Made by a program: the position numbers and the translations under genes
In this document: positions 1-64,000 of the stretch, one piece after another
Layout: each line of letters starts with the position of its first letter
How positions within the stretch are numbered: the stretch's first letter is position 1
Origin: an uncultured Bacteroidales bacterium
GTDB taxonomy: Bacteria; Bacteroidota; Bacteroidia; Bacteroidales; VadinHA17
Reading direction: 5' to 3'
NCBI GenBank assembly: GCA_963844935.1
Contig: CAWJQH010000003.1
Coordinates: forward strand, 238,505-302,504
DNA length: 64,000 nucleotides
The notes under the pieces: model-generated
Database searches by the model: none
What the model saw: the letters and a program-made list of their open reading frames with translations, nothing else
What the model was told of the DNA's origin: nothing

Positions 1-407
1 TGGGAGCCTACGCCGGCAAACAGACAGTCAAGAAGATAATCGCAGCCCATAAAAGCCCCGATAAGGCAAGGGTGCTTGTGATGGGTATGACCTTCAAGGA
101 GGATGTAACCGACATCCGCAACTCCAAGGTCATCGATGTGGTCAATGAGCTGCGCGATTTCGGCGTTGAGGTGGATGTCATCGATCCGGGCGCCTCATTT
201 GAGGAAGTGAAACATGAATACGGCATCGACCTGAAAGAAAAGGCAACCGGAAAATATGATGCCATTATCGTGGCTGTGGCCCATAAGGAATATGTCGGGC
301 TTGAGGAGAAATATTTCCTCGACCTGCTGAATGAAAGAGGTATCCTTGTCGATCTGAAAGGCCTGTACAGAAATAAGATGAAGTGGCTGACATACTGGAG
401 TCTCTGA
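1..407 (+). CDS. Nucleotide-sugar dehydrogenase (UDP-glucose/GDP-mannose dehydrogenase family), C-terminal fragment; 5' end lies outside the window
   Basis: Reading frame is open from the window start to TGA at 405-407. The tail ...GKQTVKKIIAAHKSPDKARVLVMGMTFKEDVTDIRNSKVIDVVNEL..VDVIDP... resembles the C-terminal UDP-binding domain of this family. Confidence 0.7.
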   Translation, partial: GAYAGKQTVKKIIAAHKSPDKARVLVMGMTFKEDVTDIRNSKVIDVVNELRDFGVEVDVIDPGASFEEVKHEYGIDLKEKATGKYDAIIVAVAHKEYVGLEEKYFLDLLNERGILVDLKGLYRNKMKWLTYWSL

Positions 408-1435
408 TGAAGAAAAAAGTAATTGTTACAGGCGGAACTGGCTACATCGGGTCTCACACTGCCGTTGAACTTATTGCTGACGGATTTGAGGTGGTGATAA
501 TAGACAACCTGTATAATTCGGACATCACTGTTCTTGACGGCATACAGGCTATCACGGGTATCAGGCCGAAGTTTTACGACTATGATATATGTGACCGGAG
601 TAAACTCAGCGAAGTGTTTGTTGCTGAGGGCCGGATCGATGCCATCGTTCACTTTGCTGCTTACAAGGCGGTGGGTGAATCAGTGCACAAACCGCTTGAC
701 TATTACAGGAACAATCTCGTCTCGCTGATGAATCTGCTTGATATGATGGAGCAGCACGGCACTCCTGCATTTGTATTCTCATCGTCATGTACCGTTTACG
801 GACAACCCGATAAACTGCCTGTCACTGAGACATCTCCGGTGAAGGAAGCAGAATCACCTTACGGTTATACAAAGCAGGCGGGAGAGATCATAATCAGGGA
901 TACAATGGCTGCCAGGAAAACGCAGAGGGCTGTTTCACTCAGGTATTTCAATCCGATCGGAGCACATCCCACTGCGTATTTAGGTGAACTGCCCCGCGGT
1001 GTGCCTGAAAACCTTGTACCCTTCATCACCCAGACTGCCATCGGCCTCAGGGATGAGCTCAGGGTTTTCGGGAATGATTATGACACTCCCGACGGATCAT
1101 GCATACGCGATTACCTGCATGTGGTTGACCTGGCAAAGGCACATGTGGTTGCACTGAAGAGACTTATTGAAGAAAGAAATAAGGAAAATTATGAGGTCTT
1201 TAACCTCGGCGCCGGAACGGGTGTCTCGGTCCTGGAGGCAATTGCTGCATTCGAACGTGCCACCGGGGAGAAGGTGAAATACACTATTGCCCCGAGAAGG
1301 GAAGGCGACATTGAAAAGATATGGGCTGATCCGTCGCTCGCAAACAGGGAGCTGAACTGGAAGACGGAGATCACGCTCGACGAAGCCATGGAGACAGCCT
1401 GGCGGTGGGAGAAAAAAATCAGAAACAAAACATAA
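407..1435 (+). CDS. galE: UDP-glucose 4-epimerase
   Basis: MKKKVIVTGGTGYIGSH Rossmann motif, SSSCTVYG, PYGYTKQ (YxxxK), RYFNPIGAHP. ATG at 407 overlaps the upstream TGA (TGATG). Confidence 0.9.
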   Translation: MKKKVIVTGGTGYIGSHTAVELIADGFEVVIIDNLYNSDITVLDGIQAITGIRPKFYDYDICDRSKLSEVFVAEGRIDAIVHFAAYKAVGESVHKPLDYYRNNLVSLMNLLDMMEQHGTPAFVFSSSCTVYGQPDKLPVTETSPVKEAESPYGYTKQAGEIIIRDTMAARKTQRAVSLRYFNPIGAHPTAYLGELPRGVPENLVPFITQTAIGLRDELRVFGNDYDTPDGSCIRDYLHVVDLAKAHVVALKRLIEERNKENYEVFNLGAGTGVSVLEAIAAFERATGEKVKYTIAPRREGDIEKIWADPSLANRELNWKTEITLDEAMETAWRWEKKIRNKT

Positions 1436-2490
1436 TGGAAAGAATATTGCTTATCACCGGTGGAGCCGGTTTCATCGGGTCACATGTTGTCAGGCGCTTC
1501 GTCAGACGATATCCTGATTATTATATAGTCAATGCCGACAAGCTTACCTATGCGGGCAACCTGGGTAACCTGACCGATATTGAAAAGGAACCGAACTATC
1601 TCTTCCGCAGGGTTGACATCGTTGACAAGCAGGCTGTGAACGCGCTTTTCAGCGAGTTCAGGTTCGACGGGGTGATACACCTTGCAGCCGAGTCACATGT
1701 CGACAGGTCAATTACCTCGCCCGATGAGTTCATTCTCACAAATATACTTGGCACCGTAAATCTCCTCGCGGCATTCCGCGATGTAACTCCTGCCGGTGAT
1801 GCCGGAAAGCTCTTTTATCACATCTCCACCGATGAGGTGTACGGGTCACTTGAGCACGGAGGATTGTTCACCGAACAGACAGCCTACGACCCAAGGAGCC
1901 CCTACTCTGCTTCCAAGGCAAGCTCTGACCACATGGTGAGAGCCTTTGGAAATACATACGGCCTTCCGTTCGTAATCTCAAACTGTTCAAACAATTACGG
2001 TCCAAACCAGTTCCCGGAAAAACTTATTCCGCTTACAATCAACAATATAAAGACCGGAAAACCAATACCCGTCTATGGCAGGGGTGAGAATATCAGGGAC
2101 TGGCTGTATGTTGAGGATCATGCCTCGGCTATTGATCTCATCTTCCATAAGGGTCAGGCAGGACAGACATACAATGTAGGCGGAGACAATGAATGGAAGA
2201 ATATTGACCTCGTCCGCCTCATGTGCAGTATCATGGATGATAAGCTGGGGAGGGAAAAAGGCAGTTCGGAAAAACTGATCACATATGTGACCGACCGCGC
2301 AGGTCATGATCTGAGATATGCAATCGACAGCAGCAAGCTGATGAGGGAGCTCGGGTGGAAGCCGTCAGTCACATTCGAACAGGGACTTGGAATGACGGTT
2401 GACTGGTATCTTTCAAATGAGAAATGGCTTGAGACAATAATCTCAGGAGCCTATTCGAAATATTACGAGGAAATGTACGGGAACCGGTAG
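1435..2490 (+). CDS. rfbB: dTDP-glucose 4,6-dehydratase
   Basis: ITGGAGFIGSH, HLAAESHVDRS, STDEVYG, PYSASKASSDH, NCSNNYGPNQFPEKLIP. ATG at 1435 overlaps the galE TAA (TAATG). Confidence 0.9.
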   Translation: MERILLITGGAGFIGSHVVRRFVRRYPDYYIVNADKLTYAGNLGNLTDIEKEPNYLFRRVDIVDKQAVNALFSEFRFDGVIHLAAESHVDRSITSPDEFILTNILGTVNLLAAFRDVTPAGDAGKLFYHISTDEVYGSLEHGGLFTEQTAYDPRSPYSASKASSDHMVRAFGNTYGLPFVISNCSNNYGPNQFPEKLIPLTINNIKTGKPIPVYGRGENIRDWLYVEDHASAIDLIFHKGQAGQTYNVGGDNEWKNIDLVRLMCSIMDDKLGREKGSSEKLITYVTDRAGHDLRYAIDSSKLMRELGWKPSVTFEQGLGMTVDWYLSNEKWLETIISGAYSKYYEEMYGNR

Positions 2491-2495
2491 AATTG

Positions 2496-2523
2496 GCGAT
2501 TTGCGATTTGCGATTTGCGAATT
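2496..2523. repeat. Heptanucleotide tandem repeat (GCGATTT)x3 + GCGAATT. The same 27 nt recur in inverted orientation at 45701-45727.
   Basis: Read directly: ggcgatttgcgatttgcgatttgcgaatt. It is followed by a second heptamer pair, ATTCTTA x2, at about 2537-2550. Confidence 0.85.
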
Positions 2524-2631
2524 AGCTGATAATCAAATTCTTAATTCTTAATCTCCTCAACCCCTGCAGACTGGCTGCTCACTAAAATGATCCACCGGAT
2601 CATTTCTTAACGCTCGCCCCTCTATTGCCTG

Positions 2632-4627
2632 TCATGATTTACAGCGCTTCAGCCGGCCGATCAGTTCATCTCCCAGTTCCGACTTGATCCTGATATGATC
2701 GAGGATTGCCAGAACGACGGAGTTCTTTTCAAAGTCACCTCTCACCTGCTCGAAATCGCGCTTCTTCACTTCATCATCGCCGTCTATTCCGAAGCCCGTC
2801 ATTGATGACAGGGTAAACTCCTTGCGGGCGTCCTCATAAAGCATGTGGTCAAGATCGACAACACTTTCCTTCCATTTTTCCACCAGGCTGATTATATCTG
2901 TGTGCCGTCAGTTTATCATTGGGAATGCCTGTCTCCCCGGGAAGCCGGTCATAGATCCAGGCCCATTCCATATCATAATAGTGCTTATGTATCTCCTCAA
3001 ATTTTTTATTGATGGCATCAGCGCTTTGCATTTCCATCTTCTCTATTGACGAGAGCAGGTTTTCGATCTCCTTGAGCGGCGCTATCAGTCCCGACATGTC
3101 AATCCAGTCACCGGTGCCCTTTTCATGATCCGGCTTTAATCTCTTTCTTATTTCGGTGTCGGATTTGAATTCAATCCCTTCAAGCCTCTTGATCACAGAG
3201 TTCCCGATGAATTTATTTATGCCCATCTGGTAAAGAGATATGCCGCGCTCGGCAGCAGAAGTCTTCATTCTCATTCTCTCATACGTGAGATAAGGCAGTC
3301 CTTCAGTATTCTCCTTCAGCAGCTTCTGCAGCAGGGCCCTGCCGTTCATCATTTTACCCGCTGTGAATGGGCTCAGAAGATTATAATTTATCTGGTCAAG
3401 CTTTTTCGAATCCTTGCGTGCATCACGCTTCGGCCACTTCTGTGCATCACGGATGGTTCCCACGCTGCGCAGGTTAATGCCCGGCACAAGCTGCGACTCG
3501 TAGTTCACTTCAGTCAGGTAGGAAAATGGGAACTGTGTGGTATCAGCGTTATGGTAATGGCGACCCACGACAAGGGTAAACGGACCTATACGGGAAGGCC
3601 ACAGCACATAGGAGTCACTTGTTGTCTTGGATCCTCTCTCCATTATACCCTGGTGGATCGGTCCCAGCTTGTACATGTGATTGCTCTGGTTCGATCCGCT
3701 GCCGGCATTCATGAACGAGAATATACCTGCAATAAGAAGGGTCGATTTATGATGAGTTACAGTATAGGGCCCGGCGAATATTGAACATGCCTCGCCGTGA
3801 TATCCGCCGCAGTTTGAAAAGAAGAGCGAGTTTTCGGCCGAATACTGTTTTGACAGCGTACAACCCTGTCCTATGAAGCATTTGTCTATGACAGCAGCAT
3901 CATTGACCTTTGATCCGGAGCATATTATAAAGTGATCCATTATAACATCGTTGCCGATGTAAACAGGATCCTTGAATGAGCTGTTCACCGAACCTTCAGC
4001 CAGTCGTGACACATCTTCAATGACCGCGCCGTTACCGATCTTTACATTCTTAATGGTTCCGCATCCGGCAATATATGATCCTGAGCCGATCACTCCGCGA
4101 TCAGACTTGACGCTCTCTGCATACTTGTCAATAAGATTTTCTATCACCTCGATGGCGGCAGGCCTGTGGCGGTACAGGGTTATTATATACGCCATGTGTG
4201 ATGTCAGCCTGTCCCAGATCGGCACCTCGCGTCCTCCGGTCTCATTCAGCACTGCCACCCGGGTACCGTTCCCGAACGATGTACTTCCTTCGGTTGAAAT
4301 ATGCCCGCAGTTCCTGATCACGACACCCTCTCCAATGTCATAATTGGCAATAAAGCCCGTGATGTCAGTGATAGTTACATTATCTTCAATGGTGCAGTTA
4401 TGGATATGGGCATTTTTTATACCGTGCGGCAACGGCAGTCCGCACCTCTCACGCGCTATGCCTTTAAAGAGTCCCAGTTTCACTGTCCCGGAGAAAGTGA
4501 CATTCTGGATTCGCTCAGCATTGAAAGGCTCTTTGACCAGTACACTCCCCCATGAGCTGCTTCTGCATCCTGCAGCCTCAAGACCACGTATCTCACCGAT
4601 ACTCAGATTTCTGTAACCGTCGGCCAT
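2632..4627 (-). pseudogene. DUF4954-like left-handed beta-helix protein, split by one frameshift (592-aa ORF + 83-aa ORF); pseudogene or sequencing error
   Basis: The ORFs 2849-4627 and 2632-2883 are colinear. Reading through in the alternative frame gives ...LTAH/DIISLVEKWKESVVDLDHMLYEDARKEF. The N-terminus MADGYRNLSIGEIRGLEAAGCRSSSWGSVLV and the hexapeptide-like repeats fit the about 650-680-aa Bacteroidota DUF4954 family as I remember it. Confidence 0.55.
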
Positions 4628-4642
4628 ATGATTTTGATTTTA

Positions 4643-6481
4643 TTATTCGACAGTGACTGATTTTGCCAGGTTTCGCGGCTGATCAACATCACATCCGCGC
4701 AAAACCGCAATATGATAAGAGAGTAGCTGAAGGGGAATAACAGCCAGGACGGGAGCAAAGACGTTAATTGTATCAGGCACCTCCATCACATAATCAGCCA
4801 TCTTGCTGATTACCTGGTCGCCTTCTGTCACCACTGCTATTACTTTTCCCTTGCGTGCCTTGACCTCCTGGATGTTGCTTACGATTTTGTCATATGAGTT
4901 CTCCTTTGTCGCAACCACCACCACGGGCATGTGCTCATCAATAAGGGCGATGGGGCCGTGCTTCATTTCCGCGGCAGGATAACCTTCCGCATGGATGTAC
5001 GATATTTCCTTGAGTTTCAGTGCGCCTTCAAGAGCCACAGGGTACAAAAGACCTCTTCCAAGGTACAGCGCGTTCGTTGAATCCTTGTATATTTTTGCGA
5101 GAGCCAGGGCCTGGTCATTAATCTTCAGGGCTTCCTCTACCTTATCGGGTAATCTTGTCAGTTCTACAATAAGATTGTGATAATGTGTCTCATCAATCAG
5201 ACCCTTACGGTATCCGATCTCAAAAGCAATCATGGCCAGGGTTACCACCTGTGTGGTGAAAGCCTTTGTAGAGGCAACACCTATCTCAGGGCCGGCATGT
5301 GTGAAGACGCCGGCATTGGTCTCACGTGATATTGATGACCCTACCACGTTGCAGATGCCCAGCACCATTGCACCTCTCTCCTTGGCCAGTTTTATAGCTG
5401 CAAGAGTGTCGGCCGTTTCGCCGCTCTGGCTTATTGCAAGAACGATATCTCCCTTTTTGATGATAGGATCACGGTATCTGAACTCCGATGCGTACTCCAC
5501 CTCAACAGGTATGCGGCAATACTCCTCAATTATATATTCACCGACCAGCCCGGCATGCCATGATGTTCCGCAGGCCACAATCAGTATCCTGTCTGCGGCA
5601 GCCATCGTTTCAAAGACATTGTACAGTCCTCCCAGCATCAGTCCCGACTGGTTCGGAAGCACCCTGCCCCTGAAGGTGTCATGTATGGCACGTGGCTGTT
5701 CGAAGATCTCCTTGAGCATAAAATGAGGGAAGCCTTCCTTGTCAATCTCTCCGATCTTAAGATCGACATTCTTTACTTCGGGTTCAAAGGGCTTGTTCTT
5801 TATTGCCTTCAGCACCATCTCATCCTTGCTTATGACAGCCAGGTCATCGTCGTTCAGGTAAATGACCCGCTGGGTGTACTCAACGATGGGAGTGGCATCG
5901 GAAGCGATGAAGTTCTCTCCCTCGCCCACGCCTATCACCAGCGGTGATCCCTGCCGTGCAGCGAACATTTTATTTGGTTCGTCACGGCAGTAGACAGCAA
6001 TGCCGTATGTGCCTTCCACCTTATTGAGCGCCATGATGATCGCCTGCTCGGCTGACAGGTCACCTTCAAGATAGAGGTGCTCCATAAGATTGGCCAGCAC
6101 TTCGGTGTCAGTCTGGCTTGTGAATTTGACATCACGGCTCTCGAGATGGTGTTTTATGCGTGCGTAGTTCTCGATAATCCCGTTGTGAACGACAATGAAA
6201 TGTCCCCTGCTTGAAACCTGCGGGTGAGCGTTTATCTCATTGGGTTCACCGTGGGTGGCCCAGCGGGTATGACCCATGGCCATATTCCCGTTGAAGTCTT
6301 TGCTGGCGACCATCTCTTCAAGATCGCGTACCCTGCCGGCGCATTTGAAGATCTCCGTTCTCTGGCCATTGCTGATTGCAATGCCGGCGGAGTCATATCC
6401 CCTGTATTCAAGCCGTTTCAGCCCGTTTATAACAATATCACGGGCCGGCCGTGAACCAATATATCCTACAATTCCACACAT
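4643..6481 (-). CDS. glmS: Glutamine--fructose-6-phosphate aminotransferase (isomerizing)
   Basis: MCGIVGYIG N-terminal Cys nucleophile, two SIS domains, C-terminal ...DQPRNLAKSVTVE, 612 aa. Confidence 0.95.
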   Translation of the reverse strand: MCGIVGYIGSRPARDIVINGLKRLEYRGYDSAGIAISNGQRTEIFKCAGRVRDLEEMVASKDFNGNMAMGHTRWATHGEPNEINAHPQVSSRGHFIVVHNGIIENYARIKHHLESRDVKFTSQTDTEVLANLMEHLYLEGDLSAEQAIIMALNKVEGTYGIAVYCRDEPNKMFAARQGSPLVIGVGEGENFIASDATPIVEYTQRVIYLNDDDLAVISKDEMVLKAIKNKPFEPEVKNVDLKIGEIDKEGFPHFMLKEIFEQPRAIHDTFRGRVLPNQSGLMLGGLYNVFETMAAADRILIVACGTSWHAGLVGEYIIEEYCRIPVEVEYASEFRYRDPIIKKGDIVLAISQSGETADTLAAIKLAKERGAMVLGICNVVGSSISRETNAGVFTHAGPEIGVASTKAFTTQVVTLAMIAFEIGYRKGLIDETHYHNLIVELTRLPDKVEEALKINDQALALAKIYKDSTNALYLGRGLLYPVALEGALKLKEISYIHAEGYPAAEMKHGPIALIDEHMPVVVVATKENSYDKIVSNIQEVKARKGKVIAVVTEGDQVISKMADYVMEVPDTINVFAPVLAVIPLQLLSYHIAVLRGCDVDQPRNLAKSVTVE

Positions 6482-6505
6482 AGGCGGTTAGTATGTATTT
6501 GTTAA

Positions 6506-7804
6506 TCAATAGAGCGTGTAAACGAACTCAAACCTGACAGTGGGGTCATTCGCATTGACCTTAAAGATCACATTGCTGTCTGATGCCAGCGGATAATACA
6601 TTTCAACCGAGGGATTTTCAACAACTCCTTCAAGATATTGCTGCACAAAACTGGTGATATTGAATATGTAATAATCCTTTGCGTTATAGTAGGTGCCGTC
6701 AAGAAATCCGACATCATGAATGAGGTCAAGGATGGCGACTTCATTGCCTTCCGCGTCACGGTATCTCAGGAAAATTCTTGTAGGAACGTCGGCTTCCGGA
6801 AAGTACTCGTCATCAAGGTAAACAGGCACATATAGCCTTGCCTTGTTCACTCCGATGTTTTTATTACCCCTCAGGGTGCTGAGCGATGGTATATCGAACC
6901 TGGAATAAACGCCCTTGAAAGCCTGCAGGTAGACCACCGTGTCCTCATAAAAATCATTGATATGCTGGATCTGCTTGTCAGGGTCAGCGGTAGTGTAGTC
7001 ATGCAGGAACCTGTTATAGTTCACAGCCCTGTTTGTTGCCACAAAGGAGTAGCTGTACTTGACGTCTGAAGGATTATGATAATAAACGGTTATTGCCAGC
7101 GGGCTGTCATCGGCTGTCAGGGTGATGAGCACGGGGTTTGTTTCGCTCCTGATACCGAAATACAACCCTTTGAAGAAGGTCGTGTAGAAATCTGATGCGG
7201 GAAGGAACTGGGTTGTGTCGCGGAGAAGGTATTCGCCGACCCAGAGAGGCATGGTGACTGAATAGGTGGAATCTTCAACAAGCACAGGCATGGGATACTC
7301 ACCCAGGAATTTTATTGTGTCAGGGTCCTGGTTGGAATAATAATCCGTTGTGTCAGTGAGAAGGGTTCCTGTCTCATATAGTCTTATGTAATGAACTGCG
7401 GTGGTGTCACCTGAGACATCAGAAAGTTCAAACTGGAGCTTAACCGAATCAATTGTAAAGTCCTGGTGCGGCCAGGGGGTGACAAGTCTCAGCTGGGTCA
7501 CAAAGTCGCAGGTTGTCGTTCCAAAATACGCATCATTGATACCTCCGGCAAACATACGGGTACTGTCGGCAGAGATTGACTGCTCGTCAAACATTGTGTA
7601 TGCCTTTATGCTGAGTGTATCCGTTGAATAAATATCCACAAAGTCTTCGTCAGGCAAGAGGTCGATCCCGATCTTTGTCGGATCCTGTTCGCATGATGAA
7701 AAAACTACGGTTAGCAGTGTGAAGAGAGGCAGAATAATATTTAGCAGCCCTGTTGCCGGGCTATTGCGGTCGTTATTTTTTTTTGTCCTGTAAAAGCTTG
7801 TCAT
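6506..7804 (-). CDS. DUF4270-like lipoprotein (function unknown)
   Basis: Lipoprotein-type signal ...LLNIILPLFTLLTVVFSSCEQD. Position between glmS and the short glycogen-synthase-like gene is typical for Bacteroidota. The start is uncertain: in-frame Met codons at 7804, 7813, 7822 and 7909 all overlap the upstream gene. Confidence 0.5.
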   Translation of the reverse strand: MTSFYRTKKNNDRNSPATGLLNIILPLFTLLTVVFSSCEQDPTKIGIDLLPDEDFVDIYSTDTLSIKAYTMFDEQSISADSTRMFAGGINDAYFGTTTCDFVTQLRLVTPWPHQDFTIDSVKLQFELSDVSGDTTAVHYIRLYETGTLLTDTTDYYSNQDPDTIKFLGEYPMPVLVEDSTYSVTMPLWVGEYLLRDTTQFLPASDFYTTFFKGLYFGIRSETNPVLITLTADDSPLAITVYYHNPSDVKYSYSFVATNRAVNYNRFLHDYTTADPDKQIQHINDFYEDTVVYLQAFKGVYSRFDIPSLSTLRGNKNIGVNKARLYVPVYLDDEYFPEADVPTRIFLRYRDAEGNEVAILDLIHDVGFLDGTYYNAKDYYIFNITSFVQQYLEGVVENPSVEMYYPLASDSNVIFKVNANDPTVRFEFVYTLY

Positions 7805-8594
7805 AAAAATCATTGTAAGCATCAATATAATTCTCCTCGCCCTGATATTCCAGGAGAGGCTTGTCAGTCCCGGCAAGATATTTTTTAACACCCTCGTCAA
7901 TTTTATCACATCCGATAATTATGCCGTCAGAATTTTCAGCAGCCAGCCGGGTGAGGCTGAGGAAGTCTGTATTGCTCTTAATTACCTTCAGTGCGCTTTT
8001 TTCAATTCCGTCAGCTGCAAGTTTTTCATGCAGTGAAGATTTCAACGGCTTTTTATATCCGTTATTGTAAACAGAGTAAACGGTTTTGAGCTTATTGAAC
8101 ACCGGGTCATCCGAATAGAGTTTGCGGAGATAGATGGGTATAAGTGAGGTGAGCCATCCGTGACAATGGACTATATCGGGGCTCCAGCGTAATTTCCTTA
8201 CGGTCTCTATCACTCCCCTGGCAAAGAAAATGGCTCTCTCGTCATTGTCTTCGTACTCTGCTCCGGCTGCATCAGCAACAGTGTGCTTGCGCTGGAAATA
8301 ATCATCGTTGTCAATGAAGTAAACCTGCATGCGGGCAGACTGTATGCTGGCCACCTTGATGATCAGGGGATGGTCAGTATCATCAATGATGAGGTTCATC
8401 CCCGACAGGCGGATGACTTCATGAAGCTGATTCCTTCTTTCGTTGATTGATCCGTATCGGGGCATAAATGTCCGGATCTCTTTCCCCCTTTCCTGTATGC
8501 CTTGCGGCAGATCACGGCTGATCTTCGAAAGCTTTGTCTCTCCCAGGTACGGCATTATCTCCTGTGAAACAAACAACACCCTTCTGCTTTCCAT
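7773..8594 (-). CDS. Short glycogen/starch-synthase-like glycosyltransferase (GT5 N-terminal-domain type)
   Basis: VLFVSQEIMPYLGETKLSKISRDLPQ...RTFMPRYG...HCHGWLTSLIP resembles the catalytic N-domain of glycogen synthase. ATG at 8594 chosen over the upstream alternative start. Confidence 0.6.
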   Translation of the reverse strand: MESRRVLFVSQEIMPYLGETKLSKISRDLPQGIQERGKEIRTFMPRYGSINERRNQLHEVIRLSGMNLIIDDTDHPLIIKVASIQSARMQVYFIDNDDYFQRKHTVADAAGAEYEDNDERAIFFARGVIETVRKLRWSPDIVHCHGWLTSLIPIYLRKLYSDDPVFNKLKTVYSVYNNGYKKPLKSSLHEKLAADGIEKSALKVIKSNTDFLSLTRLAAENSDGIIIGCDKIDEGVKKYLAGTDKPLLEYQGEENYIDAYNDFYDKLLQDKKK

Positions 8595-8775
8595 TAAAAC
8601 CTCCCGATGTACCTTATTTAATACAAAGTGCAAAGATAATAAAAAAAATACAATTAATTTCCAAGCTTAAATACTGCGGGTTACAAACAAAATGGCGTTA
8701 CTTTGTACTTGCGCATGGTCAAAAAAAGACCAGTTCCGATAAGAGGCAATTATCACGGTTTCTAAAAACAGAAAG

Positions 8776-9633
8776 ATGAAAGTGTTTACTACTGCCAAGG
8801 AGATCAGGGAGCATTACAGGAACGTTGTGCTGAGGTCTCCGGGCTTCGTGCCAACCATGGGAGCGCTGCATGAAGGCCATATCTCACTGGTTGAAACCGC
8901 GGTCAGCAGCTGCCGCATGGTGGCCGTGAGCATCTTTGTCAACCCCACCCAGTTCAATGACCCTGAAGACCTGAAAAAGTACCCGCGCACAATAGATGCG
9001 GATCTTGACATGCTGTCACTGGTGCTCAGGGAAAATGACTTTGTCTTTGTCCCTTCCGCAGAGGAGATCTACCCTGAACCTGATACCAGGACATTCGACT
9101 TCGGAGAACTTGACAAGGTGATGGAGGGAGTACACAGGCCGGGGCATTTCAACGGAGTGGCACAGGTGGTCTCACGGCTTTTTGACATTATCAGGCCTTC
9201 TTCCGCTTTCTTCGGGCAGAAGGATTTTCAGCAGCTGACAATAATCAGGGAAATGGCGCGCCGGAGCTTCCCGAAAATCGAGATCGTCTCATGCCCGATC
9301 GTGAGGGAGAAGGACGGACTGGCAATGAGCAGCCGTAACAGGCGCCTGCTGCCGGAACACCGTGAAAGAGCAGGGGAAATATTCAAGACACTGCTCGCTG
9401 CCGCAGCAATGGCTTCTGACACCGAAACGGCAGATATCAGGGAATTTGTGACTGACCGGATAAATATGATTCCGGGATTTAATCTTGAATACTTCGAGAT
9501 CGTTGAAGAAAACACCCTTACCCCAGTCAGATCAAGGAATGAAATGACACCGGATAAGAATTATTTCGGCTGTATCGCCCTGTTTGCAGGAGAGGTGAGA
9601 CTGATTGACAACATCGCGATCAGGTTGCGTTGA
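8776..9633 (+). CDS. panC: Pantoate--beta-alanine ligase
   Basis: GFVPTMGALHEGHISLV, FVNPTQF, FGQKDFQQL, MSSRN motifs. Confidence 0.9.
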   Translation: MKVFTTAKEIREHYRNVVLRSPGFVPTMGALHEGHISLVETAVSSCRMVAVSIFVNPTQFNDPEDLKKYPRTIDADLDMLSLVLRENDFVFVPSAEEIYPEPDTRTFDFGELDKVMEGVHRPGHFNGVAQVVSRLFDIIRPSSAFFGQKDFQQLTIIREMARRSFPKIEIVSCPIVREKDGLAMSSRNRRLLPEHRERAGEIFKTLLAAAAMASDTETADIREFVTDRINMIPGFNLEYFEIVEENTLTPVRSRNEMTPDKNYFGCIALFAGEVRLIDNIAIRLR

Positions 9634-9687
9634 ATAAAAGGAAATGTATCTTTGCACAAATTCAGCAGCAGGTCATCCTGAAAAACC

Positions 9688-10038
9688 ATGATGATAGAAG
9701 TAGTAAAATCGAAAATTCATAATGTAACCGTCACCGGCGCCAATCTCAACTATATAGGAAGCGTGACTATTGACGAAGACCTTATGGACGCCTCCAATAT
9801 CATTGAAAATGAGAAGGTACATGTTCTTAACATGAATTCAGGCGACAGGCTTATAACCTATGTCATAAAGGGAAAGCGAGGATCGGGTGAAATCTGTCTC
9901 AACGGGCCGGCGGCCAGAAGAACGTCAATTGGCGATGTGATAATCATTATGTCATACGCCATGATGGACTTCGAAGATGCCAAAACCTTCAGGCCACGAA
10001 TCATCTTTCCTGACACAGCAACCAACAAACTGATCTGA
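9688..10038 (+). CDS. panD: Aspartate 1-decarboxylase
   Basis: [27 protein letters not shown] (the self-processing G-S site), NGPAARR, 116 aa. Confidence 0.9.
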
Positions 10039-10040
10039 CA

Positions 10041-11078
10041 TTGAAGAATGGCCTTAAGCAAACCGTAAGAATTATAGTATTTCTTGCCATTGCCCTTTTG
10101 TTGTTATGGGTCTCGTTCAAGGACATTAACTTCAATGACCTCTGGCAAATTCTCAAAAAGGCTCATTACTGGTGGCTGCTTCCTGCTACCACCATGACCC
10201 TGATCTCGTTTTTTATCAGGGCGCGCCGCTGGACTCTTCTCGTGGAACCGCTCGGATACAAAGCGAGGCTGATACACGCATACCATGCGATTGCCACCGG
10301 TTACCTGGTCAACCTGATCTTCCCGAGGCTGGGTGAGGTGACCAAATGTGCCACCCTGAGTGAAAAGGATAAGATTCCCTTTGACAAGCTTGTGGGAACA
10401 ATGCTCATCGAACGGACAGTTGATATCCTGACTGTTCTCGTCATTTTTGGAATTACCCTCATTGCCGGAAGCACACTCACAGGAAGCTTCCTTTCCGCTA
10501 ACGTGGTGGCACCTGTGGGCCATAGGTTATCAGCCTCAGCAGATACCCTTATAATAGCGTCCGTGCTTCTTGCAGGGATAACAGCACTGGCAATCATACT
10601 GTCTGTCAGGCTGAGGGGGAAACTCTCGGAACGAACGTTTTTCAAAAGGATCTATGCTTTTTTTGACGGCATTGCTGCCGGACTGAAATCCATTTCCCGG
10701 CTCAAAAGGAAATGGGAATTTATTCTGATGACCGTCCTTTTATGGGTGGCTTACCTTTTTATGACGTACTTTCCGCTTCTGTGCCTTGACTCAACCTCGG
10801 AACTGGGCCTGAGGGGCGGGTTGTTCGTTCTCGTCATTGGCAGCTTTGGCATGGCTGCACCTGTCCAGAACGGAATGGGAGCTTTTCACTGGATTGTCTC
10901 ACGCGGCCTCCTTTTTGCATATGGCATCTCCCTGGAGGAAGGACTGGCCTCGGCAACGCTCCTGCATGAATCACAAATGGTGATCGTCACTATCTTCGGA
11001 GCTCTGTCGTTTTTCATTCTCTTTGGCAGGAAGGGAGGCAGGATTTTCAATCTGCCAGGTAAGAATCAAAGTGTATAG
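10041..11078 (+). CDS. Lysylphosphatidylglycerol-synthase-TM-like (flippase-like) integral membrane protein
   Basis: About 8 predicted TM helices. The N-terminal pattern ...WVSFKDINFNDLWQILKKAHYWWLL... is typical of the UPF0104/LPG_synthase_TM family. TTG start at 10041, 3 nt after the panD stop. Confidence 0.5.
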   Translation: MKNGLKQTVRIIVFLAIALLLLWVSFKDINFNDLWQILKKAHYWWLLPATTMTLISFFIRARRWTLLVEPLGYKARLIHAYHAIATGYLVNLIFPRLGEVTKCATLSEKDKIPFDKLVGTMLIERTVDILTVLVIFGITLIAGSTLTGSFLSANVVAPVGHRLSASADTLIIASVLLAGITALAIILSVRLRGKLSERTFFKRIYAFFDGIAAGLKSISRLKRKWEFILMTVLLWVAYLFMTYFPLLCLDSTSELGLRGGLFVLVIGSFGMAAPVQNGMGAFHWIVSRGLLFAYGISLEEGLASATLLHESQMVIVTIFGALSFFILFGRKGGRIFNLPGKNQSV

Positions 11079-11122
11079 AACCGTACATTTTGTAAATTTG
11101 TTCCTTACACAATCTCTCGCTG

Positions 11123-12475
11123 ATGGCAAAAAACAAGACTGTTTATGTATGCCAGAACTGTGGCGCCGAATCACCGAAATGGATAGGCCACTGTCCGGCA
11201 TGCAAGGAATGGAACACCTACCGTGAGGAGCTGGTCGCCCTCTCGTCCCCTTCTTCAATCTCCTCTTCGGCGCCGCGCCGCAAGCCGGAACTGCTGTCGG
11301 GCATCGAGGTGAACGAATCTGACCGTATCACTTCAGGCATTGGTGAGATGGACCGTATCCTGGGCGGAGGCATGGTCAGGGGGTCACTCATACTGATGGG
11401 AGGCGAGCCCGGTATAGGCAAATCGACCCTTGCCCTGCAGATAGCCCTGGCAATAAAAGAAAGGAAGGTGCTCTATGTCTCAGGGGAGGAGAGCGAGGGA
11501 CAGGTCAAGCTGCGCGCTAAAAGGCTGCAGGGCAAAAACGACAACTGCTTCATCTATAACGAGACTGAGCTTGAGAATGTAATCACCCAGGCAGGCACTA
11601 TCAACCCGGAACTTCTTATAATAGATTCTATTCAGACACTTAGCTCAGGCCTGCTTGAGTCTTCAGCAGGGTCAGTGTCACAGGTAAGGGAGTGCGCCGC
11701 CATGATGCTCCGTTATGCCAAGGAGACAGGTGTGCCTGTTATCCTTATTGGCCATATTACCAAGGACGGTTCACTCGCCGGACCCAAGGTGCTTGAACAC
11801 ATTGTCGATGTTGTTCTGCAGTTTGAAGGCGACGGAAACTATGTGTTCCGCATACTGAGACCGGTTAAGAACCGCTTCGGATCAACTGCCGAGATAGGCA
11901 TCTTTGAGATGGACAGCACCGGGCTGCGCGAGGTGACTGACCCTTCCGAACTATTCATCAGGAGGGACCGTGACCCTGCAAGCGGCGTGTCTATTGCCGC
12001 CACTATAGACGGCCTGAGACCGTTCATGATCGAGACACAGGCCCTGGTCAGCAGCGCTGTCTACGGCACCCCCCAGCGGAGCTCCACCGGTTTTGACACC
12101 AGGAGGCTGAATATGCTCCTTGCTGTGCTTGAGAAAAGAGCAGGTTTCCGGCTGGGTGTAAAGGATGTATTCCTGAACATAGCCGGAGGATTGAAAGTGA
12201 GTGACCCGGCCATAGACCTGGCTGTAGTGAGCTCAGTGCTGTCATCGAACCTGGATGCTCCCGTGGGTCAGCATACTGCCTTCGCCGGCGAGGTCGGCCT
12301 TTCAGGCGAGATAAGACCGGTGGCACGGGTGGAACAGCGTATTCTCGAAGCTTCAAGAATGGGATTTGAACAGATTGTGATCTCGGGATATCACCGCAAT
12401 ATAAAAGAGCAGACCGGTATTAAAGTACTTTCTGTCTATAAAATCGAAGGCCTGGTGAAGCTGCTGTTCGCCTGA
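11123..12475 (+). CDS. radA: DNA repair protein RadA
   Basis: Zinc ribbon CQNCGAESPKWIGHCPACKEWNT, Walker A GGEPGIGKST, KNRFG motif, Lon-like C-terminal domain. Confidence 0.9.
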   Translation: MAKNKTVYVCQNCGAESPKWIGHCPACKEWNTYREELVALSSPSSISSSAPRRKPELLSGIEVNESDRITSGIGEMDRILGGGMVRGSLILMGGEPGIGKSTLALQIALAIKERKVLYVSGEESEGQVKLRAKRLQGKNDNCFIYNETELENVITQAGTINPELLIIDSIQTLSSGLLESSAGSVSQVRECAAMMLRYAKETGVPVILIGHITKDGSLAGPKVLEHIVDVVLQFEGDGNYVFRILRPVKNRFGSTAEIGIFEMDSTGLREVTDPSELFIRRDRDPASGVSIAATIDGLRPFMIETQALVSSAVYGTPQRSSTGFDTRRLNMLLAVLEKRAGFRLGVKDVFLNIAGGLKVSDPAIDLAVVSSVLSSNLDAPVGQHTAFAGEVGLSGEIRPVARVEQRILEASRMGFEQIVISGYHRNIKEQTGIKVLSVYKIEGLVKLLFA

Positions 12476-14821
12476 TCAGTAGTACCGCTCCCTGTAAGAA
12501 TCGCTTATCTTCTGTTGCGACTTGGCACGGTCACAGTCGAGATCAATTGTCAGATTCGCCGGTACTTCAAACACGTCATTGGTCATTGCCCCCAGCTCCG
12601 GGTCTGCGAACAGCTTCTGCAGGAAAATCCCGACGACAGGCAGAGCCATATTTGACGCCTGCCCTACTGACATCTCCTCAAAATGTATTGCCTGGTCTTC
12701 CCAGCCGGTCCAGACACCGGCCACAAGATTTGGTGTGACGCCCATGAACCACCCGTTTGAATGATTCTGGGTAGTGCCGGTTTTGCCTCCCATCTGGTTC
12801 CTGAGCTGATACTTGCCCCTCAGCCTCAGGCCTGTCCCCTTGTTTACCACTCCCTGCAGAAGTGAGGTCATCACATAGGCATGCTCTTCACTCATCACTT
12901 CGTCAATAAAAGGAGCAAAGGTCGAGATCACGTTTCCGTTGCGGTCTTCAATACGGGTAACGTAAATTGGCCTTGTATAGACACCCTTATTTGCAAAAGT
13001 TCCGTAAGCACCGACCATCTCCTCAAGACTGACATCTGATGTCCCAAGGAATATGGACCAGACAGGGTCTATGAAGCTCCTGACTCCCATTCTGTGCATC
13101 AGGTCAGCCACAGCGGAGGGGGTAAACTGTTTCATGACCCATGAAGAGATCCAGTTTTCGGAATTGGCCAGTCCCCACTCCAGCGTCACCATCTTTCCGT
13201 GAAACTCCTCTGGTCCTGAACTGCGCGGCGACCAGGGTATCGTATCGCCGACATCGAATGACTGCGGAATGTTTTCCACTTCAAAACAGGGAGAGTAGCC
13301 ATCCTGAATAGCCAGTGTATACAGGAAGGGTTTTATTGTCGAGCCGACCTGCTTCTTCTGCTGGGTGACAGCATCATATTTGAAATACCTGAAGTCGGGA
13401 CCTCCCACATATGCCTTGACATGCCCGGTATGTGGATCCATCGCCAGAAATGATGACCTTACAAAGAATTTATAATACCTTATTGAATCAAGGGGCGTCA
13501 TCACCGTGTCACGTTCTCCTGACCATGAAAACACCTTCATGGGGATGGGTGTGTTGAAGGCAAGGATTATAGAATCTTCCGGCGTGCCTGCCGATTTCAT
13601 GCTGCGGAACCTGTCGCTCTGCCTCACTGAACGCTCCATGATCTCCTTGATCTCGGCGGCAGTAAGGTCATTTGAGAATGGCGGATTCCTGTTCAGCCTG
13701 GCTCTTTTGTTAAAAAGCGGCTGGAGATCAGTGGACAGGTGTTCGGCAACAGCCTCTTCGGCATATCCCTGCATCTTTGAATTAAGCGTGGTATAGATTC
13801 TCAGGCCATCCCTGTACAGATTATAATTTGTCCCGTCGGGTTTAATGTTCTTCCTGCACCAGCCATAGAGAGGATTATACTGCCATTGCCACATGGCATC
13901 TTCATACTGCTCGTCAGAATAAAACATATTCCGCTGAGGCTCATACTTGATCATCGTTGTCCGTATGTACTCCCTGAAATATGTTGCAAGGCCTGAGTTG
14001 TGACTGTCTTCACGGAGATCAAGCACCACCGGCAGCTTCCTGACCGAATCAGCCACATCACGTGAGATATAGCCGTACCGTTCCATCTGTCCGATGACCA
14101 CATTCCGTCTCTTCAGGGCACTCCCGCTGTTGCGGACAGGATTGTAGGCAACGGAATTCTTTAGCATGCCCACAAGGAGTGCCGACTGTTCCAGGTTCAG
14201 TGAATCCGGTGTGGTATTAAAATATATATGTGCGGCTGAATGAATACCAACAGCATTATATATAAAGTCAAAGACGTTAAGATACATTGTTATTATCTCC
14301 TCCTTGGTGTAGCTCCTCTCGAGCTTCACTGCCGTCTGCCACTCCTTGAACTTGGTAACTGCAAGCTTTGCAGCCCTGACAATTGCCGGATCATTCGACA
14401 GATCACGCGGCAGGAAGAGGTTCTTTGCCAGCTGCTGCGTGATTGTACTGCCCCCTCCGGTCTCTTTCCCCAGAAGAATTGTCTTGACAAGAACCCTGGC
14501 AAGACCCCTGAAGTCAATACCCGAATGCCTGTAAAACCTTATGTCCTCAGTGGCAATAAGCGCATCGATGACATAGGGGGAGATGTCTTCATATTCAGTC
14601 CATGTGCGGTTCTGTACGTAAAATTTACCCAGCAGGACATTATCCTCGGAATAGACCTCTGCAGCAAGGTTGCTGGCCGGGTTCTCAAGCTCCTCAAATG
14701 AGGGGAGTGGCCCGAGCTTCTGTGCAGAGATAAGAATGAACAGGGTTAACAGTAGTATGGCAGGAAGAGATATGATCACCCATAACCATACTATATTCTT
14801 TCTGAACTTTTTATCCCTCAT
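12476..14821 (-). CDS. mrcA: Class A penicillin-binding protein (transglycosylase/transpeptidase, PBP1A type)
   Basis: GT51 motifs ATEDIRFYRHSGID and GGSTITQQLAKN; transpeptidase GSTIKP and KTGTT; N-terminal TM anchor. Confidence 0.85.
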   Translation of the reverse strand: MRDKKFRKNIVWLWVIISLPAILLLTLFILISAQKLGPLPSFEELENPASNLAAEVYSEDNVLLGKFYVQNRTWTEYEDISPYVIDALIATEDIRFYRHSGIDFRGLARVLVKTILLGKETGGGSTITQQLAKNLFLPRDLSNDPAIVRAAKLAVTKFKEWQTAVKLERSYTKEEIITMYLNVFDFIYNAVGIHSAAHIYFNTTPDSLNLEQSALLVGMLKNSVAYNPVRNSGSALKRRNVVIGQMERYGYISRDVADSVRKLPVVLDLREDSHNSGLATYFREYIRTTMIKYEPQRNMFYSDEQYEDAMWQWQYNPLYGWCRKNIKPDGTNYNLYRDGLRIYTTLNSKMQGYAEEAVAEHLSTDLQPLFNKRARLNRNPPFSNDLTAAEIKEIMERSVRQSDRFRSMKSAGTPEDSIILAFNTPIPMKVFSWSGERDTVMTPLDSIRYYKFFVRSSFLAMDPHTGHVKAYVGGPDFRYFKYDAVTQQKKQVGSTIKPFLYTLAIQDGYSPCFEVENIPQSFDVGDTIPWSPRSSGPEEFHGKMVTLEWGLANSENWISSWVMKQFTPSAVADLMHRMGVRSFIDPVWSIFLGTSDVSLEEMVGAYGTFANKGVYTRPIYVTRIEDRNGNVISTFAPFIDEVMSEEHAYVMTSLLQGVVNKGTGLRLRGKYQLRNQMGGKTGTTQNHSNGWFMGVTPNLVAGVWTGWEDQAIHFEEMSVGQASNMALPVVGIFLQKLFADPELGAMTNDVFEVPANLTIDLDCDRAKSQQKISDSYRERYY

Positions 14822-14933
14822 GATACCCTCATAATACGGGCGCTAATTTAATGAATAATACAAATTCTTTCTCAATAATTTTGAAGTTAGTACCCATAAT
14901 CGTTTACTTTGCCCTGTTTTTAAAAAATCTCGG

Positions 14934-17252
14934 ATGACAGAAAATCTGGTAATAGTTGAATCTCCCGCAAAAGCAAAAACGATAGAAAAATTCCTCGGCA
15001 AGGATTTTACTGTAGTGTCCAGTTTCGGACATATACGTGACCTTGCAAAGAATAATCTCGGAATTGAAGTAGAGAAGGGTTTCAGGCCCGTTTATGAGGT
15101 GCCTGAGGATAAGAAGAAAGTCGTAAGTGAACTGCGCAAGCTGGCTTCAAAGGCGAAGACGGTCTGGATAGCCTCTGATGAGGACCGCGAAGGAGAAGCG
15201 ATTGCATGGCATCTCATATCTGTTCTGGGTCTCGATACCTCATCCACTAACCGGATAGTTTTTCATGAAATAACCAAGGAAGCCATCACCCAGGCTATTC
15301 AGGAACCGCGACAGGTGGATATGAACCTTGTTGATGCACAGCAGGCCCGCAGGATGCTTGACAGGCTGGTGGGCTTTGAGATCTCTCCCGTGCTGTGGAA
15401 GAAGGTGCAGCCCTCCCTTTCGGCAGGAAGGGTTCAGTCGGTAGCTGTCAGGCTGCTGGTTGACCGTGAACGTGAAATCATCGCTTTCACTGCTGACTCT
15501 GCATTCAGGGTGACAGGCACCTTTACCGGCAAGAACAAGGAAGAGGCTGACGTGGTACTTAAGGCTGAGTGCCCTAAAAAATTCGGCACTGAACCTGAAG
15601 CAAAGACCTTCCTGGAAAAATGTGAAGCCGCTACGTTCTCTGTTGATAACATCGTCGTCAGGCCAGGAACGAGATCACCGGCACCGCCCTTCACGACATC
15701 CACACTCCAGCAGGAGGCTTACAGGAAACTCGGGTTCTCAGTTGCCCAGACAATGTCAGTAGCCCAGAAACTCTATGAGGGAGGTAAAATAACCTACATG
15801 AGGACTGACTCGACAAATCTTTCCACTCTTGCCCTGAACACCGCCAGGCAGGTTGTGACACAGGATTACGGAGCCAGATATTCCCGGACGAGACAGTTCA
15901 GGACCCATACCAAGGGTGCACAGGAAGCTCACGAAGCAATAAGGCCTGCCTACTTCGACAAAAAGGAAATCGCCGGCAGCAATAACGAAAAAAGGCTTTA
16001 CGAGCTTATCTGGAGAAGAGCCATAGCCTCACAGATGGCTGATGCCGAAATTGAGAAGACTACTATTACTATAGGTATGTCCACCTCCCCGGTGAACTTC
16101 ACGGCAACGGGCGAAGTGATACTTTTTGACGGCTTCCTGACTGTTTACACGGAATCTTACGACAGTAACGCCGCGGACGACGAAAAGACAATTCTCCCGA
16201 GGGTTGACAAGGGCATGTCACTGGCCCCGGTGACAATCACGGCATTGCAGCGCTTCACAACTCCCCCGCCGCGTTATACTGAGGCAAGCCTTGTGAAGAA
16301 GCTGGAGGAGCTTGGGATAGGAAGGCCGTCAACATATGCACCTACAATATCGACCATACAGACTCGCGGGTACGTCGCGCGTGAGGACCGGCCCGGAGAG
16401 AAACGCACTGTGGCACAGCTCACCCTGACAAAAGGTAAAATAACCCGGAGTGAAAAGAGCGAGGTGGCCGGAAAAGAGAAATCTAAACTCTTTCCTAAAG
16501 ATATTGGAATGATAGTCAATGATTTTCTTATTGCAAACTTTCCCGACATACTTGACTATAATTTCACTGCAGAGGTGGAAAAGGAATTTGATGAGATAGC
16601 CTCGGGCGAACTGGAATGGCAGAAGATGATCGCAGATTTTTACAAACCGTTCCACAAGACGGTTGACGAGTCTCTATCGATAAAAGCACGTAGTACAGGA
16701 GCCCGCCAGCTGGGCACTGACCCGGTGTCAGGATTGCCTGTAATGGTGAAGATGAGCAGGTTCGGTCCTGTTGTTCAGCTCGGGGAAGCCTCACCCGACA
16801 GCAAGCCGCGCTTCGCGAACCTGAGACGTGACCAGTTGCTTGAGACAATTACCCTCGAAGAAGCCATGGCACTCTTCGCCCTTCCAAGAAAAGCAGGTAT
16901 GTTTGAGGATAGCGAGATGATAGTCGGCCTGGGGAAATTCGGACCCTATGTAAAACATGACGGCAAGTTTTACTCGCTGAAAAAAGATGTTGATGATCCT
17001 TACACAATTACGGAGGAAAGGGCAACTGAACTCATCCGGGAAAAGAGAGAGGGCGACAGAATGAAGGTCATCAGTGACTTTGACGATATAAAGGTGCTTA
17101 ACGGCAGGTACGGGCCATATATCGTGAAGGAAAAAAACAATTACCGGATACCTAAAGGCACCGACCCGAAGAAGCTGACCAGGGAGGATTGCCTGGCAAT
17201 CATTGAAAATGGAAGCCCCAGCAAACGCACCAGGGGCGGGAAGAAGAAGTGA
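14934..17252 (+). CDS. topA: DNA topoisomerase I
   Basis: LVIVESPAKAKTIEKFLG Toprim start, SDEDREGEAI, ITYMRTDS active-site Tyr region, 772 aa. Confidence 0.95.
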   Translation: MTENLVIVESPAKAKTIEKFLGKDFTVVSSFGHIRDLAKNNLGIEVEKGFRPVYEVPEDKKKVVSELRKLASKAKTVWIASDEDREGEAIAWHLISVLGLDTSSTNRIVFHEITKEAITQAIQEPRQVDMNLVDAQQARRMLDRLVGFEISPVLWKKVQPSLSAGRVQSVAVRLLVDREREIIAFTADSAFRVTGTFTGKNKEEADVVLKAECPKKFGTEPEAKTFLEKCEAATFSVDNIVVRPGTRSPAPPFTTSTLQQEAYRKLGFSVAQTMSVAQKLYEGGKITYMRTDSTNLSTLALNTARQVVTQDYGARYSRTRQFRTHTKGAQEAHEAIRPAYFDKKEIAGSNNEKRLYELIWRRAIASQMADAEIEKTTITIGMSTSPVNFTATGEVILFDGFLTVYTESYDSNAADDEKTILPRVDKGMSLAPVTITALQRFTTPPPRYTEASLVKKLEELGIGRPSTYAPTISTIQTRGYVAREDRPGEKRTVAQLTLTKGKITRSEKSEVAGKEKSKLFPKDIGMIVNDFLIANFPDILDYNFTAEVEKEFDEIASGELEWQKMIADFYKPFHKTVDESLSIKARSTGARQLGTDPVSGLPVMVKMSRFGPVVQLGEASPDSKPRFANLRRDQLLETITLEEAMALFALPRKAGMFEDSEMIVGLGKFGPYVKHDGKFYSLKKDVDDPYTITEERATELIREKREGDRMKVISDFDDIKVLNGRYGPYIVKEKNNYRIPKGTDPKKLTREDCLAIIENGSPSKRTRGGKKK

Positions 17253-17264
17253 TAAAAGCAATTC

Positions 17265-18434
17265 ATGATTGACCTGAACCAGTATTTAGATCCTGTTTGT
17301 CTCGACAAGCCGGAAGTGGAACATCTGACAGGCTCTGCAGCATTTCCCCACAATGTTGCGGTCAATAGCGGAAACGTTCCCCTGGATGACCTTACCGGTT
17401 ATGCCGTGGCGCTTATCGGTGTTCCTGATGACCGCTGTTCGTCAAACAAAGGCGCTATGTACGCCCCTGATGCAATCAGGAAAAACCTTTATACATTCTC
17501 GCGTCTGCCCGGCAAGATGAAGATAACTGATCTTGGCAACCTTAAGACCGGCACATCATTTGAAGACACGCTTGCGGGTCTGCGCGATGTGATCATACAG
17601 CTGCTTGCCCAGGATGTCATGCCTGTTATTATCGGCGGCACAAGCGCCCTGATGCCGGCAATAGACAGGTGCATCTCATCCCTCCGGCAGCCATGGTCGC
17701 TGGTGTCGGTGGATTCGAGACTCGATTTCACTGCGGAAAAAAGAGCCGGGGATTCGCTGAACTGGATGAACGACATGATCTACCGGAGCGGGAACCGCCT
17801 GTCACATCTTTCCGCCATCGGGCATCAGACTTATCTCACCGACCAGCAGGTGGTGAATCGTTTTAACCGGAGACATTACGAAATGATGCGCATCGGCGAG
17901 GTTCGTGCCGCCATCCATGAAACGGAGCCCCTGTTCCGCGATGCCACTGCAGCATTGTTTGACATAGGATCAGTGCGTCAGGCTGATGCACCCGGTACAC
18001 TCCTCCCCTCCGCAAACGGTTTTTACGGCGAGGAGATCTGCCTGCTTGCAAGGTATGCAGGACTCTCTGACAACCTGAAGATACTGGCTCTTACCGAGGT
18101 TAACCCGATGTATGACAACCGTTTTCAGACCTCCCATCTTGCAGCACAGATAATCTGGTTCTTCCTTGAGGGATTCTCACAGAAACAGTATGAGCTTCCT
18201 TATCTGAGTGATCAGATGAACAACAGGTTTACCCGGTATCATGTGACACTTAGTGATCTTGAGGGCGAAGCAATCTTTATAAAGAGCATAATCACGGAGC
18301 GCTGGTGGATAGAGATCCGTGATGCGGACGGCGAACCTCATTACCTCGCCTGTTCCTACGATGACTACCTGATGGCCAACAGGGATCAGGTCCCCGGCAG
18401 GTGGACAAGGGCCATGCTGAGGTTCGGTCACTAA
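17265..18434 (+). CDS. Arginase/formimidoylglutamase-fold protein with degenerate metal-ligand motifs
   Basis: Colinear with the arginase family: IGVPDDR..NKGAMYAPDAIR, IIGGTSALM (in place of GGDHS), VDSRLDF (in place of DAHxD), FDIGSVRQADAPGT (in place of DIDxxDPxxAPGT), LTEVNPMYD. Confidence 0.6.
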   Translation: MIDLNQYLDPVCLDKPEVEHLTGSAAFPHNVAVNSGNVPLDDLTGYAVALIGVPDDRCSSNKGAMYAPDAIRKNLYTFSRLPGKMKITDLGNLKTGTSFEDTLAGLRDVIIQLLAQDVMPVIIGGTSALMPAIDRCISSLRQPWSLVSVDSRLDFTAEKRAGDSLNWMNDMIYRSGNRLSHLSAIGHQTYLTDQQVVNRFNRRHYEMMRIGEVRAAIHETEPLFRDATAALFDIGSVRQADAPGTLLPSANGFYGEEICLLARYAGLSDNLKILALTEVNPMYDNRFQTSHLAAQIIWFFLEGFSQKQYELPYLSDQMNNRFTRYHVTLSDLEGEAIFIKSIITERWWIEIRDADGEPHYLACSYDDYLMANRDQVPGRWTRAMLRFGH

Positions 18435-18517
18435 ATATTTTTCTCTTTTTGGTTGCTGGCATATTTTTTGCTTAATTTACTCGTTATTCTTGCGGAGTGC
18501 AAAAGCACTGTTTGAAG

Positions 18518-19462
18518 ATGAAGAAAGTCAGGACAGTCATCCTCGTTTTATTTGTTTCAGGTGGAATTATGTCGGGTCAGCAAGACCCTGTCCTGAGTCA
18601 TTATATGTTTAATACCCAGACTTATAACCCCGGGTACTCAGGCATGAGCGGCATGATCACAGCCACCGCGCTGACCCGCCAGCAATGGGTCGGGTTCCCC
18701 GGAGCTCCGTCGACAATGATTTTCAATATCAACACCCCTTTTAACCTTTTCGGGCTGAGCAGCGGCGCCGGACTGCTGGTGGAGGCTGACAAATACGGGT
18801 TCAGCAATGATATAAACGTTAACCTCTCATATTCTTATCTTATACCTATAGGAAGCGGCACCCTCGGAGCTGGCTTCAGCGCCGGAGTACTGAATAAGGC
18901 ACTTAATCCGGAGTGGTTTATACCTTCCGGACCGGGGCATACACCCCCTTCGGGTGACCCTCTTATCCCGGAAAATGATGAAAGTATAGTTGCACTCGAT
19001 ATTTCTGCCGGCGTATATTACGAGGGACTGAACTATTATGCCGGCCTCTCGGTCACTCATGTCAACCAGCCTAAAATAAAATATTCAGAAACAGCAACTT
19101 ATGTGAGCCGTGAATACCATTTTACGGCAGGGTACTACTTCCAGCTGCCTAGTCCGGCCTTTGAAATTATACCTTCAGTTTATCTGGTAAATGATGGGGC
19201 AACAACACAATATGTAGGAACTGCAATGGTCAGATACAATAAAAAGGTCTGGGGTGGCGTTTCCTACAGAGCCGGTGATGCTATTACAGGTTTTGCAGGC
19301 ACAGAATTGTATAACGGATTAAAAATTGGATATGGTTATGATTTCCCGGTTTCAGAGATCAGAAAAGGCACAAGCGGTTCGCACGAATTCGTTGTGTCTT
19401 ACAGCTTCGACCTCGGTCTGGGAAAAAGTAGTACCAGGTATAAAAGCATAAGGTTCTTATGA
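18518..19462 (+). CDS. porP: Type IX secretion system membrane protein, PorP/SprF family
   Basis: QDPVLSHYMFNTQTYNPGYSG start typical of PorP/SprF, C-terminal ...SHEFVVSYSF. Sits directly upstream of gldK. ATG at 18518 preferred over GTG at 18497. Confidence 0.75.
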   Translation: MKKVRTVILVLFVSGGIMSGQQDPVLSHYMFNTQTYNPGYSGMSGMITATALTRQQWVGFPGAPSTMIFNINTPFNLFGLSSGAGLLVEADKYGFSNDINVNLSYSYLIPIGSGTLGAGFSAGVLNKALNPEWFIPSGPGHTPPSGDPLIPENDESIVALDISAGVYYEGLNYYAGLSVTHVNQPKIKYSETATYVSREYHFTAGYYFQLPSPAFEIIPSVYLVNDGATTQYVGTAMVRYNKKVWGGVSYRAGDAITGFAGTELYNGLKIGYGYDFPVSEIRKGTSGSHEFVVSYSFDLGLGKSSTRYKSIRFL

Positions 19463-19510
19463 TTGGATATAGAAATTTAACTTATTTGCATCCTTAAAAT
19501 TTATCAGTAT

Positions 19511-20845
19511 ATGAAAAAGGTAACCCTTTCAGCTCTTGCATTAGCCTTAATACTGGGTAGCTGTACCTCCTATGAAACCGGTGAGTTGACTGGTGTTCAG
19601 GGAAGGAAAAAGTTTTATGAACCCGAGCCCTTTGAAATGGCATTCATACCGGCTGGTTCCTATACCCAGGGCCCGAGCGATCAGGACCCTCTGCGCGCCA
19701 TGAACAGCATGTCAAAGACAGTTACTGTTGAGGCATTCTGGATGGACCAGACAGAGATTACCAACAACAAATACCGCCAGTTTACCTATTGGGTACGTGA
19801 CTCTATCCTCAGGACCAAACTGGGCGAGGAAGGCGTTGAAGGCTACGAATTCTTTAGGACCGATGAAGAAGGAAATGTCATCGAACCTAATATTCTGAAC
19901 TGGGAAGAGGAGATAGATTTCGAAGATGAAAATATCCTTTCCGTCGTCGAATCTATGTATTATCCGCCTGAAGAAAGATTTAACGCCAACAAGCAGTGGG
20001 ATACCCGGCTCCTGAACTATTCATATTTCTGGGTCGACTACAGGCAGGCTGCCAAAGCAAGATATAATTACAAGGATCAGAAGTACGAGGGTACGGTTAC
20101 TGACCTCGAGGGCAACACCACCGATGTGGTTAACCGCTCATCGTTCATCATGCACCATGTTGTAAACATATATCCGGACACCCTTGCCTGGATCAGGGAC
20201 TTCACCTATTCATTCAATGAACCATGGGCATCACTCTATTTCTGGCATCCGGGCTATGATGACTATCCTGTTGTGGGAGTATCATGGGTGCAGGCACGTG
20301 CCTTCAGTGTATGGCGTACCAATTTCATGAACGAGCATCTTCGCGCTCAGGGTGTGGCCGATGTTCACAACTACCGCCTCCCTCTTGAAACCGAATGGGA
20401 ATATGCTGCCCGCGGAGGCCTTGATCTCTCGATGTACCCCTGGGGAGGCCCCTACACCCGTAACTACCAGGGATGCTTCCTTGCCAACTTCAAACCCCTG
20501 CGCGGAAATTACATTGACGACGGTGCCGTGTACACCATTAAGGTGGCTTCTTTTGAACCTAACGAGTACGGACTGTTCGATATGGCCGGTAACGTCTCGG
20601 AATGGACTTCATGCGCATACCATCCCTCAGCATATGTCTTTACCCATGACCTTAACCCCGACTATGAATACAATGCCAGACCTGAAGATCCTCCGGTGCT
20701 TAAACGCAAGGTTGTCAGAGGCGGTTCATGGAAAGATATAGCATATTTCATGCAGACATCAACAAGGGACTATGAATACCAGGACTCAACAAAATCATTT
20801 GTAGGGTTCCGCAATGTCAGAACATATATTGGCGTTAATAACTAA
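19511..20845 (+). CDS. gldK: T9SS/gliding lipoprotein GldK/PorK (FGE-sulfatase fold)
   Basis: Lipobox LILGSCTS. Also GELTGVQGRKKFYEPEPFEMAFIPAGSY, LPLETEWEYAARGG, RGGSWKD. Confidence 0.9.
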   Translation: MKKVTLSALALALILGSCTSYETGELTGVQGRKKFYEPEPFEMAFIPAGSYTQGPSDQDPLRAMNSMSKTVTVEAFWMDQTEITNNKYRQFTYWVRDSILRTKLGEEGVEGYEFFRTDEEGNVIEPNILNWEEEIDFEDENILSVVESMYYPPEERFNANKQWDTRLLNYSYFWVDYRQAAKARYNYKDQKYEGTVTDLEGNTTDVVNRSSFIMHHVVNIYPDTLAWIRDFTYSFNEPWASLYFWHPGYDDYPVVGVSWVQARAFSVWRTNFMNEHLRAQGVADVHNYRLPLETEWEYAARGGLDLSMYPWGGPYTRNYQGCFLANFKPLRGNYIDDGAVYTIKVASFEPNEYGLFDMAGNVSEWTSCAYHPSAYVFTHDLNPDYEYNARPEDPPVLKRKVVRGGSWKDIAYFMQTSTRDYEYQDSTKSFVGFRNVRTYIGVNN

Positions 20846-20878
20846 TAACTAATCTGTTTAACCTTAAAATTTAAATAA

Positions 20879-21733
20879 ATGGGCCTTTCAGAATTTGTAC
20901 ACACCACTACGTGGAAAACTTTCATGGCAAAAGTTTACGGCTGGGGTGCCTCAATCGTAATCATTGGTGCTCTCTTCAAAATACAGCACTATCCTTTTGC
21001 AGGTTTAATTCTCGCTATCGGTCTTATTACCGAGGCATGCATTTTCTTCCTTTCGGCTTTCGAGCCACTGAAGGAAGAACCGGACTGGAAACTGGTCTAC
21101 CCTCAGCTTGATCCGAACTATTCCGGAGAAGAATTTGGATTTGCAGCTGTAGGCGGTGGTTCCGGCGGCAGCGGCGGCGGGGCAGGACTGTCACAGTTTG
21201 ACAAGATGCTCGCCAACGCAGGTATCACTCCCGAAGTCTTTGACAGACTGAGCCAGGGACTGAAGAAACTCACCGAGACGACAAATAATTTCAATGCTAT
21301 GGGCGACCTGGCTGCCACGACAAATGAGTATGCCGGCACCATCAGGAAAGCCAATGAGTCTCTGCTGAACCTTTCAGATTCTGTCAGGCAGACTGCAAAG
21401 TCAATGACTGATACAAGCACAGTGTACCATACACTGGGAGAAGCAACCAGGACAATTGAAACCGGCGGCAAATCCTACCAGGAGAAGCTGGAAAACCTCA
21501 ATAAAAACCTCTCGGCTCTCAATGCGGCTTATGAGCTGCAGTTGCGCGGCGCCAATGATCATGTCAAGAGTTCCGATACGATCTACAAGGGTATCGAAGC
21601 AATGATGAAGGATCTTTCAGGATCAGCCGATGACACCAAAAAATACCGTGAACAGGTTTCAAAACTGAATGATAACCTTACATCACTTAACAATGTGTAT
21701 GGCAACATGCTTGCCGCAATGAACGTAAAGTAA
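20879..21733 (+). CDS. gldL: T9SS/gliding motor protein GldL/PorL
   Basis: Two N-terminal TM helices, VYGWGASIVIIGALFKIQHYPFAGLILAIGLITEACIFFLSAFEP, with the conserved Glu. Gly/Ser linker and coiled-coil tail. Sits between gldK and gldM. Confidence 0.85.
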   Translation: MGLSEFVHTTTWKTFMAKVYGWGASIVIIGALFKIQHYPFAGLILAIGLITEACIFFLSAFEPLKEEPDWKLVYPQLDPNYSGEEFGFAAVGGGSGGSGGGAGLSQFDKMLANAGITPEVFDRLSQGLKKLTETTNNFNAMGDLAATTNEYAGTIRKANESLLNLSDSVRQTAKSMTDTSTVYHTLGEATRTIETGGKSYQEKLENLNKNLSALNAAYELQLRGANDHVKSSDTIYKGIEAMMKDLSGSADDTKKYREQVSKLNDNLTSLNNVYGNMLAAMNVK

Positions 21734-21778
21734 TGTTAAGCTCATTAATATATTTGCAAACTCCTAAACTAGCCACAA

Positions 21779-23422
21779 ATGTCTAAGGGAAAAGAAACCC
21801 CGCGGCAAAAGATGATAGGTATGATGTACCTCATCCTGACCGCTATGCTTGCTCTTAACGTTTCAAAGGAAGCCGTTGAAGCCTTTAAGAGAGTGGACAA
21901 GGGTTTGACGAAGACCACGGCCAACTACATCAAGAAGAATGAAATCACCTATGCTGCCTTTGATGCGGCAGCAGCAGAAAACCCTGAGAAAGCAGGGGCC
22001 TGGAAGACAAAGGCTTTTGATGTGAAGACGCGTGCCGATGAGATTTTCAACTATATACAGGACCTCAAGGTGGAGATCGTCACCAAGGCTGAAGGCCAGG
22101 ATTTTGAAGCTCTCCTTCCCGACAATCAGATTGACATTGCGAAGGTTAAAAGGATAGATGAGAATAATATTCCTTCTGAAGTGCTGATAGGATCCGATCA
22201 GGACGGCAAGGGTAATGACCTTAAGGCTTTGATGGAAGATTACCGCAGCTTCCTCGTTGAAACCCTCGAAGGCAAGGATCTTGCTGCAGAGAAGTCAATA
22301 CTTGACATCCTCAACACCGATGACCCGCAAAACCTTGAAAAAACAGGAAAAGAGAACTGGGTGACTGCAACCTTTCAGACTCTTCCGCTGGTAGCTGCAA
22401 TAACCATGCTTTCAAAGATGCAGGTTGACGTCAGAAACGCCGAAACCGATGTTCTTAACTTCCTCTACACACAGATAGAAGCAGGGTCGTTCAAATTCAA
22501 CAAGATCATTCCGACAGTCATTCCAAACTCGACGTATATAATGCAGGGAAATGAATACGAGGCCCAGGTATTCGTCGCTGCCACAGATACAACCCAGGAT
22601 CTGGAAATTCTTATCGGACCGTACACTACCAAAACAAATGCTGACGGAACTGTTTCTTATGAGATGACAGGTGATTATACAAAGCTTCCAGTTGATAATG
22701 ACGGTATCGGCAGATACAGGGTCAGACCCGGATCAATCGGTGAAAAATCATGGGGCGGTATTATCAATATGAAGTCTCCTGACGGTACCATACGTGCATA
22801 TAACTTCAGCTCAAAATACTCGGTCGGCGTACCTAACGTGGTTGTATCACCTACGGCAATGAACGTGCTCTACCAGGGCATACAGAACCCCCTTGATATT
22901 TCCGTTCCGGGAGTGGGATCTGACAAGCTGACCGTGAGAATGACAAACGGTGAACTGAAGAAGGGAAAATATAAAAACTACCGCGGTGAATGGGTTGCAC
23001 AACCCAGAACAGTGGGTGAGAACGCACAGATAATAGTCTCTGCAAATATAAACGGCAAAGTACAGAGCTTCCCGCCTGTGGAATTCAGGGTTAGAAGATT
23101 GCCTGACCCCGAAGCAAGATTTGCCAACATGAAAGAGGGTAATGTCCTCAGAAGTGTTGCCGCAGCTCAGCAGGTTGTGACTGCCGTACTTGAGAACTTT
23201 GAATTTGACCTCACATATACAGTCACTGGTTTTACAGTCTCTGTTAACGACAAAGGCTTTGAGATTACCGCTGAATTTAACAACAACAGGATTACCGACA
23301 AGCAAAAGGGGCTTATTGGTAACCTGAGGGCCGGACAGAAGCTGATCATTGAAAAGATCAAGGCTGTGGGCCCCGACGGAAGAACCAGGGATCTCAACCC
23401 GATAATTCTTAAGATTAACTAA
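21779..23422 (+). CDS. gldM: T9SS/gliding motor protein GldM/PorM
   Basis: PRQKMIGMMYLILTAMLALNVSKEAVEAF N-terminal TM segment typical of GldM, 547 aa. Gene order K-L-M-N. Confidence 0.85.
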   Translation: MSKGKETPRQKMIGMMYLILTAMLALNVSKEAVEAFKRVDKGLTKTTANYIKKNEITYAAFDAAAAENPEKAGAWKTKAFDVKTRADEIFNYIQDLKVEIVTKAEGQDFEALLPDNQIDIAKVKRIDENNIPSEVLIGSDQDGKGNDLKALMEDYRSFLVETLEGKDLAAEKSILDILNTDDPQNLEKTGKENWVTATFQTLPLVAAITMLSKMQVDVRNAETDVLNFLYTQIEAGSFKFNKIIPTVIPNSTYIMQGNEYEAQVFVAATDTTQDLEILIGPYTTKTNADGTVSYEMTGDYTKLPVDNDGIGRYRVRPGSIGEKSWGGIINMKSPDGTIRAYNFSSKYSVGVPNVVVSPTAMNVLYQGIQNPLDISVPGVGSDKLTVRMTNGELKKGKYKNYRGEWVAQPRTVGENAQIIVSANINGKVQSFPPVEFRVRRLPDPEARFANMKEGNVLRSVAAAQQVVTAVLENFEFDLTYTVTGFTVSVNDKGFEITAEFNNNRITDKQKGLIGNLRAGQKLIIEKIKAVGPDGRTRDLNPIILKIN

Positions 23423-23441
23423 TATAGGAAGAGATAAAACC

Positions 23442-24296
23442 ATGAACAGGAGAGTTCTTGCAGGCCTTTTTGGCATCCTGATGTGTACAGGCGCAATGGC
23501 CCAGTCATTCGGAGACATCTATGAGAAATCGATGCCCGACAATCAGAAGATCAACTATACTTACCTGGGCGAATCGGATGTGGTATGGTCAAAGAGACTG
23601 TACCGGATAATCGATCTGAGAGAAAAGATGAACCTGAACCTTTATTATCCGTCTCTGAGATATGATGAAGCAAATAACCGTTTCGCCTCAGAAATGTCAG
23701 ACGGAAGAATGAACTTTTCAGGTATCCTTCTCAACGAGATCATGGCAGGCAAAGTTGTCTCATTTGACGGTGACGCCATGACGGTTCCGACAACCTATGA
23801 GGACATCGCGATGAAAATGAACCGCGATACCCTGACTATCACAATCATCAATGCCGCCGGTGCGGAACAGGACTCCACCGTCACAAACATGGAGAACCCT
23901 GCCGATATCAAGCAGATCATGCTGCTCGAGGAATGGTTCTTCGACAAGAAGCATTCACGCCTTGACGTACGTATAATAGGTATCTGCCCCATCTATATGG
24001 GATATGATCAGATCACCGCAAGACTGGTGAAAAGACGTCTCTTCTGGATCAGGTATGAAGATGTAAGACAGTCACTGGCAAGCCACGAAGCATTCAATTC
24101 CTATAACGATGCCCAGCGGATCTCGTTTGAGGACATACTGCTTCAGCGTAAATTTGACGGATATATCATAGCCGAATCAAACGTCTATGACGACAGGGCA
24201 ATCAACCAGTATAGGATTGGCCCCGGACAGATTTATGAGGCTGAAAGGATCAAGAATGAGATCTTCAATTTTGAACAGGATCTCTGGGAATACTAG
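23442..24296 (+). CDS. gldN: T9SS/gliding periplasmic ring protein GldN/PorN
   Basis: Signal peptide MNRRVLAGLFGILMCTGAMAQ, ...VWSKRLYRIIDLREKMN..., EEWFFDK. Last gene of the gldKLMN block. Confidence 0.8.
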   Translation: MNRRVLAGLFGILMCTGAMAQSFGDIYEKSMPDNQKINYTYLGESDVVWSKRLYRIIDLREKMNLNLYYPSLRYDEANNRFASEMSDGRMNFSGILLNEIMAGKVVSFDGDAMTVPTTYEDIAMKMNRDTLTITIINAAGAEQDSTVTNMENPADIKQIMLLEEWFFDKKHSRLDVRIIGICPIYMGYDQITARLVKRRLFWIRYEDVRQSLASHEAFNSYNDAQRISFEDILLQRKFDGYIIAESNVYDDRAINQYRIGPGQIYEAERIKNEIFNFEQDLWEY

Positions 24297-24321
24297 CAGA
24301 CAGTAAATAATCACATACAGA

Positions 24322-24358
24322 AGCAGAGGCAGGTCTCAGACCTGTCTCTGCTTTTTTA
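24322..24358 (+). terminator. Rho-independent terminator after gldN
   Basis: AGCAGAGGCAGGTCT / AGACCTGTCTCTGCT forms a 15-bp stem with one mismatch, followed by TTTTTT. It lies between the convergent gldN and manC-like genes. Confidence 0.65.
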
Positions 24359-25441
24359 CAGGTATTTGTCACCTGCCGTCTTGCCCACATCATCAAGGTA
24401 CCGCTTGATGTTCTGCTCCTGGTCCCTCGGTAGAATCAGAAGCACATCGCCGCTGTCGATTATGATAAAATCATCCATCCCCTGAATCACCGCTATCTTG
24501 TCTTTAGGTAGACTGATAATGTTTCCCTCTGAATTGTAAGCCAACACATTAGAGTTCAGAACGGCATTATCGTTTCTGTCATGCCCGGAATGCAGGTAGA
24601 GTGAGTTCCATGTACCCAGATCAGACCAGCCGGGGTCAGTGCAGATAACGTAAACATTATCGGCCTTTTCCATAATGCCGTAATCAACCGATATGCTGCT
24701 GCACTTGGAATAGGCCTGCTGTATGAACTCATCTTCCGAATCGGTGTTGAACAGCTTACTGCCTTCATCGAACACATGATACATATCGGGCAGGTGCTTT
24801 TCGAAAGCAGATAATATCGTTACTGCCTTCCATATAAAAATACCGCTGTTCCAGTAAAAATCGCCGCTCTCTATAAAAAGTCTGGCCATTGCAAGCTCGG
24901 GCTTTTCGGTGAAAGCCTTGACCTTGTGAAGATTATTGAACCCTTTGATAGGGTGTTCCTTGTAAGCCTGTATGTAGCCGTACCCTGTCTCCGGCCTGTC
25001 AGGTTTTATGCCCAGGGTAAGCAGGGCGTCGTTCTCCGCGGCAAACCGGTAGGCTTCATTCATCACCTCAATGAACACATCCTCTCTCTGAATAATGTGA
25101 TCAGAGGGAGCAACAGCTATAACCGCATCAGGATTCTCTGCCATTATCCTGAAGATACCGTAGGCAATACATGGGGCTGTGTTGCGCCGCATGGGCTCTG
25201 CAAGAACATGACTGCTGTCTATGTCAAGCTGTTCTGTCACGGTCTCCCTGCTCTCTTCACTGGTTACAACATAAATATGATCTTCCGGACATACTGGTTT
25301 AAAGCGTCTGTAGGTCATCTGTATCAGCGTCTCACCTGTACCAAGTATATCAAGGAACTGTTTCGGCTTCTCCTTCCGGCTAAGCGGCCAGAACCGGCTT
25401 CCGATACCGCCGGCCATTATAAGTACATAACGGTTATTCAT
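24356..25441 (-). CDS. manC: Mannose-1-phosphate guanylyltransferase
   Basis: VLIMAGGIGSRFWPLSRKEKPKQFL N-terminal nucleotidyltransferase motif, 361 aa. Confidence 0.8.
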   Translation of the reverse strand: MNNRYVLIMAGGIGSRFWPLSRKEKPKQFLDILGTGETLIQMTYRRFKPVCPEDHIYVVTSEESRETVTEQLDIDSSHVLAEPMRRNTAPCIAYGIFRIMAENPDAVIAVAPSDHIIQREDVFIEVMNEAYRFAAENDALLTLGIKPDRPETGYGYIQAYKEHPIKGFNNLHKVKAFTEKPELAMARLFIESGDFYWNSGIFIWKAVTILSAFEKHLPDMYHVFDEGSKLFNTDSEDEFIQQAYSKCSSISVDYGIMEKADNVYVICTDPGWSDLGTWNSLYLHSGHDRNDNAVLNSNVLAYNSEGNIISLPKDKIAVIQGMDDFIIIDSGDVLLILPRDQEQNIKRYLDDVGKTAGDKYL

Positions 25442-25554
25442 GATTATTGGAAATATATGTGAGCTCTTACAAATATATTAATTCCTGACCACTAAATCCG
25501 GACCGGTATCAGAGGCCGGGATTATTTGCTAAATTTGATGAAATATTTTGTCTT

Positions 25555-26298
25555 ATGTTTCGGTTTCTGTCAGGGTTCGGGTCTTACTGGATGTTGCTGG
25601 GAAAGGTGTTTTCCCGGCCGGAAAAGACCAATATCTATTACAAACAGACCGTGAAGGAAGTTATAAGCCTGGGAATAAGGTCAATAGGAATAGTGACAAT
25701 TATTTCCTTCTTCATGGGCGCTGTAATTACCCTTCAGACAGCCTATAATACCGAGAACCCGATTTATCCCACTTACCTGATTGGCCTCGGATGCAGGGAC
25801 TCTATTCTGCTCGAGTTTTCATCAACGATTGTGGCCCTGATCCTTGCAGGCAAGGTAGGGTCAAACATAGCTTCAGAGATTGGCACGATGAGGGTGACAG
25901 AACAGATTGACGCCCTCGAGCTTATGGGCGTGAACTCAGCCTCGTACCTTATCCTTCCTAAAATAGTTGCAACCCTCCTCTTCAACCCGCTCCTCACACT
26001 TATAAGCATTATTGTCGGCATAGTCGGCGGATGGATCGCAGGAACAGCTTCCGGTGTGATCACGTCACAGGACTTCATCTACGGAATTCAGTATTCATTT
26101 ATTCCCTACTATGTCACTTACGCAATAATCAAGACCCTCTTCTTTGCTTTCATAATTACTTCAATATCAGCATACCAGGGTTATTATGTTGAAGGAGGAT
26201 CGCTCGAGGTGGGCCGTGCAAGCACCAAGGCAGTTGTGTACAGCAGCGTAACCCTGCTGCTTTTCAATGTGATCCTTACCCAACTCCTCCTCTCATGA
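25555..26298 (+). CDS. MlaE-family ABC transporter permease
   Basis: Multi-pass membrane protein. ...GAVITLQTAY..., RVTEQIDALELMGVNS (the MlaE signature region). Overlaps the downstream ATPase gene by 4 nt. Confidence 0.8.
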   Translation: MFRFLSGFGSYWMLLGKVFSRPEKTNIYYKQTVKEVISLGIRSIGIVTIISFFMGAVITLQTAYNTENPIYPTYLIGLGCRDSILLEFSSTIVALILAGKVGSNIASEIGTMRVTEQIDALELMGVNSASYLILPKIVATLLFNPLLTLISIIVGIVGGWIAGTASGVITSQDFIYGIQYSFIPYYVTYAIIKTLFFAFIITSISAYQGYYVEGGSLEVGRASTKAVVYSSVTLLLFNVILTQLLLS

Positions 26299-27050
26299 TC
26301 AGGGCAGAGAACATTAGCAAAAGGTTCGGAGACCGCGAAGTGCTGAAGAACGTATCTGCGGTATTTGAACCGGGACAAACTAATCTGATCATAGGGAAAA
26401 GCGGCTCAGGAAAGACCGTCTTTATGAAATGCCTGGTAGGATTGCTTGATATAGATGAGGGAGATATCTGGTACGGTGACATCCTCTTCTCAAAACTCGA
26501 CTTCAGGGGGAAAAAAGAGATCAGAAAAAATATGGGGATGCTCTTCCAGGGAAGCGCACTCTATGATTCCATGACTGTTGAAGAAAATGTCAGGTTCCCC
26601 CTGGACATGTTTACAAACATGACTTACGGCGAAAAACTTGACAGGGTCAACTTCTGCCTTGACCGCGTCAACATCGTTAATTCCAACAGGCTTTTTCCGT
26701 CAGAGTTGTCGGGAGGCATGAAGAAAAGGGTAGCCATTGCACGGGCAATAGTCCTCAAACCCCGTTATCTCTTCTGCGATGAGCCTAATTCGGGTCTTGA
26801 CCCTAAAACCTCTATTGTGATTGACGAGCTGATCAAGGAGATAACAAAGGAGCTGAACATGACCACCGTTGTGAACACACATGATATGAACTCCGTCATG
26901 GAGAACGGGGAAAAGGTCATCTTCATTGAAGAGGGTGAAAAATGCTGGGAAGGAAGCAAGTATGAGATACTTAAGTCAGACTGCAGGATCCTGAACGAAT
27001 TTGTTTTCGCAAACGCACTCGCCAAACAGCTTAAGGATTCAACACGTTAA
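26295..27050 (+). CDS. ABC transporter ATP-binding protein (MlaF-like)
   Basis: Walker A GKSGSGKT, signature LSGGMKKRVAIARA, Walker B YLFCDEPNSGLD. Confidence 0.8.
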   Translation: MIRAENISKRFGDREVLKNVSAVFEPGQTNLIIGKSGSGKTVFMKCLVGLLDIDEGDIWYGDILFSKLDFRGKKEIRKNMGMLFQGSALYDSMTVEENVRFPLDMFTNMTYGEKLDRVNFCLDRVNIVNSNRLFPSELSGGMKKRVAIARAIVLKPRYLFCDEPNSGLDPKTSIVIDELIKEITKELNMTTVVNTHDMNSVMENGEKVIFIEEGEKCWEGSKYEILKSDCRILNEFVFANALAKQLKDSTR

Positions 27051-27078
27051 GAGTCACAGACCTGGAAGAAATTCCCGG

Positions 27079-29853
27079 TTATCTTGATCCGGGACTGAGT
27101 ATGTAATTATAAAGATAACCGTCATTTTGTGTGAGCAGGAGGCTCCAGGTGCTTTTATTTGCCACTCTGCCAGCCGTATAGAACTGACCCGCCTTCCGCG
27201 GAAACCCTGTTGCCGGATTACCGTTTCTGCCTGTAAGATGCAACATCTGACTGTCAGCTTCATAGACAGCCACTTTTCTGTCTGATGAACTGAGAATCAA
27301 CATTTCCGGAGTGCTGAGATTGTTCGATTCAAAGGTTTTGGATAATATCTCATTCCCGCTTCTGTCATAGACCTTCAGCATCCCATGGTCAATGTACAGA
27401 TAGTCGATCATGCCGTCTCCGTCAAAATCATAGAAGTCAGACCTGTGCAAGGCTGAAAAGGTGCTTACAGTTTGTTTTTTTACCGTACCGTCAAAATAGA
27501 GCCGCATAAGCGTACCGTCAGGAGCTGTGAAGATCAGGGCAGGATCATCGTCATCTGCAAGTCTGACGGATGATCCGGGGGCTTTTTTAACCGGCTCCTG
27601 GGGATTCACCCTGATATTTCCTGTGCGGTCAAGCAGGTAAACGGACTGATCATCGACTGCAAAAAGATAATCTTTGCCCTTCACCCTGAAAAATTTTACC
27701 GGTTCAGTGACCTTACCGCGGGTAACAAAGGGATTCCACCCACGGACCGGCGAACCGGAACGGTCATAGGCATATATCTTCCTGTCCTCACCTGCAATGA
27801 AAAGCCGGTAATCCTTGTTGTTCTCATAGTCAAAAACAGAAAGTGAATTTGTTGCCGGCGAGCGCATCTTGACGGGAAACTTGTCAACATAGTTGCCGTT
27901 ACGGTCAATCAGATGCAGATAGTCTCTGCCCGGGAAAAGGAGCTGGTACTTACCGTTCTTGTAATAATCGATCATGAAAACGTCACCTGATATACTTTCC
28001 CTGATCGCTGCTTTCCAGAGCACTTTGCCGGAAGCGCTGATCAGGTAGATGTTGTTCTTCTGATCCTGGACAAAAATCTCTGTAGCACCGGTATTATGGT
28101 TCAGGAAAAGAAAAGGCCTTGAAGCCAGGTCTGCATCCAGTTTCACTTTCCAGGCAAGGCTTAGATCCGCGGATGTGCCTGTGCCCGTGCCTTGGGTGCC
28201 GGTACCGGCTGTTACGGACGGAATACCGGGTTGCGGCTGATCCTTGTCACGGTACCTGACCGAGAAACTCAGGTAAATCATGTCATTGCTGGGCGTAAGA
28301 CTTAGGCCAATCCCGTCAATGCCTGCAAGGGAGAGGTCCTTGAGCCCGGCAGATGATGATGTCGTAAGATATTTGTTTAACAGCGGTTTAATCGCACGTC
28401 CCGAGCTGTAAAACAGGAATGAGCTTTTTGTGGGAAGTGTTTTTTCCATTTCCCTGAACTCCGGATCATTGATCAGCGTGTTGTCACTCTCCGAATCTCT
28501 TCTTATGACTGCCAGCGCTTCAGGCGACCCGGCAAAGACCATGTATGACCTCGAGAAGATCACCCACCCATCGCCGCCGGGTGAAGCGGACTCACCGGAA
28601 AGGATGGATGCAACACCCGTGAAAGGCATTTTGTACATCACCACCTCGTCTTCACCGTTGTTTTCGGCAGATGCCAGGAAATGGCTTTCTCTCAGCCCCA
28701 TGGAGCGGTATTTGGCAGTGATCCTCTCCCGCAGCACACTTTCTGCCGCCTGGCGGTCGGTCATCCTGAAGAGAATGACTTTCTCCTCACCTTCAGATGA
28801 GGGAAGCACCGCTGTGGTCACCTCATTTCCGGTGTAGGGGCTCACGGCAAGCGCCAGGTCAGTAGCATTTATCGATGCGGGATCAGAGGTCGTATCACCG
28901 GTAAGAGAAGCCCTTCTCATCACAGTCCTGTAACTGAGGGTTGTCTGCGGCAGCAGTTCATGCACCCCGCACTCCGCAGGGGCCACATCCCTGAACTTGT
29001 CGGCGCCCAGCCCCGCGCCTGCGGTAGAAAGAAATCCGCTGATGAATAACCCGTCCTCGCGGGTGGTGAGGTCTCCTCCTGCTGCAATGGCTGCTGATGT
29101 TACCCGCGTGATCTCATCGGCAGAAATAAAAGGCTGCACAAATCTCGGCAGGTTCCTGAAGAGGATGAAAAGGTTGTCAGCCTCCCTTCCTGCCGCGCTT
29201 ACAACAGTGGCAAACCCCTGCTGGTGACGTATGTCCGAGCCCGTGCTCTTATTATTCAGTGCATTGGCAACAAGCGCCTCCGATCCTGATACTATCAGTA
29301 TGCCTGAGGTCAATGCCATGTGTACAATGGTTTTTACCGGTCCCTTACCATAGGAGACCGTGTACTTCCGGGCCCCGCCAAGCTCCCTGGTATCAGTGAC
29401 CGAGGCCCCGGATGATTCACAGAGCTGAAGCAGGCGGCGTGAAGTGAATGAAGAGCCTGTATTCATTACAGCAAGTGCCGTGACGCGATTCTGTCCCGTG
29501 ACATGGAATGACAGCAGCACTTCGCGGTTACTGATCATTTCACGAACCTCGCGGCCGCCGGTAATGCTGTCAATGAGTGCGGCACTCTTTATCAGCGAGT
29601 CAGCCCACTTCATGCCTGAAAGCCTCGCCGTGATGCCCGTCCTGTCAGTGGTTCTGGTCAGCAGCTCCGGGAAATCAGGCGTTTCAATGATGAAAAATGC
29701 ATCCGAAGGAATGGCCACCCAGGGATCTACGATGACAACCTGCTTCTGCTTCCTGATAAAATATGCTGCCACTATCAACCCCACGGCAAGCAATCCCACA
29801 AGTATCAACCCGCTTCTTTTTCGCACAATTTTTTGCTTCAGATCTGAATTCAA
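27079..29853 (-). CDS. Membrane-anchored 924-aa protein of unknown function with a C-terminal beta-propeller-like repeat region
   Basis: N-terminal TM helix SGLILVGLLAVGLIVAAYFI. Low-complexity GTGTQGTGTGTS linker. C-terminal half carries recurring ...DR(S/T/N)GN..., FDYENNKDYRL and YDFDGDGMIDYLY (FG-GAP/PQQ-like) repeats. The only in-frame start at the 5' end is TTG at 29853. Confidence 0.45.
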   Translation of the reverse strand: MNSDLKQKIVRKRSGLILVGLLAVGLIVAAYFIRKQKQVVIVDPWVAIPSDAFFIIETPDFPELLTRTTDRTGITARLSGMKWADSLIKSAALIDSITGGREVREMISNREVLLSFHVTGQNRVTALAVMNTGSSFTSRRLLQLCESSGASVTDTRELGGARKYTVSYGKGPVKTIVHMALTSGILIVSGSEALVANALNNKSTGSDIRHQQGFATVVSAAGREADNLFILFRNLPRFVQPFISADEITRVTSAAIAAGGDLTTREDGLFISGFLSTAGAGLGADKFRDVAPAECGVHELLPQTTLSYRTVMRRASLTGDTTSDPASINATDLALAVSPYTGNEVTTAVLPSSEGEEKVILFRMTDRQAAESVLRERITAKYRSMGLRESHFLASAENNGEDEVVMYKMPFTGVASILSGESASPGGDGWVIFSRSYMVFAGSPEALAVIRRDSESDNTLINDPEFREMEKTLPTKSSFLFYSSGRAIKPLLNKYLTTSSSAGLKDLSLAGIDGIGLSLTPSNDMIYLSFSVRYRDKDQPQPGIPSVTAGTGTQGTGTGTSADLSLAWKVKLDADLASRPFLFLNHNTGATEIFVQDQKNNIYLISASGKVLWKAAIRESISGDVFMIDYYKNGKYQLLFPGRDYLHLIDRNGNYVDKFPVKMRSPATNSLSVFDYENNKDYRLFIAGEDRKIYAYDRSGSPVRGWNPFVTRGKVTEPVKFFRVKGKDYLFAVDDQSVYLLDRTGNIRVNPQEPVKKAPGSSVRLADDDDPALIFTAPDGTLMRLYFDGTVKKQTVSTFSALHRSDFYDFDGDGMIDYLYIDHGMLKVYDRSGNEILSKTFESNNLSTPEMLILSSSDRKVAVYEADSQMLHLTGRNGNPATGFPRKAGQFYTAGRVANKSTWSLLLTQNDGYLYNYILSPGSR

Positions 29854-29984
29854 AAATATAAAATATTAATTTGCTTTGGCAAAGACTAAATCATAGCAGG
29901 CAAATAGCATAACAGGCAGCATCCTTCTTTCCGGCATTTGTGGAACGCTTTTTGTGCATTTGCAGGTGATTTTATCCCGTATCA

Positions 29985-32390
29985 ATGAAGCGAATATTTT
30001 TTATACTGATACTGATTTTACCTTTTATTCCGGCCTGGTCACAGACGGTAACCGTAATAGGGCTCGAGGATGGCAAGCCTGTCGCTGACGTTGCCGTTTA
30101 TAATGAAACACGTACCGTATTCTGTTATACGAACCAGAAAGGCAAAGCGAACCTTTCGGAATTCAAAGGCGGGCAACCGGTCTATTTTCAGCATTTTTCC
30201 TTCGAGAGAGTGTCATTTACTCCTGACGAACTTAAGAAGGCAGGATGGGTGGTCAGACTCGCCACAAAGACCTTTGAGGTTGAGGAGTTCATCGTTTCGG
30301 CTAACCGCTGGGAACAGAAATCCGATGAAGTGCCCAATTATATAAGCACTGTCACCCTCCCTTCAGTAAGGATCCAGAACCCCCAGACAACAGCCGATCT
30401 CGTGTCGCTCAGCGGAGACGTATTTGTACAGAAGAGCCAGCTCGGAGGCGGCAGCCCGATGCTGAGAGGCTTTGCCACAAACAGGGTTCTCATTGTCATC
30501 GACGGCGTCAGGCTGAATAATGCAATTTACAGGGAAGGCAACATACAGAATATAATATCACTTGATCCCGCAGTGATTGACCGTACCGAGATTATTTTCG
30601 GACCCGGCGCCACAATGTACGGCAGTGATGCCCTGGGAGGGATCATGGATTTTCATACCAAGAGAGCCCTTTATTCCACAGGAGACTCGGCATATTACAA
30701 AGCCGAGGCACTGGCCCGTTTTTCAACTGCCACTAAAGAGCAGACATATCACGTTGATTTCAATGTCGGGGGACGCAGGATTGCGTTTTTCACATCAGTT
30801 TCCTGGTCTGATTTCGGTAACCTGGTAATGGGTTCGTGGAAGCATCCCGAATATCTCCGGAATGAATACCAGGCACGCACCGCCAGCGGCGACACTGTAA
30901 TAATGAATGACGAACCCCGGGAACAGATTGCTTCCGGATACTCTCAGCTGAACACCACAAATAAGCTTCGTTTTAAGGCAGGAAAATATGTTGATATTAA
31001 CCTCGCCAACCATTACTCACACATCTCGGACGTCCCGCGTTATGACAGACTGATCCAGATGAAGAACGGAACGCTAAGGTACGGCGACTGGTATTACGGA
31101 CCGCAGGTATGGTGGATGACTAGCGGTACGGTCGATTATACAAAGCCCTCGGCACTGTTCGACGAAGCCAGGCTGACCGTGGCAAGACAGGATTACCAGG
31201 AGAGCCGGCATGACCGTAAGCTGTATGACGTCAGCCTTAATGAGCAGACTGAAAAGGTAGGCATATGGTCAGCAAACCTTGATTTCGATAAATCTTATGG
31301 TGAGAATGAAAACCTTCTCTATTACGGGGCTGAATATGTCAGAAACAATATCAAAAGTACAGCCGATACAAAGGATATACTAACCGGTGAAACTGTTCCG
31401 GCCGGGTCAAGGTACCCAAACGGAAAGAATATTTACAACAGCTTTGCCCTTTACAGCGGGTATAAGTTTAATCTCAGCACTAAATTCACCGTCAGCACAG
31501 GCCTGAGGTATAATTTTGTGTCGCTCGATTCGGAAATCGCCGATAACTCATACTACAACTTCCCCTTCACCACAATCGGAACAGCAAACAGCGCCCTCAC
31601 AGGAGGTGCCGGTGCGGTGTACAGGCCCGACAACCACACTGAGCTGACCCTGAACCTGTCAACAGGTTTCAGGGCGCCGAACCTTGATGACATGGGAAAA
31701 GTGTTCGAATCAGCCCCGGGTGTACTTGTAGTGCCTAACCCTGATCTCAAACCTGAATATCTGTATAACATTGATATCGGAGCCTCAAGGGAGTTCGGCG
31801 GCATGCTGCTTGCGGAAGCAACCGGCTTCTTCTCATATCTTGATAACGCAATGGTACGCCGTGAATATCTCTATAACGGTGAGTCCACAATAGATTACCA
31901 GGGCGAGGAAAGCGACGTATATGCCATGGTCAATGCCGGGTATGCAATTGTCTACGGCGCACAGGTGAAGGCAGAACTGAAACCCGTTTCCTTCCTCAGG
32001 GTAAAGTCTGCACTGACACTCACGAGGGGTTATGACAATGAGCAGGAGCCCTGGCGCCATGTGCCCCCGCTGTTCGGTGCAACTCACGTCATTTATGAAA
32101 AATCATCCGTCAAGGCTGACCTGTACTGCGTTTATAACGGAAGCATACCTTATGAGAGACTTGCCCCGAGCGAGAGAGACAAACCGTATATGTACGCCAC
32201 TGACGATCAGGGCAACCCGTGGTCACCCGGATGGTTTACCCTGAACATCAAATCATCATATAACATAAAAAACAGGCTTGAACTGACAGCCGGGCTGGAA
32301 AATATCCTTGACCTCAGGTACCGGCCTTACTCATCAGGTATTGTCGCTCCGGGCATTAATTTCATTTTATCAGCCAGGGTAAAGATCTGA
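29985..32390 (+). CDS. TonB-dependent receptor with an N-terminal carboxypeptidase-regulatory-like domain
   Basis: Signal peptide. Plug motifs DLVSLSGDVFVQKS and GFATNRVLIVIDGVRLNNAIYREGN. Terminal beta-strand ...GINFILSARVKI. Confidence 0.85.
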   Translation: MKRIFFILILILPFIPAWSQTVTVIGLEDGKPVADVAVYNETRTVFCYTNQKGKANLSEFKGGQPVYFQHFSFERVSFTPDELKKAGWVVRLATKTFEVEEFIVSANRWEQKSDEVPNYISTVTLPSVRIQNPQTTADLVSLSGDVFVQKSQLGGGSPMLRGFATNRVLIVIDGVRLNNAIYREGNIQNIISLDPAVIDRTEIIFGPGATMYGSDALGGIMDFHTKRALYSTGDSAYYKAEALARFSTATKEQTYHVDFNVGGRRIAFFTSVSWSDFGNLVMGSWKHPEYLRNEYQARTASGDTVIMNDEPREQIASGYSQLNTTNKLRFKAGKYVDINLANHYSHISDVPRYDRLIQMKNGTLRYGDWYYGPQVWWMTSGTVDYTKPSALFDEARLTVARQDYQESRHDRKLYDVSLNEQTEKVGIWSANLDFDKSYGENENLLYYGAEYVRNNIKSTADTKDILTGETVPAGSRYPNGKNIYNSFALYSGYKFNLSTKFTVSTGLRYNFVSLDSEIADNSYYNFPFTTIGTANSALTGGAGAVYRPDNHTELTLNLSTGFRAPNLDDMGKVFESAPGVLVVPNPDLKPEYLYNIDIGASREFGGMLLAEATGFFSYLDNAMVRREYLYNGESTIDYQGEESDVYAMVNAGYAIVYGAQVKAELKPVSFLRVKSALTLTRGYDNEQEPWRHVPPLFGATHVIYEKSSVKADLYCVYNGSIPYERLAPSERDKPYMYATDDQGNPWSPGWFTLNIKSSYNIKNRLELTAGLENILDLRYRPYSSGIVAPGINFILSARVKI

Positions 32391-32470
32391 GGATGTGCCT
32401 TACAGACAGGAAAGCATTGTTTTTCCGAAATGATTAGTTAAATTTCAACCCTGTAATTATATGCGGGTCA

Positions 32471-33655
32471 ATGGCCGGGGACTTCCATCTAGTTGAGGTA
32501 AAAACAAAAAAGGATATCAGGGAATTTCATGACCTTCCCTCAGGAATCTACAATGGTGACAGCAACTGGATCAGGCCTCTGACAAAAGAGATCGAAACTG
32601 TTTTCAACCCTTCGCTGAACCACCAGTTCCGCAATGGCGAGGCCATCAGATGGCTTCTTAAGGATGGCTCCGGAAAAACAGTGGGCCGCGTGGCTGCCTT
32701 TTACAACAGGAAAATAGCAAATAAAGACCAGAAGCCTGTCGGAGGTATGGGTTTTTTTGAATGTATCAATGACAGCGAAGCTGCTGCAGTTCTCTTCAAT
32801 GCATGCCGTGACTGGCTGGAAGAAAACGGCATGACAGCCATGGAAGGGCCTGAGAACTTCGGTGAACGTGACCGGTGGTGGGGACTGCTTGTTGACGGAT
32901 TCCTTCCTCCCAACTTCTGCATGCCCTATAACCCTCCGTATTACAGGGAGTTATTTGAAAACTACGGATTTAAAAATTATTTCGAACAGTACACATACAA
33001 TACACCAGTAACTGACAGGAACCTGGATGAAGTGATCAGGACCAAGGCAGAGAGGATATTTGCCAACCCTGACTATACTTTCAGGTACATGAGAGCATGG
33101 GAGGCACGTGACACAGCCCGGAACTTCATGATCGTGTATAACAAGGGATGGGCGCGCTTCCCCGGTGTAAAAACAATAAGCGAGAGACATGCCAGGCTGA
33201 TCATGAAAAGCTTCCGGTCGATCCACGATGAAAAACTGGTCTGGTTCGGATTCTATAAAAATGAACCTGTCTGTTTTTTCATTATGCTGCCGGAGGTCAA
33301 CCAGATAATAAGGCATCTGAACGGAAAGCTTAATAACATCGGAAGATTGAAATTCCTCTGGTACAGGTATGTCAGGAAAGAGATTACAAAAGCCTTCGGC
33401 ATGATCTTCGGAATTGTCCCCGAACATCAGCGCAAAGGTGTGGAAGGAGCCCTCATTATCTCATTCGCAAAACTGGCAGTGAAAAGTGATTTCCCCTATA
33501 AAGACCTGGAGTTTAACTGGATAGGCGATTTCAACCACTCAATGATGCACCTCCTTGATCAGATAGGCGCACGGATAATCAAAACGCATATAACATACCG
33601 TTATCTGTTTGACAGGAATGCTCCTTTTGAGAGGGCTCCTGTTGTCAACGTATAA
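32471..33655 (+). CDS. Conserved hypothetical protein, possibly a GNAT-fold acyltransferase
   Basis: Long uninterrupted ORF (394 aa). The patterns ...GRVAAFYN...GGMGFFECINDSEAA... and ...HQRKGVEGALI... are reminiscent of GNAT-like proteins. Assignment is weak. Confidence 0.35.
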   Translation: MAGDFHLVEVKTKKDIREFHDLPSGIYNGDSNWIRPLTKEIETVFNPSLNHQFRNGEAIRWLLKDGSGKTVGRVAAFYNRKIANKDQKPVGGMGFFECINDSEAAAVLFNACRDWLEENGMTAMEGPENFGERDRWWGLLVDGFLPPNFCMPYNPPYYRELFENYGFKNYFEQYTYNTPVTDRNLDEVIRTKAERIFANPDYTFRYMRAWEARDTARNFMIVYNKGWARFPGVKTISERHARLIMKSFRSIHDEKLVWFGFYKNEPVCFFIMLPEVNQIIRHLNGKLNNIGRLKFLWYRYVRKEITKAFGMIFGIVPEHQRKGVEGALIISFAKLAVKSDFPYKDLEFNWIGDFNHSMMHLLDQIGARIIKTHITYRYLFDRNAPFERAPVVNV

Positions 33656-33669
33656 ATCGATCGATTTTT

Positions 33670-34659
33670 TCAGAAAGGCCTGTAGCCTATTATCTCCCTG
33701 ACCTCCCTTATGGTGGCAGAGGCGCTTGCCCGCGCTTTTTCAGCACCCATGGCCACAACCCTGCCCAGGTAGACGGGGTCATTTATGATCTCATTGATGC
33801 GTGTCCTGATCGGCTCGGTAACCTTTACAATATCCTCGGCAAGCTGCTTTTTCATATCCCCGTACCTGATCTCGCATGAGGCATGCTTCTCGCGGAAGTA
33901 AGTCACCGTCGAAGGATCAGAGACGACCTCCATGATTGTGAACAGGTTACTGACCGGTTCAGTTGGCTCTGAGCCCGGTTTTTCAGGACCGGTGTCGGTC
34001 ACTGCGCGCATGACCTTCTTCCTGATCTCTGAAGGTGTGTCTGCGAGGAAAATGCCGTTGCCTTCACTCTTTCCCATCTTGCCTGTACCGTCAAGTCCCG
34101 GGATCTTTATAAGCTGCTTCCCGAAATTATAGGCATCGGGCTCAGGGAAATATTCGACGCCGTACATCGTGTTAAATCGGCGGGCAAAGCGACGGGTCAT
34201 TTCAAGATGCTGCTCCTGGTCCTTGCCAACCGGAACTTTGTGCGCCTTGTGTATGATGATGTCAGCAGCCATTAATACGGGATATGTGAGAAGTCCGGCG
34301 TTTATGTTTTCGGGATGCCTGCGTATCTTTTCCTTAAAGGAGGTGGTACGCTCAAGCTCGCCCACATATGCATTCATGTTAAGCAGGAGGTAAAGCTCCG
34401 TAACCTCCGGCACATCACTCTGAACATATACTGTGGCCTTCTCCGGGTCAATGCCGCATGCAAGGTACTCAGCAAGAACCTGCTTAATGTTACTGTGAAT
34501 GTCATCAGGGTGAGGATGTGTAGTAAGTGAATGATAGTCAGCTACAAAAAAATAACAGTGATTCTCATCCTGCATCCTGAGAAAGTTTTTCAGGGCGCCG
34601 AAGTAATTACCGAGGTGAAGGTTGCCTGTTGAACGTATGCCGCTTACTACTGTATCCAT
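33670..34659 (-). CDS. trpS: Tryptophan--tRNA ligase
   Basis: SGIRSTGNLHLGNYFGA (HIGH-type motif) and KMGKSEGN (KMSKS). ATG at 34659 preferred over TTG at 34680. Confidence 0.9.
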   Translation of the reverse strand: MDTVVSGIRSTGNLHLGNYFGALKNFLRMQDENHCYFFVADYHSLTTHPHPDDIHSNIKQVLAEYLACGIDPEKATVYVQSDVPEVTELYLLLNMNAYVGELERTTSFKEKIRRHPENINAGLLTYPVLMAADIIIHKAHKVPVGKDQEQHLEMTRRFARRFNTMYGVEYFPEPDAYNFGKQLIKIPGLDGTGKMGKSEGNGIFLADTPSEIRKKVMRAVTDTGPEKPGSEPTEPVSNLFTIMEVVSDPSTVTYFREKHASCEIRYGDMKKQLAEDIVKVTEPIRTRINEIINDPVYLGRVVAMGAEKARASASATIREVREIIGYRPF

Positions 34660-34790
34660 AAGAATTTCTTGTCGGCACAAAAATAGAGATAAATAATGAA
34701 TTTGACCTCCGCGGGTTATCTTTCCGCCACAGCCCGGGGAGACATCCTGCTATGACTATTTTTGTATTTTAGCGGTGAAAATCGATAATC

Positions 34791-35129
34791 ATGGAATCAA
34801 CGCGGCAAAAGAAGGTTGCAAGACTGGTCCAAAAGGAACTTGCAGAGATAATACTTCATCATTCCGGGGAGCTTGCACACGGGAAAATGATCTCTGTGAC
34901 AACTGTCCGGGTCAGCCCTGATCTCTCACTCGCAAAAACATGGATCAGCATTTTTCCCTCAGACAAGTCTGCAGAGATCCTTGAAGTCTTAAGGAGCCAG
35001 GTGCCGAGAATCAGGTATGAGCTCGGCCAGAAAGTGCGCAACCAGCTGCGGATAGTGCCGGAGATAGCATTCTTTGTCGATGACAGTAATGACTATATAG
35101 ATAAAATCAGTAACCTGCTTAAGGAATAA
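34791..35129 (+). CDS. rbfA: Ribosome-binding factor A
   Basis: 112 aa. RQKKVARLVQKELAEII...VTTVRVSPDLSLAKTWIS...RIVPEIAFFVD pattern of RbfA. Confidence 0.85.
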   Translation: MESTRQKKVARLVQKELAEIILHHSGELAHGKMISVTTVRVSPDLSLAKTWISIFPSDKSAEILEVLRSQVPRIRYELGQKVRNQLRIVPEIAFFVDDSNDYIDKISNLLKE

Positions 35130-35134
35130 GGCTG

Positions 35135-35950
35135 ATGGATTATGACCCCATAAAGGAGCCTCTCGGACGTCACTTCAACCGTCACCCGCTGCTGCGTAAA
35201 CTGTTTTACCTGCTTCTCGATATTCTTCTGCTGCGTTCATGGCATGTAAGGAAAGTCCTGAAAAACCTAAGCCTGAAGCTCCCCTCATCATCAGCGGTAC
35301 TCGACGCCGGCATGGGCTTCGGCCAGTACACATGGCGGATGACCCGGAAGTTTCCGGGCTGGCATATCACCGCAGCTGATATCAAGAGCGAACAGGTGGC
35401 TGACTGCGGTGCATTTTTCACAGGGGAAGGACTGGCCGCCAGGGTGGAGGTCATTGAGGCCGACCTGGTGACATGGACCGGCACAGGGAAGTATGACCTC
35501 GTGCTGTGTGTCGATGTGATGGAGCATATTGAGGAAGACCGCAGGGTCTTCAGCTCATTCTTCAGCATGATGAAACCTGACGGATATCTTGTTATCTCAA
35601 CACCTTCCGACCTGGGCGGCTCGGACGTTCATTCGGAAAATGAAACATCATTCATAGGGGAACATGTGCGTGACGGTTACAGCAAAACCGGTATAACGGA
35701 AAAACTTCTCGATGCCGGCTTCGGCAAAGTATCAGTGTCATATACTTACGGCTGGCCGGGAAGCCTTGCATGGCGACTTTCAATGAAATACCCTGTTATC
35801 ATGCTCACAGCCTCCCGGCTGTTCTACATTCTCCTCCCTTTCTATTATCTTGCCGTCATGCCCCTGGTCCTTCTGCTGAACTGTATTGATCTGAATATCA
35901 GTCACAAAAAAGGAACCGGGTTACTGGTTGTTGCCGGAAAAAGCAGATGA
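35135..35950 (+). CDS. Class I SAM-dependent methyltransferase with C-terminal membrane helices
   Basis: Motif I VLDAGMGFGQY, post-I ADI, VLCVDVMEHI. Hydrophobic C-terminus. Confidence 0.65.
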   Translation: MDYDPIKEPLGRHFNRHPLLRKLFYLLLDILLLRSWHVRKVLKNLSLKLPSSSAVLDAGMGFGQYTWRMTRKFPGWHITAADIKSEQVADCGAFFTGEGLAARVEVIEADLVTWTGTGKYDLVLCVDVMEHIEEDRRVFSSFFSMMKPDGYLVISTPSDLGGSDVHSENETSFIGEHVRDGYSKTGITEKLLDAGFGKVSVSYTYGWPGSLAWRLSMKYPVIMLTASRLFYILLPFYYLAVMPLVLLLNCIDLNISHKKGTGLLVVAGKSR

Positions 35951-37182
35951 AGCTGTCACTCTACATAGCCAAAAGATATCTGTTCGCCAGAAAATCGCGA
36001 AACGCAATCAATGTTATCTCAGCTATCTCGGTGGCCGGCGTAACCGTCGGGACACTGGCTCTTATAACCATTCTGTCAGTATTTAACGGTCTTGAGGACA
36101 TGGTGAAAGGCATCTTCAGTACCTCAGACCCGGAAATCAGGATAACCCCCGTCAGGGGCAAGGTCTTTACTCCCGACTCGCTTACTCTTAAGAAACTCTC
36201 ATCAGTAAACGGTGTGGAAGTATGGGCTGAGACGCTTGAGGAAAACGCCCTCCTGAGATATGAGGAGCAGCAATACATAGCCACTGTAAAGGGAGTATCA
36301 CCGAACTACATGGAGGTTACCGACCTTGACACGGCAATGTGGGACGGTGATTTTATGCTCACAGCAGAGAACGGAAGACCTTACGCCGTGGCAGGACTGG
36401 GTGTCGCCAATTTCCTGGGAATGAGGCTCAATTTTGTGTCGCCGCTGGCTATCTATATACCTGACCGCAAGGCACACCTCACAATGAACCCGGAAAAGGA
36501 ATTCAAAAGAAGATATATTTTTATTTCAGGCATCTTCGCTGTCGAGCAGGAGTTTGACTCAAAGTACATATTCATTCCTATTGACTTCGCAAGGGAACTG
36601 CTTGATTATACAACAGAGGTAAGCTCCATCGAGGTCAGGATGAAACCGGGCTCTGACCTGAAAAAGACACAGAAAGATATTAAGGATGTCATGGGAGACA
36701 GCTTCCTGGTTCAGAACAGGTTCGAACAGCAGGAGATGTTCTACAAGGTGATGAAGGCCGAGCGGCTGGCCATCTATGTCATCCTTACCTTCATTCTCAT
36801 AATAGCTTCCTTCAATATAATAGGTTCACTCACAATGCTGATAATCGAAAAGGAAAGGGATATAATCATACTTAAGAGCCTCGGCGCCGATAACTCCCTG
36901 ATAAAACGCATTTTCATCTATGAGGGATGGATGATCTCGTTCATAGGCACCTGCCTGGGACTGGCATTAGGTTTTCTGATCTGCGCCGCACAGCAGCACT
37001 TTGGCATTGTGAAGCTCGCAGGAGAATCCCTGCTTATCGATGCTTATCCCGTCAGGATGCACCTGGTCGATTTCTTTCTTGTGGCCGCAACGGTCATGGC
37101 AATCGGTTACGGAGCCGCATGGTATCCCGTTCATTACCTCTCAAAGAGGCTCCTTAAAGAGAATAAAAAAGAGCAGAAATGA
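35947..37182 (+). CDS. FtsX/LolE-family ABC transporter permease
   Basis: SLYIAKRYLFARKSRNAINVISAISVAGV start typical of LolC/E, MacB-like periplasmic domain, C-terminal FtsX helices. Overlaps the upstream gene by 4 nt. Confidence 0.8.
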   Translation: MKLSLYIAKRYLFARKSRNAINVISAISVAGVTVGTLALITILSVFNGLEDMVKGIFSTSDPEIRITPVRGKVFTPDSLTLKKLSSVNGVEVWAETLEENALLRYEEQQYIATVKGVSPNYMEVTDLDTAMWDGDFMLTAENGRPYAVAGLGVANFLGMRLNFVSPLAIYIPDRKAHLTMNPEKEFKRRYIFISGIFAVEQEFDSKYIFIPIDFARELLDYTTEVSSIEVRMKPGSDLKKTQKDIKDVMGDSFLVQNRFEQQEMFYKVMKAERLAIYVILTFILIIASFNIIGSLTMLIIEKERDIIILKSLGADNSLIKRIFIYEGWMISFIGTCLGLALGFLICAAQQHFGIVKLAGESLLIDAYPVRMHLVDFFLVAATVMAIGYGAAWYPVHYLSKRLLKENKKEQK

Positions 37183-37982
37183 GCCGGAAAATTATAATAT
37201 TATCTGTTGCTGCCATTTGCATGCTGACTGCATGCGGACCTTCAGGCAACAATAAGCCCGGAAGGAAGATGATCATTCCGGAAGACAAACTGGTTGAAAT
37301 ACTCACTGACACATATCTCACGACCGGAATGATGGATGTCCAGGGAATGAGGGAAACATGGGGTCAGAGAGATTCGATACTGAACTATACTGATGTTATC
37401 AGGAGTCACGGTTACACCTATGAGCAGATGGTAGCGACCCTGCAGTATTACATCAAGGATAAACCGAAGAAGCTGGCAAAGATCTATGACAGGGTGACCG
37501 GTAACCTTCTTGCGCTTGAGGTCAAGGTTGAGAATGAACGCGTTGAGGCAGATACTATCCCTGATAATCTCTGGACCGGAAAAACCGAATATACCTTCCC
37601 CGGCGAATCTCCGCAGGATTCTATCTGGTTTGACATCCCTGCGGAAGCTCCCGGCGAGTACCTCATCAAGGCTGATATAACGGTGTACGGGGATGACGGA
37701 AGCCTTGATCCCAGGGTAACAGTTTATTTCTTTACCTCTGACAGCCTGGGTGCTGAGGTGCGTAACGACTGGGATGAGATCAGGCTTCAAAAAAACGGAC
37801 AGTTACAGAGAATTGAGGCAAGGAAGACCCTGGAAACTGCCGGGAATACCCGTATCAGGGGATGGCTGCTGAACCACACCCCCCGGGAAGGCGCATGGCA
37901 GAAGCATGCCATTGTAAGCAACATCAGCATTAAGCTCGAAAAGGAAAAAGAAAAGGGCAAAGAAACGGTGAAGCAGCAGTGA
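37179..37982 (+). CDS. Lipoprotein with an N-terminal DUF4296-like domain and an extra C-terminal domain
   Basis: Lipobox MLTACG. MIIPEDKLVEILTDTYLTTGMMDV... resembles DUF4296. Overlaps the upstream gene by 4 nt. Confidence 0.45.
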   Translation: MSRKIIILSVAAICMLTACGPSGNNKPGRKMIIPEDKLVEILTDTYLTTGMMDVQGMRETWGQRDSILNYTDVIRSHGYTYEQMVATLQYYIKDKPKKLAKIYDRVTGNLLALEVKVENERVEADTIPDNLWTGKTEYTFPGESPQDSIWFDIPAEAPGEYLIKADITVYGDDGSLDPRVTVYFFTSDSLGAEVRNDWDEIRLQKNGQLQRIEARKTLETAGNTRIRGWLLNHTPREGAWQKHAIVSNISIKLEKEKEKGKETVKQQ

Positions 37983-39085
37983 TGCGCAGGATCTCGGCAC
38001 AATATGTTTTCACCTCTGCCGGTCAGCCTCTCAGGCGGGGAGTCGTGACCGCCGGCAGCGACGGCACCATTATTTCTGTCGAAGACACCCGGGGAGACCT
38101 GGAAGAGAAACCAGGTACGGAGTTTTATAACGGTATAATCATTCCGGGACTGGTAAACTGCCATGCTCACCTGGAGCTTTCGCACATGCATAATACTCTC
38201 CCTGCAGGAGGGGGATTGACTGAATTCATTACCGGTATCAGGCAGCGGCGTGATGCTGAAACAGAAGAGATTGTCAGGGCAGCCCGGAGCGCTGATAACG
38301 AAATGTACAGGGAGGGTGTGGTGGCTTGCGGCGACATCAGCAATAACTCCCTGACATTTGATATCAAAAGCACAAGCGCCATCAGGTATCTTACCTTCAT
38401 TGAAGTGTTTGGCCTTGATCCTTCTCTGGCAACCGGTCGCATTGACAATGCACTGGGGCTGGTATCAGAGGCAAAGGCAGCAGGGTTGCCCTGTCACATC
38501 ACCCCTCACGGAGTCTATTCGGTCTCTGAGCCGCTTTTCCGAATGATAAAGGAACATATTGGCTCCTCGTCCGTCACATCCCTTCATTTCCTTGAATCTG
38601 ACGACGAAAGAAAGATGGCGCAGGTGCATATTGAGGCAGCCGTCTCCCTTTCAAAGCTGACATCAAACCTGATACTTGTTCATAACACAGTCATCACTGA
38701 AGAGGAGCTGCAGAAACTTGCATCAGTGCCCAATATCTGGTTCTGCCTCTGTCCCTCCTCAAACTTGCATATCTCCGGTAAAATGCCTCCGGTCGAACTC
38801 CTGGGAAGAGCGTCGTCACGTGTTGTCACCGGAACTGACAGCCTCGCCTCAACCGATCATCTTAGCATACTGGGTGAGCTTAAACTCCTGCAAGAGGCTG
38901 CACCCGCGATCCCGCTTGATGAAATCCTACGGTGGGGGACAATAAACGGTGCCCGGGCGCTGAAGATGGATGATTCGCTGGGATCGATCGAGCCTGGCAA
39001 AAAACCCGGCCTGCTACTCATTGAAGGGGCTGACCTTGACGGGTTACGCCTGCGCAGGGAGAGCAGGGTGCGCAGATTATTGTAA
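37982..39085 (+). CDS. Amidohydrolase-family protein (metal-dependent deaminase-like)
   Basis: GLVNCHAHLELSHM metal-binding HxH motif, later ...HGVY... and ...TGTDSLAS.... ATG at 37982 overlaps the upstream TGA (TGATG). Confidence 0.6.
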   Translation: MRRISAQYVFTSAGQPLRRGVVTAGSDGTIISVEDTRGDLEEKPGTEFYNGIIIPGLVNCHAHLELSHMHNTLPAGGGLTEFITGIRQRRDAETEEIVRAARSADNEMYREGVVACGDISNNSLTFDIKSTSAIRYLTFIEVFGLDPSLATGRIDNALGLVSEAKAAGLPCHITPHGVYSVSEPLFRMIKEHIGSSSVTSLHFLESDDERKMAQVHIEAAVSLSKLTSNLILVHNTVITEEELQKLASVPNIWFCLCPSSNLHISGKMPPVELLGRASSRVVTGTDSLASTDHLSILGELKLLQEAAPAIPLDEILRWGTINGARALKMDDSLGSIEPGKKPGLLLIEGADLDGLRLRRESRVRRLL

Positions 39086-39111
39086 ATTTGCAGCCTGAAC
39101 CTTTACGGCTG

Positions 39112-39894
39112 ATGTCAACTTTTCTTTTTGACAGTATTGTATTCGGACCTGTGCGCAGCCGCAGGCTGGGTGTCTCACTGGGAATTAACCTCCTTCCCGT
39201 TGACCGCAAGGTATGTTCATTCGACTGTATCTATTGCGAATGCGGCTGGACAGCATGCGGCGCGGGGCCGTCAGTGAATATGCCTTCACGCACCGCAGTC
39301 CGCGATGCCCTCAGGGAAAAATTATCCCGCATGAAAGAAAAGGGAAACGGTCCGGATGTGATCACATACGCCGGCAACGGAGAACCTACAATGCACCCGG
39401 ATTTCAAGGGAATAATAGATGATTCCATCGCTCTTCGCGATGAATTCTTCCCCTCTGCAAAAATATCCGTACTGTCAAACGGGTCAACACTTCATAAAAA
39501 GTCAGTAAGGGAGGCCCTCAGGAAAGTCGATATGAATATCCTGAAACTTGATTCGGCCTTTCCGGAGACAGTGAAAAAACTGAACCAGCCGCGAGGCAGA
39601 TATGATCCGGAAGCCCTGGCACGCTATGTCAGCGACTTCGACGGCAAATTCATAATACAGTCACTCTTTGTAAGAGGAACACACCGCGGCGGGACCATCG
39701 ACAACGCCACCCCTGCTGAGGTTGATGCATGGCTTGCCGCAATCGGGAGATTAAGGCCGCAGTCCGTCATGATATATACAATTGACCGCGACACCCCGCT
39801 GGGCAACGAACTGAAAAAAGTGCCCGTCTCCGAGCTGAAAGCCATCGCAGCACGGGTGAATGCCATTGGAATACCGGCATCTGTCTCCGGATGA
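39112..39894 (+). CDS. Radical SAM protein
   Basis: FGPVRSRRLGVSLGINL followed by the CSFDCIYCECGW CxxxCxxC cluster. ATG at 39112 preferred over TTG at 39088. Confidence 0.75.
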   Translation: MSTFLFDSIVFGPVRSRRLGVSLGINLLPVDRKVCSFDCIYCECGWTACGAGPSVNMPSRTAVRDALREKLSRMKEKGNGPDVITYAGNGEPTMHPDFKGIIDDSIALRDEFFPSAKISVLSNGSTLHKKSVREALRKVDMNILKLDSAFPETVKKLNQPRGRYDPEALARYVSDFDGKFIIQSLFVRGTHRGGTIDNATPAEVDAWLAAIGRLRPQSVMIYTIDRDTPLGNELKKVPVSELKAIAARVNAIGIPASVSG

Positions 39895-41111
39895 GCGTCA
39901 TGGACGGCAGGAGAATTCTTATCAGCCCGCTGAACTGGGGCCTGGGTCATGCCGGCAGGATGATCCCGCTTGCACTTGAGCTCAGGAAAAAGGGACACGA
40001 GATCATCTTCGGCGCTGACGGGAGCATTATTCCTGCGATTGAAAAAGACCTTCCGGGAATAAAGATCATTGAAATTCCCGGTGTAAGAATACGATATTCC
40101 GCGGCTCTTCCGCAGTATATCAGCATCCTCCTGCAGGTGCCGCATATAGTCCTGGCATCATTCCGGGAGCATTCGGCGCTTAAACACCTCGTCCGCGAAC
40201 TGAAACCTGACATTATAATTTCAGACAACAGGTTCGGGTTTTTTCATAAAGATATCTTCTCCGTTTTTGTCACACACCAGCTCCGGATACCATTCCCTAA
40301 ATGGCTGAGGGTTATTGAGCCGGCAGCAGCCTGGCTTAACAGGAGAATAATCGGCAATTTTGATCTGTGCCTGGTGCCCGATTACCCGGGAAATGAAAAT
40401 CTTTCCGGCCGCCTCTCGCATCAGCTGAAATTGCCTGATAACGTGTTCTACATGGGGCCTCTCTCAAGGTTCAGCGGCGCAACTGCAGGTGAGGCACACA
40501 AGAGTGAGTCAGATATAAGTGAGGCTTCCATGGGTGAGGCAGACACAGGAGTGGCAACCACGCATGAGGCAACTGCGGGTGAGGCGAAAACAAACCTGCC
40601 CCATCCATATTTTTGTCTTATTCTTTCAGGGCCCGAACCGCAGCGGTCAATCCTTTTTGAAAAAGTAAGCGGGGCCCTTTCCGGTAACAGGCTTGTTGTA
40701 ATGTGCGGGAGCCCTGCGCCCCGGTACCGGAAAAAACCTGATAACACTACTGGCATTGCTGACCATGGCAATATCACTTTCATCACTGACCCTGACACGG
40801 CGACAATGAAGAAAGTCATTTCGGGGAGCTCCCTGGTCATCGCCCGTGCCGGCTACTCATCAATCATGGAACTGGTTTCACTGGGAAAGGGTGGTGTGAT
40901 TATCCCGACGCCGGGACAGACAGAACAGGAATACCTGGGGCAGTACCATAACGGACGCCACGGTTTCATAACCCTGAAGCAAAACCAGCTGGAACACCTG
41001 CGTGAAATCTCACCGGAAACACAGGAGGCGCTGACGCCTTTTTCACCCGAAACGGCCCCTCTTCAGGAGGAGGCTTTCAGACTTTTACTTGAGCAGAATA
41101 AAAAGAGTTAA
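39891..41111 (+). CDS. GT-B-fold glycosyltransferase (MurG/GT28-like) with a repeat-rich inter-domain insertion
   Basis: RILISPLNWGLGHAGRMIPLALELRKKGHEI N-domain. C-domain ...ARAGYSSIMELVSLGKGGVIIPTPGQTEQ. ATGA start/stop overlap with the radical SAM gene. Confidence 0.6.
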   Translation: MSVMDGRRILISPLNWGLGHAGRMIPLALELRKKGHEIIFGADGSIIPAIEKDLPGIKIIEIPGVRIRYSAALPQYISILLQVPHIVLASFREHSALKHLVRELKPDIIISDNRFGFFHKDIFSVFVTHQLRIPFPKWLRVIEPAAAWLNRRIIGNFDLCLVPDYPGNENLSGRLSHQLKLPDNVFYMGPLSRFSGATAGEAHKSESDISEASMGEADTGVATTHEATAGEAKTNLPHPYFCLILSGPEPQRSILFEKVSGALSGNRLVVMCGSPAPRYRKKPDNTTGIADHGNITFITDPDTATMKKVISGSSLVIARAGYSSIMELVSLGKGGVIIPTPGQTEQEYLGQYHNGRHGFITLKQNQLEHLREISPETQEALTPFSPETAPLQEEAFRLLLEQNKKS

Positions 41112-41720
41112 CGCCATCACACCCGCACCTGCGAACAATCCTGTCCAGGTCTCTGTCGGCGTGTGATCATCAAGATAGAGCCTTGATGACATCACCCCTC
41201 CCCCGATCAGCACAATAGTCACCAGTTGCCAGGTTGATCTGATGTCATAAAGCATGATCATGAAGACTATAAGTGAAAGTAACCCTCCGAAGCCGGCAGC
41301 GTGCAGTGATATCCGGTAGACGGCAGTGATTATCAGGGTTACCAGTGTCACAAATGCCGTTGATATAAAATATGCCCTGAAAAGATTCGGCACCTGGATT
41401 TTTAACAGCAGTATCGCCGTGACAGTGTACATCAGCAGGGCGAAGGTCAGCAGCACAACCCTCTCGTTCCGGTCACGTGCATTGAATGTTTTTATGGCTC
41501 CGCGCATATACAGGATGGCAGCCAGAGACAGAGGCAGGATAACATTGTTTGCCAGAACAAGTAAAAAAATCGTCCACTTCATCCGTGCGGGGATGAATGA
41601 AAGAAGTGTTGGTGAGCTGTAAATAAGAAGCAGTCCGTACAGCGGGATGAACACAGGATGAAAAACCACCGAAAAAATCTTCGATATCCTGACGATCCAT
41701 TGTTTTTCTCCTGAACTCAT
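41085..41720 (-). CDS. Integral membrane protein, possibly PAP2-superfamily-like
   Basis: Six hydrophobic segments. ...RISLHAAGFGG... and ...SRLYLDDHTP... are reminiscent of PAP2 motifs. Overlaps rpoN by 4 nt. Assignment is weak. Confidence 0.35.
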   Translation of the reverse strand: MSSGEKQWIVRISKIFSVVFHPVFIPLYGLLLIYSSPTLLSFIPARMKWTIFLLVLANNVILPLSLAAILYMRGAIKTFNARDRNERVVLLTFALLMYTVTAILLLKIQVPNLFRAYFISTAFVTLVTLIITAVYRISLHAAGFGGLLSLIVFMIMLYDIRSTWQLVTIVLIGGGVMSSRLYLDDHTPTETWTGLFAGAGVMALTLFILLK

Positions 41721-43186
41721 TTTATCTCCTTTCTCATCCTTGCGACGGGAATATTCAGTTGTTCGCGGTACTTGGCCACTGTCCGGCGGGCAATCTGGTA
41801 ACCCTTCTCCTGAAGTATCTCGGTCAGTTTCTCATCCGTCAGAGGCCGGCGCTTGTCTTCGCTGCCCAGGCATTCCTGGAGTATCCTTTTGATCTCCCGG
41901 GTCGAGACCTCGTCACCTGCATCAGTCTGCATTCCCTCGGAGAAAAAGAACTTCAGCGGATAAATGCCGAAATGCGTCTGGATGTATTTGCTGTTCGCCA
42001 CCCGCGATACAGTAGAGATGTCAAGTCCCGTCATCTCGGCTACATCTTTCAGGATCATGGGCCGGAGTTTGGTGTCGTCACCCTCGTAGAAATACTCTTT
42101 CTGATATTCCAGTATGGCATTCATTGTAAGCAGAAGGGTATTCTGCCTCTGTTTCATTGCATCGATGAACCACTTCGCGGCATCAAGCTTCTGTTTGACG
42201 AACATAATTGCATCCCTGTTCTGCTTGCCGGCAGCCTTGTCACGTGAATATGTTTCCAGCATCTCGCTGTAACCCCTGCTGACCTTCAGCTCCGGGATAT
42301 TGCGGTTGTTAAGGCTGAGCTCCAGCGCTCCGTCAGTCAGCTCAAGGATAAAGTCCGGTATAATATGCTGTGCCGTCTTGTGGTAAGGGTCGTTTACTGC
42401 CCCTCCGGGCTTCGGGTTCAGCTTCAGAACCTCGTCAATGACACTCTTCATCTCCTCTTCGCTGATCATGAGCTTTGACATTATCTTCTCATAATGGCGC
42501 TTTGAGAACTCATCAAAGTAATCTTTCAGGATGGTTTTAGTGAGGAGTATTGCAGGCGACGAAAGATCTTTTCTTTCTATCTGCAGAAGCAGGCATTCAC
42601 GCAGGTCGCGTGCCCCCACTCCCGGGGGATCGAGGTCCTGGATGATTGCAAGCACCTCGTTCAGCTCCTTGGTGTCGGTGGTTATATTCTGAAGGAAGGC
42701 AAGGTCATCCACCATATTGTCGACCTCTCGCCGGAGATAGCCGTCGTCATCGATATTACCTATAATATATTCGCCGAGGGTCTCCTGCCTTTCGGTGTCA
42801 GCCCGGAGATTGAACTGTGATGTAAGGCTCTCATGGAATGACGATCCGACTGAATAAGGGATCTCGTCCCTCCGCTCCTCATCCTTCGAGGTGTTATTCA
42901 TCTGCAGGCGGTAATCAGGAATATCCTCGTCATTGAGATAATCATCAAGACCGAATTCATCCTGCTCACGCTCCTCCTGCGCTTCTGTTATTTCATCCTC
43001 ATCCTCGCCCTGATCCTCATCTCTTTCTTCCCCTTCTTCTCCCTCTTCCAGTGCCGGATTCTCCTCCAGCTCTTTCTTGATACGCTGCTCGATCTGCATG
43101 GCAGGCACCTCCAGCAGCTTGATCATCTGTATCTGCTGCGGTGAAAGCTTCTGGAGCAGTTTCTGCTGTAATTTCTGGTCGAGCAT
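41717..43186 (-). CDS. rpoN: RNA polymerase sigma-54 factor
   Basis: N-terminal MLDQKLQQKLLQKLSPQQIQ glutamine-rich region I, acidic region II, RpoN box ARRTVAKYREQLNIP. Confidence 0.9.
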   Translation of the reverse strand: MLDQKLQQKLLQKLSPQQIQMIKLLEVPAMQIEQRIKKELEENPALEEGEEGEERDEDQGEDEDEITEAQEEREQDEFGLDDYLNDEDIPDYRLQMNNTSKDEERRDEIPYSVGSSFHESLTSQFNLRADTERQETLGEYIIGNIDDDGYLRREVDNMVDDLAFLQNITTDTKELNEVLAIIQDLDPPGVGARDLRECLLLQIERKDLSSPAILLTKTILKDYFDEFSKRHYEKIMSKLMISEEEMKSVIDEVLKLNPKPGGAVNDPYHKTAQHIIPDFILELTDGALELSLNNRNIPELKVSRGYSEMLETYSRDKAAGKQNRDAIMFVKQKLDAAKWFIDAMKQRQNTLLLTMNAILEYQKEYFYEGDDTKLRPMILKDVAEMTGLDISTVSRVANSKYIQTHFGIYPLKFFFSEGMQTDAGDEVSTREIKRILQECLGSEDKRRPLTDEKLTEILQEKGYQIARRTVAKYREQLNIPVARMRKEIK

Positions 43187-43206
43187 GCCCTTGATCTCTT
43201 AACTCA

Positions 43207-44595
43207 CTAAAACTCTGCGTTGCGCGGAGTACGCGGGAACGGTATTACATCACGGATATTCCCCATACCCGTCATGAAAAGTATCAGCCGTTCAAAGCCG
43301 AGTCCAAAACCTGAATGGGGTGCCGTGCCGAATCTCCTCGTGTCAAGATACCACCACAGGTCCTTGACCGGCAGCTTCAGCTCTTCAATCCTTCGCGTCA
43401 GCTTTTCAAGATCCTCCTCCCTCTGTGATCCCCCGATGATCTCGCCAATGCCCGGGAAGAGCACATCCATCGCTCTGACGGTCAGATCATCGTCATTCAT
43501 TTTCATATAGAAGGCCTTTATTGTCTTCGGATAATCGGTAAGTATGACCGGCCGTTTGAAGTGCTGTTCCACCAGGTATCGTTCATGTTCTGCCTGCAGG
43601 TCACGTCCCCATCCTACCGGATACTCCCACTTCCTGTCTGCTGCCTCGAGTATTTTAATTGCCTCGGTATAAGTAAGTCTCACAAAACTGTTGTCAAGAA
43701 CAAACTGCAGCCGCTCAATAAGATCCTTGTCAATCATCTTGTTGAGGAACTCAAGGTCTTCCCTGCAGTTGTCAAGAGCGTACCTGATGAGATACTTGAG
43801 GAAATCCTCAGCCAGGTCCATATTGTCATTGAGATCCCAGAATGCCATCTCCGGTTCTATCATCCAGAACTCTGCCAGGTGACGGGGGGTGTTCGAGTTT
43901 TCTGCCCGGAAGGTCGGACCGAAAGTATAGATCTCCCCGAGGGCGAGAGCCCCCAGCTCACCCTCAAGCTGTCCTGAGACTGTAAGGTTAGTTGGCTTGC
44001 CGAAGAAGTCCTTCTCAAAATCAATGGCTCCTTCCCCGGTGCGGGGCAGGTCATGCAGGTCAAGCGCCGTAACGTGGAACATCTCACCCGCACCCTCGGC
44101 ATCGCTCCCGGTAATGATCGGCGTATGCATGTAAAAGAACCCCCTGTCGTTATAATACTTGTGTATGGCAAAGGCCATAGCATGCCTGATGCGCATCACC
44201 GCACCGAAAGTGTTTGTGCGGAAACGGAGGTGAGCTATCTCCCTGAGAAATTCCATCGAGTGACCCTTTTTCTGAAGGGGGTAACTGTCAGGATCACATT
44301 TGCCGTAAAGAACTATATCAGAGGCCAGTATCTCAACACTCTGTCCCTTGCCCTGCGATACTTCAAGCGTTCCGGTCACCCCTAGGCTTGCACCTGTGGT
44401 GATATCCTTCAGTAAATCTGCCGGAAAAAGGCTGATGTCAACTACCACCTGTATGTTATTTATTGTGGAGCCGTCATTCAATGCAACGAAAGCAACATTC
44501 TTAATCTCCCTCTTCGTCCTTACCCATCCTTTTACAAGCACTTGCTCACCGGTAACATGATTCGCCAGCAGATCCTTTACTTTTTTCCTCTTCAT
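43207..44595 (-). CDS. asnS: Asparagine--tRNA ligase
   Basis: Class II motifs [21 protein letters not shown] and [10 protein letters not shown], 462 aa. Confidence 0.95.
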
Positions 44596-44791
44596 AGTTG
44601 GTACTTACTTAACCATTGCAAAAATAGCATTTTGTTCCTCTTGCGGCAACGAACAGCTAATTAATGGCACTATTTTTGTGCGAATGGGCAATTTTCAACT
44701 CAGTGCTAGCGTTGTTAATAAGTGTTCCGGCTATTTGAATTCACACCGGAATTAGGTAATTTTACCTTGCATAACTTATAATACTAATTAT

Positions 44792-45638
44792 ATGGAAGTT
44801 GACAGCAAGATAATCGTAGTGCCATGGGACTTCACTCCCGTTACCGAGTATGCCCTGCAGCATGCCATAAAGATATCGCGCATGACACACAACGATATCT
44901 GCCTCCTGCATATCGTTGAGAAGATCACAACGGAAGGCGGGATAAAGGCGAAACAGGCCGCAATGAATAATCAAGGGAAACGAGATTGAACGCAAATTAT
45001 GGCGTTACGGTCAAGACGCATGTTCAACGCGGCACTATATTCAAACAGATACCTGAGTTTGTCAATGACCGCAGTGCATCACTGGTTGTCATGGGTACAC
45101 ACGGGATGAACGGGATGCAGAAGCTCACCGGCAGCTGGGCCCTGAAGGTTATCGCAAAGTCAAGGGTTCCATATATAGTGGTTCAGGCACCGCCTGCCGA
45201 CATGGAGAAATTCCGCACCATCGTATGCCCTATTGACTGGCGCGCCGAGGAGAAAGAGAAGCTCTCAATGGCAATTTACATGAGCAAATACTTTGACACG
45301 AAGGTGCACATCCTGAAAGCAACCAGAAAAGATGAGTCACTGGCCAAGAAGGCTAACCTGAATCTTAATTTTACAGTTAGAATGCTCATACAGAACAATA
45401 TAGAGTATGAGATCAAGGAAGGTGCCATTCGGATAAGCTTGGCGAGCAGACTATTGAGATAGCACAGCAGCTTAATGCTGACCTCATCCTGATAATGACC
45501 ACCAAGGACATCACCTTTGCAGACTATGTGGTCGGGGCCAAGGAACAGTATATCATTGCCAACAGTCAGAAGATACCGGTATGCTGCGTCAACCCGTCGT
45601 CTGCCTTCGCCAACATCGGACAATTCATGTATGGATGA
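44792..45638 (+). pseudogene. Tandem-domain universal stress protein, interrupted by two -1 frameshifts (or sequencing errors)
   Basis: Three colinear pieces in phases 2, 1 and 0. Piece 1: MEVDSKIIVVPWDFTPVTEYALQHA.... Piece 2: ...NANYGVTVKTHVQRGTIFKQIPEFVNDRSASLVVMGTHG...IVCPIDW.... Piece 3: ...DKLGEQTIEIAQQLNADLILIMTTK...IPVCCVNP, ending at TGA 45636-45638. Confidence 0.6.
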
Positions 45639-45700
45639 TTTGCGATTGCAGATTTTCGGTTTTCGATTTAATTAACCTGAAAATCGATCATCACTGACCC

Positions 45701-45730
45701 ATTCGCAAATCGCAAATCGCAAATCGCAAA
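45701..45730. repeat. Heptanucleotide tandem repeat, (TCGCAAA)x4 in the 45703-45730 register; reverse complement of the 2496-2522 element
   Basis: Read directly: attcgcaaatcgcaaatcgcaaatcgcaaa. It ends 7 nt before the ATG at 45738. The sequence GATTTGCGATT at 45637-45647 is complementary to AATCGCAAATC within the tract. Confidence 0.85.
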
Positions 45731-45737
45731 TTCCTTC

Positions 45738-46448
45738 ATGTCTGTTTCTGTATACTCATGTTACAAAAACCTATGGTGCTCAGAAGGCCCTTGATGATGT
45801 TTCATTCACCATCGCCAGGGCGAGATAGCCGCTTTTATCGGTCCCAACGGAGCCGGGAAATCTACAATGATGAAGATCATCACCGGATTTCTGGCTGCCG
45901 ACCTCGGTGAGGTGACTGTCTGCGGCTTGCCTGCTGGACCCTCAATGACCGAGGTAAAGCGCCTGATAGGCTACCTCCCGGAAAATAATCCTCTCTACAC
46001 TGAAATGTATGTCAGGGAGTACCTCGGATATGTGGCTGACATATATAAAATGGGCAGGAAACGGAAAGAGGCAGTTGACAAGGTAATTGAGCGCACAGGA
46101 CTTGCTCCTGAACAGAATAAAAAGATAGGTGCACTGTCAAAGGGATACCGGCAGCGTGTGGGGCTTGCTCAGGCATTGATACACGACCCGCAGGTGCTTA
46201 TCCTTGATGAGGCCACCACAGGTCTGGACCCCAACCAGATAATTGAAATACGTAACCTCATCTCAGAGGTGGGCACGGAGCGGACAGTAATGCTCTCAAC
46301 GCATATCATGCAGGAGGTTGAAGCCATCTGCAGCCGGGTTATTATTATTGATCACGGCCGGATCGTTGCCGACGGTCCGCTTGCAGAAGTCACCGCCCTT
46401 GCCGGCGCCGGCCTCGAAGACACCTTCAGGAAACTGACAGGTAATTAG
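45738..46448 (+). pseudogene. ABC transporter ATP-binding protein (ABC-2/GldA-like N-terminus) disrupted by two compensating frameshifts near the 5' end
   Basis: ATG 45738 (phase 0) gives MSVSV... Phase 1 gives ...THVTKTYGAQKALDDVSFTIAR, then TAG at 45826. Phase 0 again gives EIAAFIGPNGAGKSTMMK (Walker A), LSKGYRQRVGLAQAL, LILDEATTGLD. No permease gene is adjacent. Confidence 0.6.
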
Positions 46449-46460
46449 TTCTTTGCCGGT

Positions 46461-47513
46461 TTAACTGTTCAGATCATTGTAGGCAGCTTCCATGAGGAGA
46501 AAGAATGCCTGCGCTTCGGTTGACGAGCCCGGATGGTCGAAGGATGGCGCTCCGGAAGCACCTGTTACAAAACCGTGCTCATCTATCTTCGAATATGCGG
46601 CCTGCCTCATCATGTCAGCCTGCTTCAGGTAGGAGGGTTCAAGCCACGCACCCTTAATTCCCCTGTATATAGAATAAGCAAGCATCTGTCCAAGGTTAGT
46701 CTCAACAAAAGTTTCAGGTTCGTTGACATAATCATGAAAGAGGCCGTCAGGTCTGAGGTGAGCACAACACCCATCCAGTAAATCACGGTGGTAACTGATC
46801 AGCCGCTGTTTGTCCTCCTTCATTGCCTCCGGCAGCATTCGGATCACCCGTGCATAACATGCTGCAGCCCAACCGTTACCCCCACCCCAGTACCTGTTGC
46901 TGATAAATCTTTGTTCACCATCGTGCCAGCGGTGTGAGAATAATTTGTCTTTCCTGTTCCATAGCACTTTCGTGAAGCCCTCGATCTGGGTAAGTGACTC
47001 TTTGTACTTTCCGGCGGCGGCAATGAATGGAGGAGCCATATATATAGAATCACTCCATATTTCAGGAGAATTCATCGTGTGATATAATATTCCCTCTCTG
47101 CTCCTGGGAGCCTTTACAAGAAGCCATTCAAGCATTCTGTCAGCACCCGCCTTCAGGTCCTCCTCCTTCGTCATCTCATAGGCTTTCAGCACTGCCTCGC
47201 CTGCTGCAGCGGGATCAGTCACTCCGTTATCAGTATATACCACAGCCAGCCTGCCGTCTTCGCGCTGTCTCAGGACAGCCTCTTTAGCCATCAGGTATAC
47301 CATTTCATTGTCACCCAGCTCAAGCATCGCCTGTGCTGCGACCCCATGCTCCCATGAAGCACGCTGCATGGAGAACATTGCACGCCTTACCTTTTCTATT
47401 GCCTCTTCCTGAGGATTTTTCTCCATATCCTTGCTTTCTGCCTTACATGCCGGGAATGCAGCAATGCCAGTCCCGGCAATTGCTGTGCTGATGAAAAAAT
47501 GCCTGCGATCCAT
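46461..47513 (-). CDS. Glycoside hydrolase family 88/105-like (unsaturated glycuronyl hydrolase type) with a Tat-like signal
   Basis: MDRRHFFISTAIAGTGIAAF twin-arginine-like start. YWGGGNGWAAA corresponds to the W(A/G)RGNGW motif of GH88/GH105. An alpha/alpha-toroid-like length of 350 aa. Confidence 0.55.
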   Translation of the reverse strand: MDRRHFFISTAIAGTGIAAFPACKAESKDMEKNPQEEAIEKVRRAMFSMQRASWEHGVAAQAMLELGDNEMVYLMAKEAVLRQREDGRLAVVYTDNGVTDPAAAGEAVLKAYEMTKEEDLKAGADRMLEWLLVKAPRSREGILYHTMNSPEIWSDSIYMAPPFIAAAGKYKESLTQIEGFTKVLWNRKDKLFSHRWHDGEQRFISNRYWGGGNGWAAACYARVIRMLPEAMKEDKQRLISYHRDLLDGCCAHLRPDGLFHDYVNEPETFVETNLGQMLAYSIYRGIKGAWLEPSYLKQADMMRQAAYSKIDEHGFVTGASGAPSFDHPGSSTEAQAFFLLMEAAYNDLNS

Positions 47514-47684
47514 AGTTCTTAATGTTATCAGGTTGACAAACTTTATGGAATTCAAGATAAGCAATCATTGAATGTAAAGATTCATTCACCATGCATTTTA
47601 AATGATACATTTTGCATGATTTTTTGTTATCAGCTCTGATTTCAACATTCGTTTGTTCCTTTGGCCACTGTAGCTTTAGTGAAA

Positions 47685-47701
47685 GATGATCGTAGATCAT
47701 C
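47685..47701. repeat. 17-bp palindrome GATGATC-GTA-GATCATC
   Basis: Read directly. The arms are exact reverse complements, with two GATC sites. Confidence 0.8.
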
Positions 47702-47787
47702 GTATTATTGTAGAAAAGGTCATAAATAAGAATACAGGATGACCGCAGGCCATCAAATAATTAAGTCGGTATAGAAACCAAATTATT

Positions 47788-47806
47788 TGATCATCTACGA
47801 TGATCA
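47788..47806. repeat. 19-bp palindrome TGATCATC-TAC-GATGATCA (copy 1)
   Basis: Read directly. 8-bp arms are exact reverse complements. Identical 20-mer to the copy at 47841. Confidence 0.85.
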
Positions 47807-47840
47807 TAAAATCTAAATTACCCCTAGTCCTACAAAAATC

Positions 47841-47859
47841 TGATCATCTACGATGATCA
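47841..47859. repeat. 19-bp palindrome TGATCATC-TAC-GATGATCA (copy 2)
   Basis: Read directly. Starts 53 bp after copy 1, about 185 bp upstream of the metK ATG. Confidence 0.85.
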
Positions 47860-48043
47860 TCTCTGGTAAATTGAAAACCTTCAGCCAAACATTATCCTTT
47901 AACCTTTTTTTTTATCTTTGCCCTGTTATCGACGGTGGACAAATTTGTACTGATTGCAACCACGGAAAAAAATGCTAAAACGGTTTCCCCCGCTGCTTCT
48001 CAACAATCCGTCCCTGCCATTGTTAAACACTAAAAATTAACAT

Positions 48044-49303
48044 ATGAGCTATTTCTTTACTTCTGAATCAGTCTCCGAAGGCCATCCTGACAAGGTAGCC
48101 GACCAGATTTCGGACGCACTGCTTGACAACTTTCTTGCATGGGACCCCGAATCAAAGGTCGCCTGCGAAACCCTCGTGACAACCGGTCAGGTGGTCGTTG
48201 CCGGCGAGGTTAAGACAAAGACCTATATCGACGTACAGACAATAATCAGGGAGGTCATTAACAGGATCGGCTATACAAAAGCCGAGTATATGTTTGACGG
48301 AAATTCATGCGGCATCTTCTCTTCCATCCATGAACAGTCGCCTGATATCAGCCAGGGCGTTGTACGAAAGAAAAAAGAGGACCAGGGCGCCGGCGACCAG
48401 GGCATGATGTTCGGCTATGCCACCAATGAGACAGAGAATTTCCTCCCCCTGTCGCTCGACATCGCTCACGAGCTCGTCTTCCAGCTGGCAGAGATACGCC
48501 GCGAAGGAAAAGTGATGAAATACCTCAGGCCCGATTCCAAATCGCAGGTCACCATCGAATACAAGGACGACGGCACGCCGCTGAGGGTTCATACAATTGT
48601 TGTTTCGACGCAGCATGACGACTTCGACAAGGATGAAAAGAAGATGCTTGAGACAATCAAGGCTGATGTTATAAATATTCTCATCCCAAGGGTTAAGGCG
48701 CAGTTTGGCAAACCGGTGCAGGCGCTGTTCGACAGCAAAATAAAATACCATGTCAACCCTACCGGTAAGTTTGTGATAGGCGGGCCTCACGGTGACAGCG
48801 GGCTCACGGGCCGTAAGATTATAGTCGATACCTATGGCGGCCGCGGAGCACACGGCGGCGGCGCCTTCTCAGGCAAGGACCCGTCAAAGGTCGACCGCTC
48901 GGCAGCCTACGCAGCACGTCACATTGCCAAGAATATGGTTGCTGCCGGCGTGGCCCGTGAGATGCTTGTCCAGGTTTCGTATGCCATCGGAGTAGCTAAA
49001 CCGGTGGGCATATACGTCAACACTGCCGGAACAGCTAAGGTAAAAATGACCGACGGGGAAATTGCTAAAAAAATAGAGAAGATGTTTGACCTCCGTCCCG
49101 CCATGATTGAAAAGGAGTACGGCCTTCGCAAACCCATTTACAGCGAGACTGCTGCCTACGGTCACATGGGCCGCAAGCCCCGCACCGTGGAAAAGGTGTT
49201 CCGCTCAGCCAACGGCAAACCGGACAGGAAAATAACAGTTCAGCTCTTCAAATGGGAGGAACTTGACAAGGTGAATGAGATTAAAAAAGCCTTCGCTCTT
49301 TAG
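48044..49303 (+). CDS. metK: Methionine adenosyltransferase (S-adenosylmethionine synthase)
   Basis: [51 protein letters not shown]. Confidence 0.95.
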
Positions 49304-50262
49304 AAGGAGTTTTTGACGATACGCGCAATATTATCCGATCTGCCGAGGGTATAGTAATGTATCCCCGGCACTTCGTTTTTAAGGAGGTCGCGGCACTGCA
49401 TCGTGGCCCACTCAATGCCGGCTTCACGGGCCTCTTCGTCGTTACGGCATTTTGACAGCTCTTGTACCAGCTCCTCCGGCATGTCGATATGGAATGTCTG
49501 CGGCAGGAGGCTTACGTCCGTTATCGCCGAGACCGGCTTGATGCCGGGGATCAGCGGCACGGTGATGCCCATAGCGCGCAATGCATCACGGAAGGCATAA
49601 AACTTCGCGTTGTCGAAAAACATCTGGGTGACTATATAACTCGCCCCGGCATCAACCTTTCGCTTGAGGTTTGCCAGGTCCCAGGTCATGTTGGGAGCTT
49701 CAAAGTGCTTCTCGGGATAGGCAGCGACGCCGATGCAGAATGACGTTGCAGTCATGTTCTTCAGCTCGGGGTCGATATAATGGCCTTTGTTCATGTTTAC
49801 GATCTGCTCAACAAGTTCATTGCTGTTTTTATGTCCGTCAGGCTCCGGGATGAATACGCGGCTCCCCTTCGGCGGGTCGCCGCGCAGGGCAAGCACATCA
49901 TTGATACCCAGGAAGTTCATCTCTATCAGCACGTTCTCCGTCTCTTCCTTCGTGAACCCGCCGCACAGCAAATGAGGTACAACATTCACGTTGTATTTGT
50001 ACTTCACCGCAGCAGCAAGTGCAATGGTACCTGGCCGCTTGCGTGTCACACGCTTCTCAAGCAGGCCGTCAGGCCTCTCGGCCAGCACCACCTCATTGCG
50101 GTGGGAAGTAAAATTTATATATGCCGGAGAATACTCGAGCAGGCTCTCAATGGTGCGGTATATGCGCTCAATGCTGTGCCCCTTGAGCGGGGGAAGAAGC
50201 TCGAAAGTGAAAAGCGGTTTCTTCGATTGCTTTAAAAGATCAATTACTGTTGGTCCCTGCAT
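49300..50262 (-). CDS. metF: Methylenetetrahydrofolate reductase
   Basis: [11 protein letters not shown] start, ...ALRGDPP..., ...YIVTQMFFD... motifs, 320 aa. Lies 9 nt downstream of the metH end. Confidence 0.9.
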
Positions 50263-50271
50263 AAATTCGTT

Positions 50272-53200
50272 TTATAGGTTTGGGGCGAGCCATTTTGCAG
50301 CCTCTTCGGTAGTCATACCGCAACGACGTGCGTAGTCTTCAAGCTGGTCTTTGCCGATGGTGCCCACATTAAAATAAGACGACCCCTGTGATGCGAAAAT
50401 GTAACCGCATACCGATGACACAGGCACCATGACAAAGCTTTCCGTGAGTGTCACTCCTATTGTCTCCGGAGCCCTCAGGAGATCAAAGATGACCTGCTTG
50501 CCTGTATGGTCAGGACAGGCAGGATAGCCCGGTGCCGGCCTGATGCCCTGGTACTTAACCTTGAACAATCTCGTCTGCCGTCAGCTTTTCGTCAGGGGCA
50601 TAACCCCAGTGCCTGACACGTATCTCACGGTGCAGCCACTCGGCAGCAGCTTCAGCAAAGCGGTCGGCAAGTATCCTCAGCATGATGCTGTTATAATCGT
50701 CGCCGGCAATATCCTGAGGCAGATTATCCTTTACCTTAACGGTAACGACAAATAATCCCGCATGATCATCCTTCTCTGCCACGAAGTCAGACAGGCAAAG
50801 GTTGGCATGGCCGGTCTCCTTTTCCTCCTGGTTGCGCAGGAATCGAAGAAACACCTCTTCGCTGCTCTTGTCCGGGAATAGCCTTATATCATCGCCATGC
50901 TTTTCTGCAGGAAATATTCCAGACAGAGCTTCAGCTGTCATCAGATCCTCTTCTGATATCCTTTCAATCATTTTCAGGGCATCGTCATACAGCTTCCTGG
51001 CTTCGGCGCCCTTTACCGGGTCACTGAAAATATCAGGATAACGTCCGCTGATCTTCCATGAAAAGAAAAAGAATGTCCAGTCAATGTAGTCAATCAGCGT
51101 CTTAACTTTTAAAGGACCCGAGTTTATCACTCCGGTCATGGCCGGAACTGGAGCAGGCCTCTCAATCCTGAATGCATTCTTTCTTGCGGCATCAAGGGAG
51201 ATGAGTTTCTTCACCTTCCTCGAGGCTTCATGCTCCTGCCTGAGCCTTTCGTATTTTTCCTTTACCGCTTCATGCATCGGATTTTCGGGTGATAACAGTC
51301 CCGACAGTACGGACACAGCCCTTGAGGCGTCCTTTACATGAACGGCCGAGAATGAATATACGGGAGCGATCTTTACCGCAGTATGGATTTCAGAAGTCGT
51401 TGCACCTCCGATCAGCAGGGGTATCTTAATTCCGCGTGCTTCCATCAGTGAAGCTACGTGCACCATCTCCTCGAGTGAGGGTGTGATCAGTCCTGACAGC
51501 CCTATGAAGTCTACCTTTTCACGTAGGGCAGTATCAAGAATGGTCTCTGCCGGCACCATCACTCCCAGGTCAATGATCTGGTAGTTATTGCATGACAGTA
51601 TTACGCCGACAATATTTTTCCCGATGTCGTGAACGTCACCCTTAACCGTTGCAAGGAGCACTTTACCGGCTGAAGAAACCTCTCCGACCCTTGTTTCTGC
51701 TTCAATATGCGGGGTGAGTTGTGCTACTGCCTTCTTCATTACCCTGGCGCTCTTGACCACCTGCGGGAAGGAACATCCTGCCCGAACCGAACAGGTCGCC
51801 TACCTCATTCATGCCGTCCATCAGCGGCCCCTCGATTATGTGCAGCGATCTTTCATACAACGGCCTGGCTTCTTCGACATCCCCGGCAATAAACATGTCT
51901 ATGCCGTTCACAAGGGCATATTTTATCCGCGTGTTGACATCACCGTCCCTCCAGGCCAGGTGCTTTGCTTCCTCTTCCTGCTTTCCTCCCTTCATCCCGG
52001 CGGCAAACTGCAGCAGCCTGTCGGTGGCGTCTTTCCGCCTGTTCATTACCACATCCTCCGTAAGGCGAAGCAGGTCAGGCTCAATGGAGGTGTAAACTCT
52101 CAGCAGTCCGGGATTGACAATACCCATATCCATGCCGGCTTTGATGGCATGGTACAGGAAGACCGCGTGCATTGCCTCCCTGACGGCGTCATTTCCGCGG
52201 AAGGAAAATGAGAGGTTGCTGACGCCGCCGCTCACCCTTGCATAAGGCAGGTTGGCCTTGATGAATTCAGTGGCTTTAATATAATCAACTGCATAATTGT
52301 TATGCTCCTCGATGCCCGTCCCGATGGCCAGTATGTTCGGGTCAATGAAAATATCTTCAGGAGGAAAACCGGCCTTTTCTGTAAGCAGCTTGTACGACAG
52401 TGTGGCAACTTCCTTTCTCCGCTCAAAGGTGTCAGCCTGGCCGCGCTCGTCGAAAAGCATCACAACGGCTGCCGCACCGTACCGGCGGACAAGGCGCGCC
52501 TTAGACAGGAACTCCTCCTCGCCCTCCTTGAGGCTGATAGAGTTGACGACAGGCTTGCCCTGGACACACTGCAGTCCTGCGACAATAACCTCCCATTTTG
52601 ATGAGTCGATCATAATCGGCAGTTTCGCAATGTCAGGCTCGCTCATCACCAGGTTGATGAATTTCTTAATGACCGCGGCGCCGTCGATCATTGCATCATC
52701 CATGCATATATCTATCACCTGCGCCCCGTTCTCAACCTGGTCACGGGCAACATCAAGGGCGGCCTGGTAATTTCCTTCACGTATCAGGCGGGCAAACTTG
52801 ATTGAGCCGGATACGTTGGTACGCTCACCTATGTTTACAAAATTTGTGTCGGGACGAATGACCAGCGGCTCGAGCCCGGCCAGCGCGGTGACATGCTTTC
52901 TTTCAGGGACCGTCCTGGGAGAGTATTGTTTAGCCAGTGAGGCGATGACCTTTATATGTTCAGGCGTTGTGCCGCAGCACCCGCCGATGATGTTCACCCA
53001 GCTGTTCTGCATGAAGCCGCTGATAATACTTCCCATGTATTGCGCATCCTGATCATACTCTCCGAACTGGTTTGGCAGGCCGGCGTTGGGATGAGCCGAG
53101 ACAAAGAAGGGGGCTTTTCCTGACAGCTCTTCGATGAAAGGCCTGAGCTGCTCGGCGCCCAGGGCGCAGTTAAGTCCTATGCTGAGTATCGGGTAGTGTG

Positions 53201-53894
53201 ACATTGTGATGAGGAAAGCCTCCAGGGTCTGGCCCGTCAGCGTTCTTCCGCTGGCATCGGTAATGGTGCCCGAGACCATCACGGGAAGGTCAACGGCTTT
53301 TTCTTCAAGCACCCCGCTGATGGCAAACAGCGCCGCCTTGGCATTCAGGCCGTCAAAGACCGTCTCAACAAGAAGCAGATCGGCTCCCCCGTCGACCAGT
53401 CCTCTCACCTGCTCCGCATAAGCATCAGCAAGCTCTGAAAAGGTGACTGTGCGTGCACCGGGATCACTGACGTCAGGCGACATGGAGGCCGTGCGGTTGG
53501 TGGGTCCCACCGAACCTGCAACCCATGCCTCTCTGCCGGTCTCCCTGAAATGTTCCATGACAGCCTCACGGCCAAGTTTTGCTGCCGCAAAATTGATATC
53601 GTAAACATACCGCTCCATGCCGTAATCAGCCATGGAGATCCTGTTACCGTTGAAAGTGTTTGTGCTGATTATGTCAGCTCCGGCCCTGAGATAGGCAAGG
53701 TGAATATCCCTTATAATCTTCGGCTGCGTTACCGACAGGAGATCATTATTGCCTTTCAGCGAACGGGGGTGCAGCTGAAACTGCTGGCCCCGGTACTGCT
53801 CTTCCGTCAGCCTGTGACGCTGTATCATTGTGCCCATGGCACCGTCGAGGATAAGTATCCTCTCGCGGAGTGTATCTTTTATATCGGCCTTCAC
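50272..53894 (-). pseudogene. metH: Cobalamin-dependent methionine synthase, split into three ORFs by two single-base insertions (or sequencing errors)
   Basis: ORF1 (730 aa) has the Hcy- and pterin-binding barrels and ends ...[15 protein letters not shown]2 (401 aa) continues [13 protein letters not shown]... with the B12 motif GDVHDIGKNIV. ORF3 (98 aa) continues KYQGIRPAPGYPACPDH. The total is about 1215-1230 aa, as expected for MetH. Confidence 0.8.
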
Positions 53895-53914
53895 CTGGCT
53901 TGTGTATCAGTGCA

Positions 53915-53945
53915 CAAAAATACCTCAAAAGGCCTCAATTACAAA
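53915..53945 (-). promoter_or_regulatory. Candidate Bacteroidota sigma-A promoter for metH (-33 TTTG, 19-nt spacer, -7 TATTTTTG)
   Basis: The minus strand reads TTTG-taattgaggccttttgagg-TATTTTTG. The -7 box ends 20 nt upstream of the GTG start at 53894. Confidence 0.4.
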
Positions 53946-53965
53946 ACTTTTGGAAAGAGGATCAG

Positions 53966-54418
53966 TCACTTTGCACTGCCATGTGCAATGCCGTCCCATA
54001 TCTTAATAAGCGTGGCCGCAATTTTACCTATGAAATAAGGCATTTTGCGCCGGCTTATTTTCAGGGTTTTGTCTCCCCTGATTATTTCCCGCACCTGTCC
54101 TGCCACATCTTTTTCCGTGGACCACGGATCAGGAATCATGCTGGTATCACCCTGCGTTTTAATAAAGGTGGAGAGTTTGCCTCTCTGGATGGCGGTTACT
54201 CTGTGTACCACAAATCCTCCGTCTCTTCTGAGCGCCGCAACCCTTCCTGTTTTCAGGGGTTTGTCAGGGTCAGGGGGCGAAATGATTATTCTGTCGCCGG
54301 GTTTTATTGCCGGCCACATGCTGTATCCTCCGGCAGTGATGACAATTTCTTTCCCCTCTGTGAGCATGGATGAGGCTGCGGCAGTTGCCGCAGCGGCAGG
54401 AGCATTCTCACGCGCCAT
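53966..54418 (-). CDS. S26B (SipW/Sec11-type) signal-peptidase-like serine peptidase, 150 aa
   Basis: Boxes in canonical order: GYSMWPAIKPGD (Ser box), FVVHRV (His box), TQGDTS (GDN-like box). Starts 7 nt after the stop of the kinase-like gene. Confidence 0.6.
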   Translation of the reverse strand: MARENAPAAAATAAASSMLTEGKEIVITAGGYSMWPAIKPGDRIIISPPDPDKPLKTGRVAALRRDGGFVVHRVTAIQRGKLSTFIKTQGDTSMIPDPWSTEKDVAGQVREIIRGDKTLKISRRKMPYFIGKIAATLIKIWDGIAHGSAK

Positions 54419-54425
54419 GAGGTAA

Positions 54426-55283
54426 TCACGGACACGGTTGTCGGGCAGGAAATGCCAGGCTGCTGACCCTGACCGATGCAGCCAGGTCCGCGACTGATGC
54501 CATCAGCCGCGCAGAAGCCTCCCTGTCCCAGTTCTGCTGGATGCAGTTGGCCATTATCAGCCCGGCAGCCTCCGCACCTGAGAGCGGTGTCGAGATATTC
54601 GACTTCCCGTGACTGATTATCCACAGATGATCAACCTCAGCACTCCTTGGTTCATCATTTCTGTAAACGGGAGTGCTGTGCATCCTCCACCGGGCCCCCT
54701 CTTTAACCAGTATCAGCCTGTCATCGTGAACGACCCTGTCGCCGTTGCTGTCAAAAATTTTTGCCATTGTAGTCTTGCCGCTGCCTGACTTGCCGGTGAA
54801 AATCCAGCCTTTGCCGTCACTGATCACCCCAGATCCGTGGATCATTATGTCACCTTTCATCGAGGTCAGAAAATACAAAATCAGGCCGTCAACAGGATAC
54901 GGGAGAGGATTGATTTCACTTCCCGCTTCATCTGTAAAGAATTGCCAGGACATTTTGCCGCGCGGAATGATCAGCAGGGGAAATCGTGCAGGCTCTTTCA
55001 GCGTAACCCTGACGTAAGTGGCCTTTTCATCGGCAGCCACCTCCCAGAATGGTTCCCCGGACTGCTGCGGTCCTGCCGGTGCATCCTCAAGCAGCGGGGC
55101 ATTGAAAACCTTTGCCGCGCCTGCAGGGATCACGGCCCTTCCGGATTTTACTTCAATTGTCAGCTCCGGACCACCTCCTACAGCAGTTGTAAACGCGGCA
55201 AAACGCTCATCGGGCCTGAGACTTATCCCATAATCAGACTGAAGACGAATCCTCTTCCCGGCTATGACCAGATCAACTGTCAC
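54426..55283 (-). CDS. HPr-kinase-like (HprK-related) serine kinase, 285 aa
   Basis: The C-terminal half IHGSGVISDGKGWIFTGKSGSGKTTMAKIF parallels the HprK C-domain (HG..v...G.GvLi.G.SG.GKS). The GTG start overlaps the PqqD TGA (GTGA). Confidence 0.6.
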   Translation of the reverse strand: MTVDLVIAGKRIRLQSDYGISLRPDERFAAFTTAVGGGPELTIEVKSGRAVIPAGAAKVFNAPLLEDAPAGPQQSGEPFWEVAADEKATYVRVTLKEPARFPLLIIPRGKMSWQFFTDEAGSEINPLPYPVDGLILYFLTSMKGDIMIHGSGVISDGKGWIFTGKSGSGKTTMAKIFDSNGDRVVHDDRLILVKEGARWRMHSTPVYRNDEPRSAEVDHLWIISHGKSNISTPLSGAEAAGLIMANCIQQNWDREASARLMASVADLAASVRVSSLAFPARQPCP

Positions 55284-55570
55284 TGTTCCCTGAAATGAAG
55301 AAAACTCATGACCTGCTCAAGAAACTCCAGTATATCCTTCTCTGCCTCATCAGGACCGACATCGAACTCTTCAGCCATCATGGCTGTTATATCCCTGATG
55401 TTCCGCTTTCCGTCTATCGCCTCCCAGATAAACACACCCGTCTCGTTCAGCCTGTACAGTGAATCCATGTCTGCTATGTTATCCGTGAGCGGAATGAGGA
55501 GGCATTCGTCATTGATCCTGCGAAATACAACCCTGGTTGAATGCGACGGTATTGAGGATACTGATATCAT
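55280..55570 (-). CDS. PqqD-family protein (RiPP recognition element / peptide chaperone), 96 aa
   Basis: ...VVFRRINDECLLIPL...LYRLNETGVFIWEAIDGKRNIRDITAMMAEEFDVGPDEAEKDILEFLEQ is the typical PqqD beta-sheet plus helices pattern. Confidence 0.7.
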   Translation of the reverse strand: MISVSSIPSHSTRVVFRRINDECLLIPLTDNIADMDSLYRLNETGVFIWEAIDGKRNIRDITAMMAEEFDVGPDEAEKDILEFLEQVMSFLHFREQ

Positions 55571-55586
55571 TAATCTGTTATTAACT

Positions 55587-55594
55587 CAAAGGTA
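55587..55594 (-). promoter_or_regulatory. Candidate -7 box TACCTTTG for the PqqD operon
   Basis: The minus strand reads gcTACCTTTGagttaataacagattaATG, so the box ends 16 nt before the PqqD ATG. An imperfect -33 (TTGC) lies 20 nt upstream. Confidence 0.35.
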
Positions 55595-55607
55595 GCCAAT
55601 TTCAATC

Positions 55608-55615
55608 TATCTTTG
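55608..55615 (+). promoter_or_regulatory. Candidate -7 box TATCTTTG for rnr
   Basis: The plus strand reads tcTATCTTTGcaaccgtaaaaacaagtgcataATG, so the box ends 22 nt before the rnr ATG. It is divergent with the PqqD operon box. Confidence 0.35.
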
Positions 55616-55637
55616 CAACCGTAAAAACAAGTGCATA

Positions 55638-57767
55638 ATGGCAAGAAAGAACACGGTGAAAAAGAGCACCGGAATTGATCAGAAAAAACTCATCGAAATG
55701 ATCGCAGGGGTGATGTCGAAGAACCCCAAACAGACATTTAATTACAAACAGCTGGCTGCAAGGCTGCAGATCACCGACAAGGAAGAAAAGAGGGCGCTTT
55801 CGGAGGCCCTGCTGAGGATGAAAAAGGATGGCCTGGCCGAGGAGAGAAACCACGGCAAGTATGTCCTGAAGGATGTTGGCGGTTATGTCACAGGAACCAT
55901 CGACCTTACAAAATTCGGTTATGCATTTGTTCTCTCCGAGGAATCGGAGGAAGATGTTTTCATTGCAGCGCGTAACCTCAACACCGCCCTCCACGGCGAC
56001 CAGGTGAAGGTGCTTCTCTACGCCCGCCATAAAGGTAAGAGGCCTGAGGGTGAGGTAGTTGAGATCCTCAGCAGGTCACGTGCCTCCTTTGTCGGAACGA
56101 TTGAGCTGACACCGCAGTTTGCCTTCCTGATCCCCGATAACAAGAATATGCCATTCGATCTTTTCATCCCCCTGTCGAAGCTTAACGGAGCAAAGCAGGG
56201 ACAGAAGGCTGTGGCAAAACTTATAGATTGGGATCAGCGGTCGCGAAACCCGATGGGCGAGATAACCGAGGTTTTGGGTTATCCCGGAGAGAATGATACC
56301 GAGATGCACGCCATCCTTGCCGAGTTCGGTCTTCCGAACAAATTTGCACCTGAGATTGAAGCTGCAGCGGAAAAGATTTCCCCGGAGATAACAATGGAGG
56401 ATATATCAGCCAGACGCGACTTCCGCAACGTGCCGACATTTACAATCGACCCTGAAGATGCCAAGGACTTTGACGACGCCCTTTCCATCAGCCGGCTGCC
56501 GAACGGCAATATGGAAATAGGAGTGCATATAGCTGATGTCACACATTATGTCAAACCCGGAACGGTGATAGAGAAGGAGGCTCAGGAACGCGCTACATCG
56601 GTCTACCTTGTGGACCGCACAATACCCATGCTGCCTGAAAAACTGTCGAACCATATATGCTCGCTTAATCCCTTTGAGGATAAGCTGACCTACTCGGCAG
56701 TCTTCGAGCTCGACAGTAAGTCTTCCGTCGTCAATGAATGGTTCGGCCGGACTATCATAAAATCAGATAAACGTTTCTCCTACGGGGAGGCTCAGAAGGT
56801 CATTGATACGGGGGAAGGTGATATGAAGGAGCAGCTGCTGACCCTGCATAACCTTGCGCAGAGCCTTCGTGCAAAGCGCTTTGCCACCGGCTCATTTGCC
56901 TTTGAACGGATTGAAGTCAAGTTCAACCTGAGTAAATCAGGTGTACCGCTGGGGATCCTTTTCCGCGAGTACGGCACATCAAACCAGCTCATCGAGGAAT
57001 TCATGCTGCTGGCCAACAGGCGGGTGGCGGAGTATGTGGGTAAAAAACTGAAGGGGAAAACTTTCGTTTACCGTATCCATGATAAACCCAATCCTGAAAA
57101 ACTGAGTTCATTCAGCTATTTCATCAAGCGCTTCGGCTATACACTGGACACCCAGGATGTAAAAGGTCTTCCTGCCGCCATGAACAAACTGATGGATGAT
57201 GTCTCCGGGAAGAAAGAACAGAACGTGATCGAGACGCTTGCTCTCAGGTCGATGGCAAAGGCCATTTATTCAACCGAAAATATTGGTCACTACGGTCTTT
57301 CATTCAGCCATTACACGCACTTCACATCACCTATCAGGCGCTACCCTGACATGATGGTTCACCGCCTGCTTACCAGGTACCTTGAGGGACAGCCTTCACG
57401 GGACGGCGACAAGTTCGAGAAGCTGTGTGAGTATTCGTCGAAGAGGGAGCGCCTCGCCACCGATGCCGAAAGGGCTTCGATCAAATACAAGCAGGTGGAG
57501 TTCATGAAGGACAAGATAGGACAGGTTTTTGAAGGGGTTATCTCCGGAGTAACCGAGTGGGGCATCTATGTCGAGATCATCGAGAACCAGTGCGAGGGCA
57601 TGATTGCCCTGCGTGAACTGCAGGATGACTTTTTTGAATATGACGAAGAGAACTACTCAATCAGGGGAAGACACTCGGGGAAAGTGTATATGCTGGGTGA
57701 CAAGATAAACGTGGAAATCGTTAAGGCTGACCTGCAGAAGAGGCAGCTCGATTACCGCTTTGCCTGA
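55638..57767 (+). CDS. rnr: Ribonuclease R
   Basis: N-terminal winged-helix/CSD region. RNB domain (TIDPEDAKDFDDALS, ...HYGLSFSHYTHFTSPIRRYPD). C-terminal S1 domain (FEGVISGVTEWGIYVEI). Confidence 0.9.
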   Translation: MARKNTVKKSTGIDQKKLIEMIAGVMSKNPKQTFNYKQLAARLQITDKEEKRALSEALLRMKKDGLAEERNHGKYVLKDVGGYVTGTIDLTKFGYAFVLSEESEEDVFIAARNLNTALHGDQVKVLLYARHKGKRPEGEVVEILSRSRASFVGTIELTPQFAFLIPDNKNMPFDLFIPLSKLNGAKQGQKAVAKLIDWDQRSRNPMGEITEVLGYPGENDTEMHAILAEFGLPNKFAPEIEAAAEKISPEITMEDISARRDFRNVPTFTIDPEDAKDFDDALSISRLPNGNMEIGVHIADVTHYVKPGTVIEKEAQERATSVYLVDRTIPMLPEKLSNHICSLNPFEDKLTYSAVFELDSKSSVVNEWFGRTIIKSDKRFSYGEAQKVIDTGEGDMKEQLLTLHNLAQSLRAKRFATGSFAFERIEVKFNLSKSGVPLGILFREYGTSNQLIEEFMLLANRRVAEYVGKKLKGKTFVYRIHDKPNPEKLSSFSYFIKRFGYTLDTQDVKGLPAAMNKLMDDVSGKKEQNVIETLALRSMAKAIYSTENIGHYGLSFSHYTHFTSPIRRYPDMMVHRLLTRYLEGQPSRDGDKFEKLCEYSSKRERLATDAERASIKYKQVEFMKDKIGQVFEGVISGVTEWGIYVEIIENQCEGMIALRELQDDFFEYDEENYSIRGRHSGKVYMLGDKINVEIVKADLQKRQLDYRFA

Positions 57768-59284
57768 TCGCTCTCTATCAGCTCAAGAAGCCTGGCGAGG
57801 GCTTCAGCCTCGGGAACATTTTTGATCACTGCTTCTGTGCCCCGGTAGATGTGCACTTTGCCTTCAGCGGCGCCGACATAGCCGTAGTCTGCCCCGGCCA
57901 TCTCACCCGGACCGTTCACGATACACCCCATAACTGCGATCTTCATCCCTGTAAGATGTGATGTGGCTGCCTTGACCCTTTGCACAGCTTCTTCCAGATT
58001 GAACTTAGTCCTGCCGCACGTGGGGCATGAGATATATCTCGTACGGGTTATGCGTGCTTCGGTTGCCTGCAGTATTGAGAATGCAAGGGAGTTGAGCGCT
58101 GCACCGCGGATCATCCCTGTGTTTGAAATACAGAGCCCCGCCGGCCTGCGTGAAATAAAAAACCGGCCGAGCAATGATGCAGCGTGAATGCCAAGCTTTT
58201 CCCGGTCATCTTCATTGAAGACAGGGTTTAAAACTCCGCGAAACTTCTGAACTTCATTACTGTTCAGCATTTCAGATGCGGTTAATGTCAGAACTTCGCC
58301 GCTGTATAAGTTGCCCTGCTCATCCCTGAAGCTGCCGCCGTCTTCGGAATAAACCTGCGGGAAATACCTTGCTCCGGTCATTTCAAACGGCAGTTCCGGG
58401 CATGGATTCTGTACCCGTCCTGAGGGTCCCGCAACGAAACTGATTATCTCCCGGGCAACAGGGATCTCCCTTTCCGGAGCCTCAGTGAGCGACACCCTGA
58501 CAGTGTCACCGATACCCTCTGCGAGCAGTGTTCCGATACCGGCAGCCGAGATGATCCTGCCGTCTTCTCCTTCCCCGGCCTCAGTGATTCCAAGATGAAC
58601 GGGATAATGCATCCCTTCTCCGGCCATCATCCTTACCAGTGTCCGGTTTGATTCAACCATGATCCTCGTGTCCGACGACTTCATCGACACAACAAGATTA
58701 TTAAATCCTTCTCCCCGCATGATCCTAAGGAACTCAAGTGCCGAGACAGCCATGCCTTCAGGTGTATTTCCGTAACGGGTCATAATACGGTCAGAGAGCG
58801 ATCCGTGGTTTACACCTATCCGCACAGCTGTGCCGTGTTCAGTGCATATGCTGATGAGGGGCAAAAGACGCTCCCTTATGCGTTCCAGCTCTGCCATGTA
58901 CTCACTGTCAGTCAGTTCATGCCGGATGAACGAGGCGCGCCTGTCGGCATAGTTACCCGGATTGATCCGCACTTTTTCAACTATCCGTGCTGCAACCTCA
59001 GCAGCGGCTGGATTAAAATGTATGTCGGCACAGAGCGGCGTGTCAAATCCTGCCCTGCGCAGCTCCTTCTTAATGTTTGCAAGGTTTTCCGCCTCCGTGA
59101 CACCCTGGGCTGTCAGCCTTACAAGCTCACCGCCTGCTTCAATTATCCTGATGCTCTGCCTGACACATGCGGCGGTGTCAAGTGTGTCAGTATTGGTCAT
59201 GCTCTGCACACGCACCGGGAGATCGCCTCCCATGCTCAGACTGCCGATGTTGATTATCTGTGATTTATATGACACAGCCGTCAC
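57752..59284 (-). CDS. ispG: 4-hydroxy-3-methylbut-2-en-1-yl diphosphate synthase
   Basis: [32 protein letters not shown], and the cluster cysteines ISCPTCGR and [10 protein letters not shown]. The GTG start overlaps the cysS stop. The 3' end overlaps rnr by 16 nt (convergent). Confidence 0.9.
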
Positions 59285-60750
59285 ACGGTTACCTCCCAGT
59301 CATAGCCGTCCTTACGGTCTTTAACCGTAATACCGAGCTCGCTCAGCCTGTCGCGTATCCGGTCCGAAACGCTCCATTCCTTCCTGGCCTTGGCTTCCTG
59401 CCTCATGTCAAGCAGCAGGGTCATGACACCTGCGAGCTTTTCGTTTCCGCCGCCTTCCTCTGCAGTGAGGCCGAAGATATCATGAACAAATGTTTTGAAT
59501 ATCCCTTTCAGGGACTTAAGGTCATCTGCAGAAAGCTTCTCCTTGCCGTCACTCGCAAGGTTTATAATCCTTACTGCTTCAAAGATATGCGCTAATGCCA
59601 CCGGAGTGTTAAGGTCGTCGTTCATGGCCTCAGTGCATTTGTTCTCAATGCCGCTCACATCTGTTGTTGATTTTTCGGAGGGCTTCAGGTTGGCCAGAGT
59701 CCTTTCCGCAGCCATCAGCTTCTGCAGTCCGGCCGAAGCGGCAAGTAGGGCTTCGTTGCTGAAGTCGAGTGTGCTGCGGTATTGGGCCTGCAGCATGAAG
59801 AAACGGATGGTCATGGGCGAATAGGCCTGCATCAGCAGCTTATGGTTACCGGTGAAAAGCTCCTCGAGGGTGATGAAGTTTCCGAGTGATCTTGCCATCT
59901 TCTGTCCGTTGATTGTAACCATATTGTTATGCACCCAGTACCGCACTGACGGCTTGCCCAGCGCTGCGGTGCTCTGCGCAATCTCGCACTCATGATGGGG
60001 AAAGATAAGATCCATTCCTCCTCCGTGAATATCGAACACCTCGCCAAGGTACTTTGTGCTCATCACCGAACACTCCAGGTGCCATCCCGGAAATCCCTCG
60101 CTCCACTGCGACGGCCACCTCATTATGTGTCCCGGGGAGGCCTTCTTCCATAAGGCGAAATCAAACTGCCCGTGCTTCTCTTCCTGGCCTTCAAGTGCCC
60201 GGCTGTTGGCCTTCATATCCTCCAGAACCCTTCCCGAGAGTACACCGTAAGAAAGGTTTTTATCATATTTCTCAACGTCGAAATAGACCGAGCCGTTCGA
60301 CACATAAGCATATCCCTTGCTGATAAGCTTGTCGATCATCTGCTGCTGCTCGATGACATGACCCGTGGCGCGCGGCTCTATCGAGGGAGCAAGGGTATTG
60401 AGCTTCTCCATGGCCTTGTGAAAACTGTTCATGTACTTCTGAACGACTTCCATGGGCTCGAGGTTCTCCTGCCTCGCCTTGCGGCTTATCCTGTCTTCTC
60501 CCGTCTCATCGACCTCATTCTCAAGGTGGCCGACGTCAGTGATGTTGCGCACATATCTCACTTTATATCCGAGGTGCATCAGGTATCTGTACAGCACATC
60601 GAATGTCACTGCCGGCCTGGCATGACCCAGATGTGACTCGCTGTAAACAGTGGGGCCGCAGACATACATGCCTGCAAAAGGAGGCGCCAGGGGTTCGAAC
60701 AACTCTTTCTTACGGGTGAGGGTGTTATACAGGTAAAGGGCACTTTTCAT
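59281..60750 (-). CDS. cysS: Cysteine--tRNA ligase
   Basis: [19 protein letters not shown] (HIGH) and KMARSLGN (KMSKS), 489 aa. Confidence 0.95.
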
Positions 60751-60767
60751 TGCATCCGCTCTTTCTG

Positions 60768-60775
60768 CAAAAGTA
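60768..60775 (-). promoter_or_regulatory. Candidate -7 box TACTTTTG for cysS
   Basis: The minus strand reads aatTACTTTTGcagaaagagcggatgcaATG, so the box ends 17 nt before the cysS ATG. Confidence 0.35.
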
Positions 60776-60810
60776 ATTCTTTTGGGCTAATAGGCCCGAA
60801 AAGGCACATC

Positions 60811-60847
60811 ATAAAACAGCCCCGGGAAATGTTATCCCGGGGCTGTT
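60811..60847 (-). terminator. Rho-independent terminator ending the ABC / nucleotidyltransferase transcription unit
   Basis: The minus strand reads ACAGCCCCGGGA-taacatt-TCCCGGGGCTGT: a 12-13-bp GC-rich stem followed by TTTTAT. Confidence 0.65.
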
Positions 60848-61094
60848 CGCACACGTCTCCACCACACGAGGAGACACCACACGCAGCGAGACAGGCTCTA
60901 AAGACTGCCTGTACCTGTGTTGACTTTCAATATAAAACTAATTGCAGACATGTAGTTCTCACTCAAAAACTAATAAACAAACAACAGACTTTCCTTTCAC
61001 AAAAATTTAAAAACTTCGACTAAAGTAAATATATAAACGTAATTTCTAAAAAACAAGAATTCTTAAAGGTTTTTGAGGAAAATGTGGATTTTTC

Positions 61095-62288
61095 TTACTT
61101 CTGCCGATATTCAGGCAAAATAGGGTTAATCACCCATAAGATTTTTCCGAGTCTGTGCGGGTAACGGAGCAGGGCGGAAAAGGAAGTGCTGCATCCGTAC
61201 CTGTTTTTCATGAATTCTATGGAAGGGAACAGATCGCCTGTTATGAAAATCAGTTTGCGCCTGATGCCTCTGAGTGATTTAAGGTTTTCCAGAAACAGTT
61301 CTTTCTGGCTCCGGGGCCTCGCCTGGCCCGGAGCCAGAAGATTGCCCCTGAAGGCAGCCACCTTCTCCTGCTCAGAACCCTCGCGGGCTTTGAACTCCGG
61401 AGGGATATCAATTCCGTAAAATTTATTCAGTATTGTCATTATAGTTCTTAATCCGCCCTGTATTCCGGCCTGGTCCGCATCGGAAAGGAGGTTACCGCTG
61501 AAAATCTTTCCTTCGTGTTTTTTTACGAGAAGGAAGATGTCCGTATAAAGCCTCAGCTGAAACTCACCCTTGACCTCATGCTTGAAAATATGGTTGACAA
61601 GACCGAGCAAGGCAATCCCCGGAGGAAGTACATAATAGGTTTTACCCGCTATTGAAATTACTTCCGGATTATCCAGGGCTCTTCTGACAAGTGCTGAACC
61701 CTCCGGGCCGAACAGCCGGTGATGAAGGTCGACTGAGATGCCGTTGCGGTGCAGCTCGGGCAGGTGATTGCCAAGATCAAGAATGATATGCCTGTACAAT
61801 GAAGATTTCATTGGCATTGAAATGAAGCCGGCCCTGATGAGTATATCCCGTGCCCTGAGAGCATCCCCAGGCGCAACAAGGAGATCGGCGTCACTCATCT
61901 GCCTCAGTCCCCTTGAACCGTAAACGGAATGTTCAAGAGCCAGTCCTTTCAGAAGCAAAGCCCTGATGCCTTCCTTCTCAAGCTCTGCCACTGCGTCAGC
62001 TGCCTCTGCAGTGATGTAAGACACTCTGGCTATTGCTTTAAACCGTATGTTCTCAAGCAGGTTCCGCTCCTGTTCCGGAACCGCCTCCGTCAGACCCAGG
62101 TCAGTAATGTTCTGCCAGGCGAGTGCGGCGACACCGTGCCTGATGGCCAGGTCCGCAAAAAGCTTCCAGGCGGTCAGGGTGCGGGAGCATTTTTCTGCCT
62201 GAACCCGTTCCTCCTCCGTGAATGTGGTCCTGCTGAGCAGGAGCAACAGCGTGATGACCTGATCCTTTTCATTTTCGGATGTGGTCAT
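61095..62288 (-). CDS. Uncharacterised nucleotidyltransferase family protein (NTP_transf_5-like), 397 aa
   Basis: N-terminal helical region ...LLLLLSRTTFTEEE...WKLFADLAIRHGVAALAW.... Core ...LLLKGLALEHSVYGSRGLRQMSDADLLV...ISVDLHHRLF is typical of this family. ATGA overlap with the upstream ABC gene. Confidence 0.6.
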   Translation of the reverse strand: MTTSENEKDQVITLLLLLSRTTFTEEERVQAEKCSRTLTAWKLFADLAIRHGVAALAWQNITDLGLTEAVPEQERNLLENIRFKAIARVSYITAEAADAVAELEKEGIRALLLKGLALEHSVYGSRGLRQMSDADLLVAPGDALRARDILIRAGFISMPMKSSLYRHIILDLGNHLPELHRNGISVDLHHRLFGPEGSALVRRALDNPEVISIAGKTYYVLPPGIALLGLVNHIFKHEVKGEFQLRLYTDIFLLVKKHEGKIFSGNLLSDADQAGIQGGLRTIMTILNKFYGIDIPPEFKAREGSEQEKVAAFRGNLLAPGQARPRSQKELFLENLKSLRGIRRKLIFITGDLFPSIEFMKNRYGCSTSFSALLRYPHRLGKILWVINPILPEYRQK

Positions 62289-64000
62289 CGGTACATCGAT
62301 TTCTGCCTGGTGAACATTGAATAATATCTTCCCCGTGCCTCCATAAGCTCATCATGTGAACCCGTCTCGGCAATGCGTCCCTTATCCAGTACGATAATAC
62401 GGTCGGCATCCCTGACGTTGGCTAGACGGTGACTGATGAAGATGCATGTCCTGCCGTCTGTGATCCTGTCAAGATCAGAAAAGATCTCGTACTCAGAGTC
62501 GGCATCGAGCGATGATGACGGCTCGTCAAGTATCAGCACGGGACTATCGCGGTAGAGTGCCCTTGCAATGGCAATCTTCTGCCACTCTCCCCAGCTCAGC
62601 TCACGGCTTCCTCCGGTCTGATGACCGAGCATCGTCTCATAACCCTGCGGCAGGCTCTCCAGCAAAGCCGAGACCCCTGCCATTGAAGCTGCCCGCCTCA
62701 GGCGTTCCTGGTTGTCGCTTCCACTGTTGTCAGCCAGGCGGATATTGTCACCGGCCGTGAGATAGTACAGCATGAAGTCCTGAAAAACAACGGAAAAAAG
62801 TCTCCGGTATTCATGCAGGTCAAATCTGTCAATGCTCTCTCCGTTAAGGGTGATACTTCCTGAATCCGGGTCATAAAGCCTGCATAGAAGCTTTGCCAGC
62901 GTCGTCTTGCCCGAACCGTTTGGACCGACAATTGCAATTTTCTCGCCCCTGGTGATATTCAGGGTTACATTTTCGAGTGCCGGACTGCCGGCGCCGGGGT
63001 AAGTGAAAGTGAGGTTTTCAACATCAATCCGGTTGAATGAAAGGATGCCCGAAGCTTTTTCCTGATTAGGCATATCGCTCTCAATATCAAGAAAATGAAA
63101 CAGGTCGTCAAGAAAGAGCCTGTTCTCTGCCAGCCCGGAATAACCAGAGACAGCATCGCGCAGATAGATAAGCGCCTGCCTGAAGGCAATAATATACATC
63201 GCCAGTTCTCCGGCAGTAATTTCTGATCTGGTATAGGAAAAAGAGGCATAGATCAGCACGCCGGCAAATGCAATAACTTTCACTACGGAGGCTGTACCTT
63301 CAAGTATTGAGTTCTTTCTGACGGCAGCAATCTCAGGCTCCTTTGACGCCGCAAAGTGTTTCCGGAAAAGCTTCTCGAAATATCCGGCAAGGCCAAACAG
63401 CCTCACCTCCCTGGCCGGTTTTTCTCCCGTCAGGAGCCAGCTGAAATATGATGCCTGCCGTGAATGAGCCGTCACGGCTTTTTTCGCTTCATAAAGCCTG
63501 CCGGACGAGCTCAGCTTCATCCATAACACCGGCAAAAAAACAACTGCAAGGACTGCAAGGGGTATTATGCCGAAAGTTCCGAGAACATAACCCATTGCCA
63601 TAAATGAGATGACACCACGCAGGAGGAGAATGATGTCTGAAACCATTCCTGCAGGCCTCCAGGAAATGTCCCTTGCCGCTCTTGACAGCTTGTCATAAAA
63701 CCCGGGGTCTTCAAAAAATCTTAATCCGAGAGTCGCCGAATGGCTGTGTATTAGTGAGGCAATATGATTTTCAAGCTGGAAGGATTGCTTTTTTGAGATA
63801 TACTGACCCAGAGAGTTGAGAAGGTCATCAGCAAGAAGTGTAAGGGCAACAGCTGCTATAAGTCCCGTTATAGCCCGCACCTGGTTAACCGTATCGCTTC
63901 CTGCTTCCCCTGTAAGTATGTCTATATAATGCCTGAGGAGAAAAATTGCCGCCAGCGGAAGAAAAGACCTGATAACCAGTATAATCAGGTTGATGACAGT
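62285..64000 (-). CDS. ABC exporter (fused 6-TM permease + ATPase); 5' end lies beyond the window
   Basis: Walker A GPNGSGKTT, variant signature LSWGEWQKIAIARAL, Walker B VLILDEPSSSLD, H-loop FISHR. The frame remains open from the GTG at 63880 up to position 64000. Confidence 0.8.
   Translation of the reverse strand, partial: TVINLIILVIRSFLPLAAIFLLRHYIDILTGEAGSDTVNQVRAITGLIAAVALTLLADDLLNSLGQYISKKQSFQLENHIASLIHSHSATLGLRFFEDPGFYDKLSRAARDISWRPAGMVSDIILLLRGVISFMAMGYVLGTFGIIPLAVLAVVFLPVLWMKLSSSGRLYEAKKAVTAHSRQASYFSWLLTGEKPAREVRLFGLAGYFEKLFRKHFAASKEPEIAAVRKNSILEGTASVVKVIAFAGVLIYASFSYTRSEITAGELAMYIIAFRQALIYLRDAVSGYSGLAENRLFLDDLFHFLDIESDMPNQEKASGILSFNRIDVENLTFTYPGAGSPALENVTLNITRGEKIAIVGPNGSGKTTLAKLLCRLYDPDSGSITLNGESIDRFDLHEYRRLFSVVFQDFMLYYLTAGDNIRLADNSGSDNQERLRRAASMAGVSALLESLPQGYETMLGHQTGGSRELSWGEWQKIAIARALYRDSPVLILDEPSSSLDADSEYEIFSDLDRITDGRTCIFISHRLANVRDADRIIVLDKGRIAETGSHDELMEARGRYYSMFTRQKSMYR

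What the first reader, a model, noticed from the sequence alone, without database searches (positions are those of the whole stretch)
53966..55570. Orphan PqqD(RRE) / HprK-like kinase / S26B-peptidase operon: a RiPP-like maturation module without cyclase, cysteine protease or visible precursor
Three minus-strand genes are packed as one unit. The PqqD TGA overlaps the kinase GTG (GTGA at 55280-55283). The kinase stop and the peptidase start are 7 nt apart. A TACCTTTG -7 box lies 16 nt upstream of the PqqD ATG.

PqqD-type proteins are the leader-peptide recognition elements of RiPP pathways. HprK-like kinases are known tailoring enzymes that phosphorylate the C-terminal Ser of some lasso peptides (the paeninodin type). 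Here there is no asparagine-synthetase-like cyclase and no transglutaminase-like B2 protease next to them. A Ser/His signal-peptidase-like enzyme occupies the position where a leader peptidase would be expected.

I do not recognise PqqD + HprK-like kinase + SipW-type peptidase as a characterised RiPP class. It may represent an undescribed peptide phosphorylation/processing system. The operon is wedged between rnr and the metH promoter, so it is embedded in core genome rather than in an island.
Basis: partly seen in the sequence, partly recalled or inferred. Interest (0 to 1): 0.8.

Follow-up and report, generated by a model that had tools for sequence, protein, structure and literature searches.

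The report
LPP-type peptide phosphorylation/processing cluster in Bacteroidales
The three genes are real and belong to a five-gene peptide maturation and export system that matches the "linear polyphosphorylated peptide" (LPP) pathway described in Bacillota in 2026, here found in uncultured Bacteroidales with the kinase and the leader peptidase fused and with no recognisable precursor gene nearby.

Summary
Two corrections are needed.

1. The kinase and the peptidase are one gene. All relatives of at least 47% identity encode a single ~438-aa protein. The window differs from a 98.8%-identical contig by one extra C at 54448. That is one of 15 single-base indels in 19.5 kb, so it is probably an assembly error.

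2. The unit is not an orphan trio. An ABC exporter (62285 to beyond 64000) and an NTP_transf_5 protein (61095-62288) belong to it. In a sister lineage all five genes form one operon.

The set of RRE, HprK/ScmC-like kinase, archaeal-type signal-peptidase-like protease, NTP_transf_5 and MsbA-like exporter, without a cyclase, is the core of the LPP RiPP family (Popov et al., Nat Commun 2026, PMC13381572). The peptidase domain matches an LppS profile (hhalign 97.5%, E 6e-12), and Ser/His/Asp align with the residues those authors mutated.

What is new: the phylum, the kinase-peptidase fusion, vertical inheritance at a core locus next to rnr, and no LppA-like precursor in about 0.8 Mb searched.

I rate it a new variant of a known kind, of moderate interest.

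The parts
55280..55570 (-). Discrete PqqD-type RiPP recognition element (LppB-like).
   Evidence: PF05402 at 4e-17. Best solved-structure matches are the lasso B1 chaperone PbaB1 (9x90_B, 4e-4) and LppB (9x8z_B, 0.045). BLASTP gives 26% identity to LppB (E 1e-6) and 35% identity to the Paludibacter RRE (E 5e-18). It lies directly upstream of the kinase gene in 63 of 63 assessable loci.
54426..55283 (-). N-terminal part of the fused gene: an ScmC/HprK-like P-loop (PEPCK-fold) kinase-like domain (LppK-like). The Walker A Lys170 codon is at 54774-54776.
   Evidence: Homologues carry PF27840 'ScmC'. The profile hits HprK/P 1jb1 at 2e-3, aligning HG, GxSGxGK[ST] and hDDR. Foldseek matches PEPCK (1e-6) and HprK/P (TM about 0.55 on the target). 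H149, G164-T172 and H186-R189 are invariant.
53966..54418 (-). C-terminal part of the fused gene: an S26B (archaeal/SipW/Sec11-type) signal-peptidase-like leader peptidase domain (LppS-like). Codons: Ser33 at 54320-54322, His72 at 54203-54205, Asp97 at 54128-54130.
   Evidence: TIGR02228 at 2e-11 and Peptidase_S24 at the cut-off. SEC11A/C are the best solved-structure matches by sequence and by fold. BLASTP to LppS gives 27% identity, E 3e-7, with Ser/His/Asp aligned to S29/H68/D93. hhalign against the LppS family gives 97.5% probability, E 6e-12. The triad is invariant in 16 homologues.
54448..54448 (.). Single-base insertion (an extra C on the minus strand, GCATTTC[C]TGCCC) that breaks the fused kinase-peptidase reading frame.
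   Evidence: The insertion shows in alignments with L001 and L002. It is one of 15 single-base indels in 19.5 kb against the 98.8%-identical L001. Several others break metH or, in L001, the ABC gene.
55587..55594 (-). Bacteroidetes-type -7 promoter box, TACCTTTG, in the 67-nt region shared with the divergent rnr gene.
   Evidence: Read directly from the sequence. A similar TATCTTTG box lies upstream of the ABC gene in L001, L002, L003 and L037 and upstream of the Paludibacter PqqD gene. Promoter function is inferred only.
61095..62288 (-). NTP_transf_5 'uncharacterised nucleotidyltransferase' (LppN/PsmN-like), with an S132-D133-A134-D135 motif.
   Evidence: PF14907 at 9e-46. It is adjacent to the ABC gene in all loci and to the peptidase gene in the five-gene operons. 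The DxD motif is invariant. The AF2 model (pLDDT 76) weakly resembles MenT1, ANT(2'')-Ia and LnuA nucleotidyltransferases.
62285..64000 (-). ABCB/MsbA-like half-transporter exporter (LppD-like). Its 5' end lies beyond the window.
   Evidence: ABC_tran and ABC_membrane hits, with TIGR02203 MsbA as the best NCBIfam hit. The frame stays open to position 64000. Full-length homologues are 593-595 aa. It lies immediately downstream of the peptidase gene in 19 of 40 assessable loci.

Best explanation
This is the Bacteroidales version of an LPP-type (linear polyphosphorylated peptide) RiPP maturation and export system. It has five functional parts.

Proposed mechanism:
1. The small PqqD protein (RRE) binds the leader of a ribosomal precursor peptide and presents it to the next protein.
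2. The HprK/ScmC-like P-loop domain of that protein uses ATP to phosphorylate a Ser in the core peptide.
3. The fused S26B-type Ser/His/Asp peptidase domain then removes the leader inside the cell.
4. The MsbA-like ABC exporter secretes the product.
5. The NTP_transf_5 enzyme may decorate the phosphate, as PsmN does in pseudomycoidin.

No cyclase is involved, so the product stays linear.

In the window's lineage the kinase and peptidase are one polypeptide. The exporter/NTP_transf_5 pair has been moved to the other side of rnr-ispG-cysS. The apparent kinase/peptidase split in the window is a 1-nt indel, most likely an assembly error.

Shown here: gene content, homology, fusion, conserved catalytic residues and co-occurrence.
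Taken from the published Bacillota system: order of steps, phosphorylation, RRE-assisted cleavage.
Unknown: the substrate. No LppA-like precursor is linked.
For: Gene set and co-occurrence:
- PqqD lies upstream of the kinase gene in 63 of 63 assessable loci.
- ABC and NTP_transf_5 lie directly downstream in 19 of 40 loci. In the window-type arrangement they lie beyond cysS-ispG-rnr in 9 of 9 loci.
- The contiguous operon PqqD-ScmC-S24-ABC-NTP_transf_5 occurs in L006-L008. Cultured Paludibacter propionicigenes WB4 carries the same five components, with NTP_transf_5 on the opposite strand.

Fusions that link the parts:
- Kinase-peptidase is fused in 53 loci and split in 28.
- Peptidase-ABC is fused in Paludibacter.
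- A kinase-peptidase-S8 fusion occurs in L010.

Homology to the characterised system:
- Peptidase domain against the LppS family: hhalign 97.5%, E 6e-12.
- BLASTP to LppS: 27% identity, E 3e-7. S33/H72/D97 align with LppS S29/H68/D93, whose mutation abolishes cleavage.
- PqqD against LppB: E 1e-6.
- The published LPP core is annotated by the same models that hit the window proteins: TIGR02228, PqqD, NTP_transf_5, TIGR02203, TIGR04249 and TIGR04352.

Structure: the kinase domain has an HprK/PEPCK-like fold and the peptidase domain a SEC11-like fold.

Published experiments: LppK polyphosphorylates core Ser3. LppS removes the leader and needs LppB. The unphosphorylated precursor is cleaved poorly.
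Against: - No LppA-like precursor was found. An HMM built from 14 LppA leaders gives nothing in the six-frame translation of the window plus 96 loci (about 0.8 Mb; best E 0.45). Motif scans were negative.
- Sequence similarity to the Bacillota proteins is low (26-27% identity).
- The kinase domain was never compared directly with LppK. It matches HprK-type models only weakly.
- The published family shows patchy, transfer-driven distribution and is said to be restricted to Bacillota. This module is vertically inherited at one core locus, which could indicate a different physiological role or substrate.
- LppN had no detectable activity in the published system, so the NTP_transf_5 step is speculative.
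- If the frameshift at 54448 is real, the window's own copy might be impaired.
Confidence: 0.7

Rival explanations
1. It is a housekeeping or physiological protein- or peptide-processing system that only shares parts with RiPP pathways. The kinase-peptidase would act on a normal cellular protein or envelope component, for example in polysaccharide or cell-surface biology, rather than on a dedicated precursor.
For: There is no linked precursor in any of 96 loci. The module is strictly vertical and sits at a fixed core position next to rnr in 31 of 31 loci, with uniform GC content. The Paludibacter copy abuts polysaccharide genes. Bacillota LPP clusters sit inside capsule loci and their biological role is unknown.
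Against: PqqD-type domains are known as peptide-leader binders. The closest solved relatives of this one are the lasso B1 chaperone and LppB. The complete five-part match to a proven RiPP core is unlikely to be coincidental. A dedicated exporter is always present.
Confidence: 0.15
2. It is an ordinary phosphorylated lasso-peptide cluster that has been scattered. The cyclase, the B2 protease and the precursor would lie elsewhere in the genome.
For: HprK-like kinase, PqqD, NTP_transf_5 and an ABC exporter are the accessory set of paeninodin/pseudomycoidin-type clusters. About one third of Bacillota SpI genes sit next to lasso genes. An Asn_synthase gene lies 9.4 kb upstream of the module in Paludibacter.
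Against: None of the ten window ORFs of 462-924 aa scanned against Pfam is a cyclase. No cyclase or B2 appears among the annotated genes around the module in L001, L002 and L006-L008. The five-gene operon is flanked by unrelated housekeeping genes. The peptidase slot is already filled by the LppS-like domain. The Paludibacter Asn_synthase has the ordinary AsnB architecture (DUF3700, GATase, Asn_synthase) and is separated from the module by eight unrelated genes.
Confidence: 0.07
3. It is a decaying remnant. The precursor has been lost and the window's copy is a frameshifted pseudogene with no current function.
For: The frame is broken at 54448. No precursor was found.
Against: Catalytic and P-loop residues are invariant across homologues down to about 50% identity. 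The five genes are retained in every assessable locus. Single-base indels are scattered through essential genes such as metH in both the window and L001, which points to assembly error. A naturally split kinase and peptidase arrangement exists in 28 loci. The window's peptidase ORF starts at an ATG nearly colinear with stand-alone LppS, so a real split need not inactivate it.
Confidence: 0.06

Closest known systems
LPP (linear polyphosphorylated peptide) biosynthetic gene clusters of Bacillota, e.g. Paenibacillus alginolyticus lppA-K-B-S-D-N (Popov et al., Nat Commun 2026;17:6633; PMC13381572)
   Same: [quoted passage not shown] The peptidase and the RRE are homologous. The same TIGRFAM and Pfam models apply.
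   Different: The phylum is Bacteroidota; the paper calls LPPs restricted to Bacillota. The kinase and peptidase are fused into one 438-aa protein. No LppA-type precursor (YxxPxVLxHQxIxFETxxS) is nearby. The cluster is split by rnr-ispG-cysS. It is vertically inherited at a core locus rather than patchily transferred. Identity is only 26-27%.
Paludibacter propionicigenes WB4 locus Palpr_1116 onward (SSN cluster 8 in Supplementary Data 1 of PMC13381572; listed there but not analysed)
   Same: It is a Bacteroidales genome with PqqD (35% identical to the window's, E 5e-18), a 292-aa ScmC-type kinase, an S24/S26 peptidase, an ABC exporter and NTP_transf_5. No LppA-like precursor was found.
   Different: The peptidase is fused to the ABC exporter (747 aa) rather than to the kinase. 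NTP_transf_5 is on the opposite strand. The locus sits next to polysaccharide genes, not next to rnr and metH.
Paeninodin/pseudomycoidin-type phosphorylated (and glycosylated) lasso peptide clusters (PMC8498205, PMC6993621)
   Same: They share a PqqD-type B1, an HprK-family kinase acting on a Ser, an uncharacterised nucleotidyltransferase with a DxD motif (PsmN D134/D136; D133/D135 here) and an ABC exporter.
   Different: There is no macrolactam synthetase, no transglutaminase-like B2 cysteine protease and no lasso precursor. A serine peptidase does the leader removal.
SynChlorMet cassette (ScmC/ScmD with radical SAM ScmE/F) and the HprK-related kinase A/B plus PqqD sets of TIGRFAMs
   Same: An ScmC/HprK-like P-loop protein is paired with a PqqD homologue. 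Pfam files the kinase domain under PF27840 'ScmC'.
   Different: There are no radical SAM/SPASM genes. The ScmC and ScmD equivalog scores are far below cut-off (18 against 125 and 38 against 100). Related radical-SAM-containing variants do exist elsewhere (L010, L095).
S26B signal peptidases (SipW, archaeal SPase I, eukaryotic SEC11A/C)
   Same: The fold matches, and so do the Ser-His(-Asp) motifs: GxSMxP, hHRh and GD...D.
   Different: There is no N-terminal membrane anchor. The domain is cytoplasmic and fused behind a kinase. It falls below the TIGR02228 and SipW cut-offs. It acts, by homology to LppS, on an RRE-presented leader rather than on Sec signal peptides.

Membership tests
LPP RiPP biosynthetic cluster (PMC13381572) | SpI-like (archaeal-type signal peptidase I) leader peptidase with a catalytic Ser/His/Asp triad | tested here: met
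   hhalign against a 12-member LppS alignment gives 97.5% probability, E 6e-12. BLASTP gives E 3e-7, with S33/H72/D97 aligned to S29/H68/D93. TIGR02228 is hit by 16 of 16 homologues, but below its cut-off.
LPP RiPP biosynthetic cluster (PMC13381572) | Discrete PqqD-type RRE co-localised with the peptidase | tested here: met
   PF05402 at 4e-17. Present in 63 of 63 loci. 26% identity to LppB, E 1e-6.
LPP RiPP biosynthetic cluster (PMC13381572) | HprK-like kinase (annotated by TIGR04249 or TIGR04352 in the published set) | tested here: inconclusive
   The same models hit, but weakly (about 1e-3). Precomputed PF27840 ScmC applies. The fold is HprK/PEPCK-like with the P-loop, HG and DD motifs conserved. 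No LppK sequence was available for a direct comparison.
LPP RiPP biosynthetic cluster (PMC13381572) | NTP_transf_5 nucleotidyltransferase and MsbA-like ABC exporter in the core | tested here: met
   PF14907 at 9e-46. TIGR02203 is the best hit for the ABC protein. Both are linked to the trio in every assessable locus.
LPP RiPP biosynthetic cluster (PMC13381572) | Precursor LppA with the N-terminal YxxPxVLxHQxIxFETxxS (Px9Fx[T/A]) motif, within or near the cluster | tested here: not met
   The LppA-leader HMM and regex scans of all six frames of the window and 96 loci found nothing (best E 0.45).
LPP RiPP biosynthetic cluster (PMC13381572) | No macrolactam cyclase; product is a linear polyphosphorylated peptide | tested here: inconclusive
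   No Asn_synthase-type cyclase was seen among the ten window ORFs scanned or among the annotated genes within 10 kb of the module in L001, L002 and L006-L008. The product chemistry cannot be tested with these tools.
Lasso peptide cluster (including the paeninodin type) | Asparagine-synthetase-like cyclase (C), transglutaminase-like cysteine protease (B or B2) and a precursor | tested here: not met
   None appears. Only the B1-like RRE and the accessory kinase, NTase and ABC genes are present.
SynChlorMet (SCM) cassette | ScmC and ScmD together with two radical SAM/SPASM maturases | tested here: not met
   There is no radical SAM gene in the locus. ScmC scores 18 bits against a cut-off of 125, and ScmD 38 against 100.
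S26B signal peptidase I (SipW / archaeal / Sec11) | Ser/His catalytic pair on the S26 fold, plus a membrane anchor, acting on Sec signal peptides | tested here: inconclusive
   The fold and the catalytic motifs are met. The equivalog cut-offs are not reached. No N-terminal anchor exists, because the domain follows a cytoplasmic kinase domain. It is a relative, not a bona fide signal peptidase.
HPr kinase/phosphorylase superfamily | PEPCK-like P-loop fold with GxSGxGK[ST], an upstream HG and a downstream DD motif | tested here: met
   The profile hits 1jb1 and 2qmh with these motifs aligned. Foldseek to HprK/P gives E about 4e-5, TM about 0.55 on the target. The Pfam Hpr_kinase_C score is below cut-off (16 against 33.3).

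The most novel reading that the evidence does not exclude
The Bacteroidales module could be a distinct, vertically inherited branch of the LPP system. Its substrate would not be an LppA-type peptide but an unlinked precursor with a new leader, or even a cellular protein. The kinase-peptidase fusion would hard-wire 'phosphorylate, then cleave' into one enzyme. The product would then be a conserved physiological molecule of this clade, such as a signal or an envelope or polysaccharide-associated factor, rather than a sporadically transferred weapon.
Probability: 0.3. Interest if true: 0.7.

Novelty: new variant of a known kind. Interest (0 to 1): 0.5.

Why it matters
LPPs were described only in 2026 and were stated to be restricted to Bacillota, with an unknown final product and unknown biological role.

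A homologous core is conserved across a whole clade of uncultured Bacteroidales and in cultured Paludibacter propionicigenes. This widens the family's range. It supplies natural fusions (kinase-peptidase, peptidase-exporter) that support physical coupling of the steps. It also shows an evolutionary mode, core and vertical, that argues for a physiological function.

The missing precursor is a concrete, testable gap. Finding it would define the leader code of a second LPP branch. It would also give a handle on what these phosphorylated peptides do.

Tried and rejected
Precursor search, all negative:
- A 17-aa ORF (MSAISFILKVNTGTGSL) lies between NTP_transf_5 and cysS. It is kept in L002, but the start or the frame is lost in L003, L016 and others. 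The region behaves as a structured RNA.
- Intergenic gaps inside the five-gene operons contain only GC-rich palindromic repeats.
- Genes inserted between rnr and PqqD in some loci are unrelated. They include an 855-aa secreted protein, a 452-aa membrane protein and a 125-aa ORF of unknown function.
- A GG-leader scan found one peptide in L078 and none in the window.
- Small ORFs conserved between the window and its relatives turned out to be fragments of an indel-broken Usp gene.
- [Y/W]xxP, Px9Fx[T/A] and LppA-HMM scans found nothing.

Other checks that led nowhere:
- Rfam has no family for the conserved intergenic RNA.
- PADLOC shows no defence-system match beyond generic ATPase hits.
- The ABC exporter gave only generic ABCB/MsbA matches.
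- The genome-contig scan was swamped by the P-loop pattern and returned only 3 loci. I fixed this for the metagenome scan by trimming the P-loop from the query.
- Exact look-ups of the window's own proteins failed.
- Literature searches on ScmC, PF14907 and RRE-Finder plus HPr kinase found nothing relevant.
Full report
**Observation**

The three minus-strand ORFs exist exactly as described: 55280-55570 (96 aa), 54426-55283 (285 aa) and 53966-54418 (150 aa). The GTGA overlap is there. So are the 7-nt gap and the TACCTTTG box 16 nt upstream of the PqqD ATG.

The HMM placements are as follows.
- PqqD is secure (PF05402, 4e-17).
- The peptidase sits at the Peptidase_S24 cut-off. It also hits the archaeal-type signal peptidase model TIGR02228 (2e-11), below that model's cut-off.
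- The 'kinase' gives only weak P-loop-region hits to Hpr_kinase_C, HprK-related kinase A/B and ScmC.

**The kinase and peptidase are one gene**

Of 203 homologues found for the kinase ORF, the 120 listed are almost all about 438 aa long. They carry PF27840 (ScmC), and those scoring above threshold also carry PF00717. Proteins 98-99% identical to the window's read straight through the junction as '...SSLAFLPDNRVRDYLMARENAP...'.

At the DNA level the window has one extra C at 54448 compared with the 98.8%-identical contig L001. That comparison shows 15 single-base indels in 19.5 kb. Four of them lie inside metH. Another breaks the ABC gene in L001 instead of in the window. The pattern is that of assembly error, not of decay.

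A genuinely split arrangement does exist in a sister lineage: two overlapping ORFs of about 298 and 154 aa, in 28 loci. The fused form occurs in 53 loci. The alternation between fused and split forms argues that the two polypeptides act together.

**The unit has five parts, not three**

At 61095-62288 lies an NTP_transf_5 gene (PF14907, 9e-46). At 62285 to beyond 64000 lies an ABCB/MsbA-like exporter whose frame is still open at the window's end.

In L006-L008 and in many metagenomic loci the genes form one operon, PqqD-ScmC-S24-ABC-NTP_transf_5, still next to rnr-ispG-cysS.

Across 90 loci:
- PqqD precedes the kinase gene in 63 of 63 assessable cases.
- ABC and NTP_transf_5 follow the peptidase directly in 19 of 40 cases.
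- In the window-type arrangement they lie beyond cysS-ispG-rnr in 9 of 9 cases.
- rnr is nearby in 31 of 31 cases.

GC content is uniform.

**Structure and residues**

The AlphaFold2 model of the fused protein (pLDDT 81) has two domains.
- The N-terminal domain matches ATP-dependent PEPCK and HprK/P.
- The C-terminal domain matches SEC11A.

The profile search of solved structures aligns HG...GxSGxGKT...hDDR with HprK/P. It aligns GYSMWP, VVHRV and TxGD with SEC11A/C. All of these residues are invariant among 16 homologues. The PqqD protein's nearest solved relatives are the lasso B1 chaperone PbaB1 and LppB.

**What it is**

A 2026 paper (PMC13381572) describes 'linear polyphosphorylated peptides' (LPPs). 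The family was discovered through an archaeal-type signal peptidase in RiPP clusters of Bacillota. Its conserved core is SpI (LppS), a discrete RRE (LppB), an HprK-like kinase (LppK), an uncharacterised NTP transferase (LppN) and an MsbA-like pump (LppD), without a cyclase.

The authors' experiments showed:
- LppK adds up to four phosphates to Ser3 of the core.
- LppS (S29/H68/D93) removes the leader.
- Cleavage needs LppB, and it is poor on unphosphorylated peptide.

Their supplementary domain table lists TIGR02228, PqqD, NTP_transf_5, TIGR02203, TIGR04249 and TIGR04352. These are the same models that hit the window proteins.

Direct tests against the published proteins:
- The window peptidase against LppS gives 27% identity, E 3e-7. 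S33/H72/D97 fall on S29/H68/D93, with identical spacing (39 and 25 residues).
- The fused-family profile against a 12-member LppS alignment gives hhalign 97.5%, E 6e-12.
- PqqD against LppB gives E 1e-6.

**Differences from the published family**

- *Phylum.* The paper states that LPPs are restricted to Bacillota. Its Supplementary Data 1 does list two Bacteroidales SpI homologues with RREs (SSN cluster 8), but it left them unanalysed.
- *Paludibacter.* I retrieved the Paludibacter propionicigenes WB4 locus. It reads PqqD - ScmC (292 aa) - S24~ABC fusion (747 aa) - NTP_transf_5 on the opposite strand, beside polysaccharide genes. Its RRE is 35% identical to the window's.
- *Fusions.* Bacteroidales thus carry an LPP-like core with different fusions: kinase-peptidase here, peptidase-exporter in Paludibacter.
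- *Precursor.* None was found. An HMM of 14 LppA leaders, plus the paper's Px9Fx[T/A] and [Y/W]xxP motifs, detected nothing in six-frame translations of the window and 96 loci. Intergenic gaps hold only palindromic repeats.
- *Evolution.* The module is inherited vertically at a fixed locus. The Bacilli clusters are transferred patchily.
- *Wider relatives.* Related clusters with a radical SAM enzyme and kinase-peptidase-S8 or invasin fusions exist in other phyla. The representative search shows a large ScmC-like family, mostly of stand-alone proteins of about 295 aa.

**NTP_transf_5**

The protein has an invariant S-D133-A-D135 motif. In PsmN of pseudomycoidin, D134 and D136 are required for adding hexoses to the phosphorylated peptide. 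The AF2 model (pLDDT 76) weakly resembles MenT1, ANT(2'')-Ia and LnuA nucleotidyltransferases. ANT(2'')-Ia is the same enzyme family to which PsmN was reported to show limited structural homology. LppN was inactive in the published heterologous system, so this step stays speculative.

**Rivals**

- A scattered ordinary lasso cluster is unlikely. The ten window ORFs scanned and the annotated genes around the module in relatives show no cyclase or B2 protease, and the leader-peptidase role is already filled.
- A non-RiPP housekeeping role cannot be excluded, given the missing precursor and the core-genome behaviour.
- A dead remnant is unlikely, given invariant catalytic residues and universal retention of all five genes.

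**Verdict**

What remains new is a Bacteroidales branch with a fused kinase-peptidase, a split cluster, vertical inheritance and an unlinked or unrecognised substrate. I rate it a new variant of a known kind, with interest 0.5.

Noticed in passing
window 60811-60955 (- strand), between the NTP_transf_5 stop and the cysS start: A conserved sRNA-like element of about 145 nt. It has a 5' ACTAC.TGTCTG motif, a hairpin, an invariant GTCTCGCTGC[A/G]TG, a variable hairpin and a terminator (CTGCCCCGGG...CCCGGGGCAG followed by Ts). It occurs in every window-type locus where this region could be examined, directly after NTP_transf_5, including loci where cysS is more than 1 kb further on. It is absent from the five-gene-operon loci. 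Only a sub-threshold Rfam hit was found, to RF02278 over the terminator. Stems show compensatory changes.
   Followed up: partly
window 50272-53894 (metH) and 44792-45638 (Usp): metH is broken into three ORFs by single-base insertions at 51768, 51061 and 50567. A tandem-Usp gene that is 280 aa in L002 is also fragmented. L001 has different breaks, in ABC and in metH. This looks like homopolymer or indel error in long-read assemblies.
   Followed up: yes
window 47929-47988 (+): A SAM-II riboswitch (RF01726, 54.1 bits against a gathering score of 44) lies upstream of the S-adenosylmethionine synthetase gene at 48044-49303. It sits beside the metH-MTHFR methionine-cycle genes.
   Followed up: no
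L055-type gaps: L076 2930-3130, L078 10790-11030, L085 6430-6600, L067 540-830, L096 9650-9990: Intergenic gaps of the five-gene operons in several lineages are filled with GC-rich palindromic repeat units (e.g. CCCCCCTAAAGGGGGG, CCACAAAGG...). They resemble REP-like elements.
   Followed up: no
L010 1908-9542 and L095 7113-11544: Other phyla carry clusters of PqqD plus a radical SAM enzyme plus a long protein. That protein joins the ScmC-like domain and the S26-like peptidase domain to a subtilisin (S8) domain or an invasin-like domain. L010 also carries NTP_transf_5 and an ABC exporter. This is a further, apparently undescribed architecture.
   Followed up: partly
Alignment A1, columns 35-95 and 165-230 (N-terminal part of the kinase domain): Some lineages carry long, low-complexity, partly repetitive insertions (e.g. 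repeated ...SEVNPLPY...) at two fixed points of the ScmC-like domain. They lengthen the fused protein to 480-580 aa.
   Followed up: no
window 21779-23422 (+); L006 14285-19022: gldM lies in the window. In the sister lineage a gldK-like (FGE-sulfatase) gene and gldL, gldM and gldN (type IX secretion/gliding) lie immediately downstream of the five-gene operon. This is probably synteny only.
   Followed up: no
window 53966-54040 (C-terminal helix of the peptidase domain, residues about 415-433 of the fused protein): A conserved amphipathic, positively charged C-terminal helix is predicted with low confidence (pLDDT about 50). LppS proteins end in a similar hydrophobic segment. It might mediate membrane or exporter association.
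   Followed up: no

Follow-up and report, generated by a model that had tools for sequence, protein, structure and literature searches.

Two adjacent genes at the end of a 64,000-nucleotide stretch of Bacteroidales DNA (referred to here as the window) encode an ABC exporter and a nucleotidyltransferase-fold protein of the NTP_transf_5 family (NTP5), and together they probably form one half, devoted to export and tailoring, of a single ribosomal-peptide maturation system, the remainder of which consists of a PqqD-family protein, an HprK-like kinase fused to an S24-type peptidase (HprK::S24), and a 59-residue candidate precursor. By sequence, the five enzyme and carrier genes (with kinase and peptidase counted separately) correspond to the core set of the linear polyphosphorylated peptide (LPP) clusters of Bacillota, such as lppAKBSDN of Paenibacillus alginolyticus (Popov et al., Nat Commun 2026, PMC13381572), and appear to be a Bacteroidales variant of these. 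The two halves are 5.5 kb apart with rnr, ispG and cysS between them, and all of these genes lie where a preliminary description of the DNA had placed them. The relevant features are:

53966..55283, minus strand, LppK::LppS-like fusion of an HprK/PEPCK-fold kinase with a signal-peptidase-I domain of ER/archaeal type
55280..55570, minus strand, PqqD-family RiPP recognition element, LppB-like chaperone (PF05402, E=4.3e-17)
55638-57767, plus strand, rnr (Pfam RNB, strong score)
57752-59284, minus strand, ispG (Pfam GcpE, strong score)
59281-60750, minus strand, cysS (Pfam tRNA-synt_1e, strong score)
60811-60847, minus strand, hairpin with a T-run (-31.5 kcal/mol, z=-6.5)
60811..61029, minus strand, conserved non-coding unit between NTP5 and cysS (alignment of 8 genus genomes)
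61017-61029, minus strand, promoter-like box TTTACTTTAGTC within this unit
61095..62288, minus strand, NTP_transf_5 nucleotidyltransferase-fold protein, LppN-like (PF14907, E=8.8e-46)
62285..64000, full gene to window-equivalent 64105, minus strand, ABC exporter, LppD-like (Pfam ABC_membrane and ABC_tran)
window-equivalent 64267-66960, plus strand, T9SS-tailed beta-helix protein in a divergent operon outside the window
window-equivalent 67074-67253 (G000:C3:305578-305757), plus strand, candidate 59-aa precursor in the same divergent operon

The exporter and nucleotidyltransferase genes

The ABC exporter gene extends beyond the window, with its start codon 105 nt past the end, and codes for a 606-residue protein whose top NCBIfam match is MsbA, at a score under the MsbA cut-off. 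Its Walker A, Walker B and H-loop motifs are all intact, and no protease domain is present, including the N-terminal C39 peptidase found in some exporters of peptides. The signature LSWGEWQ, previously remarked upon as an unusual replacement of LSGGQ, is indeed present, but the form LS[W/I/M]G[E/Q]WQK is common to the entire exporter clade and is therefore a family trait rather than a local oddity. The gene is missing in one member of the genus (G002). The next gene upstream is divergent, and the operon consists of the ABC and NTP5 genes only; the suggestion that the operon could hold a precursor or further enzymes upstream was thus not borne out as such, although a candidate precursor does lie beyond the window, in the divergent operon.

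The ABC and NTP5 genes are translationally coupled through an ATGA overlap, as had been proposed, the minus strand reading ...atg tac cgA TGA cc... at 62288-62285. The assignment of the second gene also holds, with a PF14907 score of 157 bits against a cut-off of 31, and a KG...SDADLLV motif, read by eye with no alignment to solved enzymes, looks like a nucleotidyltransferase-type Asp motif. A PDB sequence search with this protein gave no significant match.

The hairpin at 60811-60847 is as strong as first described, but it is located 250 nt past the NTP5 stop codon and is preceded by the promoter-like box and, in an alignment of 8 genomes of the genus, by a conserved stretch of about 200 nt in which a GTCTCGCTGC block is invariant, so that it probably ends a separate transcription unit and not the ABC/NTP5 operon. 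RNAalifold predicts the terminator and one inner stem in the spacer. We scanned 44-64 kb against Rfam and found no family for the spacer; the only match in this interval is a SAM-II riboswitch before metK. A 17-codon open reading frame following NTP5 was rejected as a gene, its ATG being lost in two species (G005 and G030). The non-coding unit is probably either a small RNA or a cysS leader, outside the peptide system.

The PqqD protein and the kinase-peptidase fusion

The PqqD protein has weak PDB matches to PbaB1 (9x90, E=4e-4) and LppB (9x8z, E=0.045), and is thus slightly closer to the lasso chaperone than to the solved LppB, to which its similarity is marginal. Its top NCBIfam match is ScmD, far under the ScmD cut-off.

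One extra T near 54448-54453 makes the kinase and peptidase appear in the window as two minus-strand open reading frames (HprK-like, 54426-55283; S24-like, 53966-54418). This base is lacking in three independent short-read assemblies, and kinase and peptidase form a single 438-aa reading frame in another genome (G018) and in more than 300 metagenomic proteins; the split is a one-base assembly error, and the two reading frames are one gene. Sequence matches of the kinase are weak (Hpr_kinase_C, E=0.009; TIGR04355, E=3.8e-6), and a precomputed annotation assigns Pfam PF27840 (ScmC) to this domain, while the peptidase matches Peptidase_S24 (E=4.7e-5) and TIGR02228 sigpep_I_arch (E=2e-11, under the cut-off). 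Foldseek searches with an AF2 model of the fusion protein (pLDDT 84) retrieved HprK/P catalytic domains (TM 0.5-0.59) and PEPCK at E ~1e-5 and, for the peptidase part, human SEC11 (7p2q and 7p2p, E ~3e-4 to 7e-4) and SipA, and both folds are confirmed at the level of the predicted structure. The kinase Walker A (GxSGSGKTT) and HDDRL motifs, and the Ser-His-Asp triad of the peptidase (S321, H360, D379), do not vary among 29 sequences.

A candidate precursor and its T9SS-tailed partner

The 59-aa peptide encoded in the divergent operon occurs in 24 genomes of the genus with 66-95% conservation, in each case close to the ABC gene, and has about 850 homologues, none of them annotated. It reads MKGEKRRYVRPAVIRIELDYSISLVMMTSAPPPPPPRR...DPF... 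and belongs to a family in which the N-terminal half is conserved, with a leader motif YxxPx[VI]xx[IV]x[LI]D (the Y, P and D are invariant), and the remainder is more variable, with just Pro residues and a C-terminal (D/N)PF kept. This is the pattern of RiPP precursors, and the YxxPx[VI] portion matches the motif that is bound by the RREs of lasso and LPP systems. In at least 13 sampled genomes the peptide gene lies 0.1-0.8 kb upstream of the HprK-like gene and shares its strand, and it adjoins PqqD in G059, G295, G308, Geofilum, a Flavobacteriales MAG and Paludibacter. In a set of 301 genomes from the order, 23 contain both the peptide and the kinase, five the peptide alone, five the kinase alone and 268 have neither (nominal Fisher p=5e-25, with phylogenetic relatedness ignored), such that 23 of the 28 kinase-positive genomes also have the peptide. 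Other small open reading frames, whether beside PqqD, following S24, or in the spacers between ABC and the beta-helix gene and between NTP5 and cysS, were rejected, as there was either no room for them or no conservation. The conserved YxxP peptide is probably the precursor of the system, and would represent a new precursor family.

A homologous T9SS-tailed protein precedes the peptide gene in every context examined, and this surface protein is a further conserved partner of the system. Its constancy raises an alternative in which the five enzymes still belong to one system, whereas the peptide is an accessory of the T9SS-tailed protein and the true precursor is located elsewhere or is a larger protein. 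In some lineages the T9SS-protein and peptide pair is found in polysaccharide loci with the kinase absent within 10 kb, and no peptide lies within 10 kb of 43 loci in which the enzyme genes are contiguous (type B, below). The full LPP leader consensus YxxPxVLxHQxIxFETxxS is also missing, with no strict or relaxed six-frame regex match in the genome; the candidate shares just YxxPxV[I/L] with it and continues RIELDYSISL. Against this, the same-strand position beside PqqD and/or the HprK-like gene, the RRE-type N-terminal motif, the division into conserved and variable halves and the co-occurrence with the kinase all argue for a substrate, and we consider an accessory role unlikely.

The two modules in related genomes

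The preliminary description had suggested that the exporter pair and the PqqD-kinase-peptidase genes are two halves of one toolkit, and offered either a rearranged cluster or two modules acting in trans. We gathered related loci using a four-sequence kinase alignment and scored fusions by a same-segment test. At 43 of 80 species loci, cysS-ispG-rnr and PqqD-HprK-S24-ABC are contiguous at the same chromosomal site (type B), with NTP5 following ABC in 28 of these, and the housekeeping genes are 65-70% identical to those of the window. Synteny elsewhere in the Bacteroidales is similar, with orthologues of NTP5 adjoining PqqD-HprK-S24-ABC in other families. Compact clusters have the form PqqD-HprK-S24::ABC-NTP5 (G045), T9SS-PqqD-peptide-HprK-S24-ABC-NTP5 (G295) and T9SS-peptide-PqqD-HprK-S24::ABC (G308). 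The peptidase provides Rosetta-stone links on both sides, being fused to the kinase in the window's lineage and to the exporter in six Paludibacter-type loci. Because the contiguous order is found at the same site in 43 related species, the split layout of the window appears to be derived from an ancestral contiguous set parted by an old rearrangement, in agreement with the first of the two proposals. We suppose that in the window's lineage ABC-NTP5 was relocated to the far side of rnr-ispG-cysS and the peptidase became fused to the kinase; this split layout is kept even where the fusion protein is as little as 45% identical.

The two modules also co-occur across the order. Among the 301 genomes, 17 have both NTP5 and the HprK-like kinase, eight have NTP5 only, 11 the kinase only and 265 neither (odds ratio ~51, nominal Fisher p=7e-15, with phylogenetic relatedness ignored), NTP5 being undetected, at the thresholds used, in 11 of the 28 kinase-positive genomes. 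Phylogenetic profiling, which had been suggested as a check on the five genes, gives support for this pair across the order but is uninformative within the genus, where the two modules never vary independently. An apparent co-loss of both modules in seven genus genomes was discounted, as the same assemblies also lack matches to cysS and ispG, so that the whole region is missing from them and the argument was dropped. A single metatranscriptome run, very thin and available as contigs only, has RNA on the T9SS gene and none on ABC/NTP5.

These patterns bear on a second alternative, that the modules are independent, with ABC and NTP5 serving another pathway such as the export or modification of a surface polysaccharide or lipid, and their nearness to the kinase being mere neighbourhood synteny. 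Such a reading draws on NTP5 paralogues in polysaccharide loci, both in the same genome (contig C4 at 18.1-18.9 kb) and at the locus L026, on a solitary NTP5 among housekeeping genes in G059, on the eight genomes with NTP5 but no kinase, on MsbA as the best family match of the exporter, and on the silence of the within-genus profile. It is nevertheless improbable, given that dozens of species of several families have the orthologues of ABC and NTP5 contiguous with PqqD-HprK-S24, that the six loci and two Bacteroidales entries of a published data set have the peptidase physically joined to an exporter of this clade, and that the modules are strongly associated across the order. Taken together, the compact clusters, the peptidase fusions and the order-wide co-occurrence support two halves of one system.

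Comparison with known systems

The closest known relatives are the LPP clusters. [quoted passage not shown] Some members of both are tied to surface-polysaccharide loci, and a kinase-type lasso cluster is found elsewhere in the same genome. LPPs are said to be restricted to Bacillota, with two Bacteroidales S24::ABC proteins in the supplement that are not discussed (PMC13381572), whereas the system described here is in Bacteroidota. It differs further in its non-contiguous core genes, which form three transcription units parted by cysS-ispG-rnr and the T9SS gene, in the fusion of the peptidase to the kinase (or, in relatives, to the ABC exporter), in a candidate precursor of the form YxxPx[VI]xx[IV]x[LI]D..ISL with a Pro-rich middle and a C-terminal DPF, in the constant T9SS-tailed partner, and in a PqqD protein of marginal identity to the solved LppB.

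The preliminary description had assigned these genes to a lasso-type toolkit. The gene set is indeed shared with the kinase-containing lasso clusters for paeninodin and pseudomycoidin, which likewise bring together PqqD (B1), an HprK-like kinase, an NTP_transf_5-type protein and an ABC exporter, but the locus is no lasso cluster, and its closest counterpart is the cyclase-less LPP family (PMC13381572). Neither an Asn_synthase-like cyclase nor a B2 cysteine protease (Transglut_core3) was found in or near the window's genes, and leader removal would instead fall to a serine peptidase of signal-peptidase fold. Elsewhere in the genome the lasso cyclase and B2 protease occur only as fragments (G000:C4, ~10-11.7 kb), in a fragmented paeninodin-like cluster with HprK-like, Transglut_core3 (the sole match in the genome) and Asn_synthase fragments, PqqD and a split NTP5. 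That the genes described here are likewise a decaying, non-functional remnant of a kinase-type lasso cluster, as this heavily fragmented neighbour, the frameshift in the window and fragmented matches in some genus genomes might suggest, is highly improbable, since the frameshift is missing from three independent assemblies, all five genes stay intact across the lineage even where the fused protein is just 45-55% identical, the catalytic residues are invariant, and cyclase-less clusters of the same composition are functional in Bacillota (PMC13381572).

Two further comparisons are more distant. Fusion of a leader peptidase to the N-terminus of the ABC protein in relatives (G045, G308 and Paludibacter) resembles the arrangement of PCATs (the peptidase-containing ABC transporters that export bacteriocins and lanthipeptides) and, by analogy, suggests that cleavage is coupled to export; however, the protease is S24/S26 signal-peptidase-like as opposed to the C39 cysteine protease of PCATs, a double-glycine leader is absent, and in the window it is the kinase to which the protease is fused. 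SynChlorMet cassettes combine radical SAM/SPASM enzymes with an HprK-like ScmC, the family of the PF27840 annotation noted above, and a PqqD-like ScmD, and in one relative (G054) a radical SAM/SPASM gene adjoins PqqD-HprK-NTP5, but the system in the window has no radical SAM enzyme and Scm equivalog scores are far below their cut-offs. A 2023 paper on RiPP mining in Bacteroidales makes no mention of the window's architecture.

A proposed maturation pathway and its implications

From the gene complement we infer a pathway in which the divergent operon past the window end would supply the 59-aa precursor and PqqD would bind its YxxPxV leader. The kinase domain would then phosphorylate a Ser or Thr near the leader/core junction, as the LPP kinase polyphosphorylates core Ser3, and the fused peptidase domain would cut off the leader, presumably near the same junction, around T28/S29; in LPP systems the SpI-like peptidase requires the RRE, and the phosphorylated precursor is cleaved better (PMC13381572). 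The exported product would be carried across the inner membrane by the ABC half-transporter, and NTP5 may attach a further group to the peptide, its counterpart not being needed for the products observed in the Bacillota LPP study (PMC13381572). As to a biological role, we tentatively raise the possibility, which we regard as doubtful, that this is an undescribed and widespread phosphopeptide system of Bacteroidota, the carriers so far being Bacteroidales, Geofilum and a Flavobacteriales MAG, whose Pro-rich product is periplasmic, is not a diffusible antibiotic, and works with or is attached to the T9SS beta-helix protein or a surface glycan.

If the proposed relationship is correct, LPP-like systems have a sizeable Gram-negative branch, in contrast to their stated confinement to Bacillota. 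What is new in this Bacteroidota branch is a different and easily recognised precursor family and a constant T9SS-cargo partner, and its protease fusions suggest that phosphorylation, cleavage and export are coupled. Carriers open to testing include Paludibacter propionicigenes and Geofilum sp. OHC36d9. The layout also illustrates that housekeeping genes and a divergent operon can break up a RiPP cluster, so that cluster finders which demand contiguity would miss both the cluster and its precursor. Should the product prove to be tied to the T9SS protein or to a glycan, RiPP-type chemistry would be linked to type IX secretion and to the architecture of the cell surface.

Organization of the two gene modules

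The preliminary description treated an ABC exporter with an NTP_transf_5 protein, and a PqqD protein with an HprK-like kinase and S24/S26 peptidase, as halves of one toolkit, either split by rearrangement or cooperating in trans. The genes are as follows:

62285-64000 (in the window), minus strand: ABC half-transporter (ABC_membrane and ABC_tran; best NCBIfam model MsbA, below cut-off)
61095-62288, minus strand: NTP_transf_5 protein (PF14907, E=8.8e-46)
59281-60750, minus strand: cysS
57752-59284, minus strand: ispG
55638-57767, plus strand: rnr
55280-55570, minus strand: PqqD protein (E=4.3e-17)
54426-55283, minus strand: HprK-like ORF, weak HprK likeness
53966-54418, minus strand: S24/S26 peptidase-like ORF

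The ATGA stop/start overlap proposed to couple the exporter and nucleotidyltransferase genes is real, and the PF14907 match bears out the identity of the latter product, which carries a KG...SDADLLV motif. The window is C3:238505-302504 of the source genome (G000), and reading the contig beyond it places the ABC start 105 nt past its end, giving a 606-aa product. The next gene upstream is divergent and encodes a beta-helix protein of 897 aa carrying a T9SS sorting tail, and the operon therefore has two genes only; the further upstream genes that had been anticipated are not there, but a candidate for the precursor anticipated outside the window, a 59-aa ORF, follows the divergent gene. The exporter does have the LSWGEWQ signature, but this is not a local oddity, as LS[W/I/M]G[E/Q]WQK is clade-wide; Walker A, Walker B and the H-loop are intact in this clade, and the signature is probably functional.

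The layout is constant within the genus: NTP_transf_5 and HprK-like genes lie on one contig and the same strand, 6-8 kb apart, in about 26 genus genomes, and the split order is also kept where the kinase::peptidase fusion protein (:: denoting fusion) is only 45-54% identical. Compact clusters are seen in three other related genomes, as PqqD-HprK-S24::ABC-NTP_transf_5 (G045), T9SS protein-PqqD-peptide-HprK-S24-ABC-NTP_transf_5 (G295) and T9SS protein-peptide-PqqD-HprK-S24::ABC (G308). A locus scan with one genome per species returned 80 loci, 43 of which have cysS-ispG-rnr(-) beside contiguous PqqD-HprK-S24-ABC, with NTP_transf_5 next in 28; relative to the window, their housekeeping genes are 65-70% identical and their cluster proteins 36-44%. 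Another 17 of the 80 are compact without rnr, six with an S24::ABC fusion. Because the intact cluster occupies the same chromosomal site, beside the same housekeeping genes, in these 43 loci of sister lineages, the window layout is derived, a cyclic permutation that placed ABC-NTP_transf_5 on the far side of cysS-ispG-rnr. This supports a cluster split by rearrangement.

That the halves form one toolkit is supported by this contiguity, by peptidase fusions and by co-occurrence across the order. Fusion of one domain to alternate partners is a classical sign of functional linkage, and such linkage is indicated here, where one lineage has the peptidase joined to the kinase and another has it joined to the exporter. 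Among 301 genomes of the order, 17 have both NTP_transf_5 and the HprK-like kinase, 8 and 11 have one of the two, and both are absent from 265 (nominal p=7e-15). The association is not strict, which is consistent with NTP_transf_5 acting as an accessory enzyme that has paralogues in polysaccharide loci and in lasso loci.

The within-genus profile of the modules was uninformative because the region is simply missing from some assemblies: genomes seemingly without both modules also lack cysS and ispG. These two genes are undetectable in eight genus assemblies (G003, G004, G006, G009, G010, G012, G029, G034) of up to 98% completeness, from which the whole neighbourhood seems to be missing, and this can mislead presence/absence profiling. 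In contigs of one metatranscriptome of a matching sample, the genes for the T9SS beta-helix and PKD proteins had RNA and ABC/NTP_transf_5 had none, which is too thin to conclude from.

Two variant loci were also observed. One genus member (G002:C11; extracted locus L015:2400-7300) has no ABC exporter gene, and its 1009-aa T9SS protein gene abuts NTP_transf_5; the peptide, PqqD and kinase::peptidase are kept. In G054:C31 (L005:8600-13900) the order is PqqD-HprK-like-(349-aa protein)-NTP_transf_5-radical SAM/SPASM, with S24 peptidase and ABC genes absent nearby, and this cluster may be a bridge to SynChlorMet-type cassettes.

Elsewhere in the source genome (G000), contig C4 (8200-19100; L002:5200-16100) holds a heavily fragmented paeninodin-like lasso cluster within a polysaccharide locus, comprising an HprK-like gene, a stop-containing fragment of Transglut_core3, fragments of Asn_synthase, a Cys-rich protein, PqqD and an NTP_transf_5 in two pieces, with WecA-, CapD- and DegT-like genes interspersed; its many frameshifts may reflect decay or assembly error. 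A third PqqD gene, preceded by a Cys-rich (CxxCxxCC) protein, lies on C7 (1880-2790; L003); the pair is paralogous to that on C4, and the several kb after it lack long ORFs and contain DUF2341-like fragments.

The NTP_transf_5/cysS spacer

The hairpin at 60811-60847, 250 nt past the NTP_transf_5 stop, is strong as described (-31.5 kcal/mol, z=-6.5), but we read it as ending a separate unit and not as the tail of the ABC operon. An alignment of eight genus genomes shows, conserved in 7-8 of them, a promoter-like box TTTACTTTAGTC (61017-61029), ~200 nt of conservation with an invariant GTCTCGCTGC block, then the terminator and a TAnnTTTG-type box immediately 5' of cysS. A 17-codon ORF in the spacer showed no conservation in the eight-genome genus alignment, and the spacer matched no Rfam family. 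The unit (60811-61029, minus strand) may correspond to an independent, novel small RNA or to a leader/attenuator of cysS.

Kinase and peptidase as one protein

In the related genome G018 a single 438-aa ORF (83% identical) spans kinase and peptidase, and the fused architecture is found in more than 300 metagenomic proteins, all from Bacteroidales MAGs. The window differs from the fused form by one additional T within a short T-run. As this base is absent from contigs of all three independent short-read freshwater-sediment metagenomes, which have 0-1 other differences at the site, the split in the window reflects either an error of assembly or a rare variant. The fusion as modelled by AlphaFold2 (pLDDT 84, pTM 0.74) matches HprK/P catalytic domains and ATP-dependent PEPCK (E about 1e-5), and its C-terminal part matches SipA and, in the human signal peptidase complex, the SEC11 subunits. 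The Walker A (GxSGSGKTT), HDDRL and peptidase Ser321/His360/Asp379 do not vary across 29 sequences with identities as low as 53%.

The neighbouring metH (50272-53894, minus strand) is also broken, into ORFs of 730, 401 and 98 aa where G018 and other relatives have one of 1206 aa; these breaks probably likewise stem from homopolymer or indel errors in the assembly, given that the nearby HprK::S24 indel is absent from short-read assemblies. Immediately 5' of metK (48044-49303) is a SAM-II riboswitch at 47929-47988 on the plus strand (RF01726; 54.1 bits, gathering score 44; E=4e-8).

A candidate precursor peptide and its T9SS-tailed partner

The 59-aa ORF, picked by a motif scan of small intergenic ORFs, is at G000:C3:305578-305757 (67074-67253 in continued window numbering), directly 3' of the divergent beta-helix gene, and encodes MKGEKRRYVRPAVIRIELDYSISLVMMTSAPPPPPPRRGIGDSKPNDPFASPFSDKPFN. 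It is 66-95% identical in 24 genus genomes, with the ABC gene near in every case; in a first sample of the order, weak matches were confined to three genomes, those with the enzyme system. The N-terminus of the aligned homologues resembles a leader, YxxPx[VI]xx[IV]x[LI]Dxx[IT]SL, in which Tyr, Pro, Asp and Leu never vary; it is followed by a Pro-rich middle and a C-terminal (D/N)PF, and a profile search returned about 850 unannotated family members of 52-70 aa. The YxxPxV core is the motif bound by RREs of lasso and linear polyphosphorylated peptide (LPP) systems (PMC13381572); the remainder of the LPP leader consensus was not found. The LPP precursor LppA is cleaved after Thr-1 (PMC13381572); by analogy, a putative cleavage site would lie after the conserved Ser/Thr next to SLx[LM]x, T28 in this genome.

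Among the 301 genomes, 23 of the 28 with the peptide also carry the kinase; 5 have the peptide alone, 5 the kinase alone and 268 neither (nominal p=5e-25). At least 13 genomes encode a member of the family 0.1-0.8 kb upstream of the kinase gene and on its strand, and PqqD flanks the peptide in G059, G295 and G308 as well as in Geofilum sp. OHC36d9 and in MAGs of Flavobacteriales and Paludibacter, one each. The peptide gene is also always 3' of a gene for a T9SS-tailed protein, whose C-terminal 400-530 residues are homologous across families (E=8e-18 to 1e-41 when compared with the beta-helix protein of the window lineage). In polysaccharide loci of some lineages the pair is found without a kinase inside 10 kb; a less likely alternative is accordingly that the peptide mainly serves the T9SS protein as an accessory.

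Convergent to the candidate precursor is a gene (L001:7351-11043, minus strand; 67351-71043 in continued numbering) whose product, of 1230 aa, has PKD repeats and a CHU_C T9SS signal. Elsewhere the pair is succeeded by an Ig/CHU_C protein and PorP/SprF, and together these neighbours hint that a larger surface-protein module is conserved.

Relationship to the LPP pathway

LPP clusters are defined by five core proteins, including a discrete RRE (LppB), an HprK-like kinase (LppK), an uncharacterised NTP transferase (LppN) and an MsbA-like exporter (LppD), and have no lasso cyclase (PMC13381572). [quoted passage not shown] LPPs were stated to be restricted to Bacillota (PMC13381572, 2026); the supplement contains S24::ABC fusions of two Bacteroidales members, Paludibacter propionicigenes (WP_013444635.1) and a Porphyromonadaceae MAG, with an adjacent RRE and no precursor assigned, on which the main text is silent (PMC13381572).

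The five genes here correspond to the LPP core set, whereas the split layout, the kinase::peptidase fusion of the window lineage, the new candidate precursor family and the T9SS partner set the system apart. Extrapolating from the Bacillota work and the gene anatomy here, PqqD would present the leader, the kinase domain would phosphorylate near the leader/core junction, the covalently linked peptidase would remove the leader, the ABC half-transporter would export the core, and NTP_transf_5 would add a further group. Such a covalent link agrees with the published finding that LppS prefers a phosphorylated substrate. Judged by its gene content, the system appears to be a new Gram-negative variant of the LPP pathway.
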